A stretch of 64,000 nucleotides of DNA from Eledone cirrhosa (Eukaryota). The notes below the pieces were generated by a model. That model was given only the letters and a program-made list of their open reading frames with translations, had not been told where the DNA came from and ran no database searches. Shown here piece by piece: positions 1 to 64,000 of this stretch. The stretch covers positions 140,120,001 to 140,184,000 of the forward strand of contig OZ024741.1 of the NCBI GenBank assembly GCA_964016885.1. The letters are read 5' to 3'. Within the stretch, counting starts at the first letter, position 1. Every line of letters starts with the position of its first letter. Both the position numbers and the translations under genes were made by a program.

Positions 1-1958
1 AACTGGTTACTTTTCACAAAGTAATCAACTCTGTAAATGAAAATGAAGGCAGAATGTTCTGCTTGAATGCAAATGCAGGTACAAGAAAGACCTATGTCAA
101 ATAACCTATTGGATTACCTCCGATCTAAGGAAAAATTGCACTTACCACTGCCATATCTGGAATAGCAGCCACTTTGCTTCACAAAGGTAGAACTCTTCAT
201 TCCAAATGCAAGATTCCTCTCAATGTAACTCAGGTAAACCTATGCAGCAAGCTGACCTGCTATTCATTGATGAGATAATTATGGAACATAAGCATATCTT
301 TGAATGCCTTGACAGGAGCTTCAAAGATGTTCGAGATTGCAAAAAGCCATTTGGTGGTCTAACAGTATTACTATATGGTGACTGGAAGCAAATTCTTCCA
401 GTTATACGTCATGGTGCTAGACCACAAATAGTTGAGGCAACCATCAAGAGATCCTATCTCTGGGACTATGTGGAAACCATGGAGATGACAACCAATCAAC
501 GGTTAATTAATAGAGGATTCTGATGAAAGACAGTTTGCAAACTACCTTCTTGGTGTGGGAAATGGTAACATTCCAACTGTTCCAACTGTAGGTGCATTCA
601 CAATTCTTCTGCCAAATGAACTTTGTCTGGAATATGGCAATGTGTCTGGACTGTGTGATTTTGTGTATACAAATCTTCCAGGAAACTACACACACCCACT
701 ATGGCTTGCAAATAGAGCCATTATCACTCCAACAAATGATGCAGCAAGATTGGTGAATGAGTTCATGGTCAACAAGTTCCCTAGTCATGAAATAATCTAC
801 AGAAGCTCTGATACAGTAGATAATTGTTTCTACTGTTTGGCACAAGGCCAGCAATTACCCAGTGCATTACTGGTACTTTATTTTATCGACCCCGTAAGGA
901 TGAAAGGCAAAGTTAACCTCAGCGGGATTTGAATTCAGAATGACAAGGGCCGTAACTCTATGCGTCAAAGCATGGCGTCCGGCCATCTACCGATACTGCC
1001 AATCCAGTAGATAATGAACTGCAATATCCAATTGAGTTCATCAACAAACTTACCCCATCAGGTTTCCCACATACTTAAACTGAAGCAAAGCAGTTGCATC
1101 ATACTTCTGAGAAATCTGGATCCTCTAAACGAGCATTGCAATGGTACGCGCTACATTATCACCAGCTTACATAATCATGTAATTGAAGCTGAAGTGGGTC
1201 CCAATGCTGGAACAAGGTTGCTAATCCCAAGGATACCACATGTATCTCAAAAGCTTGAGTTCCCTTTTACCTTTACTCGCAAGCAATTTCCTCTCAAACC
1301 AACCTTTGCCATTACATGCAACAAGGCACAAGGGCAGACATTTGAAAAGATAGTTGTATATCTACCAACATAATTCTTTTCACATGGTCAGATGTATGTT
1401 GCATTATCACGAGTTACAGAAAAAAAAGAAATATATAAAAATATTAAATGAAAGGGGTGTTTGCTGACAACTGTGTCTACAAAGAAATTCTACAGTGATG
1501 TGAAACAGCTATCACTCTCTTTTAGTTGAAATGCATTTCAGTTTCTTTGTAACTGCTAGAAAAGGGACACTACAAAATCTTAAGAAGTATATATGTGAAT
1601 ACAGTAAAACAACAATATAGCGAAGGTCAACGCTTCATATTGGTAAATGTAATTCATTCATTCATACCAGCAGTATCTATGTTCAAATTCACTGCTTGAA
1701 GCTTCCCATCGACGTTCTCAAGATTCATGAACATTTTACGTCAACGGTTTCATCGCTTTTCCATCTCCGTTATTGGTTTTTTTTAATGTATCATGGATTA
1801 CTTTACTGATTACAGAAGTAAGTGTAACACAGTCTTTGTTCAGTTTATGTGCATATTGTCTATTTATGTATCATATCTATGGGCATATATATTTGCGTAT
1901 ATCAATATGCACACTATATACGCTAGCAGAAAACCTCCCGGGGCGGTTCTTCTGCTAG
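1..1958 (+). mobile_element. Helitron 3' part: degenerate PIF1-family helicase of RepHel (1-1498), 3' UTR, terminal hairpin and CTAG end
   Basis: Frameshifted helicase motifs: Walker A-like FCLNANAGTRKTY, SGIAATLL, LLFIDEI, KPFGGLTVLLYGDWKQILPV, LLRNL..CNGTR, RKQFP..FAITCNKAQGQT, FSHGQMYVALSRV, NCVYKEIL*. 3' end is CTAGCAGAA-AACC..GGTT-C-TTCTGCTAG (1923-1958) followed by T. Confidence 0.93.
825..1004 (-). mobile_element. tRNA-derived SINE inserted in the Helitron helicase
   Basis: A/B-box-like head and CTTTGCCTTTCATCCTTACGGGGTCGATAAAATAAAGTACCAG core on the minus strand. 11-bp TSD CAGTAGATAAT at 814-824 and 1005-1015. Removing it restores SSDTVDNELQYPIEFINKLTPSGFP. Confidence 0.93.
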
Positions 1959-3479
1959 TATATATATATATATAATTAAATATATATGACATATATAAAT
2001 ATATATTATATATATAAATATATATATACATATATATTTAATATGCTATTATATATATATATATATATATATATAAACACGCGCACACAAATATGCACTT
2101 CATATGCTATTATATACATACATTACTTAATATTTTTTCAGGCATGCATTCTTGTGATCAATTACCTTTATAGTTTTTCTTGTTTCCATTTATGTTCGTT
2201 CCTTCGTTTTTGTAAAAAATAAATACCGAGTATTGCAATGTGGAAATATTTAATAGATTTATAACTGTTTAATCCCTGAGTTTAAGTAGCACAACCACCA
2301 TTAAAACGTTGAACTATATATTATACCGTCAATATTTATAATGTACTAGAGCCTTGGTCGTCATATGACAGGTAATTTTGGATGTATACGTTTTCCACCG
2401 TTTGTGACACTAGTTATATATATTAAAATATGTACATTTATTAATAAATACAAATTATTCCATGACGACTAAAGTTCTTCATATCACTGACGTAAAAAGA
2501 GGGCAAAGTTGATTTTAAAAGAAAGAACTAGTGATTGGAGTAAAAGGAATGTGAAGAATTTGTAAAAAGAAAACTTATAGTTTCAAAGCGATATATCCCA
2601 TTTATCAAAGATGAAAGGGTGAAAAGGTAACTTAACATCGTACAAGCTCTATACGTATTAACCTTTGTCTCAGCAGAAGTCAATAATTTATGGTGAATAG
2701 TGTGAGTGTACGCGCTCCAAGCATTCATTCGTATCGCATTCGCTTCCATAACTTATTTCGCGTTTCGATCCAGTTGTATACACCTCTTTAGGAACATGTC
2801 TTCATCCTCACTGTAGGTTTCCTTTCCTCTCGCTCTCCATATATACTGACACAGATTACCTCTCAAACAGGACCATCCAACCAACATAAATATTTCGTAA
2901 CATATTGATATATTCATTTTCTTTTTTAAAAATTTCGAGAAAAAAACGAAAGAAGAAATTAAATAACAAAAGAAGGGAAGAAGCTGCGGGAATGACAGAG
3001 CCTACACCCTAGTCAGAGAGGTATCTCTCAGCTATATGTATGTTAGAAATTGACATGCTGATATTAGAGAGAATTAATCAGCAATCATAGCAACTCATAT
3101 TCCCTTCAATACGGCAGATATAGCAGATTGTAAAACTGGTATCATTTTTCGAGACAAAATTAGTTTTTAATAATATATTCATTCAATTTAGACCGTCATA
3201 AAATATGATTCTATTTTCATGAATACAATCTAATAAAGGACATGACTATAATTACCTACACTATGATTGTTTTGTGAGAGAATCCTGTCAGAACAAATCA
3301 CAAAACTACAAAATCTTTTTTACCCTCTACTTTCTTGCTGATTTATTGATTTATGCTGCTTGGCAAAGCATTTGAATGGCATAAAATACTCCCCATCGAA
3401 CACAGGGGAGTCGAACACCCACTATCATCACCTGCATCTCTCCCCCACCCCATCTCTCACCATTAGGAGCAAATGGGGT

Positions 3480-3715
3480 CCCATACGCTAGCCACCTTAC
3501 GACCCCGGTGGATAAAATAGAGAAGGCGTTTCCCCGAAGAATGGTAAGGATGATGCGTTAGAAGAGCCATTCCATCTCGTGAGGCTAAACCTACCGCACG
3601 CCAGCTCAGCGCCTATGGTTGTAAGAAGGGAGTTAGCCCTATGGCCAAGGACACCAGACGTCTCCACTTGTCATTGACTCATTAGCTTAAAGCATCTAGG
3701 TGGTATCTGGAAGGT
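3480..3715 (-). mobile_element. CRE-like (restriction-like endonuclease) non-LTR retrotransposon 3' fragment, degenerate
   Basis: Homologous to 19720-19930 (shared GAGAAGGCGTTTCCCC, AGCCATTC, GCCAGCTCAGCGCCTAT). Confidence 0.7.
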
Positions 3716-3899
3716 ATGAGGGTTAATTCCACATAGCAATCGTTAGCAAAATCTTTTTTCCGTCTTTTAAGTAACTTCACCCTATTTTATAAACCGTCTG
3801 TATACAATTTCTGCGCTCGAGCACTATCTTTATACGTATATATATATACATATACTCTGACGCTTCAAGAGCCGAAGATTCTTATTTTTGTGTGTTCAT

Positions 3900-4162
3900 A
3901 AAATAAAGACATACAGACACATACAAAAACCAAACTAATAAAACAAATCAGACATACACAGATAGAACAAACAACAACTAGTGACAAGTAAATAAACACA
4001 TAAATAAATAAATAAACACAAACACTCACAGATGTATCGCATTCGCAAACCAAGCACACAACACACAAAAACCAGATGGTGTAGGATAAAACAGAATGTC
4101 TAACGAAAGAGCTTTGAGAATATAAACAACCATCCGGTTATCGAACCAACCAACCAAACAAG
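3900..4162 (+). mobile_element. Solo 3' terminal/pLTR region of a Penelope-like element
   Basis: Reverse-complement homolog of 54948-55250, the 3' region of the GIY-YIG PLE. Ends in a (TA)n tract. The HHR core appears deleted in this copy. Confidence 0.7.
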
Positions 4163-4290
4163 ATATATATATATATATATATAGTAATAATAAATAATGT
4201 ATATATATATATATATGGTGTAGGATGATTAAAGCGTCCGTATACGGTAGGCCGTTTGAGCACTCGATGCTCTTATAGAGCAGTGTATAG

Positions 4291-4376
4291 TATCACATAA
4301 GAAACGGAGAATCCATGGTACAACTACTTAACATTTTAATTCGTCGCACCACTGATTCTCCGTTTCTTATGTGATA
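4291..4376. repeat. 23-bp perfect inverted repeat in a TA-flanked short element
   Basis: TATCACATAAGAAACGGAGAATC (4291-4313) / GATTCTCCGTTTCTTATGTGATA (4354-4376). Confidence 0.85.
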
Positions 4377-4689
4377 TATATACATATATATATATTTAAA
4401 TAAATAGAGGTGTGACACAAGAGTTGTGATATATTAGTAAAAAGGAAAAGAAAATGCTGACAAATTTTTCGCAGTGAAAAATAGTTTAATTAGGAATAAG
4501 TATAAATTAGTAACAAGTATTGGTTAGTATTCAGTTTTAGTTTTAAGGTTTTGCCGGTTACGCATTTCTAATGCTTTCAAAAATAATTTTGAGATAGAGC
4601 GCTCGTGATGTTTGCTCTAATTTGATCAGTTTTAGAAATTCTTCCTGTTTATGTGAAAAAAGTGGCTCCAGAGGTATTAAGATTTCGTT

Positions 4690-4840
4690 GGTTGTTGAAT
4701 GTCACGTGATTAAGTACTATAAATTCGCTCCAATTCGTGTTGCAAAAATTCTTGTAGTCAAAACAATTTTGATTGGTCGGTACAAGTCACGTAAATATTA
4801 AAATTGATTTTAGGATGAACTGGTTTGGCGCGAAATGTAG
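4690..4840. promoter_or_regulatory. Promoter-like motif cluster (E-box, CCAAT boxes, double E2F site)
   Basis: GTCACGTGA 4701-4709, CCAAT near 4730, GATTGG 4771-4776, GTCACGTA 4786-4793, TTTGGCGCGAAA 4824-4835. Confidence 0.4.
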
Positions 4841-6019
4841 GTTTGTCGAAGAGTGTCCTATCCCGCTTGATTGAGTTGCAGTACATACAACCCGGACACT
4901 CACACAGACTTTGGTGTTATGACAATACTATACATCATTTCACCCATTTTATTATTGTAGTTAGGCCCATTCTGTTTCCCATGTCCGTGCGAAGCTCGAA
5001 CCTTCGAACTTACGAAGCTCGTACAATAACTTCAATTACACAATGTTTCATTACATTTAAAACACTTGCCTGATTGAGCTCCTTAATTTAAGGTTGTTGA
5101 TGTTCCCTTAGTACAATGATATGAACATTCAGTCGGTATCTGAGAAATACGAAGTTCGATTCCTCGTAGCAGCCATTGGAAACATCGTTTCCTTTTTTGA
5201 GCGTCTTTACCAGTTTTTCATGAGCCATTTTCTATCAACCTACTATAGTTGCACCCTACTCCTTATATGTACATATATCCCGTTTTTATATAATCCTATA
5301 TTGCTCTAGCGCATCAATAATAATGGTGTAGTCTATAGACTGAATAATGATTCAGATACTATATAAAGTCTCGTGTAATTTATGGCTGCATTTTATTCAA
5401 AGAAAACAACTTCTAAATATACATGAATGCTTACATAGCTTGTTGGTTTCTGAAAGAATACATCATCAGTGTCAAGATCCAACAGCTTTATAGTACAGTG
5501 GCAATTTTGTTTCTATAAAAGTTCTCGAGTTTCTCTCAGCTGTATGTAATGTAAAAAAAATCTACTGCATTGCGCCAGATTCACCAGCTGTTGACCTGTG
5601 GCAAAATACTTAACGCTACGAAACAATGCCATTTTAATTGCTCAACAAATCAATATTCCGGACAGCTTAAGACAAAGTTGCGCATTAATAATTACATGAT
5701 TGATTTTTTTTCCTGTAATCGATTTATAAGTAACTTTTTTTTAATTGTCAATTTCTTTTGGAAAAGCAGAATAATTCCAGGAATTTGAATATGAAAGAAA
5801 GAAAATGATTTCACAATCCTATTTAAATAAATAAGACAGGGATTCTCTAAAGGAAAGATTATCCGAACAAACACGAAATTTCGATTGGCTATAGATAAAT
5901 AAGGAAATCGTTTGCCAAGAAGAACTAACTAAATAGACTAACAGTTCAAATTCAGAATGACTATTTAATTGGAATGTTGGAACAGAACCATACCATAATA
6001 TTATTATTTTTAGCATAGA

Positions 6020-6200
6020 CACAAGATCATAAATTGGTGATGTAGAGACATTCGATTAAATCCACTCGATATTGATTGCTACTCTTCGACCCAGACAACA
6101 TGAAAGAGAAAGTTGACCTCAGTGCGATATGAACTCATAATATAAAGAGCCGAACCAAATGCCGCAAATAATTTACCAAACGCTATAACAATTCTGCCAA
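6020..6200 (-). mobile_element. Old degenerate tRNA-SINE
   Basis: Remnant ATGAAAGAGAAAGTTGACCTC..GAACTCA..TTCTGCCAA matches the main SINE family. Confidence 0.6.
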
Positions 6201-6244
6201 ATAACTAACCTTTTTAATGTTAATAGAGGTATATGAGCTACGTA

Positions 6245-6545
6245 ACAACAATGGAACTAAAGGCGAGCGAGCCACTGCCCCCCCGTAGCAGATAAAAATA
6301 TGCAATGTGGAAATGCCTCAATCGATTAAGATATGGTGTTGGTCGTGCAAAAGCCAATCTGGCAAAATGGGGATATTTAAAGGATGGGTACGTTGTGTGT
6401 GACTGCGACATCGAACCATAGACTACACAGCACCTCCTGATATGTCCCCCGATGTAATACACCTGCACAGCATTGGACTTGGTAGAGTTTAATGAGAAAA
6501 GACAGCAATATGTTCAGCTGTTGGAGAACCATCAGATGTAAGAAG
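6245..6545 (+). mobile_element. Vingi/Ingi-like LINE C-terminal fragment
   Basis: Translates WKCLNRLRYGVGRAKANLAKWGY..CDCDIEP*TTQHLLICP, a C-terminal zinc-knuckle region of I-group LINEs. Confidence 0.7.
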
Positions 6546-7354
6546 GCCCTGATTTTGGATATATTCTAATAAATATATATGCCGTGTGTGTGAGAGGCTT
6601 CCATATTTAAAAAAAATGTGTCTATGTCTCGAATTAATATTTGATTCAGTTCGTATATGTAATATAAATACTAAACACTAGTTTGTTGAACAGTCTTGAA
6701 TCTTATCGAAATGCATTTAATGATTTAAATTGAAACATCTTAACCATACACGACCATACACGTGTGTGTGTGAGTTTCTAGGGTGATTTCAGTCAAAGTG
6801 TATGGATAACACACCACATGAATCAACATCCGTATGTGTAAAATTCATGAGTATATGCTCTGTATGTTGTTAACAGACACCGACTTAACTTGCCTTGAAA
6901 ACACCTGAGGTATTAGGAGTCTTTAAGTATGAAAGTACCAGATTAGCATGTGCGCATATTTAATATACCATACTTAATTATTTCGCGAATTGTATGTCTG
7001 GTCATTTCTTCATTAACGTGAGACTTAACTTGTCATTTACATTTCAACGTGCTGTCTAATTGGTCAATTAAACATTATTGTGCCGTCTGCCTGGACATTT
7101 ACATATCGGCATGCAGTTTACCTGGTCACTTATAATTTAGCATGTGGTCGACCCACACATTTACTGTTCGGCTTGCAGGCTACCTGTTCATTTGCTGGTC
7201 GGTATGCTGTCTAACCGACCATTTACAAATTAGTGGGCAATCTATATGCCAATTTACAATTCAACCTACCGTTTACTTGACAATAGCAGAGATAATACAT
7301 TCATCGCATGAAACGATGCAAAACCACAACTTCAGTGAAGCTCAGTAGACAGAT

Positions 7355-7560
7355 CTGGACATTACAAAGCTGTGTAGTTGACAGTTGAGCTCATTACACA
7401 TCATAAACTATGGATTCTGCATTCAGCAGCAAGGTCGGTCAATACACAACTGAACTCTTTGTAGTAAAGGAGATCATTACGCAACTAATGTCTCTGTCTT
7501 ATGACAGGTCATTATACACTGACCTCTTTGTAGTAAGGGTAGGTCATTACATAGTGTAGA
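7355..7560. repeat. Degenerate ~35-bp minisatellite
   Basis: Recurrent (GG)TCATTACA..ACTGA..CTCTTTGTAGTAA units. Confidence 0.55.
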
Positions 7561-8316
7561 TTACGGATATTACGGTAGACATCACCATATAGTGTCGACA
7601 GAGGATATGATAAATTTCATAAATTTATTATTTTATATTGTCATTTGAATTTTGTATTTACTGGCGAAGAGACAAAAGCCACTGTCTTAAATAGGAAATA
7701 TTATCTAATATATCCACTACTTTTGTAGCACAGTTGGATGTATAATTTAGCAAATGGGTCTCAACATGTTATTTTAGGTCTACGTTAGGATCTGCATTCA
7801 ATTGTAAAATATTCTAATATGGATTAACTTTTCCATTCTCATATTTCTAATGAAATGCATTGCCTTTAATATTTTTAAAGTCATCAAGAACTTTTTGAAA
7901 GCTGGTAATATGACTAACAACTTTTAATATTGCTGTAAGGCTCTAGCACGAAATATCTGATGGAATATTTTCAGATAGATACATACACCTTAGAATAAAT
8001 TTAAAACATGAAAATACCAAAGAACCAGACGTGAATTCAAGCGATTTAGTACTAAAGTTGTTAATACTTACTACTAGTCATTTAAACAATATGACGTGTA
8101 GGTAACTAAAAGCGAACTGTTGACTTCTCGGTTTGTCCGTTTTAACGTTTCACCTCGTACACACGTGACTATGAATATTCCTTAACATAATTAAATATAG
8201 CTTATTTCTTTCCCCTCTTTATAATGAACTGCTCACTTGCGTATGAATAGGAAAATAACGTGATGATATTTTTCTTTCACATAAATATTCATTTCCTGCT
8301 AATTGCCTGTTTACAG

Positions 8317-9000
8317 GAGGCATTACAGGTTTATCGGAGCTTCTGCTCGAGGAAGTATCTGAGCATGATGGGAAACGCTGAACGAATTAGTAAAATCCGG
8401 GATGTGGTTAAAAGAACTTTGTTAATTATTGATCTCCCAAGCAACTTTGATGCACCTTCACTGGTAAAATATTTTGAACCAATATCTGATGTAGACAAAG
8501 CTGAAACATTTAAAGCTTCTGAAACAAAACGTTGCGGCTACGTTATTTTTTTCACAAGAAAAGACGTTCGTAATGTTCACTCTTCTACAAAATCTGAATT
8601 TTATTCTACATGGTTTTCTGTTCGTGTTGTATTAAATAGAATTTCAGATTTTCGAAATAATGCTGACCGGAACAGAAAAGCGCCCCATGATTCTGCTTGT
8701 AAAAGTCGTGTATTTACTCCAGGAACAAATATTTCATCTTCTAAAACAACCAAGATAAGTGGCACTTTACCAGCTCATTTGCCTTCTCATACCGGTGACA
8801 ATAAACACGACTATAACATACGTTTTAATATTGCTTCGTTCAAACATTTCGGTTTGCAGTCTCCAAGAGGAAAAGTTGCTGCGCTTCTACCAGAGTTCAC
8901 TTTTATAGATATTTGTCTGTCACATTTCTTCAGTTTCTATGCTTTTGATTACCACGTTAAAACGATATCAATTTTATCTTCCTCCGACGAAGCCGTTTGA
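8317..9000 (+). CDS. Putative exon/ORF encoding a divergent RRM (RNA recognition motif) protein; host gene exon or pseudogene
   Basis: Open frame of more than 220 codons in AT-rich DNA. RNP2-like RTLLIIDLP and RNP1-like KRCGYVIF at RRM spacing. Acceptor-like CTAAT..TGTTTACAG ends at 8316; in-frame ATG at 8365. Confidence 0.55.
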   Translation, partial: EALQVYRSFCSRKYLSMMGNAERISKIRDVVKRTLLIIDLPSNFDAPSLVKYFEPISDVDKAETFKASETKRCGYVIFFTRKDVRNVHSSTKSEFYSTWFSVRVVLNRISDFRNNADRNRKAPHDSACKSRVFTPGTNISSSKTTKISGTLPAHLPSHTGDNKHDYNIRFNIASFKHFGLQSPRGKVAALLPEFTFIDICLSHFFSFYAFDYHVKTISILSSSDEAV

Positions 9001-9248
9001 ATAGGTCCAAGTATATGCTGAGGATAACGTTTCTTGTAATTAAGAGTAGAAAAGACTCTACCTGGAGCTGTATGAGAACTACAAATCTTTTATATTTAAA
9101 ACAAAAACGAAAAATGTCATCACGTTATTTATGAATTGCGAGAAATATAGTCTTGTTTACAGTATTTGTGGTACACTCCTAAACGTTTTAATATCACATG
9201 GATCCATGAAACTTGTCAGTTCTATTTAAAAGAGAAATTTAAACTCAA

Positions 9249-10221
9249 TCATATATATATATATATTCCTCACCACCATATATTACTGTGCACTGGCAGC
9301 CAATTTTAACCTTTAATGAAAGCAATCAATTTATAAATGACGGAGTTCCAATTTTAGACGAATACAGACATTACAATGACACCTGTACGCATACACGTTT
9401 GCTGAGCAGCTTTAGCGTATTTTTTCAGTCAAGGTGATGCAACGTGTAGGGAAAATGTCCGTTTAATGTATCCAAAATGATTCTTTTCGTGTTGGGAGTT
9501 TACGTAAACAAACGGTAATGCGGAAATAACTTAGGATGCTTAAAATAAATAACTTTTTTCTGATTCATAGATATAGTTTTTGCCAAAAAACTTTATTATA
9601 GCTGTGGAAAATCATACATTATTTAATTTGAATCAATCCAGTATAAATAAAATAATGTTCAAGCATGTAGTAGCCTCGAGGGAAAGTTATAGCCCACCGA
9701 TGTCTGAATTTGAGCCAGTCTAAAACCAAAAATAGATTCGAGTATCTAAACTATAGTAAAGTAAGTAGCGCAGGACTGCGTATGGTTTATAATTGTTTAT
9801 CGCATTAGTAAAATAAGTTGGATTACTTTGAATAAATAATGAATGTATATTACATAATTTATCTACTAAATTTCGTAGCTGTTCATTTAATATATTTTAT
9901 TATTTATTTAAAGATTCACTTCTTTAAAATGTTCAAATGTCAACACTTCCGGTGGCGATCGGTTAAATAAACATTAATTTTCTGTCACTAATTTTCTCCT
10001 AATGTAGTTTATAGATATCGTCTTTTTTTTTTAATGTATCATGGATTACGCTACTGATTACATAAGACAGTGTAACAGTCTCTCTTCAATTTCTGTGTAT
10101 ATTGTCAATTACGATTTTATTTGACGTATCATATATACATGTATATATACTTGCATATAATATCAATATACACACTACACATGCTAGCAGAAAACCCCCC
10201 AAAGGGTTGTATTTCTGCTAG
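9249..10221 (+). mobile_element. Non-autonomous Helitron related to the element ending at 1958
   Basis: 10025-10221 is homologous to 1778-1958 and ends GCTAGCAGAAAACCC..GGGTT..TTTCTGCTAG|T. The 5' end A|TC(ATAT..) at 9249 is tentative. Confidence 0.7.
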
Positions 10222-10582
10222 TCATGTTATCTGATATATTAGTAACATTGCAAAGCTCACTACTGATAATCGACCAACACATATTTAAACTTAGTATTTG
10301 GGTAGAATCGTTATGCCTGTTCAAAGCAACATATTATATCTGCTCTAATTAATTAATGAAATGGTTATGATTGAATATAACAATTGTATATTATTCGTGG
10401 TATTGAACTATCAACGTATTTTTAAGTGGGTTTATTTAAGTGCAAAGTATTTCGTCGCACTGGATAAGATAGCAGTCGCAACTGAAATTAAAACAAAATA
10501 TATAAATTATACTTGATTTGTCTCCAATACTGTGTAGGCTATAACGGTGTATGTGTAACTAGTGTCCAAAGTATCTGATTAA

Positions 10583-10620
<38 letters not shown>

Positions 10621-10622
10621 CA

Positions 10623-10767
10623 TGAGGGTCGGTTTGTATGCGTTAATTTCAACTCTCCTTATTAATCACTGCATTTTTTCCTTCCAGGGACTGTTGAAAA
10701 ATGAACATCATTTGGTCATTCTATGACGGTATTTTGGTCAGCCTATGAACCTTTCACTCGACCTTCG
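10623..10767. mobile_element. Tc1/mariner-type MITE
   Basis: Imperfect TIRs TGAGGGTCG / CGACCTTCG, right end followed by TA, next to (TA)n. Confidence 0.55.
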
Positions 10768-13700
10768 TACATATAAGGGCGCTATAATGCTGGTTGGACA
10801 GTTAAATATGACTTTCATCTCATTCGTTTAGTAAAAAAAAAAAATAGTATTTCAGGCTGAGCTGGGGGAAGGTGTCTTTGTCGTTTATACACTATTCTCG
10901 GTAAATAGATCTACACAGTATCGCATACAGCAATTTTAGTCAAATTATGTGAATGTAGATCCATACTAAATTATGCTAGCCATTCGGTTATATGTTACTA
11001 TATAACAAAATCAGATCTCATGATGGTTTTTCTAGTCATATTACGGCAGTGATTTCGAACGAAACCTTATATAGCTGGATGTTTTTGAGGTCATTCTCAG
11101 CAAATGATGTTCGTAGCTATAAATCCATAACAGCGTTGCGTAAATGCATTTTACTAAGGTGAACTTGTAGAAATATGTGCTCAAATACATTACCCGGTAG
11201 CATTTGATTCATGGTTTTATCTTTTCATTTTTATACGTTCAAATTTCAGCACCATCGGTAAATTGTAAATATCCCCACTCTTATTCGTTTCTATCGGAGT
11301 TGAAATTCTATCTCCGTTCATCAAGGGCTGAAACCAGTAGATAGTATATCCAAATTACGATCGACAGTTTTCATCATTCCTTTTCATATTCACTAAGTTC
11401 GTTTTAGGTTTTGATCAAATAGCCTCAATATTTGCAGGTGTAAAATGCACCCACTCAACAGAATAACGTATCGTATAGAAATATCGCACATTTCAGAAAA
11501 GGACATTATTCTACACAAAACACAATCCAACCAGCTGTGGAGCATCCCCCTTTTCCCTCATTAATTCCATTTAAACCCTAGGCAGGAGAAATAAACTATT
11601 GCTCAATAATATAGCCTTACTAAACTTTTGCCTGACAATATTTGCAGTGACTTACTTGCGTTCCTGGCAAGAGCATTTTCACCGTAAGACTAAACCTAAC
11701 TGGGGTTAAAATAATGTATTTCAAAGTATCTTTTTCACTTCTAATATAATATTCCTAGATTTAGGTAGGATGATAGCGCCGACCAGCAAATTGAAAACAT
11801 TTATTTTACATTCCAAATAAAATTGTGATTTCACATCAGAACAGTGAATATAAAAGCTTTTTTCATCTTAGCTTTTGAAAATGTTTTAATTCTATCGTCG
11901 AAAATGAATTATAGTCGAACCTTTTCGAGGTTTTATTGAAATGTTATATGTGAAACGTGGAACATTTTCCATTATTGATTTTTATTTTTTTTATTTTATT
12001 TTTTTTTTTTTTTTCTAAAATCAAACAGTAATGGCTATTTTATGGAAGATGGCGCAATATACTTCCATCCCTTTTGACGATCCATTACAATCAATTAAAT
12101 GGCATGGTCGTCAAATTAACGTATACTCTTTAATTCTCGCGAAGATTCAACCAAACACTGTGAGTGACAAATCTGACTCGTTGAGTTACAGTCCATCTAA
12201 TGACCTTCCGATGTGTTCCTGTGTATTCCATTTCTTTCTCAAGCATTGAGTCAACCCAAGGATATATGAAAGGGCGTTTGCACAAGATGTCACGTAGTGG
12301 TAAGCCGAAAACCTATGATTGGGATGGCAAATTTTGGTCAACTGGATATGTTCTGGCCATATTTGTATGTATGAAATTCAAATAGCCGCTAGTTTCAGAT
12401 AATTGTGTAGCTATATTTACTATATTCATCAAGAATGTATAACAATAATATACCATGCCATAGAAACTGGGCGTACCGACATAGAGCGTATCTTGTGAAT
12501 TTAAATCTAGCGAGGCCCGATCCTCTCACGGTCTGATAATAGCAGATTTCTGCGAGAAAGAGGGAAAACTGAACCCAATACTTGACAGGTACATGATCTA
12601 TGGATCTCGAAATGATGAAAGGTAGAGTTTACCTCGGTAGCAAAAATATATTAGTAAATTTTAGAAAAAATATTTTTTTAAATTCTAGTAATCCTGCTTG
12701 AATATGTTTGAATATTTTTTCATAAAGATAGATCAAAATAATTAGATTGATAGATTTCTGTGTTCGTAGATAAAACTATTTGAAAAATCAATAAAGTTCT
12801 TGCTTTTTAAATCAGGGAGAAACTAAAGTTACGTATCAACATTTAGTGGCTTAGATCAAACGCAATATTTTTTTTCTGCGCTAAATTGTTCACCGGCTTA
12901 CCAGACCATGAAAGTCTAAACAGACATTATAGGAATTACGAGAAATGTTTTTGATAGTTATACTGAAAACACACCTGGATCAAAAAAGCTCTTCTGGATG
13001 CCGTCCATTTTTAAGTACGTTCGTCAAAAGAACGACCATTGATTCACCAGTAATTATTTACCGACGGGTTCTACTTTTTTCCCATTATAATGCAACCCTA
13101 GTTAAAGGCATATTTCTACTTTTATGAATATTGATATTGTGTTTAATTTGAGCTTCAGCACTTAATCACTCCATATTTAGCCGAAACTATTTCAACTGTC
13201 TTCTTCAGTACAACGTACTTCAGGAAATTGAATAATTATATCTACCACATATACTGTATTTAAGAATAATTTATACGAATTTAAACCGGAGGACGTAGAT
13301 AAGTAGATAGAATTATTTGAAACAAATTATAAAAATACATAAAATAATTTTTATTGAATTTCATAAGAGCTTCAGTATTTAATGTATCCAGATTTCCAGA
13401 CAGCTGGTTCGACAAACCATCTCCTCTTTACTGTAATGTTTTCCAGAGAATTTAGTAGATATATCAACTAATTATACTATTTTTGACAAAAGTTTGAGAA
13501 GAAAAGCTTTGTAGAGGTAGATCAAATTATTTGAAAAAAATAATGGTAATATTAGACAAACACACTTGAATAAAATTGGTAAAAGTAGATAATCATATTT
13601 CAAAAGATTCATTGATTCCTTTGTTCGTAGATAAAAATATTTGCAAAAAAAAATCGATAAACTCATTGGTTCTTTTCAAATCAGACAGATAAAACTGTTA

Positions 13701-15589
13701 TATACGGATTTTTAAAGTAATTTTTAAAAAAATATATATATTCCACTGTTAATTTTTTCATGAAATTTTTAAACAGTCACTAGAGAAATTTTATCCAAGC
13801 TATGGTTAATATATATTCTGTTTATCTTCAATATGCGTGTGCGCGCAAAGTTTTGTTCGACCATGTCTGTGTGCGCATGTATGCACAGTATGTATTCCGA
13901 AAATGTGCCTCACGCACACAAACAAGCACAGACACATAAGCGTATTTCTCTGATTTTCACCTTTCCGACTAAAATCTTCAAAGTTTCATCATCTTACAGT
14001 ATATATACCAAGGGAAACTATTTGTCTTATGGTTAGGATATCAGTTGTTTAGTTTCTGTTCAATATTTTTCACTTCCGTCTTCTTGGTGGAAACATTCAA
14101 ATTTAACATATTTTATAACTTTATACCAAAGGTTAGTTTACCTTCACCTGTGGTTCATAAACTCTACAGTTTGGATATGAATCTGTTTGCCAAGTATTGT
14201 AGGAACATAGACTTTCGTCATGCGTTCCTCTATGCTCACATTTGCATCCGATTTCTTTCGGTATTGAGAAACAAATTACCAGTCAATTAGTATGGTTTGT
14301 TTTTCGCTAACTTAATAGACTCTACGCTGAAAAAAGAGAGCTTTTAATGTGTTACTACTCACAATAGAACTTCACCCCGAACAGCTGTGGTGCCCTGGAC
14401 GGTTGGTATGGGAAAGGTAGGTGGATGCATAACGTTGTTGACTGTAGTGCAGGCATTCCTGAAGATGGGTGCAGTGATAAGTATGATGAGGATGAAGGAG
14501 ATGATATTGGTGGTGGATATGATGGCGACAATGGAATTTAGAAGGATAATCCTAGCAGAAACTGAATGAGGTGGAGGCTAGCAGGATCGACTCAGTAACC
14601 AAGTGTTCCTGAAAGGAATTGTGTAATTTCAGGTTCATACAATACATGATTACTATCGTCTACGTGCTCATATTGATCGGAGGCTACGCCTCCCCCAAAA
14701 TGACCTGAACGTAGATATTATACGTGGTGTAGTTACGATACTTTATAATTTATTAGTTTCTAAGATACTGGAGGGATAAACATTTCTAGATGTATGCTAA
14801 AGTAGGAAATGTTTACAATTATATTCTGAAATGTGTGCCTTAGGACAGGACTTTAGAAAAATGTATAATGGTGGGTATTTTGCTTTAAAATTCTATGATT
14901 GAAATATCTACAGATGTATGGTTATCTCTGAATGTATAATATAAATTTTGGTAGGAATTAATCCTAAACATTAACTATGATACTGTAATTCTCGAAAATA
15001 GTAATACTTCGGATATATGACGCGCAGACCCAAAAGGACTCAATCGTTATGAGAATAGAAATACCTATCAACTTATAATTTTCATAGATACATAAACGAT
15101 GGCAGACATCCTAGTTGAAGATTAAATATTTTCTTCATTTTCGTTTGGAAATCGTATACAATATGATGCAGCCGTCATTCCAGCTCTCTGCGTTCTAATT
15201 TGAAATAAGGCTGGTCAACTTCTATAGATCAAGGTCGATGTTTAAAGTACCAGTTAAATACTGCAGTCCATTCTTCCTGTACATCACTTTCTCACTCAAT
15301 TATTTCAATCACTTCCACTTTCTCTGTTTCTCTAGAAGATATCCACAGGAGAGAGGATGGTCAACACGGCAGCCATTTAACTCCAAAAAGAGAGTCCGGT
15401 ACATATATATACATACATGATTATCTCTTCGGATTTATTCGGATCATGTTATCCGTCTCGATTCAAAACTGTATATTCATTGGTAGTTAAATAGAGAAAT
15501 ACTCCATGTCAGTAAAGAGGTGTCTAAAGTGAGTCAGAAGCCTGGAGGCACATTAGGCAGGTCATTATCCCTCCTTCTGTGGCGTTAAG

Positions 15590-15760
15590 TGACTGAGACT
15601 AAAAGACTCCCCATTACCAGGTGCCCAGTCCGTAGCAGGGTTAAGCCCCAGCTACTGCTTCTATTCATTTTCAACTGAGTATACTGAATAAACGTAAAAT
15701 GAAGTGTTTTGCTCAAAAACTCAACACACAACCCAGTCCAGAAAACTAAACCACGGCGTT
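15590..15760 (-). mobile_element. Second SINE family, degenerate (same family as 40650-40980)
   Basis: AACTGAGTATACTG..AAATGAAGTGTTTTGCTCAA..AACAC is the reverse complement of the CCTTGAGCAA..ATTTCA core. Confidence 0.55.
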
Positions 15761-16002
15761 ATGTTCGTAATTCCATCACACTTACCACTATACCACGTAC
15801 CTCCATAGTACAGAGGTGGACTATGAAGAATGTTATTAAACAAACGATCACCCTCTGTCCTTACGTTGGTGACCTTATGAGTATATATATAACAAATGTT
15901 TTTTTTTTTTTCTGAGTTCGATGAAGATAAATTTTTAGAGGTCTGACAATATATATGAATGTGGTATTGACCATATGAATATACATACATACATACATAC
16001 AA

Positions 16003-16037
<35 letters not shown>

Positions 16038-16215
16038 GACGAGGATACAGTATCAACTGTACTGTCGCTTGCACACATTAGACACTCAATGTGACATGTA
16101 TTACAGGGTGGCCCAAAAGTCACACAGGGGTCGCATGGCCGCCATTTGAAGGATGTAATTTTTCGTAAATAATGTAGAGATGTGACAAGGATTGACGAGT
16201 GCAAACTAATTTCCA

Positions 16216-16386
16216 GGATTGGCAGTATCAGCAGAAGGCCGGACGCCATGCTTTGCAACATAGAGTTATACCCCTTTATGGTGTGAGTTCAAATCCCGCC
16301 GAGGTTCACTTTGCCTTTCATCCTTACGGGGTCGATAAAATAAAGTACCAGTAATGTACTGGAGTAATTGCTAGCCTTGAGCCAAT
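16216..16386 (+). mobile_element. tRNA-derived SINE (main family)
   Basis: TTGGCAGTATC A-box-like, GTTCAAATCC B-box and the conserved core. Confidence 0.9.
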
Positions 16387-17003
16387 ATATATATATATAA
16401 AAGCAAGTATTGCACCAAGAAAAACAAAATGTCGGCGTGAAGAGATTATGAATTTATTTGCTTTGACATATGTTCCTGTGTCTAATATAAATTGTCTACA
16501 TGTGCTGACTACGATATATATATTGTTCAATCACATGCAATACTTAATTGTTTATTACACATTATCAGAAAGTCTATAGTAGTGGAAATCAACTATCACT
16601 ACGAGGTAGAATTCAGTAATAAGATGTTCGTTATAAAAAATGTAAATAATTTTAAAACAGAATGAAATACAGTCAGTTAGTGTGATAGTAGAGTGGAGAG
16701 AGAGTGGGGGTAAAAGGTTTCACATCATCAGTCCGTGTGCTGTGGAACAATTATTCTTTGACCATTGTTGTAGGTCAAGGTTTTGATGTTTACCATATAT
16801 GGCGGTAGAGAAGGTATAACGAGAGGGAGTTATAAAGATAAAGTAGGGATTAAGTGTAGGCTAGAGTTGGTAAGGAGGAAAGAAAATGGGATTATTTTGA
16901 ATATTAATGAATCCATTGGGTGTGAAAGGTTCAAATGTCACGGGAAATGTACCAATTAGGATATAGTAAAATCTATGTATTACTGATCTAATATTATTCT
17001 AGT

Positions 17004-19487
17004 CTAGTTTGTATTTAGCGAAGAATTTAGAAACCTGTGTTTGCAATTAGTTATCCTATCGTGCCGGGAATTTAGAAGGTCCTTTCCGGTCGCTATTTCA
17101 ATTACCCCCACCAAACATAGTTCACTATGTTTCCGGTATGGACAGGCGAATTTTAGCACGGACCATTGTAGTGTCTATTCAATATTAGCGCGTTTCCCAG
17201 ATTTCTTTCTCCCGGGTCGTAGATCTAGCTAAACTGGGTTTGTTAAATATGTGCGTGTGTACATACCGTCTCTTCTTGAAAATATTCGAAGTGGAACCCA
17301 CATATTTACATATTCCCAGTTTAAATTTTACCACTCATCGGTAAATGATGTTTTTGTACAAGCATTTACCCGAGAGAGGACAGTTGCTGGGATTTCTGCA
17401 GATGCAGTTTGTCCGTGTATAGTGAGTAGTTTCTTCCCTGGTTCCAGTGTTGGGGGTGTTATTCCGGGTATTTTGTTGTTGATCCGGATATACACGTAAA
17501 GTGGAAGATATGTTTGCGGGTGCATGTCTGCTCAGTGCTGGAGGCTGCGGATGTTGCTGAGGATTCATATTATGTCCGGGTTTCTGTTGGCTGTTGGCAT
17601 TGCCATACCTGCGGAGGCGTTTGTTATTCAATTTCATGATGAAATTGCGCAGGTTAGCTCTGGTGGAATAGAATAATCGGATCGTGTCCCTATTTAGTAT
17701 TGTATGGAATTTATGTGTCGGAGGAAAGTGTTCGTCTATAAGTTGAAGAAGATATAGGATAGCATAGTAGTTACAAGATCGTTGTGCGGGGGATTATACC
17801 ATAGGCATGATTTTGTGTGGAACCTCCTTAGTATTTTCTTATTAGAAGCCTCATTATTTGTCTCGCCACTTTGGGGATTTGAGCCGTTGGTATTTAAATT
17901 TGTAAATTTTGTGTGGTATGCTTGTGATGTTTTCCTATTAGGGTGGTTGTTTCTTCCCCTGCGTGGTGTATCTGGAAGAAATTTTAGTGGTTCATCATAA
18001 CCGGTCCTAAGTAGAGCAGCGCTGTAGTAGTTCGAGTGTGTGTTGAAAGAGGATTCAGAGACAGACAATCTAGAGATCCTAAGGAATACATTTTTAACAA
18101 TAGAGCTAGTGATAGGCCTAGGATGGTTAGAACCACGATTAACATAGTTTAAGTTATCATTAGATTTATGGAAGTGTAAAGGACGAGTGTTAAGTCACAT
18201 CTAAAACGTTGATGCGTTATGGTCAAACGATATTTTAAGGCCCATGCTTTGAAAGAAGGATCTAATAGCTTTCCTTCTTCTTTCCAATTGTTGACCATTG
18301 AAGTTTTTAACGAGTAGGAGAGCATCATCTTTACATATTCCTCCTTCGAGGTCAGGGAAGTATAGATGTAACATGTGCAAGAGATATGTTCCTACAAGGT
18401 CTGTAACTTGGGCCGAGTCACTTAAACCCATAGTTATATCGAAGTCATGTTATCCATACTTACGTGTCCAGTACTCATTGTCAAACATTAACATTCTGAG
18501 TTCAAATCCCGCCGAGGTTAACTTTGCCTTTCATTCTTACGCGGTGTCGATAAAATAAAATACCAGTAATGCACTGGGTAATTGCTGGCCTTGTGCCAAA
18601 AGTAGAAACAATTATGATCTAACGTCTCAAAATTAACATTTTATCGACTTCATTTTTAGATTATTTGAAATTGTGCATCGCAAATATAAGGGCCTTATTC
18701 TGAAGGACTTGAGGAATAGAATAATAATAGGCATCTATGTCAAATTGAATGAAATTATAAGGGGATTTATCATCTAAATTAGTGAACCAGGTGATTGCGT
18801 CTTCGGTATTCCCTAGACAGTCTGTTTTGTTTTTGTTGTTTTTTTAATGTTTTATTAGTACTCTATCTAGAATATGCTTACTTATGCGACCTATGTCAGA
18901 TTTAGAGGGGCACATTAGTCTAATAAAGGGGTTAGATTCAAAGTTTTCCTTGTGGTCGTACAAGTTAAAACTTGAAAGTCGGGGTACAAATGGTTCTGCT
19001 CTAGCTCAGCTACGCTTAAGCAATTGACTATCTTAAGGCCTTCCCTATTAATGTTATCAATAGTAGACTTATCCGTTTTCTATATTTTTATTCAGTTCCA
19101 TAGCTATCCATGTCTAGTGACTATATATTGCCTGTTTTACCAGCGCGGATGAGTATTCCTTCCGTTTTTGCTAGTTCATCCATAGTCACATTTAGGCTCC
19201 GTTGGAATTTGTTGTGGTATCGATGTGTTTTTAACTTGATATTAGTGACCATATCGAACAGACTGGTCTCAGAAGTCTCCAGAAATATGTTGCTAGGAGG
19301 GTATATGAAATAAAGCCGTAATTATCTTGATCACTGTTTTTCGAATTAATATTCGGGCTGTTCATTTTTTTTTCGAAGTAGAATACCGTCCACCGTACCC
19401 GACGGATGAATCGATTAGTTATAAGCATTAGATCTTATTGTAAGGATATGGTATATGTTTTAGAGAAATGCCAAGGTTGTTTTCCAT
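17004..19487 (-). pseudogene. Penelope-like element (Naiad-type) RT + GIY-YIG ORF, degenerate
   Basis: MENNLGISLKHIPYP, RFIRRVRW, MGLSDSAQVTDLVG, GGICKDDAL (YRDD-type site), WYNPP, CICRNPSNCPLSGKCLYKNIIY, LLNSRHDRITNCKH. Many stops; SINE inserted at 18492-18614. Confidence 0.88.
18492..18614 (+). mobile_element. 5'-truncated SINE inserted in the PLE RT
   Basis: GTTCAAATCCCGCCGAGG..CCTTGTGCCAAAAGTAGAAACAA. Confidence 0.88.
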
Positions 19488-19708
19488 GGTGTGTTGGTAA
19501 GTAGCAGGTTTGGCTCAACCGTAGTGAGCAGGAAATGTGAAGGTTCAGATATTAAGATTACTTCTGAATGAAACGAAATTGAATCAACTCACATATGCCT
19601 TAATAAAACACTCTAGTGACAGAACGAGACCGCCAGGAACTGGTTTCTAAAAAACTGACAGATGTTAACGACAGCAACAGTTGACTGATAAAATTACAAG
19701 TCAGTCAA

Positions 19709-20260
19709 TCATATTGGTGGCCTGCCCACAGCCCCAGTGGAGGGAATGGAGAAGGCGTTTCCCCAGAGGACGGCAAGGGAGACGCCCTGAAAAAGCCATT
19801 CTAACTCGCGAGGCTCAAAACTACGGCTGGCCAGCTCAGCGCCTATTGTGGTGAGTATGGAGGTAGCCATAGGATCGAGGAAACCAGAAATTTCTACTGT
19901 CAAGGGTACAACCGAAGACCTGTCGGAGAGCGACCGGTATTTAGAGAGTTTGGCCTCCTCGGCCCGACGTGTAGCAGAACCTGGGTTAGTCACAGACTGC
20001 ACCAGGCTGCGGCTGGAGAAAGTGTCGGTGCAAGTGGCATGCTAGACGAGGGGTTTGCCACCGCGCAACGGGAAGATGGCCATACCATCTAGCCTTTAGC
20101 CGTCCCCTCAGTCCAGCTCCACCAGCTCGAGCTGGGGAGGAAAGCCTGCAGCCTCCAAGCCATGCTTTATTACCTTGTTGAGGGCAGCATGGCGTTGAAG
20201 GCGGCCGGCACTGTGGCAACAGGAAAGCGGGTGGAAGCCGCACGAAATCAGGCAAGGCGG
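19709..20260 (-). mobile_element. CRE-clade non-LTR retrotransposon 3' fragment (zinc-knuckle region + restriction-like endonuclease)
   Basis: Across frames: [77 protein letters not shown]. Confidence 0.8.
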
Positions 20261-20328
20261 TATGGTTTTATTTATGTATATCCGGAATGAATGTTTAAAT
20301 AAGAGAGCTGTGTGTGGGGGGGGGGGGC

Positions 20329-20359
<31 letters not shown>

Positions 20360-21149
20360 CTATCATATGTTGATGCCCCAAGGACATGGCAGCGATAATG
20401 AGGGACAGAGACCGCTGGAGAAAACTCGTCCATGGATCTCGGGAATGTTACCCACCCTAGATGTAGATATATATACTATCAGTTTATGACAATCAGGTGT
20501 TTTCTCATAACACATATATATTAGAGAAAGAGAAGGAAAGAGAGAAGGAACAAAGAAAAGAAAATACGAGAAAAAAAAGGGACAGGAAAACAACAGTTTT
20601 TTTCATCTTTTTGGAACATCCACGCTTATTTTTGTGCTTTCCTATATTCTATAGTTGGATTCAATTTACAAAATGAATAAATTGTCAGCAAAAATTGCAA
20701 CCTATTATTTTTAATCTTAGTAGAGTAGTGAAATATTATATTCTATGCCAGCATCTTCAATAAATCATGTGTATATATTTTTTTTCTTTTAGAGAAATGA
20801 AATTATTTCTGTCTCAGCAGCCTTTAAATTATTCAAATGTCCTGAAATTGAACGCCTCTAATATTTTTAAATTGAAATATTTATTTTTATACAACGATTC
20901 CATTTAATATGTTCCCAATTAATTAGTGCCTGCAGCTGTTCAGATATAGAATTTAAATCAGTAAAATATATTTGCGAATTAGCTATATATATTTATATCT
21001 ATATGTATGAGAGAGAATGAGTGAAGCAGGGAGAGATTGGGAGTTACCTGTTCAGTATTGTAAAACAATTATTTACCATAGTACATGACACATTTCTAAC
21101 GGTAAGATATCGCACTCAATAGGAATCACATGATTAGACCGGTTCTCTC

Positions 21150-22650
21150 TTGCATACAGTTGATTTGACGACTGCATCGATGCCATCTTACGCAGCCGAG
21201 AACAGCTTAAATAATGTCTCTCTTTCCTCCGCTCCTTTAACTCCACACTTGACTTCGCCACCTCCATCACCATCTCCGTTCACTTCCTTGACATGTCTGG
21301 GTCCCTCAACCCCTCCAATCTCTACCTCATCACCTCTCCCTTTGTATACCAAAAACCTCCGACTCCTAACTCGATTTCACCTCATCCCACCCCACCAACA
21401 CTAAAAATTCCATGCTCTACTCACATTTTCTCCACCTCCGTCACCTATGCTCCCGAACCCAGGACTTTGAGGCTCAGGCCCATTAATTGGCTGGGCATGT
21501 CACTCGGCGAGGTTAACTCCGTGTCTGGTCCATACCGCTCTCCCCTGCGCACTTGACGTCGACAGCAACACAACCCTCACCCACGCCCCCGGCACCCCCA
21601 TTTACCTACCTAACCTACCACTCCTCCATCTGGTTCTCTAGCACTTCCGCCGCCTTTTGTCGGACCCCTCCACCTCCACATTTTTCCCACTCTCACCCAT
21701 CCTCTCTTTCCGCAACCACCGAGACATTCTCGTCCGTAGTTACCTTCCTCCCACCAACTCCTCACCCGGATCCCACCCCTGCTCAAGACCCCGCTGCCAC
21801 ATTTGCAATTAAATCACCAACACCACCACCTTCCATAGGCCCAAAGGCCAATCTTTCTAGTCCTTCCGGTGCACCTTCTCTAGCTTTGTATACAGACTCC
21901 ACTGTATATTATGTGGAGCTGTCTTATTCAGAAAGAGTGGGCGTCGATTGGCGGACCGGTTCACCAAACACCTCCGGGATATCCGGATCGGCAGCTACTC
22001 ACCGGTCGTCCAACACTCTCCGCTCCGCCAAACAGCCCACTCCTCCGCAACGTCACCGTCTGCGGCTTTGTTGCATGCTCCGGGTTGCGGAAAAACGCAT
22101 GAGACATGAAGAGCATAATATTTTTTTCCCCAGATCTGGACCGGAAATATTCTAAATTCCCCACCACTTCTTCTTTACACACACACACCACACACGCTCC
22201 ACGTCTCTATCACCTGCCCACACACACACCTACACAACCTAAACCAGCTACCTCCATACCATACTCCCTCTTTTCCCCCACCACGCCACCAACCACCAAC
22301 TAACCAACTAAAGGAGTCCATACCACTAATATTACTAACCTACTTCAAATCCACACTCCACCACTATACCACCCATAAGGACATACCCGACACCAGCAAC
22401 TACATACAACCTACACTACCACCACTTCCAACCCGACATTACCATACACAAACAAACATACACACTCACATACATAGAACAATAGAAAAAGTCACACACA
22501 CGCGTTCCACCTCTCCAACAACAGTTTACCTGTTACAGCCATATGGCCCTCTTTAACCCCATCAACTACACGAATTAACTAACGGACCTACCACACTCTA
22601 CTAACACCATTCCGGACCTCACCGGTCATCTACCTTCGTTCCTTATCACC
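21150..22650 (+). mobile_element. Penelope-like element (Neptune/Poseidon-like), degenerate RT C-terminus + GIY-YIG + 3' region; not evident in the ORF track
   Basis: Frames give FDDCI..SREQL..F..VHFLD, YSHFLHLRHLCS..DF..RRG, RDILVRS, PCSRPRCHIC, FRCTFSSFVYRLHCILCG..GRRLADRFTKHLRDI..PVVQH. Confidence 0.8.
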
Positions 22651-25279
22651 AAATATTTCACGAAAGCGATGCTCCTCAATATGAATATTTATGATTTGAT
22701 AAATCTTTCCCTGTGAATCAGCTGCACGTTGAAAAAAAGCATTATAAAATTCAATATACTTGTTCTTATATTTATATCTATTTAATAGGTTTTACTAGCC
22801 GTTTGATATGTTGTAAAGTGATATAAAAATTTCATTGTACCTTAGGAATGTGTTGTAAAATTTTCCTTTTACGTATGTGAAATATAAGAAGCTGCATTAG
22901 AAATTGTGTTACTAGATTAACAGCAAAAGTTGAATTTCTTAATTTTATTTTATCGATACATACTTGTAGATTTTACCCGAACATTTATAGTAGCTTTGTC
23001 ACATCATTTTATGCAAATCCAATTATAAATTCCCTGTTTATGATTCTTAGTAAGTAAAAAAATGTTATTATATTAGATGTAGATGACTGAATATATATTT
23101 TTAAAAATAAATATATACCAGCTTCTTTTTAAATTAAACAGCGAAATGTGATTTCCAAAACTTCCCAGCTAGATTATCTCAATTTACTATATTTGAGCCA
23201 AAGATATCTTATTCATATATACGATAAACTGCAGGGAATCAAACGTGTGACACTACGACCGTGAGTTGACATTATGAATGGCATTCGGCTTTACTCGGTT
23301 ACTAACAACTGATGTGTAATACCTTTCCAAGTTTTGAAGATGATTTCTAAAGTATGAGTCATTAGGATTTCGCTGACGCAAATGATTTCGCTCAGTGTAT
23401 ATCCGTTAATTGATGTCTCCTTATTGAACATACGATTCCTACACGATGTAGGTAATAGCTTTTAGAAACATTATCGATATTCATATCGGAGTTTCCAATA
23501 ATAATGTTTAGTAACGATTACCCAATACAACGCCTTACGTAGCATTATGGATATTCACAGAGCAGGGGTAGGGTGTGAAGTGAAGACAGCAAGATAATAT
23601 TTTGTAGCGGCTTTTAAGCTAAACGCTGTAGGTTTAACATTGATTGCTTTTTCTGCACGTATTTAGGTATGGGAATGAGTAGGGCTCGTGGCTATATCAA
23701 TAGATACAAGCTATGTTTGCTTTATTGAATTTTCCTATGTGCATTCACTTATTCAGTTACAATACGATTCAGACGTAGTTCGGCCAAAATTGTTTCTATC
23801 GATAAATCCGTAGAAAATTTGGAAGAATAAAGTAGATTATCACGGACACAATTTCCAAGTAAATGTGATGTCAAGTAGATTTTATCTCACCATTATCACG
23901 TTCTGATCTCACTTGCTTGATTAGTTCCCTGCTATTAGGACAGTTAAACGAAATGGATTAGACATTCGTTAAATTCTCTTTTATACTCATAAGTGATGCG
24001 ATTTCTGTAGATTGTTACTTGTTTGTCTAGGTGTTTATTTAAAATCAACAGAGCTTCATAAAAGAGGTTTACATTTTTAGGATATGGAATTGGTTGTAGC
24101 AAGGTGGTAAATTCACAGACATTAGGGCGTTGGATTAAGAAAACCTCGGTATTTCCTTCGGCTCTCTGTGATATGTGTTCAAATCCCTCCGATGACTATT
24201 TTGCCTTTCATCCTTTAAGAGTGTGATTGGCTTGAGGGATATTGTGTTTCATATTCTTACTTAGTATGTGCAACCATATTCTGGTTCCTTCATTGGCCAG
24301 TACATTACTGTGTGGTTGAAATCTTGTTTAATAAACACGTTAGGACAATAGATCAGGTGACAGAGAATCGGTCCATGTAAAGCAGAAATAGGTAGATTAT
24401 GTCTGGAGTGTGGTAGAGTATCGGGCAATATAAAACGGTTCAATAGCTGCTGGATAGCCACGCAAGATAGAAGCGACCCTAGTGATTGGTGGACTATCAA
24501 CCAACATAAATATGGTCACTTGTGCTAAATTACCAGGTAAAATAGTTCCAGTTAAAAGTTGTTAAAATACCGTACACATTTGCAGTGAGTCTATAGATTT
24601 ACAGTACAAATTATTATTTTTTTTTAGACTACAATACAATATAGTTCGGTTTATTAGTATCTTCCAATAATGTATTGTAGGCAGCGAATCGGATACAATG
24701 ATTTTATGGTATTCCTTCCTGCGCACTGAGTTCAAATCCCGCCGAGTTGAACATATATAATACTGAGAACATGCAAAAATAATCCAGCGCTTAAATCAGT
24801 TTAAGTCGTTTATATTGCCACATAAGATACTCATATCACTACATGAGATGAAGGTTTGATGTGTGTCATAAATATTTATCAATTTCCTATATTGTGTTTG
24901 TTTAAGGTTAATCTCTCCAAATAATATTTAGTATACATTTATTTATAGGAAGGAGCGCTATTTCGTAGGAATCTATGATTATAGCCATCCGTACTGTAAA
25001 TAGATATTACAAGAAAGTTTATATTTTTAAAAATACACGCATTAACGTTTTATTACTACAACATTAAATTTGTTCAGCGTCTTTATTACATAATCTAAAG
25101 ATAATTCAATGAAAGATGCTTGTTTATTTCTAAAGAAAGTATTGTGTAAGATTATATTACAAAAACATATTATATAAGTTGATATAATAAAAACATGAAG
25201 GCACGAAACCATAGATTTTTGAAATATATCATCTCCAATAGTTATTAATAGCTTGTGTGTTTAGTACTTAGTAAACGAA

Positions 25280-25490
25280 GGGCGGTGATTTTTCAGTATC
25301 GGTAGAGCATCGAACTACATGCTGCATATAGTTACGATCTCAGATCATATCCTGCGGATGTTAGCATCGCCTTTTTATCTTTACTGAGATGATAAAATAA
25401 AGCACTAGTATCGCACAGAGATCGATTTAATCGACTTTCCTCTTTCCCCATCAAATTGCTGGCCTTGTACCAAATGTAGATACAATTATA
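25280..25490 (+). mobile_element. Degenerate SINE (main family)
   Basis: GGGCGGTGA..CAGTATCGGTAGAG head and GCTGGCCTTGT tail. Confidence 0.7.
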
Positions 25491-25914
25491 TTTAAAATTA
25501 AGGGAACGAGATATAAGCAATATTTTCATTTGATATAAGCATATATTAATTTGATGAAAGCCAATATATTCATTCAGCGAACCGAATAATAAAACAAAAT
25601 AACAAGGTGATCAAAGGTTACTCTTCAAAGTCACACAATTCGTTAATGACTGTATACTCCAGAAACGTCCACTGCTTCACTGAAATATTCGTCATATTAA
25701 TGAATATCTATTCAGAAATGTATCTACGCCTATATTGTCAAAAATGCTAAAACGTATTATTAGATCGATGCAACTACTGCTAAATTGTGTAGTCAGCAAT
25801 TACACATTGAAATTTCAATCTTGTATGCCGTGAAGGAAAGTGGAACTGATGTGTTGGATTTGATTTTTGCCTGAGAAGAAATACTTGTTCCAACTAAAAT
25901 CGTGTATTGGAGCG

Positions 25915-26070
25915 AGGGGTTAAGAAGTTCGCTTCTCAATCATAAGGTAGCAAGTTTGGTCGCACTGCATGGCATCTTGAACAATTGTTATTTGCCATAT
26001 CCTCGAGTTGATTCAAGTCTTCAGAAATAAAATCGGGTTGGCAGAATGTGTGTGGGCAGCAGTTGTATGC
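25915..26070 (+). mobile_element. Degenerate SINE, different family
   Basis: GGTTAAGAAGTTCGCTTC..CACTGCATGGCATCTTGAACAA, a tRNA-like head plus core. Confidence 0.5.
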
Positions 26071-26288
26071 ACATAGTTATAATTGAATGAGCCACTTTTG
26101 TCGCACATTATATAATGTTGTATCTCCATGAGTTTGGCCGAGTGTTCAGTTGAATGAACAACTGGAAATACTTAACGTCAAATTCCGTTTGAAGAACTTG
26201 AGTACAAGGGTGAAAGTTCAGTCTGCGTTCGTGTGTTGACAATAAAACTAGCTAAAAAGTCCGATTATTAACATCATTATTATTGCTA

Positions 26289-27098
26289 TTGGCAGTATCG
26301 GTGGAGGGTCGGACGCCATGCTTTCCAGCATAGAGTTATGTCCCTTTACGGTCTGAGTTCAAACCCCGCCGAAGTTAACTTTGCCTTTCATCCTGACGGT
26401 GTAGATAAAATAAAGTACCAGTAATGCACAGGATTAATTGCTGGCCTTGTGCCAAAAGTAGAAACAATATTGCTATTGTCGTTGCCATTATTATAATTGT
26501 TTCTACTTTAGGCACAAGACCAGCAATTACTCAGTGTATTACTGGTACTTTATTTTATCGACCCCGTAAAGATGAAAGGCAAAGTTAACCTCGGCGGGAT
26601 TTGAACTCAGACCATAAAGGGCCGTAACTCTTTGTTGCAAAGCATGGCGTCCGACCCTCTACCGATACTGCCAAACCACCACCTTGCCATTATTATAATG
26701 ATATAGGGCGGTGAATTGGCAGTATCGGTAGAGGGTTGGACGCCATGCTTTGACGCATAGAGTTACGGCCCTTGCCATTCTGAGTTCAAATCCCGCCGAG
26801 GTTAACTTTGCCTTTCATCCTTATGGGGTCGATAAAATAAAGTACCAGTAATGTACTGGATAATTGCTGGCCTTGTGCCAAAAGTAGAAACAATTATTAT
26901 AATGATATAAGGGCGGTGGATTGGCAGTATTGGTAGAGGGTCAGACGCCATGCTTTGACGTATAGAGTTACGGCCCTTGCCATTCTGAGTTCAAATCCCG
27001 CCGAGGTTAACTTTGCCTTTCATCCTTACGGGGTCGATAAAATAAAGTACCAGAAATGCACTGGGTAATTGCTGGCCTTGTGCCAAAAGTAGAAACAA
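26289..27098. mobile_element. Cluster of four near-full SINEs: 26289-26467(+), 26498-26683(-), 26706-26893(+), 26911-27098(+)
   Basis: Each has A/B boxes, core and tail. TSD TTGCCATTATTATAAT at 26482-26497/26684-26699; ATTATTATAATGATATA at 26689, 26893 and 27098. Confidence 0.93.
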
Positions 27099-28852
27099 TT
27101 ATTATAATGATATAATATGACGTTCGCTACCCGAACAGATTAGGGAATAAAATCGCTTTTCCTACACACACACACACGCGCGCATCCCCCCCCCCCCTCA
27201 CACACAAACACACACTACACAAGAACAAATAAAAAGAAAATATATATATATATTCAAAATAAAGAAAATACATTTGTACACTCCGTTGCAGGCACACACA
27301 AACACACACACATAAAAAAATTCCTGAACTTTTGAATCTTGGAGATAACCACAAAGACAATATATTCAATAGTCATCTTCCTTGACTATTGAACAAATGA
27401 AAAACAGGCATGAATTGCTACTGTCCATATTCACTAAAACATAAAGATGAAAATTTTGGTAACAATTCAGAAATCTAATTAAAATTTAAATTCGAATATA
27501 TAGTCGCCGTAATGCATATACGTCTACTAATAATTGATAACTATAAATACAAGTGGAATAAATCGGGCAACGTACCATTGGAATCCATTTTATTTCTCCC
27601 CAACTATGAGTCTTTTACCAGATATATTCAACTATTATTTATAGTTAATAGCTGTTAGAGCATTCAAAATATATTTTAAAATTTAAAATGTCTCAATTGT
27701 TCTTAAGTCAACCAATCTAATGAACGGAATAGCTTGTCCATAAAATTATAGTGAAAATGTCTGGGTATTCAAAGATACATGTACCCTTAACATTAATCTC
27801 ACTGTGATATTATTTGGGACCTAATGATTGCGATGCAAACTTAACCATTTGACCATACTACGTCAACTATGTGAATGTACGACATAAATAGCATGCCTGG
27901 CGTATCGTTTGGCAGAGGTTATTCCTATTAGAACTGGCCTTCGACTAAATAAGAGTAATAACAAGAGAGATGTTGGTGTTGGTATAATAGTTGGTGTGGC
28001 CTCTTCCTTCATGTCTGGTTATATTTATTATTTCATGTCTGGTTACTATTTATTGTTTCGGTCTATACGTGTGGACATTTTTTACGTAACAATATAATTA
28101 ACTTTTAATGTATAGAAGTTAAAGAAGTTTTCTTAATGGTGACTGATGTTGAAATGTGGTTTATTGATCAATGTTGAATGACACAGAAGCAGACGAATGA
28201 ACTGAATTATGTCGACGTTAAAGAACCGAAGCTCTTTCAAATTTATTTGAGACAGATTGACACTCCATTATATACACACATTTATACACAATTGACGTAT
28301 GTACACAGACAAATTAACGAACAATTCTATGCGATGAAAAAGTCAACAGTCGACAGAAACACACCCAAAGATATTTATAGATATATATAAAGGTAGGGAG
28401 GAATGGGTCTCTGTCGGTTTAGACAATGTGAGAGCCAGCTGTCCGATGAAGGAAACAACCTGCTTATGAAATTAACCTTTAAGTGGCTGAATATTCCACA
28501 GACATGTGAACCGTTCATATAATTCTCAGTGGGATTCAGCATTACGCAGAATGTGATAAGATTGATCCATAGAATTACTGGTTAAGTCCATCAGCACGGG
28601 TCTCCAATGATTTTCTATCCACTCACTTTCACTCCCGAGGTACAGGTTGACGTGAGGTTTTCTAGATCAAACATACATACATCATGACACAAATACAGAT
28701 AGAGACACATATATACCCATTAACAGACATATACTGAAAAATACATTAAACGCATACATACATATAAGCAGGCATGCATGTATATAGATGCATACATACA
28801 CACAGATACACCCACACAAGCATACATACATGCATACCAACAACATACATAT

Positions 28853-28902
<50 letters not shown>

Positions 28903-29786
28903 GAGAGAAGCAAAGATTGTGACATTGGCCCACTTCAGTAGTTTTCATTGAACACAAGACTTTCCACTAGGCTGTGTAACTGTGTAACTGTGTAAATGGG
29001 AAATAATTAATGACCTATTCAGAACCATTGACCTTACATCGTCATAAAGACAATACGCTAATGAAGCTCTACATAGCTCTTATATATAATTCACATCGAC
29101 TCTTCTCTCTTTCGTTTCTCTCTCTCTCTATCTATCTATCTCTCTCTCACTCTCTCACACACACACGCACACACATATACGTGTGTGTGTGTATATCTCA
29201 TACTGTTTCAGAATTTCTCCACTACAGTTTATAAATAATACACCTCGCTTTGAAATGTAAATAAAGTTTATTTTCTTATGTACAACTATACTTTCTGCAC
29301 GCACAAATATAAAAAAATATGAATTTCCCTATTTCTGAGGTTATTATCACCTCCCCAAAACATTTACCTGTATGATTATCCTAACAGATATAAGGCAAAT
29401 TGCATATAAAACTTAACTAAAATAACCACTTTAATTTGAATGCCTCCCATTCCAGGATCAGTTTAAATGTCAGAATACACTACACCCAGTTTTAAACAAA
29501 TCGTATTCCAACCATTAAATGCATTCAATATATCCGCACAATTTTAATTCTTTAATGAGTGGAATGCGTATTGTAATCTTGTTTCATTATTTTCTGTTAT
29601 GCTTATAGAGGCGGGGCGGATGCAGTAATGCACCAGCTTTGGCATTCGGTAATCAGAAGAAAGGAGGTCGGTGTAAAAGCCCAACTCGCTATCATCAATT
29701 TGGTTTTCATGCCAACACTTACCCATGGTCATGAATATTCAGTAATGACCGAAAGAATACAGTCGCGAATACAAGTGGCGTAAATG

Positions 29787-29869
29787 GAGTTCCTCCATAG
29801 GGTCTTTGGAGTAACGTTACTCGATAGAGTTCCACCGTAGGGTCTTTGGAGTAACGTTACTCGATAGAG
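29787..29869. repeat. 40-bp tandem duplication containing a 14-bp palindrome
   Basis: Two copies of GAGTTCCWCCRTAGGGTCTTTGGAGTAACGTTACTCGATA, each containing GAGTAACGTTACTC. Confidence 0.85.
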
Positions 29870-29929
29870 AGCCTTTCTATGTAGAGCCGCTAATTCTCCT
29901 AATTGAGATAACACATTTCCGATACTATG

Positions 29930-30160
29930 GATTTGTGGTTAGAATATCTCATTAAAGAATCGCGGGACATATCTTACAAGCAAAACCAACCAGTAGGAGG
30001 CTCAGGCGGTAGACCCCCAGCAAGAAGGTTGGATAACATTCATCAGCTTGGCTGGTCACGCTTGTGGACCAAGCCGGATTATTTGGAGACGGTTGTTTCT
30101 GACTGGACGGGGTATTTTGAGGACCCTCTCAGGAAGAAGAAGAAGAAGAAGAAGAAGAAG
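29930..30160 (+). mobile_element. RTE-like LINE 3' end fragment
   Basis: GGRPPARRLDNI..DW motif followed by a (GAA)n tail at about 30133-30160. Confidence 0.6.
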
Positions 30161-31474
30161 AGTGATACCATTCACCAAATCGTGGTTCAACTTTAAGAGG
30201 CGATTAGATTAAAATTGATGAGATTTATTAAAAGAGTAGGAGTAGCAACAGAGAAACCTAGAGTAGAGCGAGAACTAAACAGGGAACTAGTAAAAGCATT
30301 TAAGAAAGGCGTAACCTCAAGAAATTCTACAACATGAAAGATGAAAGCTTCGCTATCGGAGCTAGTGTCAGGGCTCTGAGAAAGAAGAATCGAAAGCCGT
30401 TCTATAAGCGCGTGGCAAATCTGTTTGGTTGATCATGGTTCTGAGAGAAGTGTGGGATCTTTCAGTGGCAATGCAATTAGCTACTCGGAACGAATGGCAT
30501 GCCAGATCACAGGATGGACTTCAGTACTTATCTTTACGGCCTGTTAGATTTGTAGCTATTCATGAATACCATGAGACCTTATTGGCTGCACAACTAGCTT
30601 TTCTTATCCACAGTACCAGTGTGAAGCATTACCATTTCGTTATAATCACTGCAACTAAGGAAGTGCCTCAAGTCGAGCATGTCTGTGAACTGCACACAAT
30701 AATGCAGTCATTCTACACGCATTTATCCAGTAACCATGATTTCAGTAGCGATGACCAACAGCTGCTCGCGACTGAATCCATCGCGAAGAGAAAACCACAA
30801 GCATCGTTTAGTCGCTATGGGCAGGCAGTTTTCAATATACACTGTGTTTATGGAGAAGGAGGTTATGTGGGGAATGAGCTTGAGAGACTTCAGGACAGAA
30901 ACTTTCCTCTTCTACGAATAAATGATTATCTTTTTCCAGGTTCACCCAATGAGGAAGATAAGAGTGGGCAGTTGATGTGCTCCCTTCCAGTTCCAGTCAG
31001 TTTGATAACAGATGGATAAGAATGGAAGGCTTGTTTCGAGAGAACGGGCAATCCCTAAGTATGATCTTTTATACGGCAAGCAGATAACTGAGAGGGAGCA
31101 GTTGTTCTAGCGGACAGGTTATCTATCTGCAAGAGTAATCTTCGGAGGTTCCCCTCTGATGAGGAAATTTCTTTTGTTTGAATTTTTTTTACATGATTGT
31201 AAATTTTGCTAAACAATATTTTATACGAAAAAAAAGAAACCCACACTGTACCACCCTGTGTCGCCCTTAATGTTTTCATGAAGTGAATATTCTGTTGTTA
31301 ATAAAGCCATCATTATCCATACTAAACATATGCGTTGTTCAAAAACATTAAGTTTGAAATTGTACATAAGATATTTACAAATGTTAGCTACAATATTTTA
31401 AGATAGCGAAGCACATCTTACCCTACGACTGCCTTCTCGTGTTTTTATGTGTGTCTGTGTTATATTTGCGCGTG

Positions 31475-31519
<45 letters not shown>

Positions 31520-31655
31520 CGAAGGAGTTGAAACAGATTACAATCTTTATTAAATCTAATATCGCGTTTAATACTTCATATTGTGTCGTCTGGTTTAAGG
31601 AACCAGATGGACCATAACGCACTAGCTATTTATTTATCACGCTAAAAATTCTAAT

Positions 31656-31875
31656 TTAGTCCAGAAATAGCCGTCGAAACGGCTTGAGCTCTGCCGTCGG
31701 GGTCATATATTTTCCTATATATATATATATATATAACGAAGGAAATGTGGTAAGGAACAAGGTGGACCATAACGCACCAAAGTACTCAATACTTAGGGTA
31801 GTAGAGTGAGTAATAGGAACGAGTAGGACCCCGACGGCTGAGCTCAAGCCGTTTCGACGGCTAATTCTGGACTAA
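31656..31875. repeat. 49-bp inverted repeat carrying the 3' half of a hammerhead motif, interrupted by (TA)n
   Basis: Arms 31656-31704 and 31827-31875. Motif GAAAC-GGCT-TGAGCTC-AGCC-GTC-GGGGTC in the right arm read on the minus strand. Confidence 0.75.
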
Positions 31876-32649
31876 TTCTTTAAATTATTGTATATATATA
31901 TATACAATAATTTAAATTCGTATAAAATACGCATTTTATATATATGATAATGTGTGTCTATGTACATGGACACCTAAATTGCTGGATTTTCTAAAATGTG
32001 CATATTGATATCTCACAATTCTTTATATTCGCTTCCTCTCTCTTCCCGTTACTCTTTCCCCTTTTACTTCCCCTTCTTTCAGCTTCCTACACAGGTGTAC
32101 ACCACAATTTATATGTATTCAGTGTAAAAATATTTAGCTATGTCTTGTCAGAATTCCGATTTAGACAAAAGAAATATTTGAAAGCCCATTCTTCCCCAGA
32201 AAATCATGTAGCTGTGTAAATTACAGGTGTGACAACAGATGTGGTATTTGGTTCTCTTATTGAATCAGCATGTCATAGTATTCATATACATTTATACTAG
32301 CAATGAAAGCGTTAAATGCTTCACTTCAAAAGTTAGTAAGAAATCTTTAACACTTGATAAGCATTACCATCGCTTTTTCAAATATGTCAACGGAATACTA
32401 AGTTTCTTTGATTTTTCACCTCTTCCAACAGTTTATCGAATTAACGTTCTATTCACAAAATCCTCAATTCTATTCACGGCTTTTCTACAGTTTCATTTAC
32501 ATTCCGTGTTCCTCGCGTGTCTTTATCTTATTCATAATGTTTTAGAAATAGTTTTCAATTTTTATTTTTTTTATTTTATCTACATTTCTTGTTTTCATTC
32601 GTGTTTCTTATATTATTGTTATTGGCGTGTGTGTGTTTGGGGGTGGGGT

Positions 32650-33420
32650 GGGTGCTAGAATCGTTAGAGCACCGGAAATTCATCTCACGGTATTTAGTTA
32701 CAGCACTTTACGTGCTATATTCAAATAACAACACCGCGCCACTGAGCTCAACTTCGCCTTTCATCCTTATGAACGTACTAGTAATGCATTGGACATGTTT
32801 TAATAGGCTTCTCCTCCTCCCGTCAAAATCCTGGCCTTGTGCAAAATGTAGAGACAATTATTGAGGGCGGTGGACTGGCAGTATCGGTAGATCTTCATAC
32901 AACCTGCTTTGCGGCATATAGTTACGTCCCTTTACGTTATAAGTTAAAATCTCGCGGAGGTGAGTTTTGTCGTTCATAATTACGAGATTGATAAAATAAT
33001 TATTAGTAAAGCATTTGTGTCGATTTATCCAACTTTCTGCTGCCCAAAATTGTTGGCCTTGTGCCTAAATCAGAAACCCTTATTAATATAATAGTGGCAT
33101 AGATCTACGTCGCTTTACGTTCTAAGTTCGGTCCCACCGAGGTAAGTTTTTCCTTTCATCCTTAATGACTCGACAATATGAAGCGCCAGTCCCGCAGAGA
33201 GTGCAATTTAATCGACCCCCCCCCCCCCGCCCCAAATCATTGGTCTTGCTCCTAAATTAGAAACCATCATTTTCTAGTGTTTTGCTTTTAATGGTTTAAG
33301 TCATTAGACTGCAGCCATGCTGGAGCATGGCTTGTTTTAGTCGATCTATTAGCACCCAGTACTATTAATATTTGATCGGTTATAATTTTGTCGAGACGCT
33401 ACTTTACAGGACATAAACAC
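32650..33420 (+). mobile_element. Run of three degenerate main-family SINEs plus a fragment of another SINE
   Basis: Repeated GGCAGTATCGG / CCTTTCATCC / GGCCTTGTG remnants at about 32650, 32864 and 33100; GTCATTAGACTGCAGCCATGCTGG at about 33300. Confidence 0.7.
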
Positions 33421-33704
33421 AAGCACGCACATAAAAAGCACAGATACACAAGCACACACTTATAATACATAAACACACTGACAAATTAAGCTCACCAGGT
33501 TAAAGCTAGTACAGTTTCCAGTAACATACCTCTAAGGATAGAACTCTTTAAACAAAACAACTTCTTCATTTTTTTCTAATATATTTATATTGAGATAATC
33601 CCTTTAACATGTTCTACTGTTTCTTTTGCTTTTTTAGTATTTTTTATATATATGTATATATATTATGTGTCACTTCTCTAGATTCCATATATATATATAC
33701 ATAT

Positions 33705-33743
<39 letters not shown>

Positions 33744-33786
33744 GTAGGGAAGTGACACATGATATATATATATATATATATATATG

Positions 33787-34165
<379 letters not shown>

Positions 34166-34211
34166 CACCCACATATATATATATATATATAATGTAGGGA
34201 AGTGACACATG

Positions 34212-34266
<55 letters not shown>

Positions 34267-34353
34267 GTAGGGAAGTGACACATGATATATATACATATAT
34301 ATATATATATATACATATAAATACACCCACATATATATATATATATATATATA

Positions 34354-34543
34354 CAGGGTGTCACAAAATATCTATACACATAATTATTTGAATGCTGTTG
34401 AAGTGTGATTACATTTTGGGGGGACATTCAGTATATACATGTGTGCGTGAGTGTGTATCTCCATAGAGAGAGGGAGAGAGGAAGAGAGAGACAGTGGGTG
34501 TAGAAGTTGAGTTTATATCTAAGACCCTCTCATCACAATAAAA
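34354..34543. mobile_element. ~78-bp Tc1/mariner-type MITE plus flank; second copy at 40296-40490
   Basis: TA-CAGGGTGTC at 34354; GACACCCTG-TA ends the other copy at 40372. About 110 bp downstream is also shared. Confidence 0.75.
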
Positions 34544-34902
34544 GTTTAATTGACACGGCTTCATTATGAATATTTGTACATGGTCTCATGTTTAGGTTCT
34601 TAATTTCCATTTCATAATTCATGTTTTTATTACCGGGCAAATTATTATAATCGAGTGTGTTCCTGAAATCATCTTTTGGTAATAAGGTTTTAACTTTGCC
34701 TTAGTTGGCGTTAGCCACGTCAATCAAATGAAATCATTATTCTTTACATGAGTGTAAAATTATAGTTTAGACGTGGTTTTATTGACATTCATATAATTAT
34801 CTGCATTAACTTCATTAGATGCATTACACACGCTTCTTTGTATGTATGTATTATGTATGTATGTGCGTATATATGTGTGTATCCATTATGTATGTGCGTA
34901 TG

Positions 34903-34932
<30 letters not shown>

Positions 34933-34933
<1 letters not shown>

Positions 34934-35080
34934 GGCGGCGAATTGCTAGAGACGTTAAGACATTGGATAGAATGCCTTACAATATTCGTCCCACCTCTTG
35001 GTGCGTTCTGAGTTCAAATCCCACCGTCGTCAACTCTGATTTTCATCCTTTCGAGATCAATAAAAAAGTACATGTCTAGT
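34933..35080 (+). mobile_element. Degenerate SINE
   Basis: GTTCAAATCCC B-box and TTTCATCCTTTCGAGATCAATAAA core. Confidence 0.7.
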
Positions 35081-35248
35081 ACTGGGCTCGTACTCGGCTG
35101 TAGAAAAAATCTCGTGTGTTCAGACCTAGAAAGAGTTGGGCTCCACCAGATTAGAATATGCGTTAGACACGCCGTATGACGGTGCCTCTACGACGCCACT
35201 AGGAGTTATGGGATCTTTATCTATTATGTATATATATATGTTATATAC

Positions 35249-35302
<54 letters not shown>

Positions 35303-35422
35303 ATGTGTGTGTGTGCGTGTCTTTGTACATACACACACAGGCAAATATTCACTCATACACAGACATACAGACTGACACACACAAACATACACACACATAC
35401 ATATGTATATATATATACACAC

Positions 35423-35472
<50 letters not shown>

Positions 35473-35496
35473 CATGCACACATATATATATATGCA

Positions 35497-35758
35497 CGTA
35501 TCGGTTTACCGAACATTTATTATAATGCTCGGTTTGTTTGTTTGTAAACAAACAAACAGCCCGAATTACGCCGTACAGTGTTTAGGCAATCACGTCACCT
35601 TTTTGTTCAACACTGACACAGGAACGATGTACTAGTTTCAAGCTTATTAACTATCGTCAGCATCGTATACCTTCCTCCCAGATGGTTAATCGTCTGAATG
35701 TATATACTTTCCGTATGCATATTAACGGCTGAGCAGCCTAATTTGCATATAGAGTGAG

Positions 35759-35853
<95 letters not shown>

Positions 35854-36056
35854 CTGTGTGTGCATAAGGAAAGTATATACTTTCAGACGTTCAACCATCT
35901 GGCAGGAAGGTATACGATGCTGACGATAGCTAATAAGCTTAAAACTAGTACATCGTAGGTGACGTGGTTTCCTAAACACTGTACGGCATAATTTGGGCTG
36001 TTTGTTTACAAACGAATAAACCGAGCATTATAATAAATGTTCGGTAAACCGATACG
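35497..36056. repeat. Long inverted duplication of an HHR-bearing element with a (TA)n/(TG)n spacer
   Basis: Arms 35497-35719 and 35861-36056. The second HHR copy (35915-35955, +) has GAAA>AAAA and an adjacent deletion. Confidence 0.9.
35620..35676 (-). ncRNA. Type I hammerhead ribozyme with intact core
   Basis: Minus strand AGGAA-GGTATA-CGATG-CTGACGA-T-AGTT-AATA-AGCT-T-GAAAC-TA-GTA-CATCG-TTCCT. Palindromic stem III region ACTAGT; GUA cleavage triplet. Confidence 0.8.
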
Positions 36057-36148
36057 GGCATATATATATATATGTGTGCATGTATGTATATATATACATA
36101 CTACTGTACGTCTGTATAGATATATCTATGTACGTATACATACATACT

Positions 36149-36178
<30 letters not shown>

Positions 36179-36183
<5 letters not shown>

Positions 36184-36503
36184 CAGGAAAGAAAGTTTAC
36201 ATGGTTTGCTATACAAAAAAGTTTTTAATCACATAGCTTACATTTGTTTCACTGAACTGGTATGTCTAGAGATCGCTATCCGCTTAATTTTGCGTTACTC
36301 GATCGCCAATACAAAATTATAACCAGTCAGATCTTCGCATGCTCCGAAGATCTGACTGGTTATAATTCTGTATTGGCCATCGAGTAACGCAAAATTAAGC
36401 GGATAGCGATCTCTAGACATACCAGTTCAGTGAAACAAATGTAAGCTATGTGATTAAAAACTTTTTTGTATAGCAAACCATGTAAACCTTCTTTCCTGAT
36501 TTA
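36179..36503. repeat. ~160-bp-arm near-perfect palindrome with a 7-nt loop
   Basis: Arms 36179-36337 and 36345-36503, loop CATGCTC, few mismatches. Confidence 0.93.
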
Positions 36504-36670
36504 TTATTACTCCAAGTGTTTACAACATAGGAATTACAGCATACCCGCAGCATCACTATGAAAACGCCTTGTTGAGTCAAACAAAGCCAAGCGTTAATAT
36601 CATCCACTACTGGAATACCATAACTGGACTTCACCTAAGTGGACTGCATTTAACTATTATTTGTTAATCC

Positions 36671-37927
<1,257 letters not shown>

Positions 37928-37934
37928 TGTAACA

Positions 37935-38825
37935 CAGACATTCAAATTTTGAAACCAGCTGACGCTACTCTCTTATAACAAGATTTAGATGTCATATACG
38001 GATGGGCTGAAGACAACAATATATAATTGTTTCTACTTTTGGCACAAGGCCAGCAATTACCCAGTGTATTACTGGTACTTTATTTTATCGACCCCGCAAG
38101 GATGAAAGGCAAAGTTAACCTCGGCAGGATTTGAACTCAGAATGGCAAGGGCCGTAACTCTATGCGTCAAAGCATGTCGTCCGACCCCTACCGATACTGC
38201 CAATCCACCGACAACAATATATAATGCAAGTAAGTTTCAAGCCCCCCCACTTTCAACCTACAAACACAAGGCCACTACGACAAAAGTACACTGGACCAGG
38301 CGAAATCGAAATCACCAAGTCAAAATCTATATGGAACCTGGTTATTGACATGAACAGTTATGCATCGTTTCATGCACACATCAACAAAATGACACACATG
38401 TGCAGACGATTGACGGTTTGATTCTGAGAAATTTCAGGATAAGAGACCCGGAAACTATGTTGGTGTTCTGGAGGACTTTCGTTTTCAGTTACGTGGAATA
38501 TTGCTCTCAACTGTGGTCGCCCCAAATTGTTAAACTAACTGCAAAACTTGAGGCAATCCAACGAAACTACACCAAGATATGAGCTACTGAAAAATACTGA
38601 AGAACTAAAGCATAACTTTCTGGAGCGATGTCGGCAGAGATCCTCAGTGAAATACGTATGGAAGCTTCGGGAAAAGCTCGCACCATCTTCAACATTGATG
38701 GCCAGACCAGCACAAGCCACTGTGTAGTCCTAAAGATACCATCCGTTGCATCAACAATAAGGACCACATACTGCAATAGCCTGTGGTTAAAAAGAAACGA
38801 ACACTTTAATAAGCTGCTAAAAAAT
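37935..38825 (+). mobile_element. CR1/L2-group LINE RT C-terminal fragment, degenerate
   Basis: QDLDVIYGWAEDNN, NASKFQ, GLILRNFRIRD..YVEYCSQLWSP..LEAIQRNYTK; interrupted by a SINE. Confidence 0.8.
38028..38209 (-). mobile_element. SINE with 16-bp TSD
   Basis: TSD GACAACAATATATAAT at 38012-38027 and 38210-38225. Confidence 0.93.
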
Positions 38826-39071
38826 CTGATATACATGGTATGCGTGTAGTTTTTTTCCGTAAACATCTCCACAGCACGAAACGAAGCGCAATTCGGTGTT
38901 ATAGCGTTAGAAGACGTCCCAGATTATATTGCTATAACGCGGAATTGGTAAGCTTATCAAATCTGTCTTCTTATATTCTCTTTCAATTTTTTTCATTTTG
39001 CATTTTGTATTTTGTATTTCGATTCACTGTTTAGGTACAACGTAATCTTGTTCAATAATTCTGCAAATAAC

Positions 39072-39278
39072 TGTTTCTACTGTTGGCACAAGGCCAGCAA
39101 TTACCCAGTGCATTACTGGTACTTTATTTTATCGACCCCGCAAGGATGAAAGGCAAAGTTAACCTCGGCAGGATTTGAACTCAGAATGGCAAGGGCCGTA
39201 ACTCTATGCGTAACTCTATGCGTCAAATTATGGCGTCCCACCCTCTACCGATACTGACAATCCACTGCCCTTGCTGGG
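39072..39278 (-). mobile_element. SINE with 15-bp TSD
   Basis: TSD AATTCTGCAAATAAC at 39057-39071 and 39279-39293; internal duplication of TAACTCTATGCG. Confidence 0.92.
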
Positions 39279-39627
39279 AATTCTGCAAATAACACTTGAT
39301 GAAATCATCTAGTCTTGCATCATGATCTGATGATAGGCAAAATATGTATAGTGGATTCGCGGAATTATAATTCTAAACTAAATTCTCTAATCCGGCTTTC
39401 TGTTGATGTTTTAATGAATACTCCGTCTCTGTACCAGCCACGATATATATCAACGATAGATAATTTGCCTAACGTTTAGTACTTTAATTGATTTATTGCA
39501 TTATCGTTTACCAATCCGATCCACCGATCGCACCCATTGGTAAACATAAATGATATATATATATAAATATAAATGAAAAATGGCGTGCTTTGTTGTTGCA
39601 AATGGGATACATACGAATAAAACTAGA

Positions 39628-40020
39628 GCAACGGAAAGAGAGGAAGAGGGGAAACATGTCCGTGATATCTGTCAACTTAAGTTCGATCAAATCATGGACG
39701 AGGAGAGACACAGACGCGTCCGAGCCATGTGAGATGTAAGCGAGAAGCTTTCCCCCTGTATCTCTCACCTTCATTTCACCCCCTCTGCCCGTCACTCTCT
39801 CTCTCTCTCTCTCAGCTGGCCTCTTCCTCACACTTTCACTCACCCACTCTCTGCTACTCTCCCTCTCTCACTTCCTCCCGTCTGAACTGTGTGAAATCCT
39901 TTTCTCGCTTACATCTCACATCGCTCGGACGCGTCTGTGTCTCTCCTCGTCCATGATTTGATCGAAATTAAGTTCACAGATATCAAGGACATTTTTCCTC
40001 TCTTCCTCTCTTTCCGTTGC
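39628..40020. repeat. ~119-bp inverted repeat with a CT-rich spacer (probable pLTR-like element extending to ~40200)
   Basis: Arms 39628-39746 and 39902-40020. Confidence 0.88.
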
Positions 40021-40196
40021 ATTACCATCTCTGTTTGTTTACATGTCTCGTTCGCTTCACCCTATTCTACGTGTCCCAATAACTGTTTTAGTTATTGCTC
40101 GCACCAGCTAGAGGTATATGATCTTTAATGCGAAGAAATACCAATGACGGCTGGAAGATCACTGATGACGGACGCCCTGTCTTCTCGCTCTAATTT

Positions 40197-40268
<72 letters not shown>

Positions 40269-40489
40269 TCTGTGTGTGTGTGTGTGTGTGTGTAGATGGT
40301 GTCACAAAAAACCTATACACATAATTATTTGAATGCTGTTGAAGTGTGTATACATTTTGGGGGGACACCCTGTATATATATATGTGTGTGCATGTGTCTC
40401 CCTGAGTGTGTATCTACATAGAGAGAGGCAGAGAGAGACAGAGTGTGTAGAAGTTGAGTTTATATCTAAGGCCCTCTCATCACAATAAA

Positions 40490-40644
<155 letters not shown>

Positions 40645-40649
40645 CGTGC

Positions 40650-40980
40650 GAAGGTGTACGGTTTAGTGGTTAGAACGTGTGGTTGTGACTCCCATTCCCA
40701 GACAGGGTCATAGGTTGTGTCCTTGAGCAATACACTATATTTCACCTTGCCCCAGATGCCATAGCTGTACAAATGAATTAGGACGTCACTGGTATCAGCC
40801 TGTACCAGTCATTGTTTTTTTCTTGGATGACATCGTTGGGGTGGAATGGGGAGACCGCTATGCATGGGCGAATGCTGGTTTTCCACAAATATCCTTTCCA
40901 AAAATTGTGCCTCGAAAGATAACTTGTAGGTGTAAATCCAATGGTCAGTCGTACCGAAGGAGGTCTTTACAATTACCCTC
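40650..40980 (+). mobile_element. SINE of second family
   Basis: GGTTTAGTGGTTAG tRNA-like head; GTGTCCTTGAGCAA..ATTTCA..AGCTGTACAAATG core. Confidence 0.65.
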
Positions 40981-40981
40981 A

Positions 40982-41038
<57 letters not shown>

Positions 41039-41039
41039 G

Positions 41040-42730
41040 TTAATCCGCAACACACTATATCGGACATAGCGTTTTGCGCCCTTGATGACAGAGTGGCAAT
41101 AAACGAAACTAAATACAATTCAGCAGTAGGCCCCGATAGGTTCCCTGCTTGTGTCCTGAAGGTGGTTCGACACCAACTTGCACCTCCTGTTGTTAATATG
41201 TGGGGGAACTCACTGGATGGTGGATATATACCAGAAAACTTACTATCCCAATCTGTTGTCCCAGTTTTCAAAAAGGGAAAGAAATCCCTTGGCGTGAATT
41301 ACCGTCCGATCTCACTCACCTCACATAACATTAAGTTATTTGAGATGGTGATGAGATCACGAATCACTCACTTTCTTGAAAGCAACAATCTGCTGAACCC
41401 CAGCCAACATGGGTTTCGTAATGGAAGGGATTGCCTAACGCAGCTACTGCATAATTTTTATGACATTTTCAGAGCTTTGGGAGAGGGCTCCAACACTGAT
41501 GTCATCTACCTTGATTTCAGCAATGCCTTTGACGGGGTTGATCACAACATTCTATTCAGAAAACTATCCAGCACTGGTGTCACTGGAAACTGGTGTTTCC
41601 GCAGTGGAGCAACTGTTTCCTGTCAAACAGAGCCCAATATGTTGTGCTCGAAGGAGGACAATCCAGCCCAGCCAAAACCAGTAGTGGTGTTCTACAAGGC
41701 TCTGTGTTGGCTTCAGTTCTTTTCATTATCTATATCAATGACATTACTGACATCATCAAGCACAGTAGGATAAGAATCTTCGCAGATGATCCCAAGCTCC
41801 AGAAGGTCATCAATAGCGTGGCTGACCGGATATGCCTGCAATCAGATCTACTGGCTGTTATGCAATGGGAAGAAACGAAGAATATGCTGCTGAACGAGGT
41901 TAAATTTGAGTTCATCCACTTTGGAAAAGAGGATGCTCTGAAACTCCCATACTCTCTTCCTTCGGGCGAAATTCTAGTGGCATCCAACAACATCAGAGAC
42001 TTGGTAGTAATTGTGGACAACAACATAAGCTGGGCCACTCATATAAACAACAAAGTTGACGTGGCACGCAGTGTTCCTGGATTCTCAGAACATTCCATTC
42101 GAGAGATATCCACACCATTAGCCTTCTCTTCACTTTTACCTGACTCCATTTTTAATACTGTTGTCCGCTGTGGTTTCCCCACACGAAATAAAGTATCATG
42201 AAAATTGAAGCTCCTCAAAGGTCAATCATGAAAAAGATAGATGTCAGCCCGTGACTATTGGGTTAGACTAGAACATCTCAAACTTTATTGTCTCCAACGC
42301 TGCCGTTGGCGTGACATTATGTGCACAATGTGGAAAATATTCCATCAGCATTGCCCAAATGATGTTGGCATCACCTTCAAAGTACACCCAAAACTTGGGG
42401 CTCATGCTATCCACCCACAACAAAAATCAAACTCGCATCTCATAACAAGAATACGGGACAATTATTTCACCTCAATTGGCTCCGCTCACTTTAACATTAC
42501 ACCAAAACACATTGAAAACAGAGACAGTCGCATGAAGTTCAAGAAGTCTTTGGACACAATCCTTCAAGAAATCCCAGATAAGTTTCTTACACCCTGATAT
42601 GTCTCCGTAAACAATAACTATCTGCTTGAGTGGGCCATGGTGTACAAATCCTGATTTGAAAGACATCGGCAGGTGGTGATGTTAAGTTAGACATGGCCTG
42701 AGTCAATACTGGCCGAAACCTATAAAAGTT
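41040..42730 (+). mobile_element. 5'-truncated CR1-like LINE, RT pseudogene
   Basis: SAVGPDRFP, VVPVFKKG..NYRPISLTS, QHGFRNGRDC, YLDFSNAFD, SGVLQGSVL, IFADD; frameshifts; flanked by (TA)n. Confidence 0.92.
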
Positions 42731-42910
42731 ATATATATATAAGCACACAATAACGTTTAGCCCCCTCACCAGATAGCCTTAAGTAGGCCGAATGAGCAGC
42801 ACTTCAGGGCGACCGGCTAAAGTGAATGATGCTATATGGTCGGTCGTCCTCGGGTCTATGATTTTCAGCCCCATGGATTTTATCTGTTACATTTATTTAT
42901 TATATTTCGA

Positions 42911-42968
42911 ATACCTGATGATATCACCGGATTCATACGGAACTCGGTCATTGAAATGATAATAGTAT
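42911..42968 (+). ncRNA. Type I hammerhead ribozyme in a TA-flanked pLTR-like element (42741-43025)
   Basis: ATAC-CTGATGA-T-ATCACCG..CGGTCAT-T-GAAA-T-GATA-A-TA-GTAT. Stems I and II pair; AUA triplet. Confidence 0.65.
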
Positions 42969-43024
42969 AATAAACCTTTAAAGGATTTACACAAGTGCAG
43001 CCTCCTGTTATTTTATTATAATTG

Positions 43025-43084
<60 letters not shown>

Positions 43085-43087
<3 letters not shown>

Positions 43088-43226
43088 TTAATATAGAAAA
43101 GCTTCTACAGGTCTAGAACTGTTTCATTCGGGAGAAATCATCGGAAAAGCTGACTGTCCAAGTAATCTGATGATTTCTACCAAATGAAACAGTTCTAGTC
43201 CTGTAGAAGCTTTTCTATATTAAATA
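43085..43226. repeat. 61-bp inverted repeat between (TA)n tracts, with HHR-core remnants
   Basis: Arms 43085-43145 and 43166-43226; CTGATGA..GAAAC at 43167-43190. Confidence 0.85.
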
Positions 43227-43279
43227 TTTATACTCTGCTTTGTATTGAGTACCTTACTTACTGTGGTTACCCCCGATGA

Positions 43280-43340
<61 letters not shown>

Positions 43341-43345
<5 letters not shown>

Positions 43346-43767
43346 TGTATATATAGTGTATTTTGCAATACACTGTATGCTTAATTAAAAACATTTCGAA
43401 ACCTTGTTTTAGAGTAGTGACAGTCTCACTTACTTTAAATTTTCAGCAAACAAGGGAGATAAAGCTGACAGAGCTCTGTTTCGTACTGATTGGTACTTAT
43501 CAAAGCCAAGTACTCAACCTGTTTGCTGAAAATCATGAATGATTAATTCTTATAGAATTCTAGTAATAATCAGGAACTGATTATACAGAGCGGTTGCCGA
43601 TTGAAGCAGAAATTGAAAATTAGAATAAATGCTCTGAAATAGCGATATATATATATGAATGTATATATAGTGTATTTTGCTGAAAATTTAAAGTAAGTGA
43701 GACTGGCACTACTCTAAAACAATAGCGTAAGGTTTCTAAATGCTTTTAATTAAGCATACAGTGTATT
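43341..43767 (-). mobile_element. Retrozyme-like ~314-nt monomer (subfamily A) with restart and inverted segment; degenerate HHR at 43464-43506
   Basis: ATGAATGTATATATAGTGTATTTTGC recurs at 43341 and 43655. Minus-strand GCT-TTGATAA-GTAC-CAATCA-GTAC-GAAAC-AGAGCTCT-GTC-AGC. Confidence 0.75.
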
Positions 43768-43967
43768 NNNNNNNNNNNNNNNNNNNNNNNNNNNNNNNNN
43801 NNNNNNNNNNNNNNNNNNNNNNNNNNNNNNNNNNNNNNNNNNNNNNNNNNNNNNNNNNNNNNNNNNNNNNNNNNNNNNNNNNNNNNNNNNNNNNNNNNNN
43901 NNNNNNNNNNNNNNNNNNNNNNNNNNNNNNNNNNNNNNNNNNNNNNNNNNNNNNNNNNNNNNNNNNN
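43768..43967. other. Assembly gap (200 N)
   Basis: Run of n characters. Confidence 1.
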
Positions 43968-44769
<802 letters not shown>

Positions 44770-45427
44770 GAATGAATGTATGCATACTATATTTGGCAAT
44801 ATACCGTATGTTTAAATTAAAAACATTTTGAAAACCTTACGCTATCATTTTAAAAGTAGTGACTATGTCACTTACTTCTTTTCGGCGATAGAAGGCAGAG
44901 AAGCTAACAGTCTGTTTCATGCTGTTTGGCAATCATCAGATCTACGTACTGATTTCTTCCGCCGAAAATTATAGAAGCTGGATTCTTATAGAATCTTTAA
45001 AAATGATAGCGTAAGGTCTTCAAAATGTTTTTAATTAAAAACATGCTGTATATTGCCAAATATACTATACATACATTGATGTATATATCGCTATTTCAGA
45101 GATCAATCCTAATACTTAATAGTTGCTGGACCGGCAATCACTCTGTATAATTAGCTCCTCATTATTACTGAAATTCTATAAGAATCGAGCTTCTATAATT
45201 TTTGGCGGAAGAGGCAGTACGTGGCTCTGATGATTGCCAAACAGTATGAAACAGACTGTTAGCTTCTCTGCGTTCTTTCGCCGAAAAGAAGTAAGTGACA
45301 TAGTCACTACTTTAAAAATGATAGCGTAAGGTCTTCTAAAGGATTTTAATTAAACATACGGTATCTTGCCAAATATACCATGCATACATTCATGTATACA
45401 TCGCTATTTCAGAGCACCAATCCTAAT
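44770..45427 (+). mobile_element. Retrozyme-like ~315-nt monomer (subfamily B): inverted arm 44770-44995 plus ~1.4 head-to-tail units
   Basis: TTTAAAAATGATAGCG at 44996 and 45311; TCGCTATTTCAGAG at 45088 and 45401; HHRs at 45214-45271 (+) and about 44895-44950 (-). Confidence 0.8.
45214..45271 (+). ncRNA. Extended type I hammerhead ribozyme
   Basis: GCAG-TAC-GTGGCT-CTGATGA-TTGC-CAAACA-GTAT-GAAAC-AGACT-GTT-AGC-TTCT-CTGC. Confidence 0.8.
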
Positions 45428-45433
45428 ATATAT

Positions 45434-45527
<94 letters not shown>

Positions 45528-46191
45528 GAAAGTATATAAATTATTGTGAGCGTGAAGCTATATATGCGTGTGTGTATGTGTGTATAATCACGCATAAGTG
45601 AGTGAGAGTGCGCAAGTGAGAAAGAGATAAAGATAAATAATACCGCAAAATATATACATTTACTGGCATAAAACGGTTTACACAGGTACACACAAACATT
45701 GACGCATACATACAAAGAGACACACGCAGTATCATATATAGATAGTTACAAATACACACGCACACCCCCATACACATATACACGTGTGCAATCATACATA
45801 TATATGAATGGGTATATGTGTGTGTGTGTGTGTGTTTAAGACCAATAAGTCCATTATTCAACTTAGCACTCGTACCTTACTGGAGTGTAGTTATCATTAT
45901 AGAATAGTATTCCCGACGGTCAGATGCTATTATCGTAATAATATATACATATATGATATAGACCATTTCCCTATTAATGCCGTACTCCAGCGTGGCCTTC
46001 ATATTCACGGCTAAAACAACCTAACAAATATATATCTACGTTGTATAGACTCAGACATTCATAAATTCAGAAAGACTATAGTAAGACATCTGGCCCGCTC
46101 ATACATGCCGATGTGTGAAATAAGGGAGAGAACTCACAAAGAATTATCTCCCCTAGATTTCTTTGTGTCTCATGAATCGACTTCCATGTCA

Positions 46192-46370
46192 TGTTTCTAC
46201 TTTTGGCACAAGGCCAGCAATTACCCAGTACATTAGTGGTACTTTATTTTATCGACCCCGTAAGGATGAAAGGTAAAGTTAACCTCGGCGGTATTTGAAC
46301 TAAGAATTGCAAGGGCCGTAACTCTATGCGTCAAAGCATGGCGCCCGACCCTCTACCGATACTGCCATTC
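46192..46370 (-). mobile_element. SINE (main family)
   Basis: Near-full consensus match on the minus strand. Confidence 0.9.
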
Positions 46371-47429
46371 CCAAAATAGTCAATTGCAAGCACCTTAGAT
46401 GTCAGATTAGGGTGTAAACAAAAAAAAAAAAAAAAGAAAATGTGTCACTTTCATGTCAATAAATACAATGGTGTAATGTAAAAACGGTAGAAGTAGGTGT
46501 TCTGCAATGATATGATATAGCATGGTATGGTCTGTTTTGTTATAATGTGTTTCCCTATAAAGTAATTACTTTAATTTCCACTTTGATTTAAGAAAAAGAA
46601 ATGTTTTCCTTTGTTTTTCTATGTGCTATCATCTAATACAACCTCCAACATGCTCGCAGTTGACTATACTTTAACATGTTAACAAATATGACTTCCACTG
46701 CAATCAAAAGTGATTAGCCTTGTGAATGGTATTTCCTACCACTTCCGCCATCTTTTTTCTACAAAACTAGTCATTTTCTACAGGTTTTAAAGTCATATTC
46801 ATTGATAATATGTGCAAAAAATAGTCACTTGTGAACACCCCTAATGTCAGATTGGGTGGTAAGTACACACACGCAAAAAAAAAAAAATAGAGATGAAAAT
46901 TGTTTATGCTGAGATCAAGAGCATGGTGTGATGTAGTATGGTGTAGTTTGGTATGGTGTGGTTTGTAGTTTAATGTGATGTGGTCTGTTTTGTTATAATG
47001 CGTTTCCCTATAATTAGGGACTTAATTTTCACTTTGATTTAAGTCAGAGAACATTTTTTCCTTTGTTTTTCTATGTGCTATCAACTAATCCAACCACTAT
47101 CATACTCGCAGTAGACTATACTTTAACATGTTAACAAATGTGACTTCAACTGCAATCAAAAATAACTAGTTTTGTGAATGGTATTTCCGCCCACTTCCGC
47201 CCTCTTTTTTCTACAAAGCTAGTCATTTTCGACAGGTTTCAATGTCATATTCATTGATAATATGTGAAAAAAAAGTTATTTGCGAGCACCTTTACTGTCA
47301 GATTGGGTGGTAAGCACCTAAAAAATAAAAGGAAACAGGAAGAAAATGTTTCATACTGAGATCAATAGCATGGTGTGATGTAGTATCGTGTAGTTTGGTA
47401 TGGTGTGGTTTGGATTGTTGTAGTTATGA

Positions 47430-48979
47430 AATGGGAACCTATGGCAAACAATAGGCTTCCATGTTATATACATGCCTGAGCTCAAAGAAGCCATCAAACA
47501 GCTCAAAGCCTCAAAAGCCTTTGGGCCGGATAATATACCTACCCTGATATGGAAGGATGAGCATTTCCACATGCTTTTGCTCAACTTATGTAACCATACT
47601 TTCGAGACCAATAAACCACCTAGCGTCTGGCATGCAGCTCAAATTATCCCCATGCCCAAAAAAGGAGATCTTTCTTTAGCCACCAACTATAGAGGAATTT
47701 CTCTCATGGCAATTGCTGCAAAAATATACAATAAGCTTCTTCTTAGCCGCTTAATCCCATTTCTTGAGCCAATCCTTCGTAACAACCAGAATGGATTTAG
47801 GAGAGGTAGATCAACACTTAGCCAGATTCTCTGCCTTCGCCGACTTATAGAGGAGTCCCAAAACCGCAATCTAGACCTTGCACTCATCTTTGTTGATTTT
47901 TCAAAAGCCTTCGACTCAGTTGACAGGTCGGGGATGTTTGAAATTCTACAACTCTATGGGATTCCTGATAAAATCATCGCGGCCATACGTGTAATGTATA
48001 CAGATACCAAATCAACTGTCCTGACCCCAGATGGGGAAACACCACCTTTCTCAATCCTCGCTGGAATTTTACAGGGCGATACCCTTGCTCCGTATCTATT
48101 TATCATTGTTGTGGATTATGTTTTGCGCATGTCTGTGGATAGGATTCAGGATAGGGGATACCAACTACAGCCTAGGACAAGTTCACGCTACCCAGCAAAA
48201 TACTTGACCGACACCGACTTTGCTGACGACATCGCATTGATCAGTCGGTCACTGGAAAATGCTGAGAGTATTTTGAAGTCATTAGAGCAAGCGTCCAACT
48301 GTGTTGGACTGTACCTCAACGAATCCAAGACTGAGTATGTGAACAGATGTGCAAACAGCCCAAACTACCCCATCAGAACCCTTAATGGTACCACCCTTAA
48401 GCAGGTGGAAGATTACAAGTATCTTGGCTTATATATCTCCTCCTCCAAAAACGATTTTCTAACCAGGAAGGGTATGGCATGGTCAGCGTGCAATGACATG
48501 CACGCCATATGGACATCTCAACTTACCAACAAGCTAAAACTGGAAATATTCCAAGCAACCATTAAGCCCATATTACTTTATGGATCCGAAACTTGGACAC
48601 TAACATCACAACTTGAGAGGAGATTGGATGGCACATATACCAGTCTCTCAATGAGAGTGCAAAACCTATCCTGGAAACGACATCCCACCTTGTCTAAAGT
48701 CTATGGCAAACTCCCTCGAGCCTCTGCCCTTCTAAAATCCCGGAGAGCTCAATTTGCTGGCCACTGTCACCGTGCCAGCAATGAAAGCATATCCGCTCTC
48801 TTGCTCTGGAACCCTGACTCCAGCCTGACTAGGAGTAGGAAGCTGTCATTCCCTGACGTTATCTCTAGGGATACGGGAATCAGTAGACAGGACCTGGGGG
48901 CAGCGATGGGTGATAGGGAATTCTGGGGCATGAGAGTGAGATCCATCATCTCGACAGTAGTCGACGAATGATGATGATT
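47430..48979 (+). mobile_element. 5'-truncated RTE-clade LINE
   Basis: Contains the uninterrupted RT ORF; ends in a (TGA)n tail. Confidence 0.92.
47472..48971 (+). CDS. RTE-type reverse transcriptase (endonuclease domain missing)
   Basis: 499-aa open frame: KAFGPDNIP, PKKGDL..NYRGISL, QNGFRRGRST, FVDFSKAFDS, GILQGDTLAP, DFADD, YKYLG, LLYGSETW. Confidence 0.9.
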   Translation: MPELKEAIKQLKASKAFGPDNIPTLIWKDEHFHMLLLNLCNHTFETNKPPSVWHAAQIIPMPKKGDLSLATNYRGISLMAIAAKIYNKLLLSRLIPFLEPILRNNQNGFRRGRSTLSQILCLRRLIEESQNRNLDLALIFVDFSKAFDSVDRSGMFEILQLYGIPDKIIAAIRVMYTDTKSTVLTPDGETPPFSILAGILQGDTLAPYLFIIVVDYVLRMSVDRIQDRGYQLQPRTSSRYPAKYLTDTDFADDIALISRSLENAESILKSLEQASNCVGLYLNESKTEYVNRCANSPNYPIRTLNGTTLKQVEDYKYLGLYISSSKNDFLTRKGMAWSACNDMHAIWTSQLTNKLKLEIFQATIKPILLYGSETWTLTSQLERRLDGTYTSLSMRVQNLSWKRHPTLSKVYGKLPRASALLKSRRAQFAGHCHRASNESISALLLWNPDSSLTRSRKLSFPDVISRDTGISRQDLGAAMGDREFWGMRVRSIISTVVDE

Positions 48980-49789
48980 ATATACATTGAAAATGTGTGA
49001 AAAAATAGTCAATTGCAAGCAACTTAAAATAAAATCGACCACATGAAAATAAACAGAAAAATGTTCACATTGAGAAAAATTTGCCATGGTGTGATGTAGT
49101 ATGGTGTAGTTTGGAGTAGTTTAATGTGGTGCGGTGTGGTCTGTTATAACGTGTTTCCCTGTTAAGTAAGGACTTTAATTCTGAAGCCTATTATAATGAT
49201 ATGTAGTAGAGTTCATCAGTAGATATAGCAAGGTTATGTACATGGATATGTTCGACTAAACACAGTTGCATATTAGCATAGGATTGGTCAGTAAATTTAC
49301 TAACTCTTGTGGAATATATTTTGTATTTGCCTTAATTCAACAACCCTTCTTAATTAACATCATATTTCATTTTGTCTATATATTTAAAATGTACGGAGGA
49401 AAAGAATCTGTAAAATATACGCCGGAAAAAATAATAATAGAATTCCTTCTTTTTTAATGCCACTGGTTGCCTGATATTTAACCAAGTTCTTAGTATAACA
49501 TACGTCCTTAACATGTAGCCCTTACTTACCACAGGCTATTACACTCAGTATAGGGTGCTAATTATTTATCAAGTATTTACTACAACATATCTTATTGCAA
49601 AATAGTCCTTACTTACAACGTGTTATCTATTCAGTATCGTGTACTTACTTCTTTAGTAAGTAGTTGGTATAACATACCTACTTACTATATAGTCAATACT
49701 TGTAAAGTGATATCTACTCAGAATATTAAACCTACTTCCTTATCAAGTTCTTACCTACTAGGAAGTAATTCCTCAACATATGTTCCCTA

Positions 49790-51660
49790 TCTTCCACGAG
49801 AAACCTACTTACTCTTCGATGCATCATAGGGAATGTGGCTCAGGAACCTGGCATGGGTGGGGCCCTGATCAACGTAGATCAATTGAAAGCTTTCAATTCG
49901 GTTGAACGTCTGTACCTGGCTGCAGTCCGCAAGGCACTGGGCTTTGGGTTTCAATTTCGAGGATGGATTGCAGCTTTGCACAACGACATCTGTGATTAGA
50001 TATTTGTGATTGGTGTGATTAGAGTGAACGGCTACCGTTCAGAACCTTTCAACATCATGTGCTGGGTTCGCACAGATTATCCTTTGTCATCGCTATTGTA
50101 GGTATTGATGTTCGATCCACTACTACACAAATTGGAGACGTTGAGGAGCACTCTATGCGAACTAGGTGTGGAATATATTTATCAGCATATACCATTAATG
50201 TAACCTTAGTGGTGTCGAGCGGCAAACATATGGTGTTGATCGTCAGTGCTCTCGAGGACTACGAAGCGACAAGAGAAGCAAAATGTGATCAGGAAAAGTC
50301 AGTGGCCCTGCAGCTCAACAGTCAGAGAAGTATATCTCTGCCACCCAACAAGGTCGTGGGACGCTTGACAGATATACCGGTTAAATTTCTTGGAGTCTAG
50401 TATAGACCAAACCTCCAAATGGACAAAACATGGGACGAGGTAACGAGCAGAGTGGCCACTCTCATCCAGAAATAAGCCGAGGGGAAGCTATCTCTGAAAG
50501 TTCGGCAGACGTGGCAAACACTCACATCGCGTCCGTCATCTATTACCGACTGATCGTCGTGCTTTGTCCTGATCCATGTCTTTTTGTGGAATGTACGCGT
50601 GCCGTCAGGCGGTCCATTTGTTGCCAACGCAACTAGGTGGACGTCTGTGCATGCTGTGGCTGATAATATGCAAACAGGCGTTCATGATACGCTATCTTCA
50701 GGTCTAACACGATCGTAAACAGGTGTAGTCACCGTTTACTAAACGCTGTTTTTCACATCTCATATCCTTGACTGAGCTGCAGTCCTTGTTCAAACGAAGA
50801 CCGATGGGGAATGCTTGAAAACTGGAATGTGTCCAAGGGCTAACAGCCCTCAGCCAATCGAGCAGTGAGGTCGGTGGAAACTCCACATTAGCGTTCTATA
50901 CAGGGGTAGTGCGATGATGTCTTTGGGGAGACTCTGAGCGTTAACGAAAATCAACTAGCAATTTTTCCCAGAGGACTTTCGGTCCGGGGCCCGGGGATAA
51001 TTTCCAGAAATCCCTGGCTCCTCAGTGTATCCGAGGAGCTTTGCCATTTTGAGATAAACTCTACAAGAATGGAAGTGCCGTAAGTCGGGCCTGTCCGAGG
51101 TGCGCGCAGGATGACGAAACTGCCCTGCACGCAATCGACGAGTGTTCGAGTATTGCTGACCTGTGTGTCTATGTCGAGCACCTGCTGTCACGTGTAGGAC
51201 AGATCCGCCTATCAACTGAGTTCATTGTGAATATCGCCCCACCATCCTTCTTTAGAGGGAAAAAACAGGCAGTTTTTATATGCCTGGTGGCCATGATGAA
51301 AGAGGTCTTGTGGTAGAGGTGTTTGAAAGGGCTGAAGACAGCAATTTTCCTCTTCGGCGAAGCTCTGATTATCTTTTTTCAGGTTTCACTTGAAGACGAA
51401 AAGGTGGGTGAGAGTGGCGAGCATGGTCTGTGTAAATGGGCCTGCCTTGAGCATACACCAGTAGATTGGAGCAGAAAAACTGGGAGAGGGCACTTTGTGC
51501 TATGAAACAAGGTGGCCGTGGCTTTTGTGAGATATATCCACGAGTGACTATTAGTTTCTTCTGACTTTTGTTGGGGATTTATGGTGTTTATTTTCTTAAT
51601 CTCTGTGATAAATTTTATTTTACACAAAAAAAACCACATTGTATCGTCCTGTACCGTCTT
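49790..51660 (+). mobile_element. Tx1/L1-like LINE, highly degenerate RT and C-terminus
   Basis: ALINVDQLKAFNSVERLYL..ALGFGFQFRGWI, SAYTINVT (SAYADDVT-like), VKFLGV. A related fragment lies at about 52270-52450. Confidence 0.78.
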
Positions 51661-51708
51661 TAATTCCTGTGTGGCTAATAAAGAAATTACTATTATTACT
51701 ATCATCAT

Positions 51709-52200
51709 CGGTGGATTGGCAGTATAGGTAGAGAGTCGGACGCCATGCTTTCCAGCAGAGTTACGTCCCTTTACGATCTAAGTTCAAATCCCGCTGAGGT
51801 TAACTTTGCTTTTCATCCTTACGGGGTCGAGTAAATAAAGTACCAGTAATGTACTGAGTAATTGCTGACCTTGTGCCAAATGTAGAAACAATTATTACTA
51901 TCATCATCATCATTAGACGGTGGGGGCAGGAGATTGGCAGTATCGGTAGAGCGTCGGACACTATGCTTTGCAGCATAGAGTTACGCCCCTTTACATTCTG
52001 AATAAAATAAAGTACCGGCATAGATTTAATCGACTTCCCCCTACTCCCATTCAAATTACTGGCCTTGTGCTTAAAGTAGAAACAATTATTATTATTACTC
52101 CGGCCGACGTTAACTTTGTCTTTCATCCATACCGGGTCCATAAAATAAAACACCAGTAATGCACTGCGGGTAATTGCTGGCCTTGTGTCAAAAGTAGAAC
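51709..52200 (+). mobile_element. Three tandem SINE copies/fragments
   Basis: Heads at about 51709 and 51925, core and tail at 52105-52200. Confidence 0.85.
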
Positions 52201-53638
52201 CATTATAATTATTATTAGTAGTAGTAGTAGTAGTAGTAGAAGTAGTAGTAGTAGTAGTAGTAGTGAAATACGGAGCTGCAGTCTTGGGCCAAGCGGTGAC
52301 CGAGAGGGAGTGCTAGGAAACGTATGTCTTCAAGTATTCACAGTCCTCTGCCAATCGAGCAGTACGATCGGAGGAAACACCACCTTTGCCTTCTTTAGAG
52401 GGTTAGTAGTATGGAAAAGCAACGACGTTCTTTGGGAAACTATGGCCGTCGATGGTAAGATCAAGAAATTCGCGGCTTGGGAAGTTAATTACAGCATTTA
52501 CAATACTTCCGACTTTGTTGTTGATGTTCTTGTTCAAAGCAAATTTTATCTTCGACAAATGTATCTAATACTACCTTATAGAGTGTGCCCTTCCTCTAAT
52601 CCCACTATAATGTATGATTTAGTTGAGATATACATGATATTTCCAGCAAGTTCCATGACAGCACAGATAATCCAGATTTTAAAACACTCATTCAAGTTTG
52701 TAAATGATACGTATTTGAAAATATTTCTCAAAATTCCTGAACCGGTCATTTATCCGAGGGAGACAACTCAGAAGAAATATTTAGCACAAGATTTAGAGTA
52801 ATTTCCCTTCATGTACTGCATTGAAGTTAGCTAAGCATTATTGATTTTGTTTTAATACTTTTACTAGATTTAGTCATTAGAAATTTTATATATTTTTTTT
52901 ATCGAATATGATTCATCGAAATATACATATTATACATATATAAATGTATATGAATATACATGCTCATACAAGCATAGGCATATATACATAAGAACCTACA
53001 CATATATATATATACACGCACATACACAACAAAATATATATTATGTGGTTGTGTATGGGCGTGTGTGTGTTTGGTTGACTCAAATGAAGGTGCAAAAATA
53101 TTTTGATTCTAACTTAAACACATGATCAGCTGTATATTGTAGGTTGGGAGGAGTCGCGGTTATAGTGACCCCAATACTTATATGTCTTTTATTTTATTTT
53201 GTACACCCCGGAAGCAAGAAATGAAAAGACAAACTAAGCCGATCTACATCATCAGCAGTTGCGGATTCATATATACATTTATGTCTTTAAGGTTTGTATA
53301 TAAATTGCTGTTAATGCATGTAAAACTAATACAACGCATGATTTTATATGGTTCAGCGTCTATAAAATATCTATTATATATCTGTTAACAGTTAACATAC
53401 TAACATGATTTCCCAGAAAATATATAAAAGCGGAATAGTTAATTCAAAAGTATATAAAATCTTTACTAGTTGACAGACTGTTGTGAAAATGCGTTGTAAA
53501 CTAAAGTATTGACTTTCATTTTTAATATGATGAAGTCGAAGTGGTGTTTACGTATTTTTTAAGAATATCTTTTTAACGTGGATTCAAGCTGGTTGTTAAT
53601 TCATATATATACAGTATACACACACAAGCACACACACA

Positions 53639-53742
<104 letters not shown>

Positions 53743-53871
53743 TACACACACACGCACACACACACACACACACAAACACCCCCACCCCCCACCCACCCCA
53801 CACACACATACATATATATACAGTAAGTACGTTTTTGAAACAGCGAGCAAGTTTGAAATTAGAAAATAGAA

Positions 53872-54055
53872 GCTTTCACCGTATTTTTTTACTAAATAAA
53901 TTTTAGCCTGATAATGGGGTTGAGAACCCTCGGAGAAATGGAAAAAGATGAGTATTGACGTACATGTACGTCAATACTCATGTTTTTCCATTTCTCTGAG
54001 GGTTCTAAACCCCACTATGAGGCTAAAATGTCTTTACTAATAAAATACGGTGAAA

Positions 54056-54057
<2 letters not shown>
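53872..54057. repeat. Spacer-less ~93-bp-arm palindrome adjoining (TA)n
   Basis: Centre ATGAGTATTGACGTACA|TGTACGTCAATACTCAT; ends GCTTTCACCG / CGGTGAAAGC. Confidence 0.9.
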
Positions 54058-54126
<69 letters not shown>

Positions 54127-54678
54127 TACAGTTTTACAGATAGACGGATTTCTTGGGAATAATGAGGTAAACTAAAGGCTTTAAATGTTAACGTGATACA
54201 ATCAGATTGCAGTTTCTACTTTCAAGAATGTTTTACTAATATGGTAGCCAGTCGGACAAGAGGAGAATATTTAATCTAATACTATTAGTTTACTGTATAT
54301 GTTTGTATACGGAGTAGAGTGGGGCACTATTGAAAAAAGAAAGTCAATACAATTTACCATTAATTCACATCCTATGTATATCTGTTATATATTTATTTGG
54401 TATGTTTATGAGTGTTTATTTCAATGAGGCTCCTTTTTTATTTCCCACTTACTACTACACTTCGTCTCGTGACATGTTCATATCTTACTCTCAATTACCA
54501 GTCTTTGCCTCTCTGTTTTCAACCTTAGTCTTTTTTCTTTCCCCATCTCAATCTCTGGCATTCTGCACTCCTAAATGACGCATTAATAATGCCCACCACA
54601 CGTACACAATTACGCTTACATGCACACATGTGTGTAACCATCCTTCCACACACACACATATGCTTATATACACACACA

Positions 54679-54770
<92 letters not shown>

Positions 54771-54799
54771 CTTATATATATATACAAATATATATATAA

Positions 54800-54832
<33 letters not shown>

Positions 54833-54947
54833 TATATTGTTATACTTTGGGAGGGTCATGTTGCCAATAAGAAACACACGCACCAATCGATTTCACTTCA
54901 GTTTATTATATATTTATAAATTTACAAATTTATAAATTTATAAATTT

Positions 54948-55729
54948 CTGGTTGGTTGGTTGGTTCCACAACCAGATAGTTGTTTATATATAGTCATAGA
55001 CCTTTCGTCACACACTCTGTGACCTCTTCAGTGACTGGGGATTCCTTTCTTTGTTTCTGTGCCTCTCCTTTGTTCTGTCCTACGCCATTTTGTTTCTGTG
55101 TGTGTGTTGTGTGCTCAGTCTGCGCATGCGCCACATCCGGGTGTCTGTGTGTGTCTATGTTCATTTATCTATTTGTTTATTTATTTATTTATTTACATGT
55201 TACTGGTTGGTTGTTTGTTCTATGTGTGTGTGTGTTTTCATTTTGTCCTTAATTGTAAGTTGTGATGTTGCTGTTCCACTCATATTTTCTATTTGATTTT
55301 GGTTGTAATTCTTTTATGTTTATTGCCTCTGTAATTTGTCTATACATGGCATCTTTTCTGTGTGTAGATTCTATTTTTATTTCTATGTTCTCTAATTTAC
55401 CCTTGTGTTCTATCTTAGCATGTTGGTAGAGTACAGATGATTCTTCATTATCTTGAAGGTCTCGCCAGTGTTCATTTATCCGTTCCCCTATACTACGAGC
55501 TGTCTCACCTATGTACACTATATGTTTGTATCTACATTGTCCTTCAGTAAATCTTATGCTATACACTACATTTCTAGTTTTACAGTTAATATGGGGGCTT
55601 ATTTTACAGGTTATACATTTCTTATCTATACATGAGGGTCTTTGAAAAGGGTATGTCTTGCTAATAAGACCACGTATCTCCGTAAAAACACTTATTAGCA
55701 AGACATACCCTTTTCAAAGACCCTCATGT
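54948..55729 (-). mobile_element. 5'-truncated Penelope-like element: GIY-YIG endonuclease (55249-55668), pLTR with HHR, 5' inversion
   Basis: CITC..NCKTRNVVYSI..YIGETARSIGERINEH..SVLYQH..EAINI. 39-bp perfect inverted repeat at 55630-55668/55691-55729. Confidence 0.9.
54992..55036 (-). ncRNA. Minimal type I hammerhead ribozyme of the PLE pLTR
   Basis: AGTCA-CTGAAGA-G-GTCAC-AGAGTGT-GTGAC-GAAA-G-GT-C-TA-TGACT. Confidence 0.78.
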
Positions 55730-55869
55730 CTACTGTGCAGACTTGAATGTGGTGTTTTTGATTAATATTCCCTCAACCAACAATATGCCTTATGAAGTTA
55801 AGAAAACATAACGATAACCCGAATGTTATAACAAAAGAGGATGCTGGGGATAAAAACTGCACTGGTTAT

Positions 55870-56148
55870 TTATTAACAAAGATCGAAAATGTAAACACTG
55901 CAACGCAGAGAAAAACAACGTAAGACGCTCAATGTAAACAGAACAAAGGGAAATAACTCGTCACTTACGCTCAAAAATCGATACATTAGATTAGATTTCG
56001 TCACATAGGGTGGGTCAATTTGAAATATTTTTTTTCCGATGTCTTCGCTAGGGCTCAATGTACAAGTATAGCAATTTAGGTGCAATTCCGTCAGAGATTC
56101 TAAGAGGAGATGTGTGCGAAAAATCGATAGACAGACAGACAACCACAG

Positions 56149-56160
<12 letters not shown>
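55870..56160 (-). mobile_element. Probable 5' end of a non-autonomous Helitron
   Basis: Minus strand (TA)n-AAAGCTGTGGTT-(GTCT)n-ATCG, the TA-rich then GTCT-repeat layout known from invertebrate non-autonomous Helitron 5' ends. Confidence 0.5.
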
Positions 56161-56206
<46 letters not shown>

Positions 56207-56215
56207 ATATGTATA

Positions 56216-56256
<41 letters not shown>

Positions 56257-56288
56257 GTATGTATATATGTATATATATATATATATTA

Positions 56289-56570
56289 TGGTCAGGTCAC
56301 CAGTTGGTGCTACTGGTAACATGTATCCCAGTACAACCTGTCTCATGGTCGGGTCGTTGGCGACTAAACTGGCAACCCCACCAAGGTTTCTTGGTGAGGA
56401 GGGTGACTTTGGACATCCTGCAGGACTAAAAACAAAACCTGTCAAAGGGCAAAGGAGCTCTTAAGAGTCAATGGCCATCCAAAATCACCGGGAGAGATGA
56501 CCCCTTAGCCTTTGTCAAGGCAGAATTCTAGGAGAAGGAAAACTCTGATATAACACCTGCAACTCTGATG
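56289..56570 (+). mobile_element. Probable RTE-type 5' UTR-derived fragment
   Basis: GGCGACTAAACTGGCAACC..GGAGAAGGAAAACTCTGA layout resembles RTE 5' ends as I recall them; not verified. Confidence 0.4.
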
Positions 56571-56937
56571 GTATCCAATGATGTTGACTTGTTCTTCTTT
56601 TTGGTAAATATCATCTTGGTTAAGAGAGTGGGACTGGCTTTGTGCAGTGCCTTTGCTCACTATAAAAGCTTCACGGCACAGGCATTGCTTTATATCTGGA
56701 GAGATCTCTGCACTTGTTGTCACGTGGTACCATGGGCCCAGCACTGTGTGTCAATAATTGTCACAGGTGTAGTGTTTGTACCAGAGTTTTCAAATCGCTG
56801 GCTGGACTAAAAAGTCACACTCGTTCAGCGCATCGGTAGGGGTTCTCCTACATGGATGTAAAGTAGTGGCCGTATTCGAAAACGAGTTGGCAGCCACCAT
56901 ATATATATATATATATATATGTATGTATATATGTATA

Positions 56938-56980
<43 letters not shown>

Positions 56981-56983
56981 GTA

Positions 56984-57059
<76 letters not shown>

Positions 57060-57230
57060 CATATATACATACATATATACACACATATACGTATATATAT
57101 ATATAAACATATATATATATATATACACATATATATATATACACATACACACATACATACATATACATATACATATATACACATACATACATACATATAT
57201 GTATATATATATACACATATATAAACACAT

Positions 57231-57277
<47 letters not shown>

Positions 57278-57344
57278 TAATTACACGTACACACATATAT
57301 GTATACAGACGTATAGTAGTATGTATATATACATACATGCACAC

Positions 57345-57375
<31 letters not shown>

Positions 57376-57385
57376 CATATATATA

Positions 57386-57431
<46 letters not shown>

Positions 57432-57731
57432 TGCCCATATGCAGGTACATACGAACGCACGTACACACAGCTATATGCATACAAACGAACGGCCACTCAT
57501 ACAAATGCATACAAACATGTACTCATAAATATACGCATATACACATCCACATAAAAACACCTACAGGCAGAAAATGCGGATAGGTAAGAGGTACTTACAT
57601 AACCATAATGCCGTGTTTCAGGTTGAGGAGGGGTATGGGTGGGGTGGGAAGGAGGTAGAGGGGCTATTTTGTCAATAGCGTTTTAAAAAAAGGGGGGAAG
57701 TCGTTTTTAGCCAACGGGCATTAACACTGGC

Positions 57732-59814
57732 TTAAGTTGCAAAGTTTTTGAGCATGCAGTTCGGGCCGTGTTCAGTGAGTCTGTTCAGTAGCGGGCCCTT
57801 GGCGAATAATATTTCGTAGCTCTCTGAGATAAAAGGTCGCAGTACTTGTGTCCTCCGTTGTATGAGCGCGTTTCTGGAGTATTTTCCATTTAAGCGTGAA
57901 GGGGGTGTAATTCCTTTTGTGGTCCCAAACATAGGAGGCGAGTGTTGTCTGATTTGATTTGTCCGGTCTTCTGAAGGAGTGGGTATGGGCATACCACCGG
58001 GTCTTAAAGTTATTGGAAGTCATGCCGATGTAAGTCTTTTTGTTGTTGCAATCATCGGTGCCTGAGATGACATCGCATTCGTATACGATATCATTTGTCA
58101 GGCATTTGTTTTCAAGTGGGCAGGCTCCCTTATTTAGGCAATTACACAAGTCCCCAGTCCGGAGATTGGGTTCGGAGGTGGTTGGCTTATTTAAATATTT
58201 GAATTGTGATCGGCTATATTCCTAGCTAGGTTAGGTGTAGTGGAGCAGAAGAGTCTTATTGTGTTCTTATTAAAGATGTTGTAGTACCTATGTTGTATGG
58301 GGAAGTGTGTGTTCAGCAAAGTGAAGATCATCCTAGCTATAGGTATTGAGACCTCTCTGTTGAAGGAATGCTTGTACCAGCTAATCTACCTATGCTTATT
58401 CCTCCTATGCAGTCTTGCGGTGATTTCTAAGTATGTTATCTTTTCTTTTAATCCGTTGCGGGCGAGGGCGTCATTGTAGTAGGAGGTAGAGGCGTGAAAA
58501 GTATCTTCATTGGCAGAGAGGCCAGAGATTCTAATAGAGACGCGTTTTACTAATTTATCAGTGATGTTTTTGGGGTGGTTAGAATTAACATTAATATATA
58601 TAAGGGACTCATTAGGTTTGTGGTTCGGGTAATAGAAGGAAGTAACTAGGTCGAGAGTGACATCTAAAAAGTTGGCCCTAGTCATATTAGATTCTATAGT
58701 TATACTAATCCTCGTTTACGGAAGAACGAGCCTAAGTTTCTCAGAAACCCATCGGCAGTTCTGGGGTTAATCTTGTGAGGGGCGAAGAGGCCGTCGTCTC
58801 GATATAAACCTCCGGTTAGACCAGTAAAGACGTTCTTCAGGTGATGTAAAATGTACTGGCCCACAAGGTTGCTAATTTCAGCCGAGTCACTCGCTCCCAT
58901 GCTGACGTCAAATGGGGTCTGAGACTTCTTGTTGATCCAGTAAGATCCATCGTGGTATAGGAAATTATTACGGGCATGGAGGAAACATCTTGCTCAGCAT
59001 CAGTTATGGTGGTAAAATTCCTGGCCAAGGTAATTGCGTCCTTCAGGAGGGGCTCCGAGATAGAAGCATAGTAGTTTTCTATGTCGAGTTGCAGGAAGCG
59101 AGTGTGGCGTTTGTCGGGTAATTCTTGGAATCAAGATATTGCCTCAGATGTTCTGCTCCAGAGTGGGAGTGGTGAGGCAACCCGCAATGATGGTAGAACT
59201 CTATCTAGGATCTTCTTATTGATAGAGCCGATGTCCCAACGTGTGGTTGATAAGTCTGACTGATGGTTTGTTGAGGAAGTTTCCCTTATGGTCCTTCAGG
59301 GTAAAATGCGGGGTCTTTACCCTTAAAGGTTCGCTTCGGTTCGGTCATGTAATTTAAGGGACTTGGCGATTTCTTTTCCGGTCGCGTTTGTCTCAGTCAA
59401 TGCCATCTCTATTACCTTCTTGTAGGTGGTCGTGATGGCATTTTTTGCCAGCTTATTGTAGGTCTGTGGGTCTGCCTCATAAACGTTTTTGGTTTTATCG
59501 GCGGAGACATGAAGATTAGGTGATTTTTTTATATTCCACAATTCAGTATTTAAGTAGGCCTGGAATGGTGTGGTGGCTCTACGAAATTTGATATATTTGA
59601 TCATCTTGAAGAGGTCTTTTTCAAATGGTTCAAGTAGGCTGTTGGTGGGGGGTGCCTTATTCGTTTTGAAGCCGAACTTTTCATCATTGGTAGATGCTAC
59701 ATCAGGGTTGTTTAGGAAGAAGGCTCTCCATCAAATTCGCTTGATGAACTCGTCGGTACGTCTGATGTGTGTTTTTAGGTAAAGTTTCTTTGCAGGGACG
59801 GGGATGTTCTTCAT
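57732..59814 (-). pseudogene. Penelope-like element (Naiad-type), near full-length RT + GIY-YIG ORF with stops/frameshifts
   Basis: MKNIPVP..FIKRI*WRAFF, ADKTKNVY, MGASDSAEISNLVG, GGLYRDDGL, NFLDVTLDL, YINVNSNHP, CNCLNKGACPLENKC..IVY..YIGMTSNNFKTRW. Confidence 0.92.
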
Positions 59815-59906
59815 CAATATGTACATATATGTGTTGTGTATTTCTGTAGATGTGTTTGTATATGTGTATATTTATATGTGTATATATGTGTATGTGTGTG
59901 TATATG

Positions 59907-59980
<74 letters not shown>

Positions 59981-59983
59981 ATA

Positions 59984-60018
<35 letters not shown>

Positions 60019-60210
60019 GTAGATAAATCTACCAAGAGTTTACGGTAGTGTCCAATCCGTATGAAGAACTCAATGTATTCCGGATATCATGGAAAGAAGA
60101 GATGTAATGAAAATCCACTTTCGGTGAAAGAAAAACGGTATACAGAGTCAAGATAAAATATTAAACAAATAATGAACAAACAATTCCTTATATTAAACAA
60201 AAAAAGTTCA
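60019..60210. repeat. Copy of the 33787-33977 repeat; likely 3' terminus of the PLE extending from the window end
   Basis: Near-identical sequence bordered by (TA)n. Confidence 0.8.
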
Positions 60211-61137
60211 CTATTTAACGATCGTTTCTAGGGTATATATGTGTTATAATTGGTATGCATATTTAACAGATCTATGTACAAAATTATACAAAATTATACA
60301 AATTATCAAGATTAAATATACATACCTAACTCATATATACGCCGTCTTCAGAAATAATGAAGTATATTTATTGATAATAACAACAATTCAAAATATCAGT
60401 TCAAAATTGACCAATGAAAACACAAAGGGTTAAAAGCAGTTTGGTGTGTGTATATACATGTAAAAACCTTACACATATTTTACAATAATGTGTGTATAAT
60501 TTGTATGTGCATACTAAAAAGATGGATGCAAACACAAAATTTCAAGGTTAATATCTCTGTAAGCTTAATGCGCTGATAAGATACGCAATGATACTTATGG
60601 AGTCAAGCATATAAATATATTTTTTTCATACTCACACATATCAGTATAATCACACATACATGTGCGTATATGCATAAATATACACATAACCACGAACATA
60701 CAAACACACACACTCCCCCACTCACATTTATATATGTGGATATAAAATCATAAGCAAATAGAAATTAAGTCACTCACATAAAAACACTGGCACACACATT
60801 TCAAGATCAAGATACAGAAATTAGGTGGGAGGGGGGGGGAGGGGTCAGTATTAGATTGTCAGACCAGACTGCCTAATATAAATGTATCTATAAATTAAGA
60901 AAAATAAAAAAATAAAAAAATAAAAACAATAAAATATAATAAATATAATATAATGTACATACACATACAGATATACATACACATACATACATGTACGCGC
61001 ACATAGAGATATCTACACATACATACATACACACATACCTATACAGTCATACACACACATACATTTACACGAACATACACATACACATATAAAAAGATAT
61101 AAATACACACACACTCACGCGCAACACATACACACAT

Positions 61138-61190
<53 letters not shown>

Positions 61191-61522
61191 TAGACTCATA
61201 TATATATATATACATATACATATATATATATAAAAACATATATATCCACACACTCATACCACCATAAATACACATACAAACACCCACATGTATATATATA
61301 TATATATATATATATCCACATACACACACGTACACATATATATATATATACATATATACACATACATATATATATATACACACACATAAAAAACAGACAT
61401 GCACATATATATATATATATATATATTTCATTACTCTTATATATACACGTAGTATATATACATACACAACCTCACTTATACACATATACACATAAGTTAT
61501 ATTACAATAATAATAAAGAATA

Positions 61523-61585
<63 letters not shown>

Positions 61586-61707
61586 TACATACATACACAT
61601 ACATACATACACATAAATATATACATACATAAATACACTCATACGAAAAGACATATATTCACACATAGACACCTATATACACATATATATATATATATAT
61701 ATATATC

Positions 61708-61757
<50 letters not shown>

Positions 61758-63514
61758 CACACACACACACACACACAGACACACATACACACTCACATAT
61801 ATATATATATATATGTGTATGTGAGTGTGCGCAAATACACATATATATACACACACACATACAAACACACACAAACACATACATATGCATACGTGCACAC
61901 ACACACACATATATCACATAGATACGAAGATAAACATATAAATAGAGAGACATACAAATATATACAGAACCCATATACACATACATACAAACACGCATAT
62001 ACATATACATACATATATACACATATATATATTCCTATATACAAGCATACACATACATACACATATATACATATACATACACATATACATACCACACATT
62101 CACATACACATACATATATAATACATATATATACATATATATACATACATATGTATGTACGATCATATATACACACTCAATCTTACATTCATATTTACAT
62201 GCTCATATATGTATTTTTATATTTAGAAATAAATACCAAAACCTATATAGACACCCACCTACACATATATTCATACATATACGCTTACAAAAACAGATGA
62301 TAATAGTATGGGGGAAAGGGGGGGTTTGGAGAAGGGGATCAAAGTAAATATATGTTTCAAGAAACATATAATATTTTCCGTATCTTAATTCAATGTATGT
62401 TCTTACATATTTTCAGTGCTAGGAAATACGAAATCTATGCATCTCAAAATAAAAAAGTATACCATTAATCATATGTTAACTAAACCAAAGATAGTCAACA
62501 TATTGATTTCCAAGGTGTAAATTAGTTAGGTTTATAATATTTGAAGCAGAATTATGAAGTCAAATAGTAGTAGATTATTAATTACATTATAACTAAATTA
62601 AAGTTAATAACGTTATGGTATCAATATTAGGAGATGAATTTAGTAATAGGGAAAAGAAACCCAAATAAAAATAAAATAAAGTATTACATCGGTAGTAGCA
62701 TATAAATTATATGTTAACTAAATTAAAAATTATATATTTATTTCAATAGTATACGTTAATTAGTATATGTTAATTAGGTATACAATACATAAAGCAGATA
62801 TTGTATTTCATCAATAGCATAATATAATTATATGCAAATAAAAATCAAAATTAATACGCATACATATACATATACATACACATACACATACATATACATA
62901 TACACACATATATATATATATATATACATATATATACACATATATACATATATACTCACATAAATATACATACAGATACACATACAACACACACATATAC
63001 ATATACATATAGATATACATATCTTTTTCAAAAAATTGCACAGAATATATTAACTAGGTATATATCCAAAACACATCCCATTCTATGATTACATGACATT
63101 CTGCAATTCGTCTGTACAAGGATACTAATTTTAAGCAAATTAAAATTAAAGTTTTAGGTTGATTAAAACTAAAACCAAATAATAAATATATTTCCAAAAT
63201 GTATATTAATTAGGTCTATAATACTAAAAATTCTTTCTCCGTCATTGGATACATGATATTATTTTGTTATATTTTATCTGTAAAAGAATTATAATAAAAA
63301 AAAAAATTATAATAAAAGGTTAAAATAAATTAAAATTAATCTATAAATTAAATTACTGAGTATATATTAGTAATATTTAAAGGTTTTTCAAAATTTATGA
63401 TTACATAATATTTTCTCATCTGTAATAAAATATTAATTAAATTAAATTTATAGGTTAACTAACATTTAAATTAAATTAAATTCTAGAATAATGTTATTAA
63501 TTAGGTTTATAATA

Positions 63515-64000
63515 TTAAAATGTTTTTTTTAGTTTATGATTACACGATATAATTAATTCCTGTCTTTTATTTAATAAGATATCCCTAGACTTCATTATTT
63601 CAAATAGTTCTTGGGAACATAATCTACATTCCTTTCTATTATTTTGATAAGGGGTGGCTCTTTTGAGCACACTCCAGGTCAAATCATATTTTATATTTTT
63701 ATTTTTATAACTATTGATTTTTTCTGCTAGAGATGTTGTATTAGCCAGTGCGGCATTTTTAAAGCTATGTTTGTGGGTATTATACCTTGTCTTAAAATTG
63801 TTAGAGGTAGCTCCTATATATGAGCAAATAGAATCTTTAGTTTTAACATTACATTTATAGACTATGTTGTTAACAAGACAATTCCCTTTTAATAGGCAGT
63901 TTGTTTTGTTTCTACAGTTACATCCTTTCGTTAATTCTGTATTTGAGGAGATATTATTGTTAATTTGATGTACTGGTGGTATACTTATGGTTTTCTTACA
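63515..64000 (-). pseudogene. GIY-YIG C-terminus of a third Naiad-type PLE (not in ORF track; continues past the window)
   Basis: GCNCRNKTNCLLKGNCLVNNIVYKC..YIGATSNNFKTRYNTHKHSF, one frameshift, then WSVLKRATPY..CRLCSQE..LLNKRQELIISCNHK. Confidence 0.9.

Follow-up and report, generated by a model that had tools for sequence, protein, structure and literature searches.

Two partial copies of one hammerhead-bearing repeat, decayed to an equal degree, lie head to head at 35497-36056 of the window, as the whole analysed stretch of 64,000 nucleotides of Eledone cirrhosa DNA is called here (GCA_964016885.1, contig OZ024741.1). The repeat is probably a retrozyme of about 300 nt, and we regard the pair as the probable product of a single insertion of Penelope type (PLE) into a (TA)n array, with both copies predicted to be inactive.

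The left arm (35497-35760, minus strand, GC 0.39) is a 264-nt copy of the repeat, termed family 1, and the right arm (35861-36056, plus strand) is an inverted copy whose 3' end matches that of the left arm and whose 5' end is 41 nt shorter. The two 5' ends are parted by a microsatellite spacer of (TA)29 and (TG)22 (35761-35860), the flanks are (TA)n, and one arm carries an extra tail. Aligned with 35861-36056 over 196 nt, the reverse complement of 35497-35717 shows 13 substitutions and two indels, namely a 23-nt deletion in the right arm (left-arm equivalent 35601-35623) and a 4-nt indel inside a short repeat. The inverted hammerhead pair proposed in the sequence-only reading is thereby borne out and had been placed correctly, and the differences between the arms exclude a duplicated read. 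A microsatellite-like 3' tail common to both arms is found at 35455-35496 (minus strand; mirror at 36057-36100), and a 3' extension at 36089-36165 (plus strand) belongs to the right arm alone and has a lone second copy within a microsatellite at about 57250-57350 (minus strand); the tail boundary on the arms is blurred by simple repeats. Close to the 5' end of the right arm lies a perfect palindrome of 16 bp (35869-35884, plus strand), matched by the left arm at 15 of 16 positions. Two 3' hairpins of the family-1 unit are predicted at 35503-35560 (minus strand) from folding and alignments. No target-site duplication is visible at the locus, the flanks of which are simple repeats.

The left arm contains a type I hammerhead at 35620-35676 (minus strand), the core of which is full. 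Core positions C3-A9 lie at 35660-35654 (N7 = C), the 4-bp stem II at 35652-35649/35644-35641 with a private wobble at 35650, G12-A15.1 at 35639-35636 and the ACTAGT palindrome of the 2-bp stem III at 35636-35631, positions 15.2-16.2 and loop 3 being palindromic. Stem I is extended and bulged, with a proximal part (35665-35661/35629-35625), a 6-nt bulge (35671-35666) and a distal part (35676-35672/35624-35620), and cleavage is predicted from the sequence to follow the GUA site, between 35630 and 35629. The core segments CUGANGA, GAAA and UH occur in order, are closed by stem I and keep 11 of 11 invariant positions. The full core, the extended stem I with its GGTATA bulge, the GUA site and the ACTAGT palindrome had all been recognised at these places beforehand. 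Positions 10.1-11.1 form U·U rather than G-C in both arms, and likewise in hammerhead families 2 and 4. A structure descriptor matched the full core twice in the window (35660- and 55031-), and all 20 block-wise dinucleotide shuffles were free of matches. The second descriptor, made for the U·U class, gave five motifs when up to one core mismatch was allowed, against two in 20 shuffles. Both were devised after the motif was known, and the first tolerates a mismatched basal pair in stem II. The further full-core hammerheads of the window are 55031-, 44939- and 45227+. Hammerhead families of Rfam were absent among 138 matches and among 5 matches, and exact-pattern scans of metagenome contigs and of viral contigs gave no locus in either.

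Public contigs matching the left arm numbered 4,820, 5,296 and 5,056 in three runs from one sample and, in a fourth run, 84, all four runs coming from one study with at most two samples. With thousands of contigs per run, the arms belong to a high-copy repeat family. One segment common to both arms (35685-35694) is rare in these contigs, at about 0.4-1.3% of the neighbouring depth, and its presence in each arm points to one source RNA, with the reservation that contig depth does not equal copy number. A single contig (depth 7.85, in one of the four runs) joins 35760 to 35503 via 39 nt, which implies a head-to-tail unit of 297 nt; one contig has another opposite-strand junction (35698/35757). 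No tandem copy of family 1 was found in the window. The only open reading frames of at least 90 aa overlapping the arms are stop-to-stop frames spanning the microsatellite. The family-1 unit is probably about 300 nt long and non-coding, and the family is likely a non-LTR retrozyme, a non-autonomous Penelope-type element. The 11 core positions hold no common variant, against 19 polymorphic sites among the 264 of the arm; at P about 0.44 this absence is not significant and does not support purifying selection on the core at family level. Covariation between the stem I partners 35627 and 35663 (39% and 15% variant) was dropped as a claim, the variants being unphased.

Retrozymes are described as elements of 150-450 bp with a GC content below 45-50% (PMC7229834), and the metazoan non-LTR retrozymes share with family 1 the inferred non-coding unit of about 300 nt, GC below 45%, a type I hammerhead and high copy number (PMC7229834). 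Among the axolotl motifs, HHR_Amex1 has a weak palindromic helix III like that of family 1 and HHR_Amex2 a like U·U at helix II's base (PMC7229834), whereas here the two traits are combined in one motif. Other differences from the metazoan retrozymes are that the copies at this locus are inverted and shorter than the unit instead of forming a tandem array, and that they lack an Rfam match.

A second hammerhead family supports this classification. In family 2 (44772-45428) a partial tandem (core 45227+) directly adjoins an inverted copy (core 44939-); the period is about 315 nt, the site is GUU, positions 10.1-11.1 are U·U, and there is no open reading frame. Family 2 aligns collinearly with family 1 across about 190 nt, at a score of 40 that none of 500 shuffles reached, and its structure is a cleaner PLE-type one than the pair at 35497-36056. 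An older relative of family 2 at 43333-43767 (about 74% identical, direct and inverted, cut by an N gap) has a degenerate core, and no homology between it and family 1 was detected (score reached by 237 of 500 shuffles). A further inverted hammerhead pair at 43079-43232 (cores 43144- and 43167+) lies between (TA)n arrays; both of its copies are damaged, and its hammerheads have U·U at 10.1-11.1, a 4-bp stem III and an 8-nt loop. Families 1 and 2 share an upstream block (TCACTCT..AATTAG; 35734-35757, minus strand), situated about 90 nt 5' of the core, with a score that none of 500 shuffles reached. The block is a possible internal promoter. It includes ATGCAAAT at 35741-35748 (minus strand), which we take to be an octamer-like motif. 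An snRNA-type promoter, of the sort reported for newt satellite 2 (PMC2220036), was set aside for family 1 as no more than a lead, the single octamer-like motif being without counterpart in family 2.

Two broken PLE open reading frames were identified in the window, at 57732-59730 and 17200-18500 (both minus strand), each with an RT, a Cys-rich linker and, at the C terminus, GIY-YIG; by this architecture they are presumably Neptune-like. The GIY-YIG of the relic at 59730-57732 (minus strand) gives a Pfam match only below the cut-off (E 0.003), a protein search with the endonuclease relic yielded 101 candidates and none at E <= 0.001, and the Atlas matches to the relic are eukaryotic clusters, one with GIY-YIG in 31% of its members. 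The descriptors found no hammerhead core downstream of either frame. A PLE-type hammerhead is present at 54992-55036 (minus strand; 55031- in the scans), some 220 nt downstream of an ORF relic that resembles GIY-YIG (55713-55249). Its core is full, an extra G follows A9, the pair G10.1-C11.1 is present, the 5 bp of stem II are unbroken and stem III is wobble-palindromic. The tail of the right arm has an 86% match at 57331-57274 (score 147; next best in the window 110), about 400 nt downstream of the PLE relic and on the same strand. A common 3' end, or else a truncated insertion of tiny size, may explain why the tail recurs.

These relics bear on an unlikely alternative, in which an autonomous PLE with an ORF gave rise to the arms as its 3' ends (pLTRs), truncated at 5', and which would leave mechanism and inactivity unchanged. 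The geometry of the pair matches that of PLE pLTRs (PMC3846280, PMC8557442), and both the tail match downstream of the PLE relic and the canonical hammerhead 55031- near its GIY-YIG-like relic agree with such an origin. The hammerheads of PLE pLTRs also share with family 1 the type I topology, the small palindromic helix III and the expected need for a dimer (PMC4209133), as the earlier description of a short palindromic stem III of PLE type had held. However, PLE min-HHRs have G10.1-C11.1, an extra nucleotide after A9 and a helix II of 6-8 bp (PMC4209133), whereas the left hammerhead lacks the first two, has a helix II of 4 bp and is without a linked open reading frame. At the contig junction the 3' end of the unit runs straight into its own 5' block, without an intervening ORF, and the homologous family 2 completes a period of about 315 nt within the window. 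The 3' region of the PLE relic does not match the arm body. No linked RT and GIY-YIG frame adjoins the arms, and an autonomous PLE sharing the arm body was not found in the window, the tail alone being matched near the PLE relic.

On the preferred reading of a retrozyme moved by PLE proteins, the source loci would be tandem arrays of family-1 units, the multimeric RNA of which would self-cleave through a double-hammerhead fold, the ACTAGT palindromes of two units forming stem III. The cleaved monomers would become circles, and a PLE RT/GIY-YIG protein would copy these at TA-rich nicks, leaving one copy and an inverted, 5'-shortened copy. The head-to-head arrangement is the commonest form of rotifer Penelope insertions, in which inverted pLTRs are about 37 nt shorter than direct ones, an optional tail of about 31 nt occurs and palindromes lie at the 5' end (PMC3846280). 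PLEs generally show an inverted 5'-truncated copy, a tail and a bias towards microsatellites (PMC8557442), and hammerhead pairs on opposite strands, 100-700 bp apart, have been known since 2014 (PMC4209133). Given these PLE structures and opposite-strand pairs, the inverted pair conforms to a known insertion pattern. With the insertions of Penelope, Neptune and Naiad it shares the head-to-head inverted copy, the tail on one arm and the microsatellite target (PMC3846280, PMC8557442), as well as a palindrome near the 5' end and the lack of a discernible target-site duplication; the shortening of the inverted copy is 41 nt here and 37 bp in Pen2a_Av (PMC3846280). In contrast to those insertions, the inserted unit here has no open reading frame and a 100-nt microsatellite stands at the junction (35761-35860), whereas the junction of rotifer Penelopes is a clean palindrome.

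This junction microsatellite could be target DNA, the result of slippage or a sign of two events. That the pair stems from two independent insertions into one microsatellite, or from a later fold-back duplication, is improbable. The family is abundant and has copies in (TA)n, the microsatellite does part the 5' ends, and many other fold-back structures are present in the window; but both arms have the same rare segment, the same 3' end and equal divergence, which argues for a common origin. The head-to-head layout moreover recurs. Four inverted hammerhead structures are found in the 64 kb, three besides the pair, and two of those three have no spacer; the structures at 43333-43767 and 43079-43232 lie beside (TA)n.

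As to the state of the arms after the proposed single insertion, the right arm retains a hammerhead remnant at 35904-35956 (plus strand; core at 35920), the core of which fails at G12. G12 is the catalytic general base of the hammerhead, and the right-arm copy is therefore very likely dead. The change from GAAA to AAAA and the adjacent deletion that had been noted for the plus-strand copy are found as G12>A at 35941 and as the 23-nt deletion, which takes out four of the five nucleotides of the distal stem I 3' strand. The left arm differs from the family majority by seven private substitutions, at sites where 83-99.8% of the contig depth disagrees with it and where the right arm has the majority letter in every case. 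The right arm's own differences are six substitutions, one of them a known minor allele, and the 23-nt deletion. Two of the left-arm private changes fall in the ribozyme, at 35650, where stem II now has U·G in place of C-G, and at 35677, where the outermost pair of stem I is lost. The stem II hairpin is computed at -0.1 kcal/mol in the left arm and at -2.5 kcal/mol in the right arm, where it has the family-majority form.

Each arm stands at about 3% from the family majority. At such decay, a core of 11 positions is expected to survive in 70% of cases, and damage to just one core out of two has a chance probability of about 0.42. The earlier contrast of one intact ribozyme with a disabled mirror is therefore upheld for the loss of the mirror but not as a meaningful asymmetry, since arms of equal decay need no explanation for it. 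We infer that both arms decayed neutrally after insertion and that one lost G12 by chance.

Folding of the 57-nt left hammerhead is no more stable than that of shuffled sequences (z = -0.09), and its pair probabilities are 0.72-0.88 for stem I and 0.32-0.43 for stem II, both of which can form. For the left arm transcribed alone they are 0.6-0.8 and 0.3-0.4, and a hammerhead-compatible monomer fold with an open core has P = 0.007. Stem III, with 2 bp and a 2-nt palindromic loop, falls short of a stable monomer stem III, and hammerheads with such short palindromic stems, known from PLEs and amphibian retrozymes, are expected to cut only as dimers (PMC4209133, PMC6765202, PMC7229834), in agreement with the dimer dependence assumed beforehand. 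With a stem III of only 2 bp, a same-strand hammerhead partner is needed; none was found in the window, and the mirror copy cannot take this role because it is antisense, on the opposite strand. A read-through transcript of both arms folds at -336 kcal/mol into a hairpin of about 200 bp, in which P = 0 for every hammerhead pair and the opposite arm pairs with the motif at P = 0.999. The models give no support to a double-hammerhead dimer of this copy, the designed dimer of two 57-mers (-18.6 kcal/mol) lying far above the cofold minimum (-29.5 kcal/mol). The models leave out tertiary contacts and Mg2+, so that they lower the odds of activity while still allowing it. The surviving left hammerhead is predicted from these models to be inactive at this locus.

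The intact core of the left arm, the upstream block kept there and missing from the right arm, and the stem I pairing in the arm transcribed alone could also be read as a left ribozyme kept by selection and active at the locus, with the disabled mirror as an antisense switch. We consider this very unlikely: stem II is weaker and the outer stem I pair lost through the private changes, a core at such decay is often intact by chance, the window holds no same-strand partner, and genomic retrozyme dimers were cut in one of nine tests (bioRxiv 10.64898/2026.07.22.740005). Nor does the motif keep the rank of best candidate in the window for an active ribozyme that it had been given, as 55031-, 44939- and 45227+ also have full cores, the first of them with a G10.1-C11.1 pair and a 5-bp stem II free of breaks, unlike 35620-35676, and the motif is predicted to pair with its antisense in a transcript of both arms. 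A MITE or fold-back DNA transposon with the hammerhead in long terminal inverted repeats, or an assembly artefact, might be thought of on account of the long inverted arms around a short spacer, and is scarcely credible beside a head-to-tail junction and a 5' truncation that fit retroposition and a homologous family 2 that makes a partial tandem.

Hammerheads of such build, retrozymes and inverted PLE insertions are each already known. A literature search, outside which most subscription papers fell, returned no cephalopod hammerheads and no inverted retrozyme insertions. Family 1 may already be present in Dfam or Repbase under another name. In the 2026 repeat annotation of Octopus vulgaris, the words 'ribozyme' and 'retrozyme' are absent from the text and one supplement (PMC13282606); as Rfam misses the motif and this annotation is silent on ribozymes, such families may be unannotated. 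In a 2026 preprint covering 31 vertebrates, three insects and one coral, retrozymes are argued to be non-autonomous PLE derivatives from co-occurrence and pLTR homology (bioRxiv 10.64898/2026.07.22.740005). The present window resembles those genomes in the co-occurrence with PLEs in one genome, the monomeric dispersed copies and the low rate of activity, which is predicted here. The available main text of the preprint has 'inverted' once, in a reference title, and neither 'cephalopod' nor 'octopus'.

The locus itself is of little weight, being a worn copy of a common repeat. What interest remains lies in the Penelope insertion signature that recurs on retrozymes, and it concerns the carrier enzyme of animal retrozymes, for which the arguments to date are co-occurrence and pLTR homology (PMC7229834; bioRxiv 10.64898/2026.07.22.740005). 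We put forward tentatively, as a possibility short of a probable one, that family 1 and its relatives represent an undescribed, abundant superfamily of retrozymes of about 300 nt with U10.1·U11.1, the insertions of which would routinely bear the Penelope signature (inverted copy head to head, tail, (TA)n target) and so provide direct structural evidence that PLE proteins mobilise retrozymes. Taken together with these points, and held jointly at the same tentative level, the superfamily would have a shared internal-promoter-like block, and each insertion would be silent from the outset through the antisense arm that it carries. As 64 kb hold four inverted hammerhead structures, a genome-wide count of the signature seems feasible and would identify PLEs as the carrier.

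The surrounding window is AT-rich animal DNA with many (TA)n arrays and with LINE and PLE relics. Adjoining the right arm, a near-perfect palindrome at 36178-36504 (160-bp arms, 98%, 7-nt loop) is without a hammerhead core and, at the threshold used, has no second of its kind in the window. Local inverted repeats also occur at 53866-54063, 39628-40020, 31656-31875 and 55627-55732, their arms measuring about 50-120 nt. A copy of a SINE-like dispersed repeat lies at 34935-35225, with nine other partial matches within the window, and copies at 26289-27115 are in tandem and inverted arrangements. A decayed relative of the hammerhead at 54992-55036 (minus strand) occurs at 4091-4170. Broken PIF1-like helicase frames at 191-1373 (plus strand) are probably, by their motifs, a Helitron relic. 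A LINE at 47430-48971 (plus strand) has a 513-codon open RT frame (Pfam RVT_1, E 9e-32).
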